A DNA stretch of 64,000 nucleotides from Lophium mytilinum (Eukaryota), in the NCBI GenBank assembly GCA_010093605.1, contig MU004190.1, forward strand, positions 1,434,961-1,498,960, in the 5' to 3' direction. Positions 1 to 64,000 of the stretch are shown here, piece by piece (the first letter of the stretch is position 1; each line of letters starts with the position of its first letter). The position numbers were made by a program, and so were the translations under genes. The notes beneath the pieces were generated by a model. It had not been told where the DNA came from. It saw only the letters and a program-made list of their open reading frames with translations, and searched no databases.

Positions 1-914
1 AATTTGACTTCGAATCTGAAAGTCAATCCGCAGATTTTGCACGTGATAGAACATGAGTCAAACTTCAATAATTTTCCTCTGCTAGAACAGAGATTGCCTT
101 CTCCGTGGAAGCAAACACCAAACCAAGGCAAACCCTTCATTTTCAAAGTACTTTAGAATGCCGTTGGGCTCTGTGGAGATGCGTCGTATTTATATCTGTT
201 GGACAACTCATCTACTTTCTACCCACTCTGGAATCTTTGAGAAAAATGTTCCGATCTTGGATGCATCATTTTTTGACTATCAAAGAGCCGAACGACTAAT
301 CATTACACTAATAACGTCCTACTAGCAACAAGATGAAAAACACCGAGGGTGACGAGTATACACGTACCGTAGCTTCTAGATTGCAGTGTAGCTCTCAAAT
401 TTCCTATTTACGACGGTCTTGATCATTCAATCGCCCAAGAAGTAGTGCCTTGTCGTCCAAAGGTAATGTAATTAACAACCCCATTACAGTCCACCGTTCT
501 AGCAGCGGAGGGACTCGGGAATTGTTCTTTGACCTTTCGTTGTTTCGTATGTTCTAGCGAATGACAAGAGAAAACATCCACGTGTTTTATTCTCAGCCCC
601 ATGAACTTTCTGTATTATGCATGAGTTTGGATGCCATTTCCCTGGTCTCGGAGACAAGACGCGGCTGGAATGGGACAGCCGTTTCCGCCAATTCACGGTA
701 AACTAGCTCTGGGTGGAACTTATACCATTCACCATCGGATCCACTACGACTCTCCTTATAAAGTGCTCCTAAATCAAGGACAGCGCCTCATTCAATATCA
801 TTCCCCAGCCACCGCCCATCCCGATAAACCCACACCTATGGCAACATCGTCCTCGTCACCACTTCCGACTACTTGATTCTATCAACATAGACGACTAAGC
901 TAGTCTCTATAACC

Positions 915-1751
915 ATGGGTACCAACAAGCGTAAACGATCCACGTCGAATCCAGCACCGAAAGGGAAAAACGCTAGACGCGTATCATCGTCAACGCTCTC
1001 TCACGCTGAGCATCCCGACGAGGCGACGGCTCAAGCAGCTGCTGCACCGCTGGCCAAAAAAAAGCGAAACGGGCCCGTTGCTACATCGTGTAGAAGCTGC
1101 ATCAAAGCCAGATGTCGCTGCACCCGCGAATACCCAACCTGCAATCGCTGCACGACCAAACATCTCGACTGCCACTACGACGGCATAACCCCTAGCCACG
1201 CCCCGCAAGCTAGGAGTCTAGATATGCATGCTCAACTGGAGCTGAGAGCAGAACCCCTGGCTCCGGGCCCTAGCCAACGTGGATCAAGGGCGGCAGAGGC
1301 ATCAACCAGCGGAAGTGGCAGCACCGCAAACACTACGAATGGTCAAGCCCCAGCCAGCAATGTAGAAGGGTCCCGGAACCACATAATGCAACAAATGGAG
1401 GTAGCAAATGAAACTGGAGCGACGGAGGCTGCCGATCGAATCCTGGCCAACATTCAGGTCATCGATGATACCACGGCGGACAACGCTACAATACATGAGG
1501 CACCTACCGCTTTGGTCCCCCAAATGCGGCAGCACGTTGCTCTTGAAAATGTTGGTGCTCTCGAGATGGTCTGCGAGCTGCTCTGGCGGCTTCCCCGTAG
1601 TATGATCGTTACTCCGGCTGCCCTAGGCTGGGTCTTCTTTCTGCTAGAGCACAATGGCGTACAAGTGACCGCGGTTGAAAGACAGATCATTGAAAGAGTC
1701 GGTTTCACTATGGGAGGCCTCCTCGACGCGTTCTTCCGCCATGGCTGGTAG
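915..1751 (+). CDS. Zn(II)2Cys6 binuclear-cluster protein, short (278 aa), with an unrecognised C-terminal helical domain
   Basis: Intronless ORF with C-x2-C-x6-C-x6-C-x2-C-x6-C (CRSCIKARCRCTREYPTCNRCTTKHLDC) and basic NLS-like stretches (KRKR, KKKR). No fungal TF middle homology region is visible. Confidence 0.85.
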   Translation: MGTNKRKRSTSNPAPKGKNARRVSSSTLSHAEHPDEATAQAAAAPLAKKKRNGPVATSCRSCIKARCRCTREYPTCNRCTTKHLDCHYDGITPSHAPQARSLDMHAQLELRAEPLAPGPSQRGSRAAEASTSGSGSTANTTNGQAPASNVEGSRNHIMQQMEVANETGATEAADRILANIQVIDDTTADNATIHEAPTALVPQMRQHVALENVGALEMVCELLWRLPRSMIVTPAALGWVFFLLEHNGVQVTAVERQIIERVGFTMGGLLDAFFRHGW

Positions 1752-2891
1752 AGATCTACTACGATCGTACACTACGAGGAGGAAGACTTGGTATGACGAT
1801 CCACACGAACTGCTTTGCTTTGTCGTCCCTCCTTTACTGAGTTTGTAATAGGTTGAATAGCTGCGTTTACGAAGCTCTTTACCGAAAGATTAGATTGAGA
1901 TCCCTAGTCTTTGTGAAAAGAGTCCTTATGTGCTTCGAGAATGAGACATACCGGGATATCATACTGATAGTTCAAATTACTGCAGACTCAAGGAACGGCG
2001 TCTAAAGAGGTTCCGACTATCGAGGTGCTTCTTACTTATTCAATGAGATTCAATCTTCTGATCCAATAGTGATGGTTTACCGTGACTATATGCTTTGACG
2101 CAGCTCACTAAAGGTGAAGAGACTCGGTGGGAGTTGCACTGGTACAGTACAATGATCTGCGAGTATCGTGACGCACACCTTTCGTGATATATCTGCTTGC
2201 ACATTTACGGTATTCCTGGCTCATGCTCCATCCACGCAGGCGGGCGTGAGGTTATGTATCACGTGATGATACCTCGGAGGAGGATAGGTAGACGATATGT
2301 ATGAACCCAGCTAAACGTTTTCCATGGTGCTGCACGCCCGTACGGGTCTAGCTATCCTAGATGATTAGAGTTGGTCTGAGGCATCCCAATAGCTTACATC
2401 ACGTGCAATTGTCTCCGAGTTTCCACCGAATTTTGAGGTCTGCCGATATCCTAGCGCAGCATGCCGTCCCGGACATCCCTAGACGGCATCGTTCGGCGTC
2501 AAAGATCGATCTTACCAAGCTGCTTGAAGAGGCTTAGGACGTGTTCAACTGCGGAAGGTCCAACCTGCTGTTAGAATTCTGAGCTTTCGGATAACTACCC
2601 TTACTGGGTTACGTCAAGTCCCTCGAATCGTGGTCCTTTTGTTGGTGTGAGCCGCTCAATGTCGTCTAACCCGCGTTGCACAAGCGGCCCAGTATAAGAG
2701 TCACTTTTAAGCGAGGACCTCATAGAGGTCAGGTGCATCCATCTTTTCTACTGCCATCTTCCTTCTTCAAAACAATTTGAAAGCTTCATTCCTTTAATTA
2801 AGAAAAAATTCCAGCTTTTCGCAAGTTTCAGAATCGTCATACTCTATTGAATCATTGCGTTGTGCACACATCGCAATTACGACCTTCAACT

Positions 2892-4244
2892 ATGAATCCA
2901 AATCGTCGAGTTACCAGCTCTCTAACCGATCTGCTTCTCGCCGCACCTATAGACACGAAGAAATACGAGGCCCTTTACAAGCACTTCCATGAACACCCCG
3001 AGCTCTCGAATCTCGAGGCTGAAACTGCCAAAACGATTGCAGCCGAACTATCGCGTCTCCAGGCTTTCGACATAACTACCAACATCGGCGGCCATGGCCT
3101 CGTCGGCGTGCTCAAAAATGGCCCAGGCAAAACTATTCTTCTACGCGCCGACATGGACGCCCTCCCAATCTTGGAGGCAACCGGCCTTCCGTACTCCAGC
3201 AAAGTCACCATGCTCGACGTCGAGGGCGTCATGCGGCCGGTGATGCACGCGTGCGGCCACGACATGCACATGACGTGTCTCCTCGCTGCAGCTGAAACGC
3301 TACTTAAGCTTAAAGAAAAGTGGAGCGGTACGTTGATTGTATTATTCCAACCTGCAGAGGAGCGTGGTAGTGGAGCGAAGGCGATGGTAGATGATGGCCT
3401 GTATGGAAAGCACAAGATCCCCGTGCCTGACTTCCTACTCGGTCAGCACGTGATGGCGATGCGGGCAGGAAGTGTGGGATCGAAACTAGGGACGATTATG
3501 GCCGGGGCGGACAGCATGAAGATTACCATGTTTGGAGTTGGTGGTCATGGATCCCAGGTAAGTGGATACTACACAGTATCAATAGCATCCAAGAACTGAC
3601 ATATACAGCCACATCGAACGATTGACCCCGCTGTCATGGCTGCTCACGTAGTAGTACGCCTCCAGACTGTTATCAGCCGAGAGATCAATCCAAGTGATGT
3701 CTCCGTTCTGACCGTCGGAAGCTTGCAAGCCGGGCAGACGGAGAATATTATCGCAGACTCGGCAGAAATTGGCATCGACATACGCAGCGTGCGACCGGAA
3801 ACGCGCGAGAAAGTTCTGGCCTCCATCCAGCGAATCGTCAAAGCTGAATGTGAAGCAAGCGGTTCGACAGTCGCACCCGTGTTCAAAATGACGCGGCATC
3901 TTCCAACCACGGTGAACGACGAGCCGATGATGAAAACGCTAGAGAAAAGCTTCAGTGAGCATTTTGGAGACGACTTTGATGCAAACATACCGACGACTAC
4001 CATTGCGGAAGACTTCTCGATCCTCGCAACATCGCAAGGTCGGCCTTGTGCGTTTTGGCATTGGGGAGGAATCGAACACGGGCTGTGGGATCAGTCGCTG
4101 AAGGAGGGCAAAATTGATGAGATTCCCGCCAATCATACAGCGAGGTTCGCGCCGGTGATCCAACCTACGATGCGAACGGGTATTCATGCTCTCTGTGTTG
4201 CTGCTCTTGCTTTCTTTGGCAAGAAGTCGCAACATAGATTGTAA
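2892..4244 (+). CDS. M20-family (M20D/Acy1-like, hippurate-hydrolase-like) metallo-amidohydrolase
   Basis: Motifs HPELS, LRADMDALP, MHACGHD, FQPAEE, GGHGS|PH and AEDF. One intron at 3558-3608 (GTAAGT...CTGAC...CAG) joins ORFs 2847..3599 and 3636..4244. ATG at 2892. Confidence 0.92.
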
Positions 4245-4596
4245 CTAGCGAATCTTTTCATTACGTTTGCCAATAGAGACACTGTATACGTTCAGAACTG
4301 AAGCTGCAAAGATCTGAAAACTTATGAAGATACAGTCAGAAAACCACCAGAACGAAGCATAGTATATGTACGAAGTATCACTCATCATTCACCATGCACA
4401 GCAGCCATATCCACCTCTACTAACGGCACTCCTTGTTTATAAATCCTCAGGTAGCATCCAGGGATTTTTCTTCTTTCTTCTTCATCTACCTCCAAGAACA
4501 CCATCAAAACCTAACCAACCACACTCACACCCACCACCTGCCAATTCCGAACCCCATTACCACATCGAGACATTTGAGCACTGGGTTCCAACGAAA

Positions 4597-5262
4597 ATGC
4601 CGCCAAAAAAATCTACGAAGCGAAAGGGGTCTACTCAAACAGCCTCTTCAACCACAGCCCCACGTACATCAACTCCAGCTACCAACGCAGCCATGGCCGA
4701 AGTAGCATCAAAGCCTACGACGTCCACCAATCAAAAAGCCGTGACAGCTTCAGCACAACATCCCTACCAAACGAGATCGACCGGCCTCGTACTCATGACC
4801 GCAGAGACAGGTAGCAACGTGGCTGCGGCTATCGAAGCCGGCTCTCGCCACCAAAGCGAGCTTCCTTTTGAAGGAGAAACGACCACCAACGCCGTGGTTC
4901 GACCCACCCTCAGAAACGCCAGGATCGCCGGATTAGTTCGCCATCTTGTTGGCATGCTGCCCTTTGCTACGGCATTTCCTCCAGCAAACGCGAAGGCTAC
5001 GAGGGCTATCACCCACATACGCGATCAACTTTGCCAACTAACAATCGGTCAAGTCATTTCCGGAGGAGTCTTAGCTTGGGTAGCTTACTACCTGTACTAC
5101 CACTTGCTAGATCGGGACGAGGTTCCACTTTACCTCTCCGATCGATCGTGGCAGGCAGAGGTTCTTTACTCCCTGGCGCGTCTTCGTGACGACTTTCATG
5201 GCGGTTACCACGAGCCGTTGATAGAAGAAGGCCCAAATGGGGAGGTTGGAAGGGGTCGTTGA
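4597..5262 (+). CDS. Orphan protein (~221 aa) with basic N-terminus; C-terminal domain resembles that of the 915-1751 protein
   Basis: Open frame. The likely start is MPPKKSTKRKG at 4597, downstream of a TATA-like TTTATAAAT near 4436. The C-terminal block aligns by eye to the Zn2Cys6 protein tail. Confidence 0.6.
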   Translation: MPPKKSTKRKGSTQTASSTTAPRTSTPATNAAMAEVASKPTTSTNQKAVTASAQHPYQTRSTGLVLMTAETGSNVAAAIEAGSRHQSELPFEGETTTNAVVRPTLRNARIAGLVRHLVGMLPFATAFPPANAKATRAITHIRDQLCQLTIGQVISGGVLAWVAYYLYYHLLDRDEVPLYLSDRSWQAEVLYSLARLRDDFHGGYHEPLIEEGPNGEVGRGR

Positions 5263-5732
5263 GTATGGATCGGCGCATGAGTTGTAGAGGTGGAGCGATG
5301 TGGCGGTCAGATACCTAGGTATCCTCCTGTTACAAGATATAGACATTAATAGGCTTGATGAGCTATGAGTAGAGTGCTTCTAGCCGACCCAGGTACCCAT
5401 CTCATAGAATGAAATCTGAATTTGATGAACTGCCTTTATATTGAAAAGTATCAATATGCAACCATCCGCATAAGTGCAAACTCGGATAATTGCTAAACCG
5501 AGTGCCAACCAGTGTATTGCCCCGTGCTTCCACCACATTCCAGCGTGTTCTTGTCGTGTCTGAAGACAAAGGCCAAGCAGGTGGAACAGCCCCATTCACC
5601 ATATGCTGACTTACCAGTCATTAGCGCACTTACTCGCCAACCACACCACTCCTGACTTCTCTTTACAACTTCCACCTGTACCTCTAACCCGCCACCTCGT
5701 CAACCTCTCCAACCGTGCTTGCCACCCACCAA

Positions 5733-6593
5733 ATGGCATCGCAAAACCCACATATCAAACAAGAAGACGACGTGCAGTCCGCGCACTCAGACTCAGTCTT
5801 CAGCGTGCCGTACGAAGATATCGACGACGAGACTTGGCAAGCACTACTGGCAGCAGAGAGCAGCGAACCAGAACCAGAATGGGAGGAAGAGGTAGCTGAA
5901 CCGTCAGGCGGCGAGGCGGAAGGTTCCAGCCACGCACAACCACAATCGTCAAACGCCGCACCAGGAGCTTCTGGAACGCCCACGCCAGGCATGGAGGAGA
6001 GCGTCACTTCCACACTAGAACGTATACAGAAGCGGGCCATTGCAGAGGACTCTTCAGACGATGAGAGCGACCAAAGCCCGTTGAAGCGGAGAAGCCCGAA
6101 TCCAACAAAGCGCCGTAGAACTATGGGAGGGATGCGTGCAGAGGAGGAAGGTCGCGCTCGTCTGGCAGATCCTCCTCGCAGGGTAGGATATCCGAGCCTA
6201 CCTACATCTGAAGAGGGACCTGGAGGAGCTGCCTGGAGAGAAAACTTAGAAGAAAGCCCAGAGCGGAGCTCAGAAGAAAGTCCAGAACAGAGCTCAGAAG
6301 AAAGCTCATGGGATTCCACCACTGGAAGTGAGGGTGCAGCAGTCCAGACCTCCACACCACCGGTTGTGCTTCAGCCTCCCGGTGCCACACTCACTGGAGT
6401 ACCGAATGGAGCCCCACCTGGCTTGACTCTCGTTGGCTCGATTGATGCCGCTTTACTGTTGCCGGGGTTGGGCACTCACCGTGCTATCAATCTCTATGTC
6501 CGCGATGCTGACCTAGGAGGTCCAGCACCTGGAGGATATACGAGCATTCTTCAAGCTTTGGCTCGTTTCTTGAGGCTTCCAGGGGGAGGCTGA
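5733..6593 (+). CDS. Orphan acidic, largely disordered protein with NLS-like motif
   Basis: 286-aa frame from ATG 5733 (MASQNPHIKQEDD). It is D/E-rich, contains PLKRRSPNPTKRRR and has a short hydrophobic C-terminal segment. Confidence 0.55.
   Translation: MASQNPHIKQEDDVQSAHSDSVFSVPYEDIDDETWQALLAAESSEPEPEWEEEVAEPSGGEAEGSSHAQPQSSNAAPGASGTPTPGMEESVTSTLERIQKRAIAEDSSDDESDQSPLKRRSPNPTKRRRTMGGMRAEEEGRARLADPPRRVGYPSLPTSEEGPGGAAWRENLEESPERSSEESPEQSSEESSWDSTTGSEGAAVQTSTPPVVLQPPGATLTGVPNGAPPGLTLVGSIDAALLLPGLGTHRAINLYVRDADLGGPAPGGYTSILQALARFLRLPGGG
6248..6309 (+). repeat. 24-bp coding tandem repeat (~2.5 copies) encoding EESPERSS/EESPEQSS/EESS
   Basis: agaagaaagcccagagcggagctc agaagaaagtccagaacagagctc agaagaaagctc. 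Confidence 0.8.
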
Positions 6594-7319
6594 GCGAGAT
6601 ATGGGGCGAAGAGGGTGTATTATCCAGTGAGTAGCCTATTCCAGATTGCTAGGTTGAAAGGTTCTGACTACTAGTAGAGTCCAATCATCACAGGTCTCTC
6701 ACAGGTCAATGTCACGAGGGAGGGGCCATTTGGTCTGGCTTCATGAGGCTTTTGGGGTTTAATGTCTGATCAGAGAGAGCATGCCGGAGGTTGTACAGTT
6801 CTGGGTCTTATATTTTGGCACACGGAAATCTCACTACTTGAGTATTACTCTTGCTCACTTGGAACCACTGTAGGCGGTACCCTAGCTAGCATATCCTAGG
6901 CCTGTTAAACGGTAGCCCTGTTCCAGACTGTATGGACTTTCTGATTCTATAGGAAGTATCAAAACCATGTTAGCACACCCCACGCAGACCCAAGGAGTGC
7001 TCAAGCTTATCTCAGGGTGCTATACCAAACACTCAAGTTCTGTAGTAGATAATGCCTAATCAAGTTAAACTAAAAGTGAAGGTCGATGATGTACTCGTGT
7101 GACCCCGTGATATGACTCAAGAGTGAAAGTCTGAATCGCCTACGAGATATGAGCTAAGGCTGCGGTGTTTGCTATCAGTTGCAGCAGTAGCTCGACATTC
7201 ACCAGTAAGCTCAGACAACGCTTAGCACTGCCATCTGCCAGGTAACGTATCGTTGGAAACCTCGAGGTGAAATCTGTTCAGTTTCCTCATCGCCACCACC
7301 AAACTCGAAACAGGTCGTC

Positions 7320-8507
7320 ATGGCTCCTAATCCATCGCCCTCGGCGTTACTTGGCTCGCCTGCCGAAGCAGGTCTAAAAGGGTGCGCTGCGGTGGCTCTC
7401 CTATCCCCCAAACTGGACACCAAATTCGACGAATCTGCCGCTGAGAAAGTTGGTCGGGTCGTTGAGCTCACGGAGCAAATCCTACAACATCTCCCTTTCG
7501 TCGATCTTCTCTCGGCAAAGCTCATCTGCAAACAATGGCGCGACATCATCAAAGCCTCCTTGCCAGTCCAACAGCAGCTATTCGTAGTCCCGTTTACGTA
7601 CCCGCCGACGCTAAAGCTTCCGGGCTACTTACTCCCAAAGTCTGGCAACTATGGATCTGGCGATCATCAAAAGGACGCTCTCTATATAGTGGAGCCGATT
7701 GGAGGACAGCAGTGGCATCCAATGCTGCAGGAACTGTTCCAGACCCGAGACTGGCAGCAGGACGACGACCCAGCGGCCAGCTTCCGTCCATTCTCATTCC
7801 ACCTCGATGCGTATAACGAATGGGTTCCCGAATGGAAAAACGGCGAGGTCTCGTTTCCAAGATACCCAGAGCTCGTCCGCCTGGTCAAGAAGATTGCGAC
7901 GGCTGCTGATGGCGAGTGGCAACTTGCGCTCTGCAGCCAGCCTCCTACGGCACTTCTGGAATGCACGCGACTTGGTGCCACTAGATATCGTGGTTCGAGA
8001 CAACTAGAAGTGCTCTTCAAAATGGCTGCTGAGGAGGGATCAGATGGCGTCTCCATGGGTCAGATTCAGGCTTGTTTTCGGGATCTAGTGGTTGAAGTGG
8101 ATGTCGTTGCGGCTCAGGCGGGGAAGTTCGAGAGGAGTGTGGCTCGGTTCAAGAGGACTATCGAGAAGGAAGGATATAAGCCGAGTCACTTCTCCAACGG
8201 CTCGAGCTCAACGGAGGCACCCAGTTACATACGCTATCCTTTGGACAACCTTAGGCCGGCTCGACGGGAGATCCGACTACCCCCTAAGCGCTTGCTCGAC
8301 GCGAAAGCCCGGCTCAAAAGGAAGCAAGACGACCTAGTGACTGCTCTTAATCCGGTTGAGTATAAACTCAAATGGTGCAGACATTTGTTCGGTGGCGAGA
8401 ACGTGTCCTGGGACCGTGACTGGGACGACCGTCCTTTGATCCTATTGGATGGAAGGGAGAGTCTCGTACGTTGTGTCGATTATATGCAACTTATGGAAGC
8501 GAACTAA
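7320..8507 (+). CDS. F-box domain protein (395 aa, intronless)
   Basis: N-terminal F-box-like motif VVELTEQILQHLPFVDLLSAKLICKQWRDIIKASLPVQQQLF, typical of lineage-expanded fungal F-box proteins. Confidence 0.75.
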   Translation: MAPNPSPSALLGSPAEAGLKGCAAVALLSPKLDTKFDESAAEKVGRVVELTEQILQHLPFVDLLSAKLICKQWRDIIKASLPVQQQLFVVPFTYPPTLKLPGYLLPKSGNYGSGDHQKDALYIVEPIGGQQWHPMLQELFQTRDWQQDDDPAASFRPFSFHLDAYNEWVPEWKNGEVSFPRYPELVRLVKKIATAADGEWQLALCSQPPTALLECTRLGATRYRGSRQLEVLFKMAAEEGSDGVSMGQIQACFRDLVVEVDVVAAQAGKFERSVARFKRTIEKEGYKPSHFSNGSSSTEAPSYIRYPLDNLRPARREIRLPPKRLLDAKARLKRKQDDLVTALNPVEYKLKWCRHLFGGENVSWDRDWDDRPLILLDGRESLVRCVDYMQLMEAN

Positions 8508-8890
8508 CGTAGGAAACAGATTGACGCAGCTTAAAGATTCAGCCGACCTTGTTACCAAGCATTACGTGGCTTAGTCGTTGTAAGATTGGTGTCTATCTAA
8601 CACGGGAGTGATCCGATGGCTTGTAACACGGGTGGCGGAGGATAGTAGTGAAGGCCAACTTCAATCATGGTCATTGCTTATCAGAAGTTCAGAACTGAGT
8701 GCGCTATACGAGAACAGCACAGGAGATGGTGTCTGCATCCTGAGAGCCATGGGAAAGCAACTCTCGAAACTCAGCGTCACTGAAACAAGCAACTTTATGC
8801 CCAAATGTGTAAGTCATTGAGGGCCGTACTTGCGAGGCCCACACTTTGTCGTACTCGGTACATTATCGTAACTTCAAATACAAGGACATT

Positions 8891-10716
8891 GTCGGCAATG
8901 TTACGCCTGGCTACGGCGATTAGCACCGATGCTAGGTGTAATATTGCCGTTGGAGGAGACTAACTTACCCTCTACGCTGAAAATTATGAATGTGCGCCTT
9001 GTGTTAGACCTTGTCGGCATTCTCACATCTAGCACCGGCGCTTAGTACCACTGCTAGGTGCAATATCACCGCCTCAACTGGAGGACCCGCATAAACCTTG
9101 ATATATGACGATTTGATCCCCGATCTGTTTATTGACCGCAATATAGTACCGCTGAGCGGCGCTGAATGCCGATGTGAGGTGTTGCATCGCCGCTGGAAAC
9201 TGAGGTACTTTGATTGAAATGCTATTTACGGTATTTCCAACTTCTCTCCACTTTCGACGGTAATCTAATATCGCTGAGCGGCGCTGAATGCCGATGTGAG
9301 GTGTTGCATCGCCGCTGGAAATTGAGATGCTTGACTATTTATACTACTTACAGTATCTCTACCTTCTCTCTACCTTCGACAGTGACTAGCACCGCTGCGC
9401 GGCGCTGAGTACCGTTGCTAAGTGTAGCATCGCCGCTAGAGTTTAAGGTACGTTGGCTCTTGATGCTACAGTATTTCTACGTGGTCTCCAACTTGAACGG
9501 CAATCCAACACCTCTGTACGGCGCGAAACACCGATGCTAGGTGTAACATCGCCGCGGAAGTGAGCTGCAATATCATCTAATCTGTGAAATAGTACATGCC
9601 TAACAAATTAGAGGTTGCCGGCAATGCTACACGTAGGAACGGTTTTTAGTACCGATGCTGGGTGTAGCGTTGCTGGTAAGGTAGGGCGACCCGAGCGAGT
9701 TACTATCTACTCTCTCGCTACTAAAATGTGATATTACAAAAATACTATTTCCCGCCGCAAAATCTATACCACCGATGGGTGATTAGTACCGATGGTCAGT
9801 ATAGCATTGTCGGCAACGTAAGCAACCCTGGTAGATTACTCTTGACTCTTTCTCCTGAAAAATTGATATTAGCAAGTATAGCATTTCTCGCCGCCATTCT
9901 CATACCGTAGATCGGTGCTCAGTACCGATACTAGGTGTTGCATTGCCGACAATATAGGGCAAAATGGAAATTACCCTCTAGACTCTCCTATGAAAGGGTA
10001 AATGTATTAAGTATACCACCTCTCGCCGCAAACCTTATACTATTTTACGGTGCTTAGTACCGATGCGAGGTGTTAGATTGCCGACCATATAGATTGAAAT
10101 ATCAATTGCTCTCTAGTCTTTAAAAAAAGAAATACATTAAGTTTACTGCTTCCCGTCGGCGATATCATACTGCAGAACGGTGCGTGTTACCGCTGGTAGG
10201 TGATATATTGCCGACAGTTTAGGGCAAAATGCAAATCACTCTCAAGACTCCTTAAATAGTGAATATAATAAGTGTACTACTTCACGTCGGCGAAGGAACA
10301 CTGTTGAACGGTGCTTAATACCGATGCTAGGTGTAGCATTACCGACAAGACCGGGCAGAGAGGTAAATTACTCTCTAGTCTTCTTAATCAGTAAATATTA
10401 CTTCTAGTCGTTGATAAAATACTGTTGATCGGCGTTTACTACCGATGCTTGATATAGTATCGCCGATAAGATTGGGCAAACTAGCAAATAAGTCTCCAGT
10501 TCATAAAAAATTAGATATATAAAGTGTTCTATTTTCCACCCGCGATCTAACACCGCAGAGCGGCGGAGAACACCGATGCGACGTATAGCATTGCCGCTAG
10601 GTGAGCTGAATCACCGTTCAGCCTCCCAAAATCGTGAATATATGAAGCGTCTTACTTCTCGGCGGCGACCTAACACCACAGAACGGCGCAGAATGCCGAT
10701 GTGGGGCGTAGTCATA
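8891..10716. repeat. Array of 15 imperfect palindromic ~57-bp cores (CGG-N18-CGG-N9-CCG-N18-CCG) with AT-rich linkers, period 119-137 bp
   Basis: Inner CGG positions are 8914, 9036, 9157, 9279, 9400, 9519, 9640, 9777 (GGG variant), 9913, 10048, 10178, 10309, 10430, 10561 and 10684. The right-arm consensus CCGATGCTAGGTGTAGCATTGCCG approximates the reverse complement of the left arms, e.g. CGGCAATGCTACACGTAGGAACGG in unit 7. Confidence 0.95.
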
Positions 10717-11595
10717 TTATTAGGATATAAAACTCAAGGTCTTAGAAAGAAGCATAGTAAATGTATCTACCTCCTTTATATCTACCTCTCCCTGAGGACC
10801 CGATGTACGATTATATGCGTCTCGGGTACTTCTTCGAGGACTACTACAAGGCGCAGGGCGGATTATATCCTTTTGCGACCTCCGCAGTACTCAAGAAGCC
10901 CATATAAGTTATAAGTTCTAGCACAGAGCTAGATTTTCTATCTCCTTGCGCACGACGACCTACGAATATGCGTGATTCAAAGAGACATTATTGAAATAGT
11001 TGGTATTGCTATCAGAGGCATCTCGATAAGCTCTATATGATCACTACCAACATGAACACTGGGGGAGAATTCGCGCAGCCACAGCCTGTTACGTTGGGTA
11101 TCAACGGCACGTTTTGTAAGATTCTCTTATCCTCTATCTCAACATTATGCAATTATCTTGAAACGAAGGCATTATATCTTTTCAGGGAGTGGTAATTCCC
11201 GTTCAACTTCTCATAAAGGAAGACTACTCATGGGTTGCCCGTCTAATCTTATTCTAGCTATTCCTAGCACGGATAACATGCTTTGAGATCCGTAAACTGC
11301 TGCTTTATCCGACTTACTTTTTAGAAGTGAAACCGTCTTATGCATTAGGGGCTTCTAAATTTTCATACCCCTCTCTTTGTTCATCGTTACGAGTTATATA
11401 CAAACAGTATTGATTATTTGACTGACATCCACCCCAGTGGATTACCTTAAAGGCAAAGCACACCACTAGCAAGTCCAATTCACGTCATCAAAGTGGAGTT
11501 TTGAGTCTTACGACTTCCAACCCCAAGCCCCAAACCCTGCTCCCTCTTATTTCCAATCACGTATCACCTTGTTCCACCACCAACGCCACGCAACT

Positions 11596-12318
11596 ATGCC
11601 CCTGACCCTTGACCCAAGAGACAGACAAGCCCTCATAATTGTAGGCGCCGCGATCATAACCACGGCGCTTTTATTAGCATACTCAAGCGTCAAACCTCCA
11701 AGTATTCCTCAACCCACTGCTCCAACAGTCCCAAGGAAGAAGTACAATAGAGCGAAGACGCGCAAGGACAACCGAACTCTACCAGTCCCTCAACATGCCA
11801 GTTCGTCCCAGGCCGTGGGAAGGAGTGTCGCGGTCGCGAACCAGACCAAGCTCAACACAACGGCTCCAGGTACGGGGAAAAAGTTCATGCAGCCATCCCA
11901 CACCCCCCCAGGCTCCCCACCCAACCCCCCATCCCCAACCAAAGAAAGATCTCCAACCCACCTCTCCCAAACCGCCGCAATCCCCACCTCAGCCGAAACA
12001 ACTCCTAGATCTACGCCATCGTCAGGCCCAAGTAGCCCGAGCGACGGCGCCACGATAGCGGCACCTCAAACGACAGTGGTTGAAGCATCGGGGCTCCTCG
12101 CGAGGCAGACTTTTGTATCCACGGGGTCGTATGTGATAGCTCAAGAGCTGATTCGTCGGCTGGCGGAGATTGCAGCGGAGAGGGAGGCTCTGCGGGCGGA
12201 GGAGGGGTATGACGAGGGGTATGAGGGCGAGAAGGAAGGAGGAACAGCGCCTGGTGTTTTGTACGTCTGGAGGCGAGGGTGGCGGAGGGGAGGGGAGGGG
12301 AGTGGCAGAGGTGATTGA
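11596..12318 (+). CDS. Orphan protein with N-terminal transmembrane helix and P/S/T-rich disordered body
   Basis: ATG 11596 (MPLTLDPRDRQ) followed by the hydrophobic stretch ALIIVGAAIITTALLLAY; 240-aa open frame. Confidence 0.5.
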   Translation: MPLTLDPRDRQALIIVGAAIITTALLLAYSSVKPPSIPQPTAPTVPRKKYNRAKTRKDNRTLPVPQHASSSQAVGRSVAVANQTKLNTTAPGTGKKFMQPSHTPPGSPPNPPSPTKERSPTHLSQTAAIPTSAETTPRSTPSSGPSSPSDGATIAAPQTTVVEASGLLARQTFVSTGSYVIAQELIRRLAEIAAEREALRAEEGYDEGYEGEKEGGTAPGVLYVWRRGWRRGGEGSGRGD

Positions 12319-13128
12319 GTGGGTTGCGGTTGGGATGGCTGTGGGTTTTGATTACTTTTGGTTTGGTCGGTGATGAGAACGCAAAATGAGCATTTTTGTT
12401 TTAGTTCAAAGTGAATATACCTACTCGTTAGCAGTCGGCGGCGCTTATTGAATGATAGTTCTCCTTTCTCGCGGAGCTACAGTGTCCTCCATGGATATCC
12501 GTACACTTCCCTGTCACTATTTATAGGGGTTCCACGTACAGTTAGAAATTGTGGGTAGTGCACACGCTTCCAATTCGCGTACATCATGCTGTCACTGTCT
12601 GGAGTACCCTCGTGAGTTTGCTAGTAGTCTAAAATGCCGCATTTCTGTCTTATTCCGAACGCTGAAAATACTACGATCCTCCTCAAGCAGCGATAAACAA
12701 CTGTACGGATTCCTGTGACGAATCATTGTGGTTCTAGGTTAGCATTCGGCGGTGATTACCGAAGCATACTGCTCTCTACTCACGGGGTTAGGGGTATCAG
12801 CGGCAGTACCCTCGCTCGATGTGGACTGTGAATAGTATAGGTGATCTTGCGAAAGAGAAAGGACACCCAGACTAGTCGTGAGCGGCATTAAGGAAATAGA
12901 CGGCAATGAAGATGCTCGGAAGGCGTATATGTTACCCCTGACCAGCAGCTTCTCCTTGGAAGTACCCCTCAATATTTAAGGTCTTCACTGCCCGACAGAT
13001 ACTCACTACACCTAAACCTCATCTACTAGGCAACTATGCCTTGTAGACTATCAGCAAGCTCTCCATATACTTACTCCTCTTACCTTCCACCTACCTCAGC
13101 AATCCAATCCATACCAAACTTCTCAAAG

Positions 13129-13653
13129 ATGGCTAAAAACAATCTTACCTGTGCGCACCGCCCTCTCACTCTCTTCAAAGACCCATATTAACATCCAGAA
13201 GCCATCCTACTAGCCATCCTCACCCTCACCCTCCTCTCCCCCACCTCCGCCAGCGTAATCGGCTACTACAAAAACAACTGCGGCTTCACCACCTGGGCGC
13301 ACACCTCCCGCGGCGGCGGAGGCGACTCCTCCACCGTCCCCATCTACCCGGGCCAAGAGTACTGGACGCCCATCCAAGCCGACGCGGGCGGCGAAGGCGT
13401 GACGCTCAAGGTCGACAACAACCCGCAGCTGGCGCACCCCTACCAGATCGAGTTCTCGTCGCGCGACGGCAGGGTGTGGTACGACCTGTCCTCGGTCGAC
13501 GGCAGCCCGTTCTTCACAAATCGACGCTTCCTGCAGGTCGGCGATCCGGGACAGTGCCCGTGGCTGTTCTGCGATGTCAATCAGAGCGGGTGCGAGTGGC
13601 CGGTGCAGCGGGATTGCGCGCATGGTGGGCCGGTTTATTTCTGGTTGTGCTAG
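13129..13653 (+). CDS. Small secreted BYS1-like (thaumatin/osmotin-like fold) protein
   Basis: Exon 1 is 13129-13150 and the intron is 13151-13201. The spliced product begins MAKNNLTSILLAILTLTLLSPTSA (signal peptide) and continues with KNNCGF, VWYDLSSVDGSPF and a Cys-containing C-terminus. Confidence 0.7.
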
Positions 13654-16013
13654 GTGGGATGATGGATGGGAGGGTGAGAATGTTGTTGAGTTTTCTTTCT
13701 TTGCGTTGAAGGTTGCTGACAAGTTATTAGAGGAAAGGGACGGTATTCTTAGCCAAGCTAGGCCTTAGTTGTTCCTGGAGAAGATGACATCGATCGGTGT
13801 TGAAGGAATCAGCCGAGGCCGATGAGATCTGGGGCAGGGTCTTGCTTTTGGGGGGTATGGCTAGAATGGTTGGGATGGTTCATACAGTGGGATGGCTCAT
13901 ACAGTGAATGGGAGGGTTGCTTTTCTGCCTTTTGCGATGCAAGATCCAGCGAAGATTGGCGATGGGTGCTTTGGGGCAAATATTACACTAGAGATTGCAT
14001 TGTCGAACTGCCCTTGGAAATGGAAATGGAGTAGAGCCTTGGGCAAGACTACATGATACAATACTTTCAGTGGATGAAAGCAATGCGATGAATCGGTGTT
14101 AAGGTCGTGCGTCCAGATGGTCAGGAACGGTGTCATCAAAGGTGAGATCTGTAACTCGGACTAAGCGGCGAAGAGAATCTAGTGTACGCTGGACCTCAGG
14201 CATGCTGATGGTGCCAAGGAACGGTTCGGACCGTAGATGCTAGTGGGACAGAGTTGGACGGGTACGACGGAGAGGCTCTGCCCACGTGGTAGAATATCGC
14301 AACACCCCTGTCAGAATGAAACCTTGCAGACAGTCCAGACTCTGCTCACAAAGCTTGCAGACTGTGTGCCATTTCTTAGCCTTTTTCCGGGACACTAATG
14401 CGGTTGTCGGCGAGGAAAGTTCCGCAATGTCGTATGCGCAATGTTTTGCATTTGGCAAATGCACAGCCTCCAAGTTTAGGAAAGGCGCTCGGGCCTCTTG
14501 GTGTTGTGTTTTGCCCGCAGGCAACGAATGCGAAGAAAGAAGGCATAAAAGGCGATGCATGCCTAGGGCCACATTCCGAAAGTGGATGGGTAGCCTAAAG
14601 CTCGAGCCCATAAATGGGCATGCTGCTTCAGGCACGTGTATGTGAGCTGCATATCTCATTGTGTCTTTGCGTGTGAAATCACCGATGAACGTACAAAGAG
14701 CGGTAAAAGATTGGAGAAATTGTGACACGTGGGGCAGAACAGACTCGAGATATGATGTAGGGCAGTGTGCGAGAGGAGTCAGCCATGATGCAGGTCCCAA
14801 GTGGTAGCGGGCCAGCTGGTCTCTCCCTCCTTTCAGCAGCCTTCCAGGATACCTGGGCCGGGGAGCACATTCCTCGGGCACTACCAGAGTCCCAAAGACC
14901 CAACGCGCTGGACCATCTGAGACAAGTTCGGCCTGTCGGGTCCGCAGCGTTGACACAGGGCTGAGCCTGACGCAGAATAGATGTCGCCACGCTGATTGGC
15001 TGGCGCTGAAAGCAGGAGACTTATTCTTAACGCAAGGAACTCCTCATTGGCGTTCGGCGAGGATCTTACTCATTGCCGTTTGATGCCGGTATCCAATTGC
15101 AAAGGCTCGGTATGCGTGCTCGCCGAGGCGGGTCGTGACTCCAGCTGTCAGCAGCATCATGAAGCGTGCATGGACAGAGCCATGGCCGCCACTTGCGGCT
15201 CGTCCCATCCCACCATCAGACCTCATCCCACCACGAAGAAGGCAACCGGGTCGTCATGCTTGCTTTTTCCGGGGCCTTGTTGGAGTGCCGGTGTGGTGCT
15301 ATCCCAATCCCCGGTGTGCTTCTTGGAGTCGGCCAGCCAAGGAGTCGCAGGCACGAAGTCAGCACAGCTCCTGGCGTCTTCCTTCGTCGTCGGAGTCAGG
15401 CTGGATGCAGCAGTCGTTCTCGAACAGCGACCGGGTTGAGGATGTCTTGCGGTCAGGCTGGTGGAGACGTCGCCGTCGACTGCAGTAGCCCCGGCGAGCA
15501 TGCGGCCCTCGATTGGATCTGCTCGGACAGTCATCCGCCTTTGCGAGCAGAGGCCGTCTCGATAGGCCGCTGCAAAGCTTCGCATCTGCCGTGGAAGCAT
15601 GATGCATGGAGAGGTGTGGTTCGCTGCCTGGCCGCTGTCCGCCTTTTCTGAGTGCAGCAGCCCGTCTCGCCCTCTCCGCACCGCTCCCGGCGTCGAGGGG
15701 TGTGATCCGCAGGTGGTGTTGCAGCGGGCAGACACCAAGAAATGCCAATATGCATCTATTACCCTCTAATATGCACGGCCTCATAGCCGTCCACCCCGGC
15801 TGCGCCGACTCCCCATGCTCTCCCTAGCTCTGACCGCCCCGCTTGTTGCTATTCTATTCCCAGCCCTGTTCATCATCACCTCAGCCGCACGATTCTGTGC
15901 AGAACATCCTCCATTTAAGATGTAGAGCGCCTCCCCCATGGCGCATCCCAATTACTATCAATCTGCCGCCCGGCTGGCTCGCCTTTCTTTTTCTGCCGTC
16001 TCTTCAGTCCGCA

Positions 16014-19000
16014 ATGGCCTCGCAAATGTCACTTGTTGATCTTGCAAACACCACCCGTCCCCCAACGAGGGCACACTCCATGGTCCAAGAGCGTCATTCC
16101 CACTCGATCCCCCAGCATAGGCCCAGGATGAAGAAGCAGCCGCCCCAGAAGGGTATTGACGACTTCTGGGATAAGTTTACCACCAAGCATCCCGGCAAGA
16201 TCTTTACAATTCTCCCCGACAACCTCTACGCCAAACGAGCCGCTGCCCATGCGCCGAAGGGTGCAATTCCCGGCCAGAATGCTGTGGCTTCATACCAGGA
16301 GGCTGCCGAGTCTTGCCGTGCAAAGGTCGAGAAGATCGTGCGAGAGTGCCGACGAATCAACCAGAAATACCGCGACCCCCATTTCGACATCGAATACGAC
16401 TTCAAGCGCTCGCAGCTGGCCCCGGAAATTCCACAGGACTGCTTATCTGCGTTGAATGAAGACAGAACCGAGTTCCAGCCCATGTCGGTCAAGAGAATTG
16501 AGGTAACGTGGAGCCGATCCGTGTGCTTGCTTACACCTCGCTAATTGTTTCCAGGACATCTTTGAGAAACCCCGATTCTTCATCGAAGGCGCGACCGCAA
16601 ACGACGTCCGACAGGGCAATGACGGCGATTGCTGGTTCATGTCCGCACTCTGCACACTGAGCAATAAGGAGGGCCTCATCCAGCGAGTATGTGTCGCACG
16701 GGACGAGGAAGTTGGTGTATATGGATTCGTTTTCCACAGAGGTGCGCCGGCATATACTGGGACTTGTCTCGGATGCGTAGCTGACCCTGCGTAGATGGAG
16801 AGTGGATATCAGAAGTCATCGACGACAAGCTCTACCTCATCAAGGAAGACTTTGACGACGCGACCATTGGACGCTACCAGTGGCTAGAGCTCCAAAACCG
16901 CAAGAGTCCCGAGGATGAATACCGGGCAGTCATGCAGACCGGGTCAAGGGCCCTATACTTTGCCCAATGCAGCGATCCCAACGAGACCTGGCTCCCTCTG
17001 CTTGAGAAAGCCTACGCCAAGGCCCACGGAGACTACTCGGCAATTGACGGTGGATTTGTTGGGTAAGCTAGAATCCCAAACAATCAATGTATCATTGGCT
17101 AACACGGTTCAGGGAAGGAATCGAAGACCTCACAGGAGGTGTCACATCCGAAGTCTTTGCCACAGACATCCTGAACAAGGACAAATTCTGGCGAGAAGAG
17201 CTCATGAACGTCAACAAGACCTTTCTCTTTGGCTGCGGCCAAATGGGCGGTATTTGGGGCGAGCGAAAAGGCATCCAAGAGAAGCACGCTTATTCTATCA
17301 TGGAAGCCCGAGAAATCGACGGGGTAAGGCTCTTGAAGCTGAGGAATCCATGGGGCAAGACAGAATGGAATGGTGCCTGGAGCGATGGGTCCGAAGAGTG
17401 GACCCCCGAATGGATGCAGAAACTCAACCACAAGTTCGGTGACGATGGCGTAGGAATTCCTACCCTGGTCTGCGAGTCTTTGGCTAACACCGAAACAGGT
17501 CTTCTGGATTTCTTACCGGGATCTTCTCCGCTCTTATCAACATTTCGACCGAACGCGACTCTTTGGACCAGAGTGGACTGTGTCTCAGCAATGGACTAGT
17601 GTCAACGTGCCCTGGTCCGTTGATTACCTTGACACCAAATTCAAGTTGACCCTCTCCAAGCCAAGCCCGGTCGTGATCGTCCTTTCACAGCTCGATGACA
17701 GATATTACCAAGGACTTGAAGGCCAATACGAGTTTCATCTCCAATTCCGGCTCCACAAGGATGACGAGGAGGACTACATCGTCCGAAGCAACGGTACTTA
17801 TTACATGAAGCGGTCCGTTAGCGCCGAGCTTGACCTCCAAGCCGGGAACTACACTGTGCTTGTGAAGATCAAGGCTACCAGGTTCCCGAATCCGACCCCT
17901 GAAGATGTCATCCGATCGACATGTGCTGGAAGAAGAGAGAAACTACTCAACATTGGTCTGAGTTACGATCTAGCGCATGCCAAGGGCCAATTTAGAGAAG
18001 CAGAGAAAGACCGACTAAAACGTGAGAAGGAAGAGAAGAAGTCTAAGAAAAAGCTAGAACTCAAGCGCGCGCACGATCAGCGCCGGAAACTCCGCAAAAA
18101 AGACAAGATGCGACAACAGCTGAAGGAACAAAAGATCGTCGAAAAGAAGTCTAAGAAGTCCAGCTCTGATCCCCTAACACAGCTTGAAAACAAGCTGCAC
18201 GATATAAATGGCTTGGGCATTTCTGTGGAGGAGGAAGACCGACGACCTAGGGATCCTGAGCCGAAGCCGATGCATCCTGCTGTCGCAATGCACCAGAAGG
18301 CTCACAGCACGGGAACCATTCATAGTGAAGGCAAGGCGCACGAGCGATCGCAGAGTCCTGGTAGTGGTGGATTTGGCGGCCGCTCTGGTTACAATAAGGG
18401 GCCGGGCTTCCAGGGGAGGAGTGGTTATAACCAAGGACGAGGTCAGTCAATTGAATATACTTTGTTGGATAACTACTAACGTCACTAATAGATGGTTATA
18501 ACGCCAACTTGCCAGAGGCTTTCAAAGGGCGCGATGGGTGAGTGATTTCTTCAGCTTCCCCACAACCTTTCGACCGCCTACTGACAAAACAAAGCTACAA
18601 CGGACGCGATGGATATAACGGCAGAGACGGCTACAACGGACGAGACGGCTACAATGGTCGAGACGGCTACAACGGCCGAGACGGCTACAACGAGGGCACA
18701 ACGGAATCGCCTCGCCCCGATACGCCCAGCCACCGTCCCGTATCACCAAACCCCCAACGCCGCGACTCCCGCCGCAACTCTCCCGCACCCCCCTCCCGCC
18801 GCGCCACCCTCACCCCTATCCCCGGCGTGCGCCCCGGCATCCAGGTCACCGACCACAGATCCCGGCGTTCTCCATCTCCCTTCAGCGACACAAGCGACGG
18901 CAGTGTCTGGGACAGCGATCTCGACGGGCCCTCTTCATCCGACAGCGACGAAGACGACTCTGACGCCGCCACGCGTATCTACCGCTTCCGCCTCGAAGAA

Positions 19001-19303
19001 GACGACAACGACGACGAGCAGGACGAGTTTGAGCGCGATCCGTGGAATGCGGTTGCGGTTGTGGGCCTCCGGGTCTATAGTAAAGACACGGACGTCAGTA
19101 TTGAGGTCGTTAAACCTCAGGAGACGACGAGGAGGAAGGAGAAAGCGCTTGATGTTGATGATTCGGCGGCTGATGCAACGAGGCCGTGGGATCGGGTGCG
19201 CGCGTATGTGAGCCAGAGGGGGTATGTTGAGGCGTTGGAGCAGGCGGAGATTGAGAAGGTGGGGAATGCGCCGGCGAACGAGGAGGCGAATAGGCAGGGA
19301 TGA
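16014..19303 (+). CDS. Fungal calpain-like cysteine protease (peptidase C2), multi-exon
   Basis: KFTTKHPGK N-terminal motif. Catalytic Cys in DVRQGNDGDCWFMSAL, His in KHAYSI and Asn in LRNPWG; also EKAYAK, EDLTGGV and the C-terminal DPWNAVAVVGLRVYSKD. Canonical introns at about 16503, 16742, 17063, 17450, 18442 and 18538. Confidence 0.92.
18595..18693 (+). repeat. 18-bp coding tandem repeat encoding (GYNGRD)x5 in the calpain
   Basis: Five units with differing codons but identical peptide, followed by GYNE. Confidence 0.9.
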
Positions 19304-20005
19304 GAAAAGAAGAAGGGGACTACGCGCCGGTTGGGATAGTAGCGCAATTTGCGAGATTTCTAATTCGTAATATGTAATTTCTTGGTTCTGTATTCTTGGT
19401 AAGGAGGGTATGGTGGTATATTTCTGGCTATTACTTCTGGCTACTTTCGCTCGGTGTTGGCGGTCTAGTTTTTTCTTCTTTTTCGTTTTCTTTTGGTTCT
19501 TTGATCTTAAGTTCTATCATAGTTGCCGCTCTTCAATGTGTGCGTTTAGCGGTTTAGTCCCCCAATTTGCTGGCGTATATATCCAGGGGTATATTCATGT
19601 TGCCATTGAGCTCTTTCAATTCAGTCTATCCAATTTGGAAGTTGTCGCTACAGTCAATGCTTCGAAGTTCTCCCACCCCTCTATATGATGAGAAGGCCAA
19701 AACTCAATTTCATTTCGTTCCGGCCTCCGCTATTCGTCATCGCAGACAGAGCCCTAGAACTCGCTCAAATCTCGAAACTCTTAGCTACAAAAAGCCACAC
19801 TACCTCGACTCCATACCGGCCCCAACGAAGCACCATCAACGCAAACATCCCGCCAGCTCACACCCGCCACTCATGAACTAGCCCCCAGAACCGACAAACC
19901 CCAGCACATGCCTTCGCCGCGCGGTAGTACCACTGCAACCTTACTCCTCCAGCCGAGAGTACGTGTCCTCGGCCCTTCGCCGCCGTCAAGACCGCACCAG
20001 CACTC

Positions 20006-20647
20006 CTAATAGAAAGCGAATATCCCCACCGCCAGCATCGACGGCTCCAACAAGCCTTCGCCGAAGCCGTCCCACTCATCCTCTTTGCCCGCGTCCCAGG
20101 CCGCGGTTAGCCGCGTCTCGATAACCAGCTTCCAGCTCTCGCTGACAGAGAAGAGGGGGAGGACGGTACGGAGTGGGAGGGTGTTGAGGATGCGGTCGAT
20201 GATGGAGTGCTCGAGGTATAGGACTTCTTCGAGCGCCGCTGGTCACGCGGCGTGTAAGCGAAGCTAGCTGAATCTTTTTCGTGAGGGAGACTTACTGGGA
20301 TAACCGAGTTGCCCGCGGACTTCGCGGTATTGGGGGGTGTTGTGGTTGGCGAGTAAGTGTTTGATTTCGTTGATGTTGCCCTGGCCGCCCCGGATACGTT
20401 AACGCGTGAGCTTTTATGTGGGAAGTTGGTAAGGGGAAAGGAGGTTGCGTACGTCGAGACGGCCTGGGATTGGTGGGTAGTGCGGCGACTGGTGCCATAC
20501 GCGCTCCATGCGGCTGTCGATGATGTCGCGCCAGGTGGTGCAGACGAGGCGGGCGGATAGGGCGGAGGGGAGGGGGAGGTGTTTGAGGATTTCGTCGGTG
20601 AGTTCGGGGATGTGGAGGAGAGCGCGAGTAGTGGCGGAGGTTGACAT
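20006..20647 (-). CDS. Small (~170 aa) three-exon protein with two tandem F-box-like motifs
   Basis: Exon 1 20647-20453 (donor GTACGC), exon 2 20380-20296 (donor GTAAGT), exon 3 from 20238 to the stop at 20006. Phases are consistent. The motifs are ILKHLPLPSALSARLVCTTWRDII and ILNTLPLRTVLPLFSVSESWKLVI. Confidence 0.7.
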
Positions 20648-22913
20648 CTTGCTTGTATGGAAAGGTTGTTTTGGGCTGTAGGTCGGCTGTGGTTTGAGGC
20701 TGTTGGAGAAGGCGTTTTGGGGGGTATGAAGGAAGGTTTTTATAGTAGAACTGCGGAGGATTAGGGTCTAAGGCTCTAGAAGGGGCGGGTATTAAGAGAA
20801 AGTTTTAGAGAGGGTTTCATAGGCCAGTGAATAGGATAGGGGAAGGATGAGGCTGCAGACGAGTACTGGCTTGAGAGGATGGTTATGCAAGAGTCTTCGA
20901 GTGAGCAATCAAACATGCAAGACTGTAGAGAGCATCCTTTGATTGTAGTCTTGAAGTGACGATGGTAGGTGGCATCGTCTAATCATGGTGTTGAAGTAGG
21001 AATGGTCTCGCAGTGAACTTCGAGTCCAGTGCTCTTTAGCATATAACAACACATCACAAAGGTCGTAGAAGATATAACTATATATCAACACGGAGGACAT
21101 GTTACTCCTCTAATTCAGCTACTCATCATCACAACCTACCATCACCAAAAACTAGTTACTGCCACGTCACGAAGATACTCAACACACAAGAAACTTCAGT
21201 CTCCGGCACAAGGCCCGACAACTAATGCTCCCAAGCCAAACAACCACTCCATGAGTCGGTAATTCAGCGCATTTTTCCTCCAATCCCCCACACCAAGCAG
21301 ACACTCCATGAGTCGTCTGTTGCATTCGTTTTGCTCCTCCCCAGACCATACAAAGAGCAAGAGCACTAAGTTGATGCCCTCTTCTCCACGGAGCCATGTT
21401 GCGGAACTTCTGAAAGTGTTGAAACTCCCAGTCCTCGCTCCACAGTGCCATGTCGACGTTGCTCGCGGAGTTTTGAACCCGCCAGACCACCACTTCTCTC
21501 CATCAGCCATGGTCATGCGAGGGTTTTGATCTTCCCCACACTTCATGGAGTAATCTGAAGTCGCCTGGTGATCTACCCTCCATTGAAGGAACTGATCCTG
21601 CGTGTTGCTGCTCTCCTCCCCTAACCTCAAGGCCTGACTACCTCGAGGTTGTTGCTGGAAAAGAAGTTTGGGGGTGGGGGGCGGCCCTCTTTTATACCCA
21701 GGGGGAGGAATGGAAGGTGGCCCTTGCGGTGGAGCAGCTGGTGCATGGAATGTCGTGGAAGCGGCGGGTCTGGATGCCAGGTGGCCTCGATAGAGAAGGG
21801 GGCTGATAATGGGAGGGTAGTTTCGGCGTTGCAAGGAGCGTTCACTGGCCAGGGACGGCGCAACGCCGGTCGATAGGAGGCAGCAAAGCAGCACCGGTGG
21901 CCTGGTTATGAGTGTACGGCATAGAACCGATTAGAAGCCATGGATCTGCGAAGTCACTGGGTAGCGGATCGCGCCGCGTATCAATAGCAGGATTGCCCGG
22001 CTTGTTGAGGCTGACAAGACGACCGAAACGGCCTGAGCACCTAAGACACTGAGCAGTAGGGTACTCTCATTGGTCTGACTCTAAGCATCCACCGTAGGAG
22101 ACTGGAAAGTACCGGGTCGAGCCGCGTATCGGTACAAAGATAGTGCCGCTTTTCTGGATGAGATGGGCATCTTGAAGGCGGTTTGAGACTACTGGACGCG
22201 AAGCAGGCAGGTGTTCCTATTGGCCAGCTTTTAGAGACGCTGAAGTAGGCTGTGGTGGTGAGTATTGAACTCATGTTGAGGGACTTCGCCGGCCGCACCC
22301 ATATAGCAACCACACTACTTGAGGGCGCGATTGAGGACCCTCAGTGCGATACTACTATTTTTATATCAATTTGAGCGGTGTTTCGAACGTCTGTAGACCT
22401 TTACACAACGTCTACGACGAAGTGAAAGCCATTTTGAGGCCGCTTTTCCTTCTTAATGGGGCATAACGTGGAAGTGTTGAGAACACGTGACGCTCAATTC
22501 GCGGTGTTTATCTTGACGTCCACGCTCACCTCCAGCTCCTCTTTATTTCTCCGACCGCAAGATCTCACAGCAGCGTCACCACTCCGTAGCATCACATCTC
22601 GCAGCTGCCCAAGCTCTCGCTCATCTTTCCCACAATCTTGCCCGCCGCACCCCCGGGCCTGCCTCTTCGTCGCCCACTAAGCAGTGAACAAGCCGCCCAA
22701 AGGTCCAACCGGGTCACATATCGAGCTCCTCTTCCTCATCAACAACCGCCGACAGCGTGATTCCTTGCTGTCCTCCTGCCTCTTCTTCTCCGCTTCGCGT
22801 TGCCCTCACTGTCGCTTGGTTCGCCCTAAACACCACACTTTCCGTCAGCCTTCCTCCGCAACAGTAAGCCCGCCCCCCCTCCTCACACTGTTCTTGCCTA
22901 ACCACGCAGTAAG

Positions 22914-23301
22914 ATGGCCCAAACCAACTACGACGCCCGCGCCATCATCCGCCGCGTGACCGCCCTCTCCTGCGACCTCACGGTCTACCAAGTCGTGCTC
23001 GAGTTCACCGCCGTCAGCCACGGCGAGATGACACTCCTGGACGGGGACATGATCCTCGTGGCACAGAAGCGAGAAGATGGTACGCCTCTTACGCTCTTTC
23101 TTCGAGGATGAACTGCTAATACTTGCGGAAGGGTGGTGGTATTGCGTGCAACTGGAGAACCTGGACGCTCAGGGCTGGGCCCGCAAGGAGAGCCTGGAGC
23201 CGTTCCAGCACCTGCAGTGGGCGGGGTACGGAGAGTGGGCCCCGGTGCCTATGGGGCCGAAGAGGGAGCTGCCGCCAAGGAGGCATTCGTGTATGTTCTG
23301 A
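22914..23301 (+). CDS. Small stand-alone SH3-like protein (~111 aa)
   Basis: Intron 23080-23131 (GTACGC...CTAAT...AAG). The spliced sequence YQVVLEFTAVSHGEMTLLDGDMILVAQKREDGWWYCVQLENLDAQGWARKESLE follows the SH3 pattern. Confidence 0.65.
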
Positions 23302-23559
23302 GCAGGAGGGTGGGTGCCTCTGTGGAGATGAGGTGGTTGCTTGCGGGACTTGTTGCGGCTCGTGGGAGTCTTTTCAGGAGGTAGGAGTTGAGGGGATGGT
23401 AGAGGAGTTTTGGAGGAGTAGATATGGTGCTGGAGGAGTTTTGGGAGTGTTATGGACGTGGGAAACCGGTGCGGAATGAGAGACGATTTGGGGAGTAATG
23501 GCAATGGCGTCTGAACAGGCCTGACTTTCGTGCGAATTTGATGAGTGATTGACGGTATT

Positions 23560-23840
23560 TAAGGTGCTATGGCTTACTGAGATTTTCCGGCAGAGATGTA
23601 GAAATCTGGACAGTAAGACTTGGGCAGGTGCTCAATTGCTGCTTTCGACCCTGTTATACCGCCGTCTGAGGCGTTCTGGCATACTGAGAATTCCCTGTAG
23701 AGATGTAAAGATTGGCACAGTAAGAATTGGACCGGTGCTTAATTGATCTTGTTGGCTCTATTATACCACCGTCTGAAGTACTTCAGTAGGCAGGAAGGAT
23801 TATAGGTAAGATGTAATATTTGAGGGTGTCAATAAGATTC
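23560..23840. repeat. Degenerate ~107-bp tandem repeat (~2.5 copies), non-coding
   Basis: tactgagattttccggcagagatgta...cagtaagacttgg...ggtgctcaattg...ttataccgccgtctga at 23575 versus tactgagaattccctgtagagatgta...cagtaagaattgg...ggtgcttaattg...ttataccaccgtctga at 23682. Confidence 0.75.
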
Positions 23841-24049
23841 GGGTTTGAATGCTCGTCATAGATCTTTACCTAAGAGCTGTGCCTTTTGAAAGTACGATTA
23901 GCTCCGAATGGCGCCCTTGGCATAATCAACTTCGAGAGGATCGTATGTAAAGAACTCAAGACTGTATATCAGGAGGCCAATCATAGGTTCGTGCTTGGGA
24001 AGCATACGTCGTTACCCCGTGCAGAGCTATGCGTTTTGATAGTACGGGA

Positions 24050-24300
24050 AACCTATGATGGGACCCCTGGCCTATCTGTTGTCCAAAATGGGCAATGTAA
24101 AGAAATTGAGGCTATAAATTGGACGGCAGCTCTTTGGGTCCGTGGTTTGACGCCCCTTCAAGAGCTGCGACGAGAGCTAGACGTTTTGATTGCGCTGAAG
24201 ACCCTGGATAGTACCCCTAGCCCATTCGTCTTTGGAAATAGATGATATCAAGAGGTCGAGGCTATAAATCCGGGGGCAGCTCTGGGTAGTTGTGTTTTAG
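24050..24300. repeat. Degenerate ~150-bp duplication, non-coding
   Basis: gaggctataaattggacggcagctct at 24108 versus gaggctataaatccgggggcagctct at 24258, each preceded by a similar acccct(g/a)gcc block. Confidence 0.6.
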
Positions 24301-25084
24301 GTTGATGAAAAGGTTGTCGCAAATCCATATCGTTAATCCCTCATCAAAGCAAAGTTTGGATTGGTGGATGTCAGCATCAGGGGACCTGGCTCATGGGTCA
24401 ACCCCCACATGAAACCTGTGACGAATGTTACATGGCTTGCACGCTGAGACGGGTTGACAGGCTGGCAATGAGACTGGATCGACGCGGAGTATGGAAGAGA
24501 CAACAGGTGGCCTTTGATGTGCACAATGCTAGCTGAGACAGACGTCTATGAGAGAAGCTCTCACCTGGCTCCCTCCTACCGGCTCTTAAGAGCTTCTAAT
24601 GCGAACTTTCGATGGCGCATCTGATGAGATATCTCAACGGTTGATAAGACATCCACCTCGGGAGATACTGATCAGAAATTGATACCCCTTTCCCCAGCGG
24701 TGTTCGTCCCAGAAGAGATTTCAGACAATTCCCGCAGTCTTTTCATTGACACAGGCCATTGGAGCCCGTTTCTGCACCCCGCTCCAGCACAGCAGCCAGG
24801 CTGGCATCACGGCGCTGCTCTCGCCCATCACACCAATACCTACCGCTGAGGTTGGAATAACGTGGGGTCGGGCTAGGGATATCTGGCGTCGTGGTCCAAT
24901 TAGCGCCCGCCTAGGGGCCCCGCGAACAGCACATTATTTGGCAGGGGCAGGCGCGTCCGAAACCTCCAACATCACCACCATCGAAGCCCTCGAGGGGGAC
25001 CTCCATCATCACCCCAACGCTGCGAGTGTCGCCAGTACTCGAGCTTCATCCCATTCCCGCAGCTACGCAGCCTGTCCAGACAGC

Positions 25085-28000
25085 ATGGCGGACATCACAG
25101 AGCAGCTACCCGTGGCTGCAGACACCAACGAAGCTACCCCTACGAATGCTGCAGAAGCTTCAACACCCTCCACGAAGCCCGATGCTGCTACGGCTGCAAA
25201 GAGGAAGACGACTGCCTCTAGTACAGCTTCGAAGCCAGACCTGGCTGCTCCCCGGCGGCCCCTTGCGTCCTCGGCAGCTGGGTCTGCAGCAAAACGCCCG
25301 ACGACCACATCCTCTCGACTATCCACAACGACCTCCAAGCCTCTGGCCACCCCTTCGGCACGTCAATCGACTCTGGGATCTAGTCTGAGCAAGCCCCCCA
25401 CGCGCCCAGTTTCAGGCTCGACAGTCCGGCGACCAGGTACCACCTCATCCTCGAAGACAGCGGGCTCAGATCACGATCATGACCTTGCCTCTCTCACCTC
25501 TGGGGATGAGAACAAGAAGCCGGGCCTCAATGGCACGCGGCGGACGTCAACACTGTCGTCGGCGACCACCAGGGCCTCACCTTCCAAGGCAGGTTCCGCC
25601 GCGGAGAGACGATCGACAATCGCACCGCCCAGCACGAGCGCACCCCGGCGCCCAGCAATATCGTCACGAACAAGTACAACAGATACAGGGACAGCTCGCC
25701 CGCCTCCGCGAATGTCGCTGGCGGCTGGGACTAGGCCGACAACGACGCGTCCCAGTACTACCGCCAAGGCGCCCACCACAACTCCACGAGTCGCTCCAGG
25801 TCACGCGAAAAAGCCTTCAACATCCTCCACTGCTTCGTCCACCATGGCTGCTAGCACACCCAGCCAGGCCAAAGGGTAGGCGATAACTTCTTCACTGTAC
25901 CCAAGCATTGCTAACTCAAGTGAATAGGAAATCTACCGCCTTGAGTGGACCTCCCATGGCCGACCTCTCGAAAGACAAGTCCGTGTCCGATGCCGAAGTC
26001 GAATTGCGATCTACACCCTTCTCTCCGTCTGAGGTTGAAGCTGTCGCTGAAGAGGCAACCAGACCAGACACTGCTCCCAGCGACTCTGTGACCGACGCCG
26101 ATCTCGAGGAAAGGAAGAAGAGGAGTGCAGAGATAATGCAGAACTTCCTGAAGGAGACCACCATGCGGGAAACTATGCAAGAAGAGAGCGACAAGCTCAA
26201 GAAAGATCTCGAGAAGCTTACAAAGGAAACCATAAAGCTCAAGAAGCAAGTGCTCGAGAAAGACAGCGTGATTGCAGAGAAAGAGAAGCTGTTGGCAGAC
26301 ACACAAGTACAGGGGCAGCCGAAGGCCTCACCTCTGCAGTCGTCCCTCATTGATCAAATGGAGAACAAGTTTGCGTTTGAGACCCGGGAGCTTCGTGACC
26401 AGAAGGAGAAGCTCGAGGGCGAACTTGCTACGGCCAAGGCCAAGAAGCAAGAGGTCAGTGAGACTGCAAAGCACGAAGCAGAGCACTCAACTGAACTTCA
26501 ACAGGTATTGGATCAGCTCGATGCTGAACTCGCGACTAAGGAAAAAGAGTGGGCGAATGAGAGGAAATCCTGGAGACAAAAACACGGAGACCAGCAAGCC
26601 TCAATCGATGGGCTGAAAAAAGAGAAGGCTGAGCTAGCGAGCGGTTTCGACGCACACAAGGCGACGTATGAGGCTTTGAAACTGCAACATTCCGAGGCTG
26701 AAGCGGCCGTGGAAGATCTCCAGATCAAACTTTCCACACTGAGCAAAGACCATACCGACGAGCTCAACACTCTCAAAGGAGACCACGAGACCGCTCAACA
26801 AGCGCTTTCCGATCTGCAGGACCAACTCGCTAAACTTCAGAAGAAACACACCGACGAGATCAGAGAACGGGATGAGGATATCGAGAAATTCAAAGAAATC
26901 AGGGAGGCCTTGGAAGGGAAACTTGCTGCACAAGCCCTGCAACACAAAGAGGCCCTCGAGGAAACTGAACGGTCCTTCAACGAGAAGCATACCGAGTCGC
27001 GATCCCTCGTCGACGATCTACAGTCCCAGATCACCTCTCTCCAACAAAGCCATAGTGACGAGTTGAACGAACACAAACAGACGGCGGAAACACGTACAAA
27101 ACAATTGCAAGAAGAGCTAGAGGCTCTACAAAGTCAATCCAGCGAGACAATCAAAAGCTTGGAGAAATCCCACCAAGAGCAGACGACGAAGCTGCAAGAA
27201 GAACTCCGTACCCGGGGCGAAGAGCATGAGAATGTCCTGCATGCCAAAGACGAGGAAGTGTCGAAACACGTCAATACCCTGGACAGGCTGCAGGACCAGA
27301 TCAAGTCCCTCCAACAAGGCGAAACCGATGGTAGCAAGATTGTGGAAGACCTCCAGCAACAGAACGGGGACCTCCAGGAGCAGATTGCGGACCTCAAGCG
27401 CTCCCACGCGGATGCGCTGAAGGCCAAAACGGATGAGGCCGAAGAGCTCTCGAAACAACTCGATTACGTGAACGACCAGCTCGCCTCTGACGCCGCGGAC
27501 CTTGAACGCCTAAAGGACGAGAACGAAAGCCTCAAGAAGTCCATCGAAACTTTCGAAAAGTTCTCCCAGCAGCAGGACGCCGAATCCTCTACGGTTCGAG
27601 CTGAGCTTGAGGAAGCGAAACAGAAGGTTGAGAAACTTAAGTCTGAGCTTGATGCCGCCCAAGACCGACACAATCAGGACCTTCAAGCCATTGGAAAAGA
27701 CCATGACGAAGAGATTGAATCAATACGGGCTGACCTGGAAGGAGATGCTAAGAAACAGTTTGACGCACTCCAAGCCAAACATGACTCGCTGTTGGAGGAA
27801 AAGACCGTCGCGGAGGCCAAGCATGACGCTGTTGAGAAGGAGAAAGAGAAGCTGCTCAGCGAACATAAACAAGACCTCGAAGCTTCAAAAGCTAAATCGG
27901 AGACTCTGGAAAAGGAGCTGATTGACGTCAAGACTGAAAAAGAGACTGTGTACGCAGAAAAGAAGGTTGCCGAGGAAGCGCATGCCACTTCTCAGGAAGC

Positions 28001-30257
28001 GATTATCAGCCTCCAGACGCAACTCGATATTCTACTCGAAGAAAAGAAAGCTGCCGAGGAAGCGCATACTTTGGCGATCGAGGCACTTAAGGCCGACACC
28101 GACGCTTCCTCTAGAAAAGCTCTTGAGGATCTTCAGACGAAACATGATGCTCTACTTGAGGAAAAGAAAGCCACCGAAGAAGCACACGGTTTGGCGATTG
28201 AGGCGCTCAAAGCTGATACCGAAGCTTCCTCCAGACAGCTTATTGATGATCTGCAGGCGAAACACGACACCTTGTTGACGGAGAAGACCGCTGCCGAAGA
28301 AGCACACGGTTTGGCAATCGAGGCCTTGAAGGCCGACACCGATTCTTCGTCTCAAAAGTTAATCGACGACCTCCAGGCCAAGCACGACGCTCTTCTAGAA
28401 GAAAAGATGACGATTGAAGCGAAGCATAAAGCCGAATTGAAAGACTTGGAGAAAGAGATGGACGATAACGCAAGCACGTTTATCAATGACATGCAGAAGA
28501 AGTTTGTGACACTTACCGAAGAGAAGGACAAAGCCGCGGAACAACATCTACTGGAATTGTCGTCTTTGCAAACAGAATTGGATTCAGCTCACAAGATTTC
28601 TATCGCCGATCTACAAGGCAAACACGATGCCCTCGTTGCTGAGAACACGGAGCTCGAACAATCTCATGCCGACTCTATTGCTCATCTTACCGATTCGTTG
28701 AAGGCTGACCATACCGAAGCACTAGCTAGTCTTCAATCCAAGCACGACGAACTGACCGAGAAGCTCTCTGGCACCGAAAAGGCCCACGCGGATGCGATTG
28801 CCCTGCTTAGAGAAGAACTCAAGGATGGTCACTCCAATGACCTCGCTGCTGTGCAGGCCAAGCTCGGCGAAATCCAAGCTCAATATGAGCAGCTTTCAGA
28901 GGAAAAGGCTGCGGCTGAGAAGGCTCATGAAGAGGCGGTTGTCGAGCTAACGAAGGGAATGGAGAGCAGTTCGTCGGAAGCTTTAAAGGAGGTGGAAGCG
29001 AAATATGAGCAGGCTCTTGCACGAGAGAAAGAGTTAGAGCTCAAGCATGCTGAGGAGGTGGAGAGTCTAAAGTCTAGTCTCGAGGAAACTTACATTCAAC
29101 GCCTACAGGAGAAAGAAGAGAAACTGAAGGCCTTGGAGGAGGGCCTGACAGCCAAAGACGACGTTCTTGGCAAGCACGAGGAGAGCTTAAGCAAACTGTC
29201 CAAGGCCCTTAAATCAACCCGACAAGAACTCGCAACAGCTGAACAACGCTTGAAGAATGCTGGGGAGTCGAATGCCGCCTCACTCCTAGATGCGCAGTCC
29301 AATCATGCGAAGGAACTTGAAGATGTCGTCAATCAGCACCGCCAAGAGATAGCACAGGCCCTCCAAGAGCACGAACGGAAATATGATAGCGAGCGCGCCA
29401 ACAAGGCCGCATATTCTGCTCGGGTGGCTCATCTGTTGGGGATTATTGAGGATGGCATTGTACCAGGAGATGACGGTAGCGAAAAATCTCCACCGGTGGG
29501 GGGGAAGTTCGAAGACTTCGCAGCAGAGGCCGATGAAGATCCAGAAGAGGCTATTAAGCAGCTGGCTCAAAAACTTCAGAGCTTCTTCAAGCATCACGAG
29601 GAAACCATGAAGGCAGATGAGGACCTTCAGATACAACATGTTGATGTTGTGAAAGAGCGAGATGGGTTGGTGCGCGAGATGGAGCGGATGAAGGGCGATG
29701 TAGTGCGCAAGCACCTCGCAATGATCGAACCGCTAGAAAAAGAGAATGAGCGCCTCAAGGAGAAGAACACGAGGCTCGAGAATATACTCTCTGCGGGAGA
29801 TCGCGTCGCTCGCGCTGCCGCCACTCTCGGCGAGCCCAGGACTATCGAGACGGTCGCCGAGGCTGATGAGGAGAGCGACGAAGGGGAGCAGGCCGGTCAG
29901 GGTGCTGATGCGGATTCGGTGTGGTCGGGTGCCGATGCTGGGACTGAAGCTGGTGGACTTGAGACAGGTGAGTCCGCTCACGCTGGCGAGTTTAGTGTTG
30001 GTGGAGAGGAGGAGAGGCGGCCTAGAGAAGCCCTCGGCACTGTCAGCAACCCTCCTCGTCTCCGATCGGGCAAGCCTGCTAACTCGCCCCGGCAGATGGC
30101 CAAAATGCAAGAAGCCCTACGACAGCTTAACGAGCTCAATGACGACGCTCTCGCCGAGAGTTCGCGGGCGGCGGCGGCGTTGTCGAGGCGGGCGGGCGCG
30201 CGGATCCAGCAGAGGGATGCGGACAGGGATGCGGACAGCAGCAATGAGGAGTTGTAA
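25085..30257 (+). CDS. Large (~1700 aa) coiled-coil protein with basic S/T/P/R-rich N-terminal region and internal 40-aa repeats
   Basis: ATG 25085 (MADITEQ). Intron 25876-25927 leads into the 1449-aa E/K/L/H-rich ORF. A further in-frame intron is likely near 30042-30095. Confidence 0.85.
28033..28870 (+). repeat. 120-bp (40-aa) coding tandem repeats, three near-identical and at least four diverged
   Basis: LLEEKKAAEEAHTLAIEALKADTDASSRKALEDLQTKHDA / LLEEKKATEEAHGLAIEALKADTEASSRQLIDDLQAKHDT / LLTEKTAAEEAHGLAIEALKADTDSSSQKLIDDLQAKHDA and further diverged copies. Confidence 0.9.
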
Positions 30258-31138
30258 AAAGAGGCTAAGCGCGTGTGTTTTTTTGTCTTCTAGGAGCTGG
30301 AGCGACCACCGCTGCGAGCCGCAACAACAACGAGAACACGCGGCATCTGGGATCCTTCATACATACTACCACGACGACGATTTTTTACTCTATACCCCTG
30401 TGAGCCCGCCCGCCTACCTGAGAGGGCGGGCCTGGCTTTTTTCTCCTTCCCGTTTCTGGGTTCCTGCGATTATATCCTGAAATCACCAATGCGCTGCAGA
30501 CGGAGAGCGAGCGGATCCCCTTTTCCTTCCTGACTGAGACTTGTTGCGCTTTCGGCGTGCGTATACCCCTGTGGACGAATGGATGGAGTGAGCGGATGGG
30601 TGGGCGAGGCGTTTGGGATTCTTTGAAGGGGGATTGTGTGTAGTTACAAAAATGGAATGAGTTTGAGATGGGTCTGTTCTTTCAAGATTCGTGTGAGCGT
30701 GAGCGTTATGGTGCCTTAATTGGGCTAGTGTCAGGTTTGCTTGACGCCGTTTGAGGTGCTCTAGGGAGGCTGGTGGGTGGGCAAGACGATAAGGGGGTGG
30801 CGCGTTTGGATGCGCGAGAATGCGGCGGGAAGTGGCAGAGCGCTATACGCAGGTGTTGGGGTCGGTTATACCCCTTAGTGATGCGCGGTACTGACGGAGT
30901 CTCTAGGATACGATCGCGAAAAGGGAATACGGGTCCTCAGCATTCTCGGAGCCAGAAGGCGGCGCGCATTCTTAGGTCTGGTTAGGACTTTGTGTATATG
31001 CTGTTTGAGGGAGCATCAACAGGATCGGATGCTGAGTATTTCTTTCGTTCATACGATGCTAATGTAAAAAAATTCTAGATGGAGACCTTTGTTCGCTAAT
31101 TACGCTATGCAAGTCAAATGCTATGCAAAATCGAACCC

Positions 31139-32737
31139 CTAATCCTCCAACACCGGCGCAAACTTTGACCGCTTCCTTAACGCCAACCCGTACTTCCAAA
31201 ACAGCAATGGCACCGGTATCGCCATAATCGCCACCGCCCCCAGAATCGACGACGCCGGCCCAACGCCCAGGTTGTGGAACATCGGCTGCGCCGCCAACGG
31301 CAGCCCAGCGGCCATTAAGCTTCTCAGAAAGGTATTCGCCGACACGGCGCTCGCGGCATACAGGCCGTACGTATCAATGAGGAAGTTGATGCACTGCTGG
31401 AAGATGAGATTGAAGCCACCGCCGATGAACGCCGCTGCGATCGTCGGCAGCGACCAATGGTATTTCGGGTCAGCGGTCCAGCCGAACCAGAAGAGGCCGA
31501 TAGGGAAGATGAAGCTGCCTGCGATCATGGGCGGGAGTCGGGCTTCGGGGACGGGTCGCCCCTTTGCGGCGAGGGAGATGCGGCGGTAGCGAGGTTCGTT
31601 GGCGAGGTTGAAGGAGCCGAAGAGCATGATGCCGACGAGCAGGCCGAGGAAGGGGAGGCTTCCGACGACGGGAAAGTAGCCGCGGTTTTCTTCGAAGACG
31701 ATGGGGAAGACTTCGATGGTGAGGTAGAGGATGCCGTAGACGAAGGAGGCGTAGAAGGCAATGCAGGTGACCATTGGTTCGGTGAACAGCATTTTCAGGG
31801 GCCGGGAGAGGTGTTTGGTGAGGATGCTCTTCGCGTCGAGCTTCATGTGCTCATGCGGGTGGAAGTAGGCTTCGTTGCCGGTTTCTTTACGCTTGGCCTG
31901 CGCTTTCCATTTCAGGAGGACGGGGCTGTAGACTTCAGGCAAGCAAAAGACGGTGAGGGCGAAGGTGGCGAAGACCCATATTGCTGTGATGTACTCGGTC
32001 CAGCGCCAGCCTAGGGAAGGGTTCACAAGGAGGGCGGAGCCGATGACGGGTCCGATGGTTGGGCCGCCGACGACCATGATGCCGTAGAAGTTGATGGCGG
32101 TGCCGCGGACGCTGGGATCCCAGATGTCGCCGAGCGCGGCGGATACATTGCTCACGGGAGCAGAACCGAAGAGGCCGGCAAAGAAACGAGTGAGGAAGAT
32201 GGAGGCGGCGTTCTTGCTGACGGCGGTGCCGATGGAGAAGAGTCCTAGGATGAAGAAGGCGGGGAGGATGCTCCAGCGACGGCCCCAGATTTCAGAGATG
32301 GGGCCCCAGCATAGAGGGCCAAAACCAAAGCCCACACTAGACGAGGGATTAGAGATTTGCTGAGCATGGTAGAGAGAAGGAACTTACATGTACAAAGAGA
32401 CTGATAATACTGAAACCTCACGGCTCACACCCACGTACTCCGCTATCGTATTTCCAGCGGGAGCTATAATGCTGGAAGCCGTACTCGCGGCCAAAGCCAG
32501 TAAGCCCAGTTGAATAGTAATCCATACTTTGTACGCAGGTTTCCAATTCCTGGGATTCGTGGGGTCGTCTTCCTCAAACTTCACCAAATAGCGGTCGTCC
32601 CCATCGGCCTGTAGTTCCTTTTCTCCTTGGGGTATGGCGGCTTCCTCATCGCGAATAACGCCATCTGACGCCAGCTGTACTTCCTCCTCTTTTGATTTCG
32701 AAGCTATCGATGAAGCGGGGGATGTATTTCTTGACAT
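31139..32737 (-). CDS. MFS multidrug transporter, DHA1 (12-TM) family
   Basis: Motifs DDPTNPRNW, GPISEIWGRR, LGWRW, PEVYSPVLL, PEARL and YAASAVSANTFLRS. One intron near 32387-32337. Confidence 0.92.
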
Positions 32738-33477
32738 TGCAAAGGTATCGGCCAAACTAGAATGATGAATGAAGGCATGATGAAGGGTTGCGGCGGTATT
32801 ATGTATGGCGCTGGCTGAAGCTATCGGTCCTCGAGCACGGTAAATGCGGCATGTGAGATGGACGCCTTCGTTGACGTCAAGCAGGGGCAACGGCAACTAG
32901 CAGCCGGCGGAGATGTGCGAAGCTTCTTTTTTTCGAGGTTGCAGCCCGCGTAGTCGTGAGAACGGTGGGTATATCCTGTCACGCGCGGATTATAACTCTC
33001 GGCCTTCGCCTACAACACAGGCCGAATGCTTTTTTCGCGATGGAGATGGCGAGAATATCTCCTCCGAGCTCGGATTAAATTGTCTCGTGGGTACGCGTCT
33101 TTTGAAGAGGCGTGGAAGACGGAATTAGGGGGTATGAGTCCCTCACTCCGCGGCCGCTTGATGGCCGATATCGCCGGCATATTCGAGCTGTACTGTCTGA
33201 GGAGATGCACGATGCAGAAAATAGATACGAGCTAAGGACGTGAATCTATAATTATTTACAGGAAATGGCTGATCTGATACGCTCGAAAACACCTAGGGAC
33301 GGTTTCGTCTACCTATCGTTTTCCGTCACATGCTAGACGTTGTGCCTCCGCATGTACTGTCTGCAACGAAAAACCTAGAGTTCTAGCCGCTCACTAGCTC
33401 CTCATGTATCTGCGTACACCGTCTTGCCGCTTCCAGCAAAGAGTTTTCGCAATACCATCGCGAGGCATGGTACGCCC

Positions 33478-35246
33478 TCACTTTCGGGCCAGATTCGTGT
33501 GCAGGAAATGCTCCTTCATCCCCAGACTTACAACCGCGCCGAGAACCGCAATCCCGAGCGCTGTACCCCACACGCCTCTGAACGCAGTCATGTAACACTC
33601 TATCGCAGCGTCTTTCCATTCTGGAGGCAGGTTCTTCACCTCGTCAATGCTGTCTCGGATCCGAGCAATGATCTCTGCGGCGCCCTCCTCATTGCCAAAC
33701 GTCGCCCACAGCTGTGACTTGAGAACGTTCTGGAACACGGCTGACGCAATGGTGATCCCGATTGTGCTGCCAGTGGAGCGGAAAGCATAGGAAGCTGACG
33801 TGATGACGGCCTGGTGTTCGTGGTCTACTGCAGCAATGAACGCAAGCAGAGTAACTGTAAGCATTCCGCCGTATCCGACTCCGGAGAGGAAAAGGTAGAT
33901 GAGTGGCGGTATAACGGGGGTACTTGCGCTGAATGTTGCGGCTATTAAGATGTACGGAGTAACCAGGATCACCTCAATCATCGCGTTGAGTATGTAGTAG
34001 CGGCCTGTCGCTTTGATGATTAACCCGGTGCCTAAAGAGCCGACAGCAGCTCCAACGGATGTCGGGATGATGCGAGCCCCTGCCTGTGAGCTCGAGAGAC
34101 CCCGGGCCTGGAAGTAAACAGGGACGTAGAACGTTATCATCATGGCTGACATCGTACAAAACCAATTCGTGAGACATCCACAGGCCACGGTACGGTCGAC
34201 GAGGAGCCGGACGGGAATGATAGGCTCGGCTGCAACGCGGTCTTCCACGTAGATGAAGAGGCCTAGGAAGACAGCTGACAAGGGCAGCGAAACCAACACA
34301 AGAGGGTGCGTCCAAGGGACCACATTTCCTCCAGAATTTAGGCCGAGGAGCAGAAGGACGACCGCAACAACGAGAGTACCGGCACCGAGGAAGTCGACCC
34401 GTCTGATCCTGGAAACGCTCTTTTCCTTCACAGGTATCTTCACCGTGAACCAGACCAGAGCGCACGATACGACAACGAATGGGACTTGTATAAGGAAGGC
34501 GTTGCGCCAGCCCCATGTGTCAGAGATCCACCCGCCTAAAACTCCTCCAACGCCCATGCCTAGGCCGTAGAATAGATTACCAATGCCCTGCCAAACGCCT
34601 CGGTTGCGCAGAGGAATAATATCAGTTGTCACGAAGGTTGATATAGCTGTGAGGCCGCTGTACACGGTTAGCAATGCACTTTTGGACGTCAAACAATGTG
34701 AATTGATTGCATAGTGTGGGAAGCTCACCCTCCTCCCATTCCCGCAACTACACGCCCGAAAATGACCACCCATTGGTTCGTAGCTAGGCCACAAATCAAG
34801 TTCCCTGCAGCGAAGAATATGTTGGAGAAAATCAATCCCGTCCTCCGAGAGAAGATATCGGTCAAGCGGCCGCTGAGCGGTTGGAGGGCCGCGTTGGCTA
34901 TATAATAGGATGACGCGACCCAAGACAGCAGGGTCAGGGAATGGAAGGAGTTGGAGATTGGGGCGGCGAGGGTAGCGACCATGGTGCCATCTGGGAGCTG
35001 TTAATGATGATACTGATGCTTTGCGCTCGTGGTATACATACCTGCTGCCGCTAGAAACACGCCCATCCATATACTCGCGAGGGTGAGGACCGCCTTGCTG
35101 GTGCTGTAACCTTCTGCAATTGGCGTCGCACCCTCCTCGTTTTCTTCGCCATTGGCATCTCCTCTTTCAATTGAACCATTGTCGGGAATGGGATCTCCTA
35201 GGAGAGGGCTTTGTTCGGTAGGGCGCTCATCCTGGGACGTCGACAT
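33478..35246 (-). CDS. MFS transporter, DHA2/VBA-like (14-TM) family
   Basis: EQSPLL sorting-like N-terminus, QPLSGRLTDIFSRR, GRVVAGMGGG, RVDFLGA, AEPIIPVRL and AFRSTGSTIG. Two introns. Confidence 0.9.
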
Positions 35247-36021
35247 GTTGATACTTGAAGACGTTTCTCTGAAGTATCACGGGAAGTCCATCTGCAGGTC
35301 TTAGAGAGCCGTCGTCGATCAAAGGTGGGATACGCATTGTTGTGGCGGGCTGACATGAGTCAGCTTTCAGCAAGCTCCCCTCCCTTTGAAGTTCGCGGGA
35401 TTCCGGGTCCCGCCGCAGACCTCCGACATCCTCTTCCAACCCACTTCGTACCACGTACCTACAAGCAAAGGATTTTAGAATCTGCAAACACCACTTTTCA
35501 CTTCCGTGAGTAGAAGCACGCTGAGACACTAGCGCGTGCACTAGTGCTATAAACTCTGGGTTCATATTCTATAACCGAGCTTCTTCACCCCTTCTGCTCA
35601 ACTTAAGCTTACCATTCTGAGCCCTACGGCGTCGATTCAATGTTATCGATGATGATGCGGCCAAGTAAACCTTTGAGTGAAGACAGGTCAATATTGTGGT
35701 TAACATACGCTTAAGCGTGGACACCCATTGGTAAAGGCATAGCTTTCTTTTCCACCTTTTCGATTATATGATGTAGGAAGGAGCACGTTTTGAATAATTT
35801 CAATGAGGCTATGAGTTGATTGGTTTGGTCAGATACGCAGGGTCTGTAAAAGAGCCCAGTCATTGGTTCAGTTCATTGATCACGCTGCTCGAAATCATGT
35901 GCACTCCAGAAATGTGGAGACATGCGGCACAGCACAGCCCAAACTTAGACTTCCTTCTCACACGGTGAGGGTTTTCCGACTACCTCAGCGTGGTTTTACC
36001 GGTTGCTATCCACTGCCTTCC

Positions 36022-36902
36022 ATCGTCTTCCTCACACGCACTATCTTCATCGTTCTCCTACCGGTGGCATTCGCATCTCCTATTGCAAACAGCAACAATC
36101 TGATTCCCAACGACAATGGCGAGCTCGTGTACGCGACTCCAAAGCAGCTGTCTGAGATCGAGAATAGGCGTATCAAGCGCAGCAAGTTGTCAAAACGTGA
36201 CAAGTGTAGCGACGGGGTTGCCCCAGCGGATGGTGAAGACTTCTTCAACTGCGAGCAGTATTGCGAACGAACCACTGCCGAAATCGAAGGACCTGGAGTA
36301 AAAGGTAATCAAGCAAGCTCCATGGACTCATCACACTAGCCATGCTAATACAAACTTAGTATCGGATGATATCAACTGTTCTCTTGGGCAGGGAGGCACT
36401 TATGGTGTTGCTCACGCCATCACTGTCACCATCGCCGAATCCGTTTCCATCAACCTGGGTGGCACTTCCGGTGCAACTGAAGAGGACATTGCCACCTTGA
36501 CTGCTGGTGCCAGCTTCACGTGGACCAAGTCTGTAGCTACCGGGAACACCTACACATTTACTCCTGCAGCTGGTCCGCGGCCCTCAATCCTATTATTCTT
36601 CATCAAATGCTGATAGTGGTACGCTTCATTCAGGCGACCACGGCTACATCATGTTCAAGCCCCACCTTCAGCAGAGCTGCGGTGACTTCCAAGTCTTCAC
36701 CTTCAGCCAGAACGATGATGGGTCTGAAACTTACTGCGACGTTCCAATCTTTTCTGAGGACACCAACGCCTGTGGAACGTCTCCTATGAAGCTTTCTTCC
36801 GGAGAAGCCGACGGTGTCAGTCAAATCTATGTCTTTTGAGATCGTGCACTAATTGAAGACTGGACTTACTCTTTCTGCCGTCCCAACGGGGATGGCTGCT
36901 AG
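36022..36902 (+). CDS. Secreted Cys-containing protein with Kex2-type pro-site and aerolysin/ETX-like S/T-alternating beta region; no in-frame ATG at the signal peptide (possible pseudogene)
   Basis: Signal peptide IVFLTRTIFIVLLPVAFA starts at ATC 36022, followed by LSKR and spliced exons giving ...ITVTIAESVSINLGG...LTAGASFTWTKSVATGNTYTF...GYIMFKP. Introns near 36305, 36572 and 36815. Confidence 0.55.
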
Positions 36903-37684
36903 GTCAAAGCCTTGAGAATTACACCCACGCTTTGGTAACGATGCCTGGACGACTATGCTTTCATAGTAGTACGTTTGCATGTATGTAGTCTTCTAGCAGT
37001 GATCAAACTTACTTCAATGGGATTTACTAAAACCCAGCGCACATTGAAAGTGATGAGTTTAGGCTTTCAAAAACTTGGGCCGAGCTGTAGGATCTTATCA
37101 CCTACTCCTAGCGACGCGAAACAACAGTACCATTAGGAACGGATTGTGCCACGGCCTGATGGTTTGCATCCGCTGTATCCATCCATTCGCGCGGCGAGAA
37201 TTTGCGAGCTCTCGGGAACGAGCTCTGTTCTCTTTTCGAGAGCTAGGAATGACTGCAATGTATACCACTTGGTCAGACAAAGTGCTAAGAACAATAGGAC
37301 TCCTTCTCTCTCTCTTATTTGCGTCATGCGTTGTTCATCATGTGATGAGTTACCAAGCGTCTGAGAAAACCTTTAATAGGCCGAGGTCGCAGTGATCAGG
37401 TGCCATTGAATCTTTGCTATTACAGCTTCAGTAGATTAAGCGAAGAGGGGACGCTATGGCCGGCCATTAAGCGGGCAACGGTGAAGGTAAGTAGCCTATC
37501 CAGAGAAGTGAATATCTTCAAGTAGACCTCTACAAACACGCACTTCTGTCTTCCTGCTACTAGGCCTTCTTATAGATGTCTCTTCTCGAATAAAGGCCTA
37601 CAACCACTCTTCTTTCCAATAACCACCGCGCCATCACCTTTTCAAGAACCTCACTTAGTTCCTCTGTCGTCCTACTCCCACGCC

Positions 37685-39270
37685 ATGGACCCTGCAGCGT
37701 CACACATACATATTCTACTCTCTCAAGACGCCAAGGACAATGACAAACCCCGTACCAAAGCGGCACAGCAAATGCCTCAAGTTCCCCGGCTTCCAATCAC
37801 AGACTCCAGCGCTTCAAAAAACGACGCCGAACCACTCCCACCTCTCCTCCGTCTCCCTCTCGAACTTCGTCGGAACATCTACTCCCACCTCTACCCCTTC
37901 TACCCAGTCAACAGAGGACCCCTCGCAAGCGACTCCCGCAACATCAGCCAAGGCTTCGCCGACGCCAACTTCGACGGCAAAGCCCCCGCCCACATCCAAG
38001 TCCTCCCCTGGGGCTACTCCGGCACCGGCAAAGTGAAGAAGCCCTCCGACCCCGTCCGATGGCTCTACCAAACCGACAACGAGAAAGCGCTCCAAGACAC
38101 CCGCAAAGGCCTGCGCCGCACGCATCGCGCGGAAATCATCCAGCTCCGCCCGTGGAGGATGTCCGACAGCGGCCTAGGCATCCTCGGCGTGAACCGCCAG
38201 CTGCGAGTGGAGGTCCAGGACTACATCTTCCGCGGCACCCAGCCGCGCCTCACGCTCCAGCCTGCTGACTTGGCGCGCATCTGGTGGTACCGCACTGATG
38301 AGTCGCTGTACTGGGCTAAGCTCGCGGCACATAGTGTGGTGAATCTACAGCCTCGGCTCCTCACCCGCTTGCATGTCAAGCTCGATGCGATTCCGCTGTT
38401 GCTGGACTACCGTCCCGTGTCGGGACATAGGGCGTATGTGATGGGGATGCGGGTGCAAGTGTGGAAGCTGTGCAAAACGCTGCAGAAGCTGGCAGTGTTG
38501 GAGGAGCTGGCGGTGGATGCGGGGGAGCTGCATGCGTGCCAGACGACGACGAGACATAGTCAGCAGCCGCATTGCTCGAGGAACGCGAGGAAGACGTTTT
38601 GGGATAGGAAGCGCGCGGAGTTGGGTGATGAGGGGGGTGGGATGCCGTATACGTGGACGCGGACGGATGAGAATCGGATGGCTGCGTTGACGAAGTCGAA
38701 TCTCGTTGTGAAGTGGTTTCAGCGGCAGAAGCTGCGAGCGAGTCCGACAGCGCTGTCGGATTTCGATCTGGTGAGTTTGGAGTACTAGATGTCGTGAGCC
38801 TGGGCATACGGATATGCCACTGCTTGAGTACCGCTTTGGAACATGGACACCACCCCCAGGAACACCCTCAGTGGCAGGATGGAGGACAATCAAGAGGAAG
38901 CTCTGATTCTACAGCGTGGAACTTGACACGGTATCTATTATCTTGAGCGCTATGAGATATCTCGAGCAGTGGCATACGGTCATGCGCAGACTCATGGTAT
39001 GCGACAGATTGAGTGATTATCTGCTTTCAATAACTAGAACAGTGCTGATTTTGATAGATGCTGCAACCCTTTGGGATGCTACAAAATGTTCAGAGGGGTT
39101 ACATCGCCTTCACATGTACCGACAACGACGGTCTCTGGAGCGATCGATATCCGCTGTACAGGATGAGGGCCCGCTATGCCCTTAGCGAGTTTTGTCCCGA
39201 GTGTTTGGAGGCACTTGTCAGACTTAGGAACACATTTGAGGCTCACGTGGGAAGGCTTGAAAGATCGTAG
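37685..39270 (+). CDS. F-box-like (LLRLPLELRRNIY) protein, paralogue of the 43762-45082 gene
   Basis: 367-aa first ORF. A downstream exon MLQPFGMLQNVQRGYI follows intron 38997-39057. The splicing of the middle section is unresolved. Confidence 0.6.
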
Positions 39271-39530
39271 GTCTAAGATCGACGCTTTGTGAGATCGGGC
39301 ATGGCAATGGATGTCGAGAAAGTCTAGGATTCACGTACGTAAAGATCTAGTAGCAGTAAATCGGGCTCTTAAGTTTCACATAGCCAATTCTGGTGCAATT
39401 GACGCTAGGGAAAAGGAATTTTACTACACACCGCCATCACACGTAGTTCCAAATTCCCGTCCTCTATAGCTATCCATAGAACAGCGATCTACGCCGTCGA
39501 GGCCCATGTCGTTCGTCCATCTTTCGAACT

Positions 39531-41300
39531 CTAGTCTGGAGAATCGGATGCCGTCTGTATGATTACCAACGCACTAAACTCTTCGCCTTCCGTTTCGTCC
39601 CAGTCTTCGGCTGGATCATCGTCGTCGTTATCGTCTGATTCCTCTAGATAATCTTCGTCTGATGTATCAGGAGTTGCCGTACTATCGCTGTATTTCCAGA
39701 ACGCAGTAGGGCCTGCGGGTCCATGGGGGTCGAAATCTTTGTCGAACCAAGTGCCAATCACTCCTCTTTCCGAACGCACGCCACCAACCTGAATGCTCTC
39801 ACTCCGCCACCGCTCTTCGCCCCTGTAGACGTTAGCTAGTTCCTTCTCAGGACTCGCAACTAGCTTACGACGAGAAGATAGATATCGTTGTCCACCGAAC
39901 TTCACCTGATGGCGTCATGCTTACGGTGCCTACGAGGGCTGTTAATGCGTGAGCCGCCTAGTTGCTCCTTGAAAAACTGACCCTTGATACGAGAATTGGC
40001 ATTTGGGTCCCATGAAGCGTCTATAGCTTGTGATTTGCCTTCAAAGTTCACATTCGGAAGTTTTCCTTTTACGGTAGGCGGGTCGATGCTCGAGACTTTG
40101 ATTATCATGCGGATGAGGCGTGTAGCTTCTCCAGCATGAAGTGGACTTCGGGGTTGGTCTTCAGGTGGTTCTTGAGAGCCTCCGAAATTGAATGAAAAGA
40201 GATCGTTGTAGTCTGCAAAAATTCATTAGTACCTGCCTGTATATCCTGCATAATAGCAAATACCTAGAAAGCAAACGATCTGCACTGTCAGCTGGGGTCT
40301 CGTATAGCTTGAACATTCCCGGCACTCACTCTAATCCAGTTGCCCGATATATTGTATGGATCTTGAGCTTCCAGGGGAATATCGGGTTCGTATGGTAGAG
40401 GAACATACGATGATTCCAGCGTACTCCGCGCCACTCCGGCGAACGGCCGTGCCCAACTCGGTTCGATCTTCCCCGGTGTGGCAACATAAGCTCTAAAGTT
40501 CCGCGATAAGATGATTTGAATAGCTTCCACCATCTCCCAGTCAACATCTAGGGAGCCGTCATTGAGATATGGACCCCATAAAGTCTTAGTAGTATAGTTC
40601 CGCAAGTCGTACACGCGCGATCGGGCAAGCGCTTGTAGTGTATGCCCATGTACGATGTGCTCAGGAGAGCTGGTACCATGGTAGCAGTGTAGTCGGGCGG
40701 CGAGTTGGCGTATCTCGTGCGGTTTGTGAGTAACCTCTGACATTCGATTAAAACCTGCGCGTCCAAACAAGGACGACCCTGCTAGGAATGTTGCTTTGTT
40801 ATCCGGATTTTTGAACGTAGTAGCTAGGAAGTCAAGATTCAAGGAGCTTTCTTCCGGATCATCTGAGTCTTTTGACGCTGTGAAAAGAAGATTACTCATC
40901 GCGCTCGTAACGAGTTCGAAATGGGAGGTCTGCATATGCTATTAAAACAATTCGATACGATGAGCCACAGCAGGTCCTTTACCTTGATTTCAACATCTTC
41001 AGACATGAGGACCTTTTTGCACTTAATCAATTTCGGTAGTTCCGTCTCCCATTGCGGCTCAGGAAGGCCAGGGATTCGACGCGGGTCATCCTGTGAGGGG
41101 TCAATAAGCTTTTATCTTGGGCCCGTTGAGTGGATCTAACGAACAAAGTTCTTGAGATACAAGGTCCTGAATATCCTCCGATTCTCTTTGATGAAGGCAT
41201 TGAACCCGCGAGAGCTTCGCGAACATGCCGCCAAGTCTTCGGGATTAAGCTCTTCTACGACGCGTATCAACACGTCGTAACACAGATCGAGAAGCTCCAT
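39531..41300 (-). CDS. Conserved fungal F-box domain protein, multi-exon
   Basis: F-box MELLDLCYDVLIRVVEELNPEDLAACSRSSRGF; motifs ARSRVYDLRNY, WGPY, VDWE, RWRSESIQVGG and GPAGPTAFWK; acidic tail. Confidence 0.8.
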
Positions 41301-41632
41301 GACAAGAAAAAGGAAGGAGTTTGAAGGCAAGAGAATGAGGTGGTGACGCAGCTACAACAATGAGGTTGTTACCAAGCGATCTAGCTACCTTTGTAGCATC
41401 GTCGTTGACGATGAGATGGCAGGGGCGGGGAGGGGAACTCGGAGATAAGACGGTCGTGATTTCACGTGACTTTTGCGAGTTATTCGCACTCAACAACGAG
41501 GATGTACGTCTGAAGCTGGTTAAGTTGTTGCAGACGCTAGTGTAGATATATTACGTAGATACGACCGCCCAAGGAAAGTAGCTTTTATCTTTATTTTACA
41601 TTTGTTCGTGACTTCATAACCCAATCAACGTT

Positions 41633-43010
41633 CTATGTAATCTTCGCATGAATCAAAGATTCGTCGCCATGCATTCCTCCAGCCGCCAGGCCATGGAATG
41701 CCGCATCAGCTGAACCCATAGCAGGACTCTCTAGCCGTGGACGGCCGCTATTGCCATTAGTATCTACTCCTGGTGCTTGCTTCTCAAAGTTAGCGAACCC
41801 ATTGGGCTGCTCACTTCTCCGCATTGGCAGCATCTCTTGTTCAGAACCACTTGTCCCAACAGTTTGAGCGCGAATTCGTCCTTCTTCCATCTCTGCAGCT
41901 TCCTTTGCCGCCTTGGCCTCCTTAGCCTTCGATGCATCCTGGCCTGGGTTTGCCGTCTCGAACTCCAGCATCTTAATAAATTTGTAGAAGCCTGCGGCAA
42001 CGATAGCTCCAAGGATAGGACCAAGCCAGTAAATCCAGTGATAGTGGTGGAACGAGTGGTTTACGACGCAAGGACCGAATGATCGGGCTGGGTTGAGCGA
42101 GCCGCCGGTGAAGTAAACACCTGGAAAGAGGTAACGTTAGGAATGGCATGATTGAATGAGAGGGCATGTATAACGATGGCTTACCAGTCAACTCTGCAAC
42201 AAAAAGACTGAGGCCAATTCCCACGGGCGCAATGAACGTTCCCTTATGCTTTTCAGCAGCGAGCATGAAGATGGTGAAAACGAGTTCCGCAGTCAGGAAC
42301 ATCTCAATGAAGAGCCCCTGCACTACGGTAGTACTGCCTCCGAGAGATGTCTGGACTGTCAAGGGGCCGGGAAACATGCAAGCGACGAGCGCGGCTGCAG
42401 TGATACCACCCAGAACCTGAACGAATGCGAGGAGAACGCCGCGAAACCATGGAAGGGCTCCAATCAAACACATTCCGAAAGTGACCTATAACAGTGTCAG
42501 TTTGCTGCCGGCATATCACATGGGCGGCTGGGAGCTTACAGCTGGATTGAACAGTCCGCCGCTAATGCGAAAGAAAACCCACGCATTCACTGCTAGCGAG
42601 AAGCCAAAGGAAAGGGCGATGTACTGCAACTGTTGCGGATTTGACCCAACCTGCGCGACGGTCTTTCCGGTCGATGATGATGGAATGTTGTTCGCAACTT
42701 GAGTTCCAGAGAGCGCAAAGTACAAGAAAAGTACAGTACCGACGTACTCGCCACACATGGCGATGAAGTGATTTCGGAAGCCATGAGGCACGTACTTCAG
42801 AAGTGGCAGACGCAGCGCTTCCGGATGGTGTTCAGCAAGGGGATCTGCAGCCTTCGTGAAAGGGAGTGCAAGGGCTGCAACCGACGTGATGAGCAAAATT
42901 CATTTCGGTCTAGATGATTTCGAGCAATTACCTGCGGTTTGCACGGGTTCCTGGGACGATTCAGCTTGATGCTACCAAGGTTTCTTTGATAAACTTACGT
43001 TGATATTCAT
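41633..43010 (-). CDS. Aquaporin (MIP family, orthodox water-channel type)
   Basis: Two NPA motifs ([10 protein letters not shown] and [13 protein letters not shown]), AMCGEYVGT and [15 protein letters not shown]. Several introns; the first micro-exon starts at 43010. Confidence 0.93.
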
Positions 43011-43761
43011 GGTACAGGCAAGCCGGTAGGCAAGCTTGGTTTAGTAAGATTGCTATGGGACTGAAGATGAAACTAGAAAGAGCAACTCAGCAACTACAGA
43101 GCAATTACCTGGTACTCGGGGCCGTCAGTGACAGATATAGCATATGATGCCCCACGTCACTTTGACACGCCGGGTAAAATAGCTGTGTTCACTTTCAAGA
43201 TGCAAACCAACTGCAGGACGTAAGCCGCACAATAAACGGCCTGCCGTGCCGGAATCCAGTCAAAGTCGTCACGGTGCGTTAGGAGGCCTTAAGTCGGTCT
43301 TAGACCAGTCCTTGATCACTCCGAGGACAAGCATAATTGGTGCCCAGCCACAACGCTTGTGATCTTTGAAGCGGCGGAGGAGGAAAGGTTTCGAGGTGTC
43401 GCCGCCATCTGACCTTAGCGTGAGCACCATGGCTCGATTAGGAGCCCGACCCAAGATAGTGACGATTCGGGCTTCGTCAGGCGGCGAAGTAGGCTTAATT
43501 GAGCGAAAGTCGTAGAATTAAAGCTAAAGAGCCAGCCACAGTGACGTAGAGAAAATGAAAGACCAATCGTGAGCAACGGGCCATTTTCTTTGGCGCGAAC
43601 ACTCTAGCTCCCGCCGTAGAATACGCAAGCCCTCGGTACTTGGCCCGAATTGCCACTGATAAATAAAATAGGGTCTAGGCCCTGGCCGTCGTGCCCTTGC
43701 ATACACATGTACGGGGAAGGTCATACCAAACCTGACAACTCACTATTGCTTATTCCATTGC

Positions 43762-45082
43762 TTACGGGGACCAAGCGTTTCGAAGCAAGCGGATTTGATG
43801 GTAGCAGTCAGCCGTAGTGGCATGGTACTCACCCTCAGCTTCCTGCTCTTTACCACACGGAGACTCAAGACAAGCTCTCAAGGTTTGGGCGATGACCTTG
43901 TGTTCGGAGCACATTGTATTTGCAAAATATGTTCTCTGGGGGCGTGCCATAACAAGAATGTAGCCGCTTTGGACGTTGCTAAGAATCTTGAATGGTTGTA
44001 GCACCTGGTCCTCGGTTAACATGGATCAATCTTGGGCGTTGTGGCGTGTTTATAGTACCAGCTCAAGGTCAGGTCTGACTTCGGGGATACTGTAGTAGAG
44101 CCCATGGCTGACAAGAAGCTACGTGATTAGGTCAGTCGCGGCCCCATAACGGTAGATCTAGAATTCCTACCTTGGGACGTTCAGCATCCTCGCTGGCGGG
44201 ATCAACATCCTGTCTTCGTTGTATCCAAGCACTTTCCGACTCAACTTCCTTTGGAACATCGAAGAACTGTCCTCGGGCGTCAATGATCAGCTCTTGAATA
44301 ACGGGAGCTTTCTGGAGTCGCTTGCAGAGCTCGTAGACACGCTCCCTCAGCAAAAGGATTCTGTTCGAGTTGATCTTTTCCAGATTGGTTTTTGTTGGGG
44401 AAATGACGATGTGAACTCGACGGGGCATTTCGAACGGATAATCTTCTAGAAAAGCTTGCCATCTTTCAAGGTCAGTCACAATAACTTGGCAAGTATTTCA
44501 TTCTAAATAGTGCCATGGAACAGCAACTTGACAAGGAATCAATTCTGCATTGACCTACCCTCTGAATGGGCCTTTGTATCTGTAATCCGCAATGGTAGTC
44601 GCGTAATGTGCGACTAAGATTGTCTGCTGAGTGTCGTGAAATAACCAGTCCTGAACTTCTCTTCGCATCTGGCGATTGGTGCCAGCAATCCCAAGCCCGT
44701 TCCAGGCGAGACCGAACTCGTTCAGCGTCACAATCCCGTCTTTGGCTGCTCGGTGGGCGCGGCGGGGCCAATTCGTGCAGGCGCGAATAAACTGATCTCG
44801 TTGTGAAAGCTCCGACAACGCTATCGCACCAGATTGCGCGTATTCAGGAGTACACGGCTCGGTAGGTACGGGGCAATTCCAAGTCCATACTGGTAGGCCT
44901 GGCTCATGTGGGGACTCTGTGACATGATTCAAGGCTCGAGTTTGGGGAGCATCCTTCCTAACCGTATCCCAAGGGTACAGGAAGCTGAAGATGCGTCTTC
45001 GGAGCTCTGTTGGAAGTCTCAGAAATGGCGAAACTGCATCTGTGCTGTCAGACGTGTCGTCTGAACCCGGTTTGATTAACAT
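43762..45082 (-). CDS. F-box-like (FLRLPTELRRRIF) protein, paralogue of the 37685-39270 gene
   Basis: ORFs 44555..45082, 44132..44479 and 43762..44022 match the 37685 gene in collinear blocks. Confidence 0.6.
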
Positions 45083-47388
45083 TCTTCCGATCTGAGAGCC
45101 GAGTTAGATGGTGCGTTCCATAGTACGGAGATTCACGTCGTGTGCCTACCTAGGTGGAGGCTGCGGAGCAAATGAGCAGAGAAGACCCATGAAAGAAGCT
45201 TAGTGTCACTGAATCTATGAGATGAGGCCCCAAGAGATTTCGCGTTGCCTAGACCGCGTAGAATGGTGCGAACGAGGGTGATCAGTCAGCACGCATATCC
45301 TGTCAGTCTAGACGGTTGAGAGTGCTTGTAGAGCTCGAGATTATGATATCGGACACTCCAGATGAAAAAGTTGGGTACATGATAGATGCCGGATACCAAA
45401 GGCGGGAGGGTGTCACCGTCTTGGGTGCGATATGGCGGTAGGGCTGAACACGCTAAGGCTCGCAGGCTGCTCCAAGCCTAAATCCGCAGACATCCAACCT
45501 TCAGCCATCTCGAAACCATCTGGACAAAGCCTTTACGGCCTCGGCATGCAAGGGTTGCCTTTCCGAACGCATGCGTGGGCACGACTGGGTGATTCCTGAG
45601 CCCTTAACGTGGTCTTTTGACTCCTACGGCCCTCCCAATCGCAACTAGATTACTGGCTACTGTTAATGCTGCGTATAGACCCATCTCCTAGAAACCTCCG
45701 AACTAGCATTGGTTACACTGGAGTCTCTTCGTTGCAATTGTTAGATCAAGAAAGACAACAAGTCTGCTCGACTGCACGCACGCCCCCAACTCTGACAGAC
45801 AAATACCCTTCCGGCATTCAAACCTACGACATGCTTGCAGTATGTGGGCACTAGGAACGTCTAAAAACTCCCATAATTGACAACATAATGGATAACGGAG
45901 ATTGTATGAATGGTTGGACGCGTTGAGAGGGATTCGGGAGGCAAAACGCAGTTTCAAGCTTCTACGAACTAGGTCAGAAGTTTAAACAATCGGACACAAC
46001 ACTGCTTGAACTTCACTAATCTCCTCTCAGCACCACTGCGAGGAGTTCTTTCGCTAGTAGGTAGTCGGTTAGTCAAGACGTTGCTTCATTCCAGTTGTAT
46101 CAATACTTTCATCCTTGTCGCCGCCTTCCCATTGCGCAAGCTTCACCCCTGCTCGGTCGACATCATTGTAAGGAGTAGCTCAATTAGCAGGTAATCATTC
46201 AGCCAAATAGTAGCTCAATGTTTGTAGCGTCACCATTGACATCGTATTCGGGAGTTTACTAGCTTGTAGAAATACCCTAGGCAATGCCCCGCATGCATAC
46301 GAGTCCACTCTTAGCGCTAACCTCCAGGCATCACATATACCTCTCTGAGAGCTAACTCATCGGCGCATTTTTTTTACATTTTGATTTCGTCTCAATTATT
46401 CAGACCTGTTCATTGAAATCAAGACGGATTTACTGGGCTTGCAAGTAGCTAGTTCTCAATACCATCACTCCTCTGGTCTTCGAGCTCTCCACGCTAAAGG
46501 GTACCCCAAGGCACCATGGAATTCCAAACAACTAGCCGCCAAATCCCTCCCTCATACCTCACCACTCCTCCACGTTCTCAACCCCTGTCCACCACAAACG
46601 TGCGTCCAACCCGAAGACCAACCCGACAACCGCTTCCGCACAACGAGCCCCTACGTCTGCGGGCCAAACTTTGTTGATCCATGGGTAAGGATGAATCCGT
46701 GCGGTGGCCTGATTGATGCGGCACTCCAAGACGACGGTGATGGGAGTACGACTACGCAGGTTGGTTCTCACAGCAACTCGGTTCCCAACATCAGCACACG
46801 CCAATGTAGACCAGATCAGCAAATGGAGCGCCCATTTGTAGATCGGGATTCTATAGGCCGGTAATCGACGCGCCGTACTGGGGACCGATGGATTGGTTTG
46901 GGCATCCGATTGAGTTGGTTAAAGAATGGGACTGGGGAAGTGAGGGGAGCACTAACATTCCTTCTGAGACGATGTCTCGAGCTTTCGGGGGAATGAGAAA
47001 ATGAGAGAAGTCTGTTGCTCCGAAGGCCACGAGGTCGACAAGCCTGCGAATCTGGAAAAGTGCGGGCATGAGGCGTCATCGTCTGAACTTCCGCTGCGGC
47101 CACTTCGGAAGTCTCGATGATGCGGAGCTGGAGTCTACCAGGAACATCGCGAGTGAGTTGGCAGGACCGTTCTGCGGTGTGTTGAGACGCCTTGTTGCTA
47201 CTGGACCTCCCCGGGGTATTTATTCCATACGATGAGTTGCAAGGGTTGTTTGAACAAGCGTCATATCGATTCATCGACCGTAGCCCTCACTTCAGAGCTT
47301 ATTTACAACGCTAATACTGATTATGATCCATCTCAGGAACTATGTGGGAGCATCTCTACCAAACTTCCCTCGAGTCCAACGCTATCGC

Positions 47389-48592
47389 CTAACTACTTAC
47401 CCCCTTCCTCACCCCCTCCCACCAATCACCCGCCCGCCTCGCCGTATTTTCTCCTGCAACCTCAAAGCCGTTAATATTCCCTACCAGTACAACATCATGC
47501 GGCGCCGCCTCTTCAATATCCAGCACCACTCTATTCCCCTCCACAGCCCCCATCTCATCCGTAAACTTCTTGATATCAGAATACAGCAACTCTGCCTCTC
47601 CCGAATTCGCCCAGATAGGTACGCGCGTCTCGAACGACGTCCCTAACGCCTCGATGTACGGGTTAGAGAGGACAGAGTACCCCTTGAGGCCACTATAGGC
47701 CGCGGTGCCCCAATTAATGAAGGAGAGCGGGAGGTAGTCTATGTGGAACTGCGGCCTTGCGACGACAGTAGCCTCGCTTGTGGAGAGCATCGGACTAATC
47801 CAGGGGGAGAAGAGCCAGCACGCGGCGGGGTTGGGGAGTTTCAGTTGCGCGCCGTACTCGGCCAGGTACCGGGTCAGCGCGATAGCGAGGTTGCCGCCTG
47901 CGGAGTCGCCGGAGATGATGATGTTGGTGGGCGGGACTTGGAGGTCATGCACCAAGTACACATAGGCGGTGACGGTGTCCTGGAGTGCGGCTGGGAATGG
48001 ATTCGAGGTCTTTGAAGCTGGGAGCGTTGACAGGCGGTACTGGGGCTTGAGGATGTGCGTGGCGCTGGTGTGCTTGAGCAGGAGTTTTGCTGCGTGGCCA
48101 CTCGCCTCTGCGCGTCCGTCGCCGATGACGAAGGCACCTGAGATTGGAGTTAGCAAGCTGGCAACGCAAGTAGTGTAAGGGCTTCATCTTACCGCCGTGC
48201 ATATGAAGGACGATGGTTTCGGTGCTCAGGTCTGCCTTCTTGGAAAGGGGGCTTGGGTACCACGTCGCACCGATGGTGGCGGGCTTGACATCGTCGTTGG
48301 AGGTTAGAGGGCCAATGTAGTACGAAGCTTTGGCGGGGTCGATGGTGATGAATCTGTCCTTCTCTTTTCCAGGGTTCAGTGTTAGCTTGCCGTCGACCTG
48401 AACGACAGCGCTGTGGTGGAGAAATGCGAGCATGAAGCGCTCTCCAAAGGCTTGTCTGAACGTCCAGGTAGGATGTTGGCGGCCGCTTTGGAAGATGTAC
48501 TTCAAAACCCAGATGGGCATTTGGGCCAGGGTAGCCCCCATTGCGAAGAGCACGTAGATGCCCTTGAAGGGCTGTTTACTCAGGATCGTCAT
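47389..48592 (-). CDS. Alpha/beta hydrolase, hormone-sensitive-lipase (abhydrolase_3) family
   Basis: HGG|AF oxyanion motif across an intron near 48190-48138, FPAALQD, nucleophile GDSAGG and C-terminal PHD. Confidence 0.9.
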
Positions 48593-49941
48593 GACTGCGG
48601 AGAGGGTTGAAGTGCGGGGCGAGAGGGGAAGACGATTTCAGTGAAGGCGAAGGCACACGATATCATTGTCAGGGACGGACGTCTTTATGCCGTTTAATCG
48701 CTGACGTATCGTTGCACAAGGAAGCTCCCAAGGTTGATCTGTCGGGGCATAGTCCGAACGGGGTCTTCTAAATGATGTGGGGTCCATAAGCCGAGGTGGA
48801 ATCTGGGGAACTTCTGCTCCACAGTTGGCTAGACCACGGCCACTAAGTCGTAAGCGTGAGCCTTCTTCGCGCCTTTGGACGTATTTGGTTCTAGCTCTTG
48901 TTACTGCTAACCTCGGAACTCTTGTGAGTCGAGGCTTTCGTCTCTTGATTGACCAAGTCTCTCGAAGCTGAGAGGACTCACGTGTAGGTTGACCATTTTC
49001 TTTCAATGTCGATTGCCTTGGGAATACGATGATATAGAGTAAGGGTACATAATCCTTGCTGCCGATTCCAGGTCTCTGGGTATTTGTTGAATGCTAGATA
49101 TGGGAGAGGTGATGGTCGAGCGCTAGTGAGCTGGGCATGCTCTAACAAGAATCTTATTCGGCCATTGAAGTTAGAGAGTAAGCACCGCCGATTCATGAAC
49201 CTCACTATCGGGAAAAGAAATTTAGGACGTTATAGTCGGCTGCCTGCCAATGAATTACTCTCGTTACATGTATTAAAGATGCCAAGACGCCATCCACCCT
49301 CACCTCATCTTTTAGGTGCATGCACGGTGGAACTACAAGCTGTTTGATGATCCAGAAACCTGACACAGTAGGTACATGGTGCCGGGGACTTCAACAGCGA
49401 AATTCGGGTTTGGGAACAAACTCCGGAACAGACTGATTAGTTTCGCAGTAGCCCAGTGAACTGAAGTCAATCTAATGAATCAAACGGGTGATGGCGAGCT
49501 GCCGTATGAATTATAATACAATCTTATAATCGGCTTTAAGTCCTTGCTGCTGACAGTCTTCAACTAGCCCTCAAATAGACCACCTCAATATCTGGTCGTA
49601 CATTCCACCAGCGCAGCAATGGTATATAACGAGTCTTCCCATAATACCACAATATGATGCCAATGTTTTGACATCCGAAACCAGCCCACATAAACACCAT
49701 TCGCCGCCCAGTTCAATTCCGGGAACATGAAAGATTGAGTTTCCAATTTTCGACCGAATGTAAAGACATAATGTGGGTATCGAAGGGGTGGATAATCGAA
49801 CACAAGATTTTACAGTTGTGGAAGAATGGAGGTTTGAGGCGCTGATTCGCAAGCAGCCTCCGAGTCTGGAATGATCATATCTCAGTACTGGCAAGCCAGC
49901 CAAGGGCTCGACCAATTTGATTACTTCGCCTGCTCAACATG

Positions 49942-51948
49942 TTACTGGCGATTCATCCCCATTCCCAGACTCATGCTTCCACCCAGGAAAGCATCGCTTG
50001 AATTTTCGATACCTTCCATAGGCATCATCCCACTCGAACTGGCAGCGTGATCTGGCTTTTGGTTGCTCATGCCCATCGCTTGCGAAGAGCGCTTATTCTT
50101 CATTTGCATGTGCTGCGCCTGTGGATTCTGTGCCATGCGCTGTTGCGGCTGCGGACGTTGCTGGCTGCGATTTTGAGCCATATTCTGTCTTGCCCATGCT
50201 TGCTGGGCCTGTTGTGCCTGCGCCTGTGCTTGCGCGTGAGCCTGAGCTTGAGCTTGTGCCTGGTATTGCTGCTGCCGCTGGTCTGCTAGAGCGGCCTCCT
50301 CCGGTGCTTCTTCAGCATCGCCGTCAGCATCTTCATCCTCTCCTTCGCCATCCATCTGGTCGGCTGTATCGTCATCCGCAGTCCCGTTGATTGTCGGAGG
50401 CGCTGAATAGACATGTGCTAGGGTTCTTCCATTTTGGGGTAGCGAGTTGGAATTAGCGTTGGCCCCGGTCCCATTTTGGGGTGGATAAATGGGTACTGGC
50501 ACACCAGGATCATCCATGGTACAGTTTCGAGATCCCAACATGATCGATTGAGGCGAAGCTACCGAAAGAGACCTCTGTGCTGCCATCCCATTGGCGGCCT
50601 TCTTATTATCGCGAACAACTGCTTTCCATTTCTCAACGAGATGATCGTAGTCCCAGTTTCTTGGATCCGGGCTTCGGGCTGTGGCCTGCTTGACTATGTC
50701 TGTGCCCACGTGGAGGGTTGCCGGGGGAGTATGTCCGGGAAACTGGGGATACTGTGGTGTATTTACAGATGACCATTGTGCGGCTTTGAGCTGCTCAACT
50801 TCCAGCCGGGCAGCTTCCAGCTCTCCCTGTGTATTCTTTAGCGCGTCATTAGATCGATGGTACGACCGCAAGATCTCCAATTGCCACGATTCCTGCTGCT
50901 GTTCGCGTGACAAAGTCTGCCAGTGATTCCACGCTTCGGTGAGATGATCTGACAGTTTCCTCCATTTCTCGTCGAATAGGTCCAGCGTGGGCATAGGGGA
51001 TTGGGCCATTGGCGACAGAGCAGAATTTGAACGAGAGGCGCCATTTTGGACCGAATGGTTCAGCCTGTAGTATGTGTGGCATGTGTCCCTAGCCAGCTTA
51101 ACCAGGGCTTCGAATTGCTTTCGCCCAGGCGGATTTATAGACCAAGAGTCGGGGCTTGGGAAGGGGGAGGGCGAGAAGAGGGTAGATGGTGGGGACAGTA
51201 TGCGAAGACATAGGCCAGGGAACCCTATACTGAAGGGGTCAAAGTCGAAGGGGCCTGATGTGAATACTCGTGCACTATACAACACGTCGAGGTCAGCATT
51301 TGAAGCTATCTTTTGTGAGACGTGCTGAAAGTCTTACCTGGCCTCCTTGAAGCTCCCCAGCACCTCCTTCAATGCCAATTCGGCGGCCTTGCCCGTTTCC
51401 CACTCGTCTGAGGCCTTATGCCGCTGCTCCATCTCAACCTTCTTCGACACGTGCCGTGAGATGTCTCGTCGCGCCTCTGGGACTGGGGCGGGACTCGGAC
51501 GCGGGGGCAGATTGTTGATGACGCCGGTAGCATGCCAATGCAGCTCGTTCAGCGTGGTGCGAACGCGGCTGGGCTGCAGCGGGTCGTCGTCCACGCCCGG
51601 CGAGTGCACCATGACGGGCGACTCGTCGCCGGTGAATGAGGGGCGCGTCGCCGAGGCCGGGGCCGATGTCTCCTGCTTGACTGAGGAAGTTCGCGCCTGG
51701 CGACGAGTGATGCCGCCGCGCAGCTTGCGGATCTCGTCAACATTGTGCACGCCGTCGGGGGCCTTGGGGTTCTTGGGCTTGATGTACAGGTCGAGGTGGC
51801 GGCCCAGCGACGAGGAGGTGAAGGCCTGGTGGCAGAAGGGGCAGTTCTTGTCCTTGGGGGCAGCCAGCTTGGGGTTGGCGGTGGTGTTTGACTCGGAGGC
51901 AGATCGAGGGGTAGCAGCTTGCGACGAGGGCTCCATGGTGGTGTCCAT
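49942..51948 (-). CDS. Putative nuclear protein with zinc-finger-like N-terminal motif and Q/A-rich C-terminus
   Basis: KDKNCPFCHQAFTSSSLGRHLDLY motif. One intron near 51337-51278. The C-terminus contains QQQQYQAQAQAQAHAQAQAQAQQAQQ. Confidence 0.75.
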
Positions 51949-52500
51949 GGCCAGAGGCAGCGCCGGCGCAGATGAAACAGATGGCAAGGCTGGTGGAGGC
52001 GGGCAGCTTCACGAGCAGAGGCCCGGCAGTCAGAGCATGGCTGTGAATGGGAGCATGGGATGGAGTCTGCGAAAGGAGAGCTGTCTGTCTGCAAAAGAAT
52101 GGCATCCCTGGCCGCAATCGAGCCCCCTGATCCCCTAGAACTAAACAAATAACCCCGGCGGGCGCACCCGGCGCACGGCTAATCCTGCGGTGCTGGAGGC
52201 GCCAGTGCTCAGCATATCAATGTCCAAACACCGTGGTACATTGACCGTGTGTACACTGCGTTTGGGTGAATGCACGCTTCTCTAGGTACCACCGCACAGC
52301 GTCCCGCAATCGTAGCCTGCGACGGCTAACTTGGCACACATCTCACGGGAGACTCGCATTAATGCAGTAATGCAGTCTCTATAGGGGTCGACATCAGATT
52401 CCGTATGGGGCATAGTGTCGAGCAAGTACTTCTATTCCTAGGTACCCCTTCTTCTCCTGCAGACATCCGCCAGCCATCGCCAACAAACACGTCTCCACAC

Positions 52501-55255
52501 TCATACCGCCTCACTGGCTCGCCTCTTGCTGAGCCGTGCTGCGGCTCTAGCTGCAATGTCCTCGTACTGCTGCATGCCCCCATCGAGCTTCTTCAGCTGG
52601 CCCTTGACGAGCCGATACACGACTCCCACGCGAGACTCCGCTTCGTCTTCCGACTCCGAATCTTCCCCAGAGCCTTCGTCTGCGCGAATGCCAGGCGCCA
52701 GTTTGAACGGACTCTCGCCCTCGACGACGCATCGCATGAAGAAGCGGTCGTGGGTGATGACCAGCACCGCGCCCTCGTAGTCCCTTAGCGCAAACACCAG
52801 TCCAAGGATCGTGTCGGCGTCTAGATGCGTCGTGACTTCGTCCAGAATGAGCAGGTGGGGCGCGGACCAGAGCAGCTTTGCCAGCGCCAAACGAACCTTC
52901 TGTCCACCAGAAAGCAACGCGATAGGAACATCAGAAGCTGTTTGCCCTTGCAGCCCCAAACCACCCAACGCGGCCCGAGCATCTTTCTCTACAACATCTC
53001 CTCCGACACTTTCCATCAGATGCAGTAGAGCAGTGAGGGCTGGCTTCTCGGCTGCCAAGGCGTCCAGCTCCTCTACAGCCTGTTGAGAGAAGCGTCCGAA
53101 TCTTGCGCGAGAGTGTCGCGTTATAGTACCCTTGGTGGGTGTGAGAGCCGCTGCTCCCTCTTCGCCACTGCCAACGATAAGGGAGACCAATGTGGTCTTC
53201 CCCGAGCCATTGAGTCCTGCAAGCCCTACTCTCTCACCAGGGTGAATAGTCAGATCAATGTCTACTAACACTGGGGCCGCTGGAACCTTTTTCCGTCCTG
53301 GGTATGAGAACGACACCTTCTCGAGCGACACTACAGCCCCAGGAAATCGCAGATCGGGCGGCGTCGCGACCAAGGAAATCTTGACTGCAGGATCGAAGTC
53401 CGGCACTTCGATTTCCCCACGCGCGGAAGTGTGGTAGCCACCGCGGTCGCGATTGAGCTTGAAGCGTGTGCCTTTCGCGCTGACTTCCATTCCGGTTCGT
53501 TCATCCAGCTTCTTTTGCCGCGATGCCGCCTGCTTCATTCTCTTATCGTCTCCCGTCTTCTTTGCCGCTTTCACATTCTCGGTGATACTCTGTTGCGTGC
53601 TTTTCTTCTGGCGATCAATAGCATCTTTCATTTTTGTCAAGTATCTTGCCTTCTTGTGACGCTCTTTCTCATAATAAGAGAGATGTCCTTTGAAGCGCTC
53701 TAACGTGAGATTTCGAAGAACGAGCAGCTCTTCCGCAGCCGCGTCGGCAAAATCTCGATCGTGAGTGACGACAACAACTGTCGTATGCTCCAGTGTCCGG
53801 ACGTAGTCTTGAAGCCAGATAATGGAGGGCAAGTCCAAGAAGTTGGTAGGTTCATCGAGAAGTAGAACGTCGGCGTATTGGCACAATGCGCAAGCCAAAT
53901 CACAGCGGGTTTTCCATCCGCCGGAAAGTTGAGAAAATGGGTTGCTTATCCTCTCCGAAGAGAATCCCAAGCCTAGCAGTACCGCCTTGGCTTTTGTTTC
54001 TGCTTCCGAAGCGTCCATCTGCTCAAGTTAGTGAACTGACTATGCAAGCAGATGCAGACACCGACTTACGAGCTCGAGGGAGGAGTGGACCCCGGCAAGC
54101 ATGTCCGCAGCTGCTTGGGTTTCCTCGCTCATCTTTGCTGAATCTATTTCGGTATCTTGCTCGTTCACCCTGTCTGGGTCAGTACTTGATGATCCCCCAG
54201 AACCCTTCCACAGAGGCTTACAGTATCTGCGAGTGCGCCAGCTTGTCTTCCAAATCAAGAAGGATCTTTTTGGCCTTTGCACCCCGAGCGCCACTTCGTC
54301 GAGCGGAAACCTGCCGAGCCTCATCCACGTTTTCTAAAAGACGCTCATGGCTGATCTGCCGATACGCTCGCACAGAGGCCATTGAGTCGCTTGTATGCTC
54401 CACCGCGGCAGAGAGTACTAAGACTGATATCAGCTCAAGTTTCCATACTAGCCAAGGAAGCGGACTTACTTCGAGCCTCGCGAAGAAGCCGCTCTCGCGT
54501 TCGATTACTACGAATAACATGTTCTAGCACGGTCTCGCTTTGAAGCTTCAGATTCTCCAATTCATCGTCAAGAGTCAAACGAGTCTGACCGAGAAGGAGA
54601 ACGCGAATGCTCCATGGAATGCCAGGGACTTGGCCTTCCGCAATGGCTTTCAGCAACGCTTTTGGTTTCGTCAGTGACCTGCAATGTCTCCATCAAAAGC
54701 GAGATAGACCAACTTGACTTCCCAGTGCCATTACGACCCACTAGAACATAGTGCTTTCCCTCCTGCAGATGCAGCTCGGCATGTGACAGAAGTTCTCGCT
54801 GGGAGACGCTGATGCTGAGGTCCTTTACCAGGATCTACCCGATTGAGATATAGTCAGCATGGAGTTTCAAGCTCATGGGCCACAGAGCCACGCTGGGCAT
54901 AGAAAAGGTGGCACACTCATCAAGATCTGTCTTTTGCGGTCGTGTTTACGCCTATCTGCCACTGCTTGGAGTGCTTTAACAAGTTTCCAGGTAGCCCAAA
55001 GCTAAGAGGTTCTACCTCTTTTACATTTTCAAAAAATGTATTGAAGCACCCCAAACAGCGGCAGGCAAGTGTATAGGAGGCAGAATGCAATTTGAGTGTG
55101 CCCACTTTTTCATGCCCCGCGTGAGAGCTTACCTCTTTCGATGTCGGCGTATCGACAGCGTCATTGTAAAAGCGACTTTGCTGAGCCGTGACTGTTAAAG
55201 CCTGCGAGGCTGCCCCAGAATCTGCGGATGCCGGCTCTTTTCCTTTCCTGACCAT
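52501..55255 (-). CDS. ABC-F family ATPase (two ABC domains, no transmembrane domain)
   Basis: Walker A motifs GRNGTGKS and GLNGSGKT; signatures LSGGWKTR and LSGGQKVR; LLLDEPTNFLD and LILDEVTTHLD; THDR motifs. Multi-exon. Confidence 0.9.
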
Positions 55256-55766
55256 TACGAAACGAGAATTCGACTAGGTTTGTTTACATCGGCACGATGT
55301 GTTTTCTTTATCTTAGGACGTGAGAAGGAAAGATATATACGAAAGCTGCTAAAGGGCCGACAGCGTTCGGCATGCCGACTTGGCATGCAGATGGACACGC
55401 GGGGCAGAACGTGGAACACAAGCTGGTGAGTCAACTCCAGATTCACAGACTACGCCTCAAATGCAGCGTTCCGAGTTGCATGCGTGGCATTGGATACGAG
55501 TCGTGACGCAATCTCTAGAAAAGGGTATGTGACTCAGGCTCCGGTCACTCGTCACGAAGCGAAGTTTGCGGATGACTCCCAGATTGCACAGCACGCAAAT
55601 ATACTAGTAGGAATATGAGCCTGTTCATTTAGTTCTGTTCTGAGTCATTTCTCTATTTGATCTTCAATTTGAGTTGTAGGCTTCAGATCTGACTTTGACA
55701 CGACCACTGAGTAAAAGTCACGTGAGAAATCCCGTAGATGGTTCTGAAGCCCAGAGTATGCCTGAG

Positions 55767-57728
55767 CTACCGCATACGTTGTGTAAGACTTGATAATTCT
55801 GAAAAGAATTTCGAGATTGCAGTACTGTATTGCTCTCGCCCCTCAATGGCTGATCCGACATGTTCAGATATTGCCAACATCTTCTCTTCTTCGAGCCTCC
55901 GGCCAACAAGCTGCAGGGAGACGTGTGCGCCATCGTAGATTTCAGGGTCGTCTAGACACAGTCAGCATCCTAGTCACTACTTCCTAAGCCCAACTCACAG
56001 CTCTCATAGCACGCTCTGTCTATTCCATTCCCGGGAACAAAGCTTGAATCAATCTTATCGACGTGCTTATTGACCGTAGTGACTGGCACAACCACTGCAG
56101 TATAGTCCAGAAGATTGACAAAGGTAGTGTATCCGTAATAGTGATACTTTCCGGGGCGGGCGGCCGGAAAAGGAGCCACAGGGGATATCACAGCATCGAT
56201 GGGTCTTCCTGTACCTGTAAGCTCTTCGGTGCTGTTCCAATATTCCATGTATTCTTTGCGTAGCTCTCGGATCGTTACGTTCACGGCGGCAATGTCTGAT
56301 GCTTTGACTTGTTCAACGGGCTTGTCGCCGTATACCGCGATCTGCGGTATGGGAGGCTCTCCGGAAAGCCCCAAGGCGCCATGGACATCTTCACCACCGT
56401 CAAATACCCAGGTTTTACCCTATCGAAGTCAGTGCTCTATCTGTTTGTGTAGTGCCAGTAACCTACTCCGACGTCGACAATGCGTTGGTGTGAAGGGGGT
56501 TTCCACTCGATGATCTACCGCCCATAAAGTTAGCAGTGCAGTTCCGAACGAACTTTCTAGGACCTTACCTCATGTCCTAAGTCTACCAAAGACTTCTTGA
56601 CTATTTCCAGCGCCCTAAGAACAGGAGGACTAGGAGCGACCACTCCGTCATGTTTAAGTAGTCCGAATGCCAGTTTCCCAACCTTCGAAGCATCTCCAAT
56701 GCCGCCAGTCAATTCGAGTATCTTGCGTTCTTGCTCATACCGCCATGGAATCTCATGGACCAAAGGATCATGGAGCCACGGTTCCTGGCTCAACAGACCC
56801 TTCATCACCAGTCGCAGAGATGATACACTCGTCGCTAGTGGCCCGACCACCGATAGAATAGAGTTCTGGCCATCCATCGAATTTGCCATGCCTTCGTAGG
56901 GCATTCGTCCAGTCGAGGGTCTGATGCCATATAGACCACAGAAGGCAGCCGGAATCCGGATCGAGCCACCAATATCGGTCCCAAAGCCGACCGGCGAGCC
57001 CTTGAGCCCGATTAGTGCCCCTTCTCCACCCGAGCTACCTCCACAGGCGAGGTACCTGTTCTTCGGGTTTGTGGTATAACCAATGATGTTATTGGCCGTC
57101 TCCCCGGCCATCAGGGTGTGTGGAACACTGGTTTTGCAGAACAGGATGGCGCCCAAGTTTCGTAGTTCCCGTACCATCTCGCTCTCGAAGATTTTCTCTT
57201 TGCCAGTCCCTGTCTTGCCTTGGAAGGTGCCTATCCATCCAACATATCCCATCGTCGTCTCGACACCTTTGACGTGGAACTGATCTTTCAAGCTGACTGG
57301 TAAGCCATGAAGCGGCCCGATCGGCTTCTTGTGCTCGGCGAAGTAGTCATCAAGTTTCTTTGCATCTTGAATCGCGGCATCGAAGAAGATCTCATGGAGG
57401 CAGTTTACCTGACATAGTTAGCGGACGAATCGGATACCAGGACTCGGGATTAGAGTACGAGCTGATGAGCAATCGCGGCCCGGTGGCAGAAGGCTTTCGT
57501 GACCTCGACTGCACTCCAAAGCCCGCGAACTGTCCGCTTGACTATGTCGTCTGCGGTTGTCTCCGTGATCTCTATTTCTCGGTCTGTGAGGAACTGCTGG
57601 ATATAGTTCCCAGTGACATCGCGTTGTTCTTCCACGCTGGGAATCTTCTCGAGGAGGTGTTCTTTTGGGATCAGAGCGCTGACAGAGTCCCGTTTTTCTT
57701 GGGCGCGTTGCTTCCAGTCTGTGGCCAT
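55767..57728 (-). CDS. Amidase signature family enzyme (acetamidase/general amidase-like)
   Basis: GPLHGLPVSLKDQF, GGSSGGEG and GTDIGGSIRIP (Lys-Ser-Ser triad). The last exon reads DPEIYDGAHVSLQLVGRRLEEEK. Confidence 0.93.
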
Positions 57729-59020
57729 GGCTGTAGGCTTACAGTCAAGGATATCCGCAAGAGTGGTGTATATGAAATGGGACGCGAGCTGACGAATGGG
57801 TTCAGGTCGAGCTTATTCGGACTCGACAGGTCAACAGAAATGGTTTGGATGGCCTGCCCTAGACGTAACGTTCCAATCGCCTTGCCTGTGACTCACTCGT
57901 ACAGAGCTCCTACCTTTGAGTACTGAGACTCTGCGGGGCATTGAAGCTGTGTTTGACCGTGGGTCCGTGCTATCGACGGGCGATAAAAGCTACTTTCCTA
58001 AAAGGTCGTAGTGTCTGTCGGCAGTTTTGCCCCGATGAGTCCCTATGTGTTTCCCTCTCTCGTAAAGAAATTCCATCGTAGGGAAGCGAGACATTATCTT
58101 TCCCTCAACGTCCATCTCATCATAGCATAGATACACCATGTAAGCAAGATTCTGCTGTTTCGATGGGTTTTGTTACCGTTTCCACCGCGGTATTGACCGC
58201 TGGGTCGGCGACGGCTTAATCTACAACGCGCAGCCCGTGAAGTCATGCTCGACAGCTCACTGGTCAACTTGGAAACCTTCAAGCCTGTTGCTTTTATCAA
58301 GGTACTCTCCTATCACTATCGACCGATTTTGCGTGTCGTTTAAAGTTCTTGCGAAAAGCTCTGGTTTCACATCATCGATCTCAATGACGTAGTTACAAGT
58401 CGCACTGGGTTACTTCCCCATCATGTCTCAAAGCGTTAGTAGTTGAACGAAGAGGTCTCTGTAGATGTTAAGATAACCTTAAGCTGTTTACTTGCTTGAG
58501 TATGGCAAGATGCCCAGTAGTCCCGCCTAGGAGGCTTGCAGGGCACAGTAACTCCAAGGCCATCAAGGCGTGAAGACAACGCAATTGGGTACTACAGTCG
58601 GTAATATCTTACTTAGGGTATCGCGTATAGTTGTTACGCTGCGATCTTTTGATTCTCCCAATAGAACCCCGCAGCGCACCTGCTTGTCTTTCTCCGTCAG
58701 ATATATGCTCCCCAACCACAATTCTTTCATAACTATAGCCCCGCACTATCGCCGTATGCTTACCTGTTCCCTCTGAATCATTCATTGGTGGGGGCAGTGA
58801 CCTACTCTGAGCTCGGCTCCTCGTAGGATGTGGGGTAACGTATCGATATAAACTTACCGAATCAGCAATATCTGACACGAAACCCAGAACACTGCACATC
58901 CGAAAGCTCCACTAGTACTACTCTATAATTAAAACAAGTGCTGCTGTCTACGGCTCTTTGATAAAACATACTTGGTTCTATCTAGTCGTTAAAGACGCAA
59001 CTGTTTAGCAGCAAAACGGA

Positions 59021-61311
59021 ATGTCTTCCACCGTAACTCTTACTGCATCAACACCGACCATTGCTCCATTCAGCGAAATCAAAAACGCTCAGACACACAA
59101 TACCAAGAGTCAATTCAATGCGACCGGTGAAAGCAAGAAGCCATCCTGGTCTTTAGACAAGAATGGCAGATTTGCTGATTGCCCGGGTGGTCTGTTTGAT
59201 TTCACTCCCTGATTTGAACGTAGCTGATCCGTGTCTAGACATCAGTGAATTCCTAATACCCGACCACGCAGGCGCCAGCACTACAACAAACGCACTCCAG
59301 TGGAGAGCAAAGAAAACTTACGCTGCTATCGCTGCGTTGGGCCTCACATTGTTCTATGGGTCAGAAAACCCAAAGCTGCGAACCGCTGGAATAAGCTTGC
59401 TCTTTCCTGGCGCAGGATACCTTGCCGTTGGCGGTGTCCTTGGGTACAGCGGCTTTCTTATTACGGCGGCTCTTTTTCCACTTTGCATGGTGGCTTGGTT
59501 TGGTGCTGGTGGATTGGCATTTCCGCTTGCTGACTGGATTTTCTCCGGGCTCATTGCGACTTATTTTGCAGGGCCCCAGCTTGTCGAGTCCTCCGCCGTT
59601 ACGACGCTGGGTCTCGTTGGAGTCGTTTATACGTATTTGGCCACACGATCCAGCTGTGAAGAGGCCGCTGAAGTTGAAAAGAAAGCTCGACGAAATGACC
59701 TTCTCCATAAAGCAAACAAGAAATGGGAAGTCGAGACCACCATGGCTGGTCCCCCCGGATCTCGAGAGTTGACACTGGACCAGCTTCGTTTCCTGCAATG
59801 GATCCTGGAGCTTGCGATGCAAGACCATGACGACTATTCCAACATGACTAATATCGACCAGTTCCAGCCTGCTGCGTTTCGCTACCAGCTCTACGAATTT
59901 GTAAATTGCCTGGGGACTTACCAATGCCACTATGCTCCAAATTTTCATGGATACCTATCGGCCGCTCAGCGGAATGCGATCGAGAAGTCTATCACTCCCA
60001 AGGTACTTGGGTTCTGGCGATGGGAGAGTCTTTGGGGAAAGTTTACCACCGTAAGTCAGCTGCTGCTCCTCTCTGCACGAGACGTTCTAAGTAGTATGAG
60101 AATTACGACCCGGTCATCAAAGATAACATTATGGTAACCGGGTTTCTGGCTCTCGCAATTGGCCTTTACCAGCGAAATACTGGAGACACACGCTATTCAA
60201 AGCAGAAGGCGCTAGACATGAAAATCACGGACCAGAAGTCCTACAAGCATGACTATCACTCACTGTACAAAGCTCTTATCAACAATTGGTCTGAAAGCAA
60301 GTTTGTCTTGTATCCGTGCGAGGTGAGTCTAAAAACATCCATCATCCATGCCGCCACAGTGTTCTAATGGAGATACAGCCAAATTGGATATATAGCATGT
60401 GTAACTTGGAATCTTACGCCGGGGCTACAGTGTATGAAGACATATACCCAACTGAAAGAAGCCAGCAGTTTCTCCAAGACTTTTACCGGCATTTCGAAGA
60501 AGACTTCTTCACCCAAGGTGGATCTTGCATACCAATCAAGAGCGCGATAACAGGATTCACGATTCCTGGTCTCTGTGGAAGCATGGCAGACACTTCCAAT
60601 AGCCTGTTTTGCTCCCCTTTCATGCCGACGCTCGCGAAACGGATCTGGCTCATCACGAAAGAGGAAAATGTACGTTTCGATCAGGACGGAAAGATTGATA
60701 TCATCAACCTCAAAGGCGCCGATGTCATAGACGGCGGAAACTATGAGAAGAACTCCCGTGGCCCTCTGGGTGTGTTTGCGATTACAGCCGCCGAGTGGGG
60801 CGACAAGAAGGTATCGGAGGCCTGCTTGAAACGAATTGACGAGGAGTTTGCGCCTGTCGAAGTCACCCCGAAGACTGGATCTAAGAGGAACAAAGGAATG
60901 GGGACTACCACATCTGGCATGCTGACGAGAGCTCGTTTCATGGATGGGGGAGATTGGGCCAGCCTCGTCAGACACGGACCTGCAAAGACCGCTCTTGCCG
61001 GTCCTGTGCTTGATTCAGCACCGTACCCGCAAGTATTGGTTGCGAAGGCGTTCTCGCACACTTCTAAGGTAGCTTACTCGTCGCTCAACCTAAGAGCATC
61101 AAATTGACAGCCATCCCAGGATCTTGAGCTTGTGCTCTACAACGGCAAAGAAGAGGGCGTTTTCCAGCTCGGATTAACGAAGCTGCAGCCAGGCGTTACA
61201 TACACCGGGCTGCCTGGACAGACCATTACCGCTGACGGTGCTGGAAACGCTGAGTTGTCTGTCGCTCTCAATGGGCGAACACGCATCCACTTGCAGCCCA
61301 TTGCTCAGTGA
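59021..61311 (+). CDS. Linalool dehydratase/isomerase (LinD-like) family protein with N-terminal membrane segment
   Basis: Motifs DQFQPAAFRYQL, DPVIKDNIMVTGF and PCE|PNWIYSMCN, which resemble the NIM and CEP..CN motifs of bacterial LinD. Hydrophobic N-terminal helices; about four introns. Confidence 0.75.
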
Positions 61312-61699
61312 TTGGGATCAGGGGCCAATCAATGGGGATAGAAATGAGGGGAATGGTTCTTGTTGATAGTTTGCCGCGCCGAGGGTAGTTTTTGATGGTA
61401 GTTGCTGCGTGTACAATTGCTGATGGCACTGAGATTTGCCCCTCTTTTCGCGCATCTCAATACGAGTAGTGTGCACCCCTGGATAAACTCTCAGTGAGGC
61501 TTGCATGACTCGAGTAGAATAGGTAGTTCACCCCACAAATATCCCAGTTGCGCCACAATTTCCCCACACTCCGGAATATACTGAGGACCTGATGGAGAAA
61601 TAGTAACATAGCCCCCGTACCCAGCTAAGTAACTCGAGTATCCCATGTTCGGGTGCTTACACAGCTCTAATGCTTCGCACATACCTTTTGCACCCCTAT

Positions 61700-64000
61700 A
61701 GTAAAGCAGTGTAATATTTCTAATTACGTAATATAAGAATTTTAAAAATAATAGATATTAATTCTATATAGAAATCTAGCTAGGCTATATATATTAGAGA
61801 GGCCTATATAGGCCTTAATTATACTAGATCTATATAGAAAAGTATTTCTATAGTAGATCTATATATTATATATATAATATCTAAATATTAACTATATATT
61901 AAGAATTCTATATTTTCTTCTTCTAGATTTAATTTACTATTAAATTATATTTATAATAGTATATTATGCTTACTACTTTACGCTATATATTATTAGTATA
62001 TTAGGCTATTAGCTTCTTTAGAAGCTTTAAAGCTTCTAGAGGTATATAATACTATAAAAAGTATATTAGTAGGTAGTAATATTATAGTAATATTACCTAA
62101 GAGGGGTTTAGAATTCTTTAGAGGTCTACTACTATATTAGTAGGGGATAATAAAGGTATTAGAATATTTAATAGCTTAATAGTAAGAAAGAATTAGAAGA
62201 GATTATAAAGTATTTATAATAGAGGGAATTATAAAGTAATATAAATATTAGCATGCTAGCGTATATTAGGTTCTAATATATAATTAAAGCTATAATAGCT
62301 AATAATAGGCTTATTAGAAATCTTATAAAGTTTCTTATAATCTAGTAAGAAGCTTATAATATTATATAGATTTAAGAAGCTATTAGTATATTATAGAGTA
62401 GTAAGTAGTAATTTAAAAGTAATAAATTTAAGAATCTAGAGTATATATAAGGCCTTCTTAATACTCTTATACTTTTTCTTCTATACTTAACTTTCTTCTT
62501 TAAGGTTTAAGCTTCTCTTATCTTTAAAGATTTATTAAAGACTTTTATAGCTTCTCTTTTTATTACTATTATCTTTCTTTATTAATTCTTTTATTAGAAC
62601 TCTCTCTCTCTTAGCTTCTAGGCTATTTCTTCTTACTCTAAGTTAGTATTATAATATTACTTAATACCTAGCTAGGTTCTATAGCCTCTAGCTTACTCTA
62701 TTTAGAAAGAGGTAGAGATAGAGGTAATAATTCTTTAAACTCTAGCTATAGTTATAAGGTTCTATACTCTTATAAATTCTTAGGTATTTTAGCTTATAAA
62801 GCCTTATAGGCCTATAGTAAGTTTTTAATAATAGTTTAGCTTTTTCTCTTAATAAAGCTAATAAGATCTAGTTACTATTATACTTATATTAATTATTAAC
62901 CTTCTAATAGTCTAGAGGTTCTATAATCTATACTATATATAGCTAATAGCCTTTAATAACCCTATTCTACTTTCTTAAGCCTTCTAATACTATACTATAG
63001 CTTCTAATTATCTAAACTATACTAAATACCCCCTAAAGTTTAAAGATAGTAGTAGAGCTTAAAGAAATATACTACTTTAAGAGTTTCTTAGTAATATTAG
63101 AGATAATAAACTAATTTTAAATAAAAACTATAGCTATACTTTACGCTTTATAGGGCTTCTTAAATAGTATTTAGGCTTAAGAGTAGATTATAGTAAGAAT
63201 TTTAGAGCTTTTTCTACCTTTAGGGCCTATAACTACTACTTAAGAATATTCTTAGAAGGCTATTAGTTTAGTAAATATATTTAGGCTTATAATCTAGATA
63301 GTTCTTCTCTCTACTAAGGATTCTATATAGAATATTATTAGCAGAGTAGTAAGAAAACTTATTTATTCTAAGGTAAGTTTAGCTTTACTTTTAGAGTATT
63401 TTAGAACTTAGCTAATATCTATTATAGAAGAGTAGACTCTAATAGCTTATTAGAAGACTACTAGGGCTTATATTTAATAAGGTTACTATAATATTACTAA
63501 GTTTATATCTTCTCTTTATAACTAAGAATCTTTTAAGAACCTAACTAAAAATATAGTATACTTAGCCTTAGCTATATAGCTACTAATAGAATTAATTTAA
63601 AGAAAGACTACTATACTACTATATAATCTAGATATTTCTTATACTTCTATTTCTTTAATAGCTTAATATTACCTATAGGGCTCTAGTAGTACCTCTACTT
63701 AGGCTTTTAGTTTAAGATCTAGCTTTTAGTAATTATCTATAGCTATATTAGGTTTAGAAAATATAGCTACTTTAGATTCTAGTACTTAAGGTCTAAAGTA
63801 ATACTCTCTAACCTTTTCTACTTAGCCTTTAACTTCTCTAACTTCTTTAACCTCTTATTATTCTTCTTTAGGTTCTCTATAGTGCTTTTAAGAGTCTACT
63901 TCTAATATACTATTAAGCCGCCGCTTATCCTAGTTATCTATTAGTAATAATAATAACTCTACTAGAGAGACCCCTCTAAACTCTACTTAGTATTAGATAG
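61700..64000. mobile_element. RIP-degraded repetitive/transposon relic (family not assignable)
   Basis: Abrupt switch to very AT-rich sequence with heavy TpA excess and almost no CpA/TpG. No ORF of 60 aa or more. Continues past the window end. Confidence 0.85.

Follow-up and report, generated by a model that had tools for sequence, protein, structure and literature searches.

Short-array satellites and minisatellites of euchromatin may hold a conserved box to which a protein binds. The tandem array of Lophium mytilinum described here, analysed within a window of 64,000 nucleotides (Table 1), resembles these elements in its intergenic position, in its head-to-tail, diverged units within the 100–200 bp range, in the subfamilies found along it, and in having a box that is kept above the rest of the unit while the spacers decay. 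It differs from them in that it is present at a single locus, the box consists of CGG/CCG triplets, and the binder is only putative. There was no description of the array or of the surrounding gene patch in the literature searched, which took in few subscription papers and no supplements.

For the sites of Zn2Cys6 proteins, the spacing between triplets is N11 for Gal4, N10 for Put3, and N6 for Ppr1. These Gal4-class sites, along with those of Hap1 and Leu3, are paired inverted CGG triplets (PMC5559640). The core of the array is like these in having CGG triplets that are paired and inverted, and unlike them in its N9 spacing, in the third triplet 18 bp further on, and in its 15 copies. The arrangement CGG-N9-CCG, sought under three spellings, was not found in a literature that covered few subscription papers. 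The majority letters of the core do contain GGCGCTTA, the PRO1/ADV-1 motif according to PMC6162560, although the word is exact in only one of the 15 units and is a lead only.

The point centromeres of budding yeast are about 125 bp long. Their CBF3 complex includes the Zn2Cys6 protein Cep3 and the F-box protein Ctf13, with a CCG in CDEIII, as set out in PMC5771398. The likeness to this system is one of ingredients only, namely proteins with a zinc cluster and with an F-box, a site with CCG, and a length of about 125 bp. The array is tandem and confined to one locus among the 49 contigs of the genome, whereas each chromosome has a single CBF3 site; Pfam gave no LRR match for the F-box protein, the locus is gene-dense, and no Ndc10-like gene was seen nearby. 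The single locus and the missing LRR match do not fit a CBF3-like point centromere. In Penicillium digitatum, a 126-bp tandem repeat in the cyp51 promoter is an enhancer (PMC4336317). The unit length is similar and the copies are likewise upstream of a gene, but cyp51-type enhancers, as presented there, arose by recent duplication and are linked to a phenotype, while the Lophium array is old and strongly diverged.

Table 1. The array and the genes of its patch, in positions of the window.
Feature	Position	Strand	Details
915 gene, putative chimera	915..1751	+	278 aa: basic N-terminus, Zn2Cys6 cluster, C-terminal helical domain of local orphan family
Zinc-cluster segment	1074..1210	+	137 bp, 84% DNA identity to C8 gene 5' end
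M20 amidohydrolase, ordinary enzyme gene	2892..4244	+	one 51-nt intron, about 3558-3608
Zinc-less orphan-family member (4597 gene)	4597..5262	+	open frame also from 4366; Mytilinidion resinicola orthologue
Acidic low-complexity ORF	5733..6593	+	286 aa, single copy, no Pfam match
F-box gene, lineage-specific	7320..8507	+	M. resinicola orthologue 58% identical
Non-coding tandem array	8890..10722	none	15 units, period 119-137 bp
Array unit centres 1-8	8921, 9043, 9164, 9286, 9407, 9526, 9647, 9784		
Array unit centres 9-15	9920, 10055, 10185, 10316, 10437, 10568, 10691		
11596 gene	11596..12318	+	240 aa, N-terminal hydrophobic segment; M. resinicola orthologue 54% identical

The array of the preliminary description is indeed present, with 15 units. 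The units have a median pairwise distance of 0.87 and are separated by spacers of 62–80 bp (38% GC); the longest stop-free stretch in six frames is 86 codons, and ARAGORN found nothing. At the unit centre there is CGG-N9-CCG, exact in 13 of the 15 units, giving 13 occurrences in the 1,840 bp of array, where about 0.4 would be expected from the 78 found in 400 kb of sampled genome. The DNA analysed came from one strain. No further copies were found in the genome by DNA search, nor in a scan of 911 kb of selected loci with the unit profile. The pattern-search matches outside the array (2 and 3) were rejected, none of them scoring on the profile, and two metagenome pattern matches, being an isolated single site on two AT-rich contigs that contain no array, were put down to chance. 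One of the metagenome contigs with a pattern match looks bacterial by its ORFs.

The palindrome that had been claimed is there in each unit, imperfect and about 57 bp long, but it is lopsided. In units 8–13 the left arm, at 55% identity, is kept no better than the flanking DNA (54–58%), compared with 80% for the centre and 69% for the right arm; the constrained part of the unit is CGG-N9-CCG-N18-CCG, the centre plus the right arm. The roughly 60 triplet positions previously counted do exist, although only 48 are intact. Each of the two inner positions is intact in 14 of 15 units and the outer right in 12; the inner triplets taken together (28/30) exceed the outer-left CGG (8/15) with a Fisher P of 0.003, which is optimistic because the units are not independent.

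On one tree, the substitution rate is 0.71 in the core against 1.26 in the spacer, the latter inflated by poor spacer alignment in units 1–2. Identity between units in the core is flat at 0.64–0.70 over all distances along the array, while that of the spacers drops with distance from 0.58 to 0.44, the shuffled level being 0.46. There are 2 changes in 84 letters in the inner triplet pair over units 1–14, a conservation beyond that of 2,000 neutral simulations, run without context-dependent mutation, even at a rate matched to core identity (P ≤ 0.0005). Taken alone, the number of invariant columns does not reach significance at the core-matched rate (P 0.16–0.18). These comparisons support constraint on the core, which would be compatible with a Zn2Cys6-type site, and the earlier suggestion that the CGG/CCG core fits such a site has stood up, the inner triplets being held against faster spacers.

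On balance, then, it is probable that this is an old, locus-specific short-array satellite with a core kept as a cluster of Zn2Cys6-type sites, and that the closeness of the young chimera at 915 is incidental. The array arose when a palindromic unit was duplicated in tandem. Within the unit the 36-bp constrained stretch, with its fixed TG, GT, and AT, has changed at a slower pace than either the spacers or the left arm, presumably under selection. The core would provide candidate double-stranded DNA sites for a factor of the Zn2Cys6 type whose gene would lie somewhere in the genome, and the array may be an enhancer or silencer of a nearby gene, for example the 11596 gene, the nearest downstream gene start, about 870 bp past it.

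That the array is instead a neutral minisatellite, decaying without function, in which lower mutation of G/C triplets, or their homogenisation, merely makes the core look conserved, is possible but doubtful. The genome has many arrays of this kind, the left arm has decayed to the level of the flanks, and C>T changes are less frequent in CG (14/165) and CC (6/90) contexts than in CA (14/90) and CT (12/60). The mirror positions of the palindrome have symmetric rates (rho 0.70), which a shared mutation context could produce. However, mutation of G/C triplets would not readily explain why the inner positions retain the very triplet that the outer-left position has lost, nor why T and A columns (+1, +9, +16, +23) are near-invariant too, and decay does not account for a core identity without any fall over distance. 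There is a mild RIP-like bias in the array (C>T plus G>A make up 46 of 136 changes), which may make it seem older than it is.

The preliminary description had joined to the array the genes of four proteins (the Zn2Cys6 protein, its zinc-less paralogue, the acidic protein, and the F-box protein) as a module of cis sites and trans factors, in which the array, bound by the 915 protein, would be a dedicated enhancer, sponge, or segregation element under the control of the F-box protein. This is very improbable. Of 20 sampled 20-kb blocks of the genome, 3 contain a non-coding array of at least 4 units and 5 a Zn2Cys6 motif, and since both are this common a Zn2Cys6 gene about 7 kb from an array is to be expected. 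There is likewise an array at one of eight paralogous Zn2Cys6 loci and a Zn2Cys6 motif near one of six arrays of another family, so that association of array and factor within the genome is at background level and the closeness of the 915 gene to the array is most likely incidental. The role given to the F-box protein fares no better, as its family is large and scattered, with at least 15 matches in the genome.

The Zn2Cys6 motif reported in the 915 gene is there, with CX2CX6CX5-12CX2CX6-8C intact and all six cysteines kept, although the Pfam Zn_clus match (E 0.006, 17.1 bits) is below the cut-off of 21. In Gal4-class proteins, Lys18 contacts CGG (PMC5559640); at this position, judged by motif spacing, there is Arg in the 915 protein and Lys in its closest zinc-cluster paralogue, the C8 gene, which encodes a Zn2Cys6 transcription factor and lies at G000:C8:667778-668977. 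The retained cysteines and basic residue, the coverage of the 915 gene by RNA contigs, and the CGG-based core would all suit a linked module, as would the array 1.8 kb from the C8 gene. That array, however, belongs to an unrelated dispersed family with matches at about 15 loci and has no CGG-N9-CCG core. Between the two genes the zinc segment has a dS of 0.13–0.23 (from 17–30 synonymous sites) and a dN of 0.11–0.19, with dN/dS about 0.7–0.9. The cluster would thus seem to be a recent capture from the C8 transcription factor and the 915 gene a young chimera, because dS is low; it seems far younger than the array and under weak constraint, which argues against a dedicated pairing of the two. No relatives of the 915 protein were found among 2,861 candidates, though orthologues of three neighbours were.

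After the cluster, the 915 protein has no clear heptads by eye, and its C-terminus belongs to an unrelated orphan family without a fold match. The AlphaFold model of the orphan domain is helical (mean pLDDT 62) and has no match in the PDB at E ≤ 0.001; an ESM Atlas search gave no usable match. The database model of the Zn2Cys6 protein is 328 aa, with a C-terminus that differs from the plain ORF.

The six genes between 915 and 12318 are all encoded on the + strand, as had been noted, but they do not really flank the array, with five on one side and one on the other. The run of + strand genes ends just upstream, at another F-box gene on the - strand. The zinc-less paralogue was missed by direct BLASTP and found through its M. 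resinicola orthologue (E 2e-7), and is a true if distant one; another paralogue of the orphan family lies 2.1 kb before the window, with a candidate fourth member, a weak match at a probability of 9%, 4 kb before it. No relative of the 4597 protein was found in viral contigs. Both the F-box in the 7320 gene (Pfam E 1.5e-7) and the basic, NLS-like patches (KRKR and KKKR, KRK, KRR and KRRR) were confirmed. Presumed RNA contigs are spliced and identical in sequence where placed; they show the amidohydrolase intron removed and cover 1332-1892 and 3606-5396 without gaps, in agreement with the gene structures first described. For the F-box gene, absence of introns is not established, because its database model (386 aa) has a C-terminus unlike the plain ORF. 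RNA contigs are absent over the array, the acidic ORF, and the F-box gene, an absence that is no evidence of silence.

Three of the genes (4597, F-box, and 11596) are not orphans in the strict sense, having M. resinicola orthologues at 54–60% identity, which lie on one 446,750-bp contig in the same accession order. These genes therefore look vertically inherited rather than mobile, and the surrounding genes as a whole would be a vertically inherited patch, fast-evolving and lineage-specific. The idea that the block is cargo of a mobile or drive element does not agree with neighbours that are common to a relative and set among housekeeping genes. A search for DUF3435, the captain gene of Starship-type mobile elements, gave matches neither in the genome nor in the control genomes.

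Very improbable, too, is a reading in which the array is an old platform for the C8 factor and the 915 gene, having recently captured the C8 zinc cluster and joined it to a hydrophobic helical domain, would give a protein that binds the identical CGG-N9-CCG-N18-CCG sites as a decoy or tether beside its own gene; if true, capture of a domain would have given rise to a regulator next to the array that it targets. It is just as unlikely that the array is a cluster of RNA hairpins, microRNA-like precursors with the conserved right arm as the mature small RNA. The right arm, about 24 nt long, is better conserved than the left one, long hairpins form in units 1 and 7 (z -5.8 and -9.3), and G-U is commoner than A-C at mirror positions (64 vs 47), but this excess is not significant (P 0.13). 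Covariation was absent for both hairpins tested (83.1% vs 82.9% shuffled; 79.2% vs 79.0% shuffled), and changes in the left arm do not follow those in the right (P 0.32). The two strands fold alike (means of -22.6 and -21.6 kcal/mol), z ≤ -3 is attained on the + strand by only 3 of the 15 units, and Rfam gave no match below E 1.3. The expected compensatory changes and strand preference of a structured RNA were thus not seen, and a slow centre and right arm without pairing covariation fit a constrained DNA site over an RNA hairpin. The least likely explanation is that the array is a mobile-element remnant or a rearrangement breakpoint, for instance amplified terminal repeats or recombinase sites, as although the units are palindromic and nine M. 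resinicola accession numbers between KAF2802461 and KAF2802451, the orthologues of the F-box and 11596 genes that flank the array here, hint at a change in gene order, neither search recovered a second copy, no transposase-like ORF or RIP-degraded block was noticed in the 40 kb upstream, and the flanks of the array, with housekeeping-type genes, are not RIP-degraded.

As an old satellite with a retained core, the array would be modest in its meaning, one more intergenic array in an array-rich genome, with unusually clear retention of a Zn2Cys6-like core. It would be a ready substrate for asking if short-array satellites of fungi serve as clusters of regulatory sites. The young chimera with its zinc cluster would be a neat case of domain capture and, if the 915 protein did bind the array, would show how a regulator and a site cluster become linked.

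The array between the F-box gene and the + strand gene at 11596-12318 is of tandem origin, and each of its units is an imperfect palindrome centred on CGG-N9-CCG, which is exact in 13 of the 15 and has 78 occurrences in a 400 kb sample of the genome. The units score 36-71 bits by leave-one-out profile scoring and nothing else in the window reaches 12 bits. No second copy was found by DNA and pattern searches of the 43.4 Mb fungal assembly, in which the window is G000:C10:1434961-1498960. In the DNA sequencing run across the array the sole break is the near-duplicate of units 3 and 4, with otherwise no differing letters and no gaps. Of the roughly 60 triplet positions in the preliminary description, 48 are intact.

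Coordinates of the arrays and additional family members
Feature	Location	Strand	Description
Tandem array	window, centres 8921 to 10691		15 units, spacing 119-137 bp
C8 array	G000:C8:664290-665980 (L027:7290-8980)		10 units, non-coding, period 159-191 bp; 1.8 kb before the Zn2Cys6 gene of contig C8
Third family member	L002:7873-8274	+	clear paralogue of the 4597-5262 gene, 2.1 kb before the window
Weak candidate family member	L002:6020-7177	+	orphan just before the window

The array has a slowly changing CGG-based core. In a single tree of units 1-14, the 57 bp core has a rate of 0.71 versus 1.26 for the spacers; sites differ strongly in rate within the core (alpha 2.4) and only weakly within the spacers (alpha 14). 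Core identity is 0.64-0.70 at every inter-unit distance, while spacer identity falls from 0.58 to 0.44 as units lie further apart, against 0.46 for shuffled sequence. Within the inner triplet pair, 84 letters show 2 changes, a count this low arising in at most 1 of 2,000 neutral runs for each of the four rates simulated. The number of invariant columns is significant under the faster rates but not under the one fitted to core identity (P 0.16-0.18); these statistics are for units related to one another, under a simulation model free of context effects. In units 8-13 identity is 80% in the centre, 69% in the right arm and a flank-like 55% in the left arm. The constraint is lopsided, involving the centre and right arm with the left arm at flank level, and the kept element is therefore CGG-N9-CCG-N18-CCG. 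As Zn2Cys6 proteins, according to PMC5559640, typically occupy paired CGG triplets as dimers, the natural inference is that the core is a putative Zn2Cys6-type site. That the array is instead a neutral satellite is a less likely but serious alternative: C>T changes are less frequent in CG and CC contexts, which is a caveat on core conservation, but 28 of 30 inner triplets are intact as against 8 of 15 for the outer-left CGG, which shows that plain resistance of the triplet to mutation is not the explanation.

It had been proposed that the array, the linked Zn2Cys6 gene and the F-box gene form a module, which now appears improbable. At first sight it is favoured by the C8 Zn2Cys6 gene, which also has an array nearby, but this array belongs to an unrelated family dispersed at about 15 loci. 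It is the only one at eight paralogous Zn2Cys6 loci, a number in keeping with a base rate of 10% (P 0.57). Among 20 control blocks of 20 kb at round coordinates, counting one that is largely AT-rich with Ns, three have a non-coding array of at least 4 units, two an array of at least 8 units (one of them 60% within ORFs), and five a Zn2Cys6 motif. Such a motif lies within 10 kb of a C8-family array at 1 of 6 loci examined, against the 5 of 20 controls (P 1.0). There are at least 15 related F-box genes in the genome, including another just before the window. Proximity of arrays and Zn2Cys6 genes is at background level. The likeness of the locus to CBF3, as described in PMC5771398, is in ingredients only.

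Other repeats are present. A second degenerate non-coding array, unrelated to that of the window and with a spacing of about 135-240 bp, lies 34 kb before it (L005:6098-7553). A 107 bp array on contig C4 (L079:2238-3020) likewise has a CGG/CCG palindrome in its core; further 107 bp repeats lie on C5, on C8 and in the window at 23562-23776. At window 12490-12700 is a short dispersed non-coding element that both RNA and DNA contigs include and that has several copies elsewhere at 70-85% identity. The block at window 62000-64000 is AT-rich (25% GC) and bears a strong RIP signature (TpA/ApT 1.89; CpA+TpG index 0.03).

Slightly less probable than the proposed module is a cluster of hairpin RNAs. 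Pairing in the long hairpin and the small right-arm hairpin is no better than with shuffled partners, left arms are no closer to their own right arms than to those of other units (P 0.32), and both strands fold equally, with z of -3 or below on the + strand only in units 1, 7, and 8. An Rfam search gave no match below E 1.3. The array keeps sequence, not pairing, and lacks RNA covariation. Units 1 (8890-8952) and 7 (9616-9678), unlike the others, form near-perfect long hairpins, possibly through occasional arm-onto-arm copying. That the array is the remnant of a mobile element is the least credible reading.

The neighbouring genes were compared between species as proteins only. M. resinicola has one relative each of the 4597-5262 (60% identity), F-box (58%) and 11596-12318 (54%) genes, on one 446,750 bp contig; their accessions end in 463, 461, and 451, the same order as in the window. 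The one model between the first two is inferred to occupy the position of the acidic ORF, and the nine accessions between the last two, whose counterparts flank the array here, hint at a change of gene order at this site. No relative of the 915-1751 protein was found among 2,861 candidate proteins of 152-487 aa. The 40 kb upstream of the window has housekeeping-type genes, as read from ORFs, and no RIP-degraded block, which together with the shared order argues for vertical inheritance of the gene patch rather than the suggested cargo of a large mobile element. A single RNA contig at 2827-5396 covers the amidohydrolase and 4597-5262 genes, possibly through transcript overlap or read-through.

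The 915-1751 gene is a chimera whose zinc cluster, intact as first described, differs in origin from the rest of the gene. The database protein that includes this ORF carries a Lophium mytilinum label from its source. The 278 aa form of the gene product is favoured over the 328 aa database model because RNA contigs span 1332-1892 without a gap. Its zinc-less paralogue at 4597-5262 is real: direct BLASTP gives no match, but the M. resinicola orthologue of the latter bridges the two (26% over 161 columns, E 2e-7; genome-wide E 0.036). The two + strand orphans before the window have basic N-termini or hydrophobic C-termini. Positions 1074-1210 have 84% DNA identity to the start of the C8 factor gene (399 aa), where the likeness ends. 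A comparison of 36 codons gives 4 synonymous and 11 non-synonymous differences (dS 0.20, dN 0.14; with other bounds 0.13-0.23 and 0.11-0.19, synonymous sites being few). Since neither that orthologue nor the other paralogues have a zinc cluster, its recent capture is the simplest reading; alternatively, an older cluster may have been overwritten by gene conversion.

The median inter-unit distance in the array is 0.87 substitutions per site, an age estimate that RIP-like changes may inflate; compared with the dS range of the zinc segment, this suggests that the core was probably under maintenance well before the 915-1751 gene acquired its zinc cluster. On balance, and with modest confidence, we favour an array, of tandem origin, in which selection may preserve the core as a binding site of a Zn2Cys6-type factor, which when bound could have a regulatory effect on a neighbouring gene.

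Follow-up and report, generated by a model that had tools for sequence, protein, structure and literature searches.

The window, the 64-kb stretch of Lophium mytilinum DNA analysed here, holds at positions 8893-10719 a tandem array of 15 units, the single locus of this kind within the 64 kb. The array lies in the intergenic gap between an F-box gene upstream and a gene for a small putative membrane protein downstream. The features referred to below are the following, the units being numbered u1 to u15.

891..1751, + strand: candidate Zn2Cys6-like open frame, 7 kb upstream of the array, with CX2CX6CX6CX2CX6C at 1089-1172
7320..8507, + strand: F-box protein gene, upstream of the array; stop 386 bp before u1; Pfam F-box at E 1.7e-07
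8893..10719, no strand assigned: whole array; 15 head-to-tail units, 119-137 bp long and composed of a 57-nt core and a 62-80-nt linker; non-coding
8893..8949, + strand: core u1, the best palindrome; four triplets exact; 19 of 24 WC pairs plus 3 G:T; DNA hairpin of -18.0 kcal/mol, z -5.97
9015..9071, + strand: core u2; inner CCG changed to CCA; 15 of 24 WC pairs; its linker cannot be aligned with the others
9136..9192, + strand: core u3, member of the block u3-u5; outer-left triplet is CCG
9258..9314, + strand: core u4; 50-nt block identical with u3 (inner left arm, loop and right arm)
9379..9435, + strand: core u5; outer left arm gone, ACA in place of CGG; 6 of 24 WC pairs
9498..9554, + strand: core u6; four triplets exact
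9619..9675, + strand: core u7, the second good palindrome, which opens the long-linker block u7-u13; 18 of 24 WC pairs; hairpin of -17.4 kcal/mol, z -7.0
9756..9812, + strand: core u8; inner CGG changed to GGG, outer-right triplet changed to TCG
9892..9948, + strand: core u9
10027..10083, + strand: core u10
10157..10213, + strand: core u11; four triplets exact
10288..10344, + strand: core u12; four triplets exact; right arm nearest the consensus, with 1 mismatch
10409..10465, + strand: core u13
10540..10596, + strand: core u14
10663..10719, + strand: core u15, at the end of the array; its right arm is eroded beyond about 15 nt, which marks the array edge, and the profile match ends at 10715
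11596..12318, + strand: downstream gene; 240 aa, looks by its sequence like a single-pass membrane protein whose tail is rich in Pro and Ser; ATG about 880 bp after u15

The spacings between inner CGG triplets given in the preliminary description of this DNA (122, 121, 122, 121, 119, 121, 137, 136, 135, 130, 131, 121, 131 and 123 bp) proved exact. An nhmmer profile of the core recovered all 15 units on the + strand (E <= 4e-12), and nothing in the 64 kb outside the array scored better than E 0.9. Cores are richer in GC than linkers (0.536 vs 0.379). A coding role for the array was rejected, each of the six frames containing 26-44 stops; the longest open stretch wholly within it is 86 aa. With its head-to-tail order, a unit of tens to about a hundred bases, one locus and non-coding content, the array is a minisatellite. 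Rfam gave no match at E <= 1 over 8000-12000 and none at gathering score in the whole window, and ARAGORN found nothing.

The F-box protein is 100% identical to the NCBI hypothetical protein BU16DRAFT_540108 of L. mytilinum. The 240-aa downstream protein matched no Pfam family and has a 54%-identical orthologue in Mytilinidion resinicola. The F-box protein has an orthologue in that species too; the two orthologues lie on contigs of one length (446,750 bp), which makes a single contig probable. Contigs of run X3, whose label as RNA is a guess, lay on 11466-11894 and 11976-12207, in the region of the downstream gene; within 7000-12500, pieces from this run were found only on 11466-12500, with none over the array or the F-box gene, a distribution from which we draw no conclusion.

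Decay of the palindromes

The units had been described as 57-bp palindromes of fixed CGG-N18-CGG-N9-CCG-N18-CCG geometry. The array stood up to closer inspection; the palindromes did not, being mostly relics that keep 6-19 of 24 WC pairs per unit, and the exact four-triplet pattern is present in 5 of the 15 units. From outer left to outer right, the triplets are exact in 8/15, 14/15, 14/15 and 12/15 units. The CGG-N9-CCG centre does keep one register in all 15 units, with both triplets exact only in 13 (CCA in u2, GGG in u8). In some units the arms reach 4 nt further, as TTGT...ACAA. As for the 1-nt indels earlier reported in the left arms of units 5 and 8-10, MAFFT placed none, though on visual inspection a one-base shift does seem present in u8-u10.

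The arms are complementary in 66.9% of cells, compared with 29-49% in slid registers, and the cores therefore qualify as imperfect palindromes. We did not observe covariation between the arms within units, since partners shuffled among units paired in 65.9 +/- 1.0% of cells and 94 of 500 shuffles were as high as the real alignment. Arm pairing no better than that of shuffled partners runs counter to the proposed selection on a dyad-symmetric element, and a 57-nt RNA or DNA hairpin is likewise without support. Strong hairpin folding is confined to u1 and u7 (z -6 and -7); the remaining 13 units have z between -2.1 and 0. The mismatches comprise 38 G:T and 24 A:C, which as a strand marker is not decisive. 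Two smaller hairpins were dropped: an ATGCTA..TAGCAT mini-hairpin inside the right arm, which showed no covariation, and a second hairpin seen by eye in the linkers of u3, u4 and u9 (in folds of the 15 linkers on either strand, z ranged from -2.2 to +2.8 and no stem was shared).

Conservation of cores and linkers

The right arm sits in one 24-nt register, and its majority consensus is the CCGATGCTAGGTGTAGCATTGCCG of the preliminary description; with up to 3 mismatches, this consensus matched 8 times, all within the array (0 expected from 100 shuffles). Mean pairwise identity fell from 0.72 in the right arm to 0.58 in the loop, 0.57 in the left arm and 0.44 in the linker, whose alignment contains 18% gap columns. 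The right arm was more similar than the linker in 103 of the 105 unit pairs, in agreement with the claim that linkers decay faster than cores. Estimated relative rates were 0.46 (right arm), 0.61 (loop), 0.84 (left arm) and 1.22 (linker), and equal rates were rejected in a partitioned likelihood model (LRT 44.5, 3 df, p 1e-9) whose tree takes no account of gene conversion or unequal exchange among repeats. The total tree length was 5.4 substitutions per site.

The left arm is nearly as fast as the linker, as indicated by distances of 0.37 and 0.36 in those 18 unit pairs whose linkers are alike. From these 18 near pairs to 63 far pairs, the right-arm distance rose from 0.24 to 0.30 while that of the linker rose from 0.36 to 0.64; core distances that level off while linkers saturate fit a core in which some positions are fixed and others free. 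In the young block u7-u13, conservation of the core barely exceeds that of the linker, and for u9-u11 the identities were 0.75 (right arm), 0.71 (left arm) and 0.77-0.78 (linker).

Conserved blocks had been placed about one helical turn apart, and the best period was indeed 11.0 bp. Among 2000 column permutations, 8 attained its power at any period and 1 did so within 10-11.5 bp, a significance that is overstated because the test permutes single columns. Mutation bias alone does not fit, since the RIP-prone G43, part of a TpG, has a conservation of at least 90% whereas several A/T columns are variable. Given the slow right arm, the fast left arm and the lack of covariation, the kept element is the asymmetric right half of the core, about 36 nt long, and not the dyad.

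Growth of the array

Two blocks of units, u3-u5 and u7-u13, still have linkers in common. TRF reported a 122-bp period over 9148-9437, around the first of them. In that block, u3 and u4 differ at none of the 33 nt of loop and right arm, against 15 mismatches and 3 gaps in the linker (Fisher p 0.0005), and the 50-nt Logan piece at 9272-9321, which corresponds to their common block, has about twice the depth of the flanks. In u12, a linker of u7-u13 type has been reduced to 64 nt, so that the spacing is again 121 bp. The u9-u11 linkers are 65-77% identical, or 87-93% when purines and pyrimidines are collapsed, their differences being mostly transitions. In these comparisons a gap-permissive pairwise alignment lifted even unrelated linkers to 0.62-0.80, and only the u3-u4 and u9-u11 rows were kept. 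Elsewhere, in u1-u6, u14 and u15, the linkers measure 62-66 nt, though most can no longer be aligned with one another; the standard deviation of linker length is 1.3 in these units vs 5.4 in u7-u13, a difference that is not significant (Levene p 0.06).

The array carries a mild RIP signature (TpA/ApT 1.16 and (CpA+TpG)/(ApC+GpT) 0.93, with 0.76 and 1.2 for the window), and RIP was clearly active nearby, at 62-64 kb (1.88 and 0.03). Distances in the core correlated with those in the linker at r 0.21, which 617 of 5000 permutations equalled; for loop plus right arm against the linker genealogy, r was 0.27 (232 of 5000).

Candidate reader and related sites

The regular expression CX2CX6CX6CX2CX6C, run over six frames of the whole window, gave one match, which lies in the frame at 891-1751; Pfam Zn_clus scored this frame at E 0.0061 and 17.1 bits, under the 21-bit cut-off. 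Zn2Cys6 genes are common in ascomycetes, so the position of the frame near the array means little, and we regard its predicted product as a weak candidate for the protein that would read the array, with a presumed tie between the two. The CGG-N9-CCG pattern occurs 9 times in the window outside the array, where rough arithmetic predicts about 15 by chance; not exceeding chance, it gives no signal of a wider regulon. In metagenomes, a degenerate 19-nt right-arm pattern was found at 38 loci, with one match each and no second copy within 1.5 kb, and none of the 26 matches whose flank was examined was preceded by CGG-N9. The 38 loci were taken as chance matches.

Discussion

Our tentative preference is for an old, RIP-marked minisatellite in which half of the core has been kept as a putative protein docking site. 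For the reader, our best guess would be a protein of the Zn2Cys6 type, since the grammar of that family is one of inverted CGG triplets with a fixed gap. The ancestral unit would have been about 121 bp long and would have borne a palindrome of about 57-65 bp. Local tandem duplication would have enlarged the array, and many substitutions may have followed, transition-rich and RIP-like in the young block u9-u11, with constraint staying on the right half-core of about 36 nt (CGG-N9-CCGATG..GGTGT..AT.GCCG). Since its conserved blocks recur every 11 bp or so, they would lie on one face of the helix. Each unit would then offer a docking site to a sequence-specific DNA-binding protein, perhaps a Zn2Cys6-type dimer, and the 15 sites could jointly serve a neighbouring gene as one regulatory or architectural element with many sites. 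We infer selection as the cause, and likewise protein binding, the family of the reader and the target gene. With a symmetric dimer one would look for constraint on both half-sites, whereas the left arm is loose. Each inner triplet is intact in 14 of 15 units, and the arms that flank these triplets differ in rate (0.84 vs 0.46).

A bolder version of the docking-site reading, which we consider doubtful, would see in the array a selected "ruler" lattice. At least 15 putative sites, each a 36-nt asymmetric CGG-N9-CCG-N18-CCG with contacts about 11 bp apart, would be set about 121 bp from one another (130-137 in one block) by spacers of free sequence and read by a dedicated protein, as a cellular counterpart of viral hr-type enhancer or origin arrays. 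Such a lattice, if real, could provide neighbouring genes with a super-enhancer, a boundary or a sink for factors.

Uneven decay could also arise in a functionless relic minisatellite, an explanation that we judge somewhat unlikely. Its palindromic, GC-richer cores would be hot spots of break and repair or of gene conversion, possibly GC-biased, and would be kept homogenised, with the AT-rich linkers mutating freely through RIP-type or other changes. Conversion would give just such a weak correlation between core and linker distances as the r of 0.21, but it should act alike on both arms, and the rate of the right arm is about half that of the left one. Moreover, the variants of loop and right arm still follow the linker genealogy (r 0.27), meaning that homogenisation has not erased descent. 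Free mutation of the linkers is consistent with the mild RIP signature of the array beside clear RIP activity at 62-64 kb and with the transitions that prevail among the u9-u11 linkers, yet the linkers of u1-u6, u14 and u15 hold their length despite their mostly unalignable sequences. That the palindromes have already decayed in 13 of 15 units, and that cores within u7-u13 have fared no better than linkers, argues for a relic; the 11-bp phasing of kept columns, which has no obvious mutational cause, argues against one. If the array is a decaying satellite, it would exemplify uneven decay in palindromic repeats and caution against taking symmetry as function.

Quite unlikely, in our estimate, is a piece or derivative of a mobile element, be it internal or subterminal repeats of a DNA transposon or foldback element or a MITE-derived satellite, in which the core would be a former transposase or recombinase site and other copies would exist elsewhere in the genome. 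The ancestral unit would fit, as a long palindrome whose TTGT...ACAA extension has the shape of short foldback or MITE elements, and two past periods of transposon expansion are reported in L. mytilinum (PMC12910237). However, neither core nor unit has a second copy in the 64 kb, no terminal inverted repeats of note flank the array, and the 47 frames scanned (of 63 of at least 150 aa) contain no transposase, integrase or reverse-transcriptase domain. The dispersal expected of a transposable-element repeat, which the preliminary description had weighed against its own reading, is thus not seen within the window, which holds no second copy and no transposon protein domain. Logan DNA depth over the array equals that of the flanks, except for the roughly twofold u3/u4 block, and argues, weakly since depth is given per contig, against near-identical copies elsewhere. 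Very unlikely, finally, are small RNA stem-loops on the + strand, formed in a non-coding transcript or in the UTR of a neighbour by a 36-nt fold of the conserved half rather than by the 57-nt palindrome. RNAalifold picks this fold at -4.9 kcal/mol, pairing columns 26-30 with 57-61 and 35-38 with 48-51 around a 9-nt loop, so that the stems are weak, 5 and 4 bp. Of 500 column-shuffled alignments, 1 had a consensus energy as low, and the fold shows 12 further pair types (reached by 1 of 500 shuffles) with double changes at three pairs; but this support is marginal and post hoc, and the fold was chosen on the same 15 sequences that served for testing. Although 94.1% of 135 cells pair, many through G:U valid on the + strand only, this is barely above shuffles (92.3 +/- 1.0; 36 of 500 as high), and the minus strand beats its shuffles too, as any palindrome relic would. 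Also against RNA stem-loops, Rfam has no match at E <= 1, the linkers show no consistent fold on either strand, neither the 57-nt hairpin nor the right-arm mini-hairpin covaries, and an 11-bp conservation period is a feature of a DNA face, not of RNA.

If the half-core is truly a docking site, the locus would be a natural phased array of 15 sites, in which simple deletions, made in a filamentous fungus, could probe the reader, the number of sites and their spacing. It would further follow that intergenic tandem repeats of fungi can long outlast the erasure, by RIP and drift, of the remainder of the unit.

Comparison with known systems

The preliminary description recognised no described fungal element, and the literature on L. 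mytilinum, tandem palindromes of Dothideomycetes, CGG-N9-CCG and palindromic fungal minisatellites likewise gave no such description. Its analogies with integron attC sites and partition-site arrays fail on content, the linkers being 62-80 nt long, non-coding and homologous between neighbours. With CRISPR and attC arrays the locus shares the layout only, in that more variable stretches of similar length separate the semi-palindromic repeats. Its host, in contrast, is a eukaryote; the core parts are only about 57-72% identical, unlike CRISPR repeats; and, unlike in integrons, the linkers carry no cassette gene and no integrase domain appears in the 47 frames scanned. Since neighbouring linkers are homologous (0.65-0.77 in u9-u11), they are not acquired spacers.

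The array resembles ordinary minisatellites as a non-coding tandem array at a single locus, with local duplication (u3-u5, u7-u13) and variable unit length. It departs from them in its position-specific constraint with an 11-bp phase and in the eight units that hold 62-66-nt linkers in spite of mostly unalignable sequence.

The hrs of the baculovirus SpltNPV-II, which serve as enhancers and replication origins, are described as consisting of 64-bp units, three to eight in number, that each contain an imperfect palindrome of 24 bp (PMC4535591). Both systems are direct repeats that each hold an imperfect palindrome. Baculovirus hrs, however, are viral, number several per genome and have highly conserved units, whereas the array lies in a fungal chromosome, is single within 64 kb and consists of strongly diverged units that are about twice as long, with 13 of the 15 palindromes degraded.

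Enhancer repeats at CYP51A of Penicillium digitatum are reportedly recent and near-identical. The units of the array are, in contrast, old (tree length 5.4) and kept only in part. Five copies of a 126-bp enhancer are reported in front of CYP51A (PMC11122302), and the array is like them in its unit of about 120-130 bp, its head-to-tail order and its position upstream of a gene.

Zinc-cluster proteins are reported to recognise CGG triplets arranged as inverted, direct or everted repeats, with spacing setting the specificity, and the outer CGG and CCG of the array, 21 bp away (N18), would fit the direct and inverted repeats of this Gal4 family (PMC10954478). The array is further like Zn2Cys6 sites in its inverted CGG triplets at a fixed gap, an exact N9 in 13 of 15 units, and in being intergenic and upstream of a gene; our literature search found no factor with an inverted CGG-N9-CCG site. 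Unlike in such sites, the conserved sequence runs far past the triplets (CCGATG, GGTGT, AT.GCCG) and lies to one side. Known promoters contain a handful of irregularly placed zinc-cluster sites, whereas the array presents 15 putative sites that are evenly spaced.

Layout and uniqueness of the array

The array consists of 15 head-to-tail units (u1-u15) at window positions 8893-10719. In each unit a 57-nt core, comprising a left and a right arm of 24 nt each around a 9-nt centre or loop, precedes a linker; from u1 to u15 the linker lengths are 65, 64, 65, 64, 62, 64, 80, 79, 78, 73, 74, 64, 74, 66 and 66 nt. The unit spacings listed in the preliminary description, anchored on the inner CGG (122, 121, 122, 121, 119, 121, 137, 136, 135, 130, 131, 121, 131 and 123 bp), proved exact. 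The u12 linker (10345-10408) is of the long type of u7-u13, minus 9-16 nt, and through this loss the spacing is back at exactly 121 bp, the short-class value; this return could be a coincidence or a hint that spacing is important.

The right-arm consensus (up to 3 mismatches) gave eight matches in the window, all within the array, and none in 100 shuffles. An nhmmer profile of the core recovered 15/15 units on the + strand of the 64-kb window, at E-values between 2e-18 and 4e-12, together with weaker reverse-strand self-matches of the units, and no match better than E 0.9 in the 64 kb outside the array. CGG-N9-CCG occurs at nine other sites in the window, without enrichment, and metagenome matches to the array motif were all single and taken as chance. 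A lone look-alike of the core centre (CGG + 9 nt + CCG, 14/18 bases as in the consensus by our count) lies at 12746-12763, about 430 bp past the membrane-protein gene listed below; its profile E of 0.92 is at chance level. A separate 107-bp tandem duplication at 23570-23776 (1.9 copies, 79% matches) is unrelated to the array, since core and unit profiles give no match there better than E 8.7.

The array stretch was found without difference in two DNA runs, possibly the source of the assembly, and the depth of the sequencing pieces over it was that of the flanks. The sole piece at about twice the flank depth was a 50-nt block common to u3 and u4, which fits, as weak evidence, two genomic copies of this block.

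Coding potential and neighbouring genes

The array is non-coding, with 26-44 stops per frame and a longest open stretch wholly within it of 86 aa; Rfam gave no match to it at E <= 1, and ARAGORN found no tRNA. Its neighbours are as follows.

7320-8507, + strand: F-box protein gene (domain search of the frame)
11596-12318, + strand: 240-aa frame, single-pass membrane-like with a Pro/Ser-rich tail (reading of the translation)

The F-box gene, whose stop lies 386 bp before the array, encodes a protein 100% identical to an NCBI protein assigned to Lophium mytilinum and 58% identical to its nearest relative, from Mytilinidion resinicola. The 240-aa frame, without a Pfam family, starts about 880 bp beyond the array and shares 54% identity with an orthologue in M. 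resinicola. For both neighbours M. resinicola provided the sole detected relatives, so that the gene pair is lineage-restricted; each relative lies on a 446,750-bp contig, and this equal size makes synteny probable. Elsewhere, the frame 25887-30257 (+; 1456 aa, without a Pfam family), in a region strongly skewed to A over T, contains a 120-bp-period repeat at 28014-28407 (3.3 copies, 74% matches); its product may be a protein of repetitive or coiled-coil type.

Symmetry of the arms

The units had been described as palindromes of fixed CGG-N18-CGG-N9-CCG-N18-CCG geometry, and selection on a dyad-symmetric element had been suggested. The full geometry is exact in only five of 15 units, while the inner pair is kept in 13; the four triplets are retained, in order, in 8, 14, 14 and 12 units. 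The arms do pair well above slid registers (66.9% of arm cells over all units, compared with 29-49%), but the symmetry is weaker than claimed, with 6-19 of 24 Watson-Crick pairs per unit. When the 3' partners were shuffled among units, pairing was 65.9±1.0%, and 94 of 500 shuffles reached the real value. Selection on dyad symmetry is thus not upheld; the symmetry is a legacy of the ancestral unit, and individual units do not maintain it. With DNA parameters, only u1 (-18.0 kcal/mol, z about -6) and u7 (-17.4 kcal/mol, z about -7) form the full hairpin, the remaining 13 units having z between -2.1 and 0.

Core and linker rates

The core does evolve more slowly than the linker, as had been proposed, but unevenly so. 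In an edge-proportional partition model (tree of 5.4 substitutions per site), relative rates were 0.46 for the right arm, 0.61 for the loop, 0.84 for the left arm and 1.22 for the linker, and an equal-rate model was worse (LRT 44.5, 3 df, p 1e-9). Mean pairwise identities were 0.72, 0.58, 0.57 and 0.44, respectively (linker gaps 18%), and in 103 of the 105 unit pairs identity was higher in the right arm than in the linker. Between u3 and u4, the 33 loop and right-arm bases show no difference and the linker 15 mismatches and 3 gaps (Fisher p 0.0005). Core distances plateau: between the 18 unit pairs whose linkers are similar and the 63 whose linkers are dissimilar, linker distance goes from 0.36 to 0.64, and the increase is only from 0.24 to 0.30 in the right arm and from 0.37 to 0.44 in the left arm. 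The young block u7-u13 counts against a simple picture, its core being barely better kept than its linker; indeed, identities within u9-u11 are 0.75 (right arm), 0.71 (left arm) and 0.77-0.78 (linker).

This rate pattern suits a motif of fixed and free positions. Near-invariant columns of the core alignment are C26 G27 G28, G30, A34, C38 C39 G40, T42 G43, G48 T49, T56 and G61, with C5 and A17 on the left side. The information content of the columns is most strongly periodic at 11.0 bp, with a power attained in 8 of 2000 permutations when any period counts and in 1 of 2000 within 10-11.5 bp; this test is optimistic since single columns were permuted.

Growth and mutation history

The tree groups u3-u5 and places u7-u13 in one clade, and TRF detects only the u3-u5 block within the array, which indicates growth by local duplication. 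Linkers of u9-u11 are 65-77% identical, and 87-93% in a purine/pyrimidine-collapsed alphabet, so that recent change was mostly by transitions. Between blocks, linkers are near random similarity even when collapsed (about 0.5-0.6); eight units nevertheless retain linkers of 62-66 nt, and the smaller spread of lengths among them falls short of significance (Levene p 0.06).

The array carries a mild RIP-like signature (TpA/ApT 1.16 and (CpA+TpG)/(ApC+GpT) 0.93, window 0.76 and 1.2), and the 62 right-arm departures from consensus comprise 29 GC-to-AT transitions, 11 AT-to-GC transitions and 22 transversions. RIP alone is insufficient for the pattern of kept columns, since G43, in a RIP-prone TpG, is kept at 90% or more and A41, T45, A46 and A52 vary. 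The AT-rich stretch 62001-64000 (GC 0.253), with several short AT-rich tandem repeats, is heavily RIP-like (1.88 and 0.03 for the same indices) and probably marks the border of a repeat region degraded by RIP.

Proposed origin of the constraint

According to the best-supported reading, the array is an old single-locus minisatellite, and about 36 nt per unit, the right half of the core (half-core), would be under constraint in phase with the helix, as CGG-N9-CCGATG..GGTGT..AT.GCCG. A DNA-binding protein touching one face of the helix would explain this most economically, and we favour such docking tentatively, at rather less than even confidence. Inverted CGG triplets with a fixed gap are described as the grammar of zinc-cluster factors (PMC10954478); in our literature search, no paper described an inverted CGG site with an N9 gap. 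The sole local candidate reader is the frame 891-1751 (+), 7 kb from the array, whose translation may be that of a divergent zinc-cluster factor: it scores below threshold with Pfam Zn_clus (E 0.0061, 17.1 against a 21-bit cut-off). This frame also holds, at 1089-1172, the only CX2CX6CX6CX2CX6C motif in the six frames of the window.

Homogenisation without selection, to which the weak core-linker contrast of the young block would be congenial, is somewhat unlikely. A mobile-element origin with other copies is doubtful: domains of a transposase, an integrase or a reverse transcriptase are absent from all 47 frames scanned (of 63 of 150 aa or more in the window). Descent from a mobile element would be compatible with protein binding today. 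An array of RNA stem-loops on the + strand is improbable and retained as a minority rival. Covariation is absent from the 57-nt RNA hairpin put forward earlier and from an ATGCTA..TAGCAT hairpin within the right arm, and no common fold was found in the linkers. RNAalifold prefers a half-core fold on the + strand (columns 26-30 with 57-61, 35-38 with 48-51) in which 94.1% of cells pair (shuffles 92.3±1.0, the real value being reached in 36 of 500), double changes occur at three pairs, 12 further pair types are matched by 1 of 500 shuffles, and the energy is better than that of column-shuffled alignments. However, the minus strand likewise beats its own column-shuffled alignments, the stems are just 5 and 4 bp, and the fold was chosen on the data used for testing it.

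Comparison with known systems

A CRISPR-like reading fails, as does the attC-like architecture suggested earlier, because adjacent linkers share homology and none is long enough for a gene. A layout similar to that of the array is found in baculovirus hrs, direct repeats each with an imperfect palindrome, which are described as enhancers and origins (PMC4535591), and in enhancers made of tandem repeats, for example a 126-bp unit reported to precede CYP51A of P. digitatum in five copies (PMC11122302). The array belongs to neither group, being cellular and the only one of its kind in the 64 kb, with old units that have diverged strongly.
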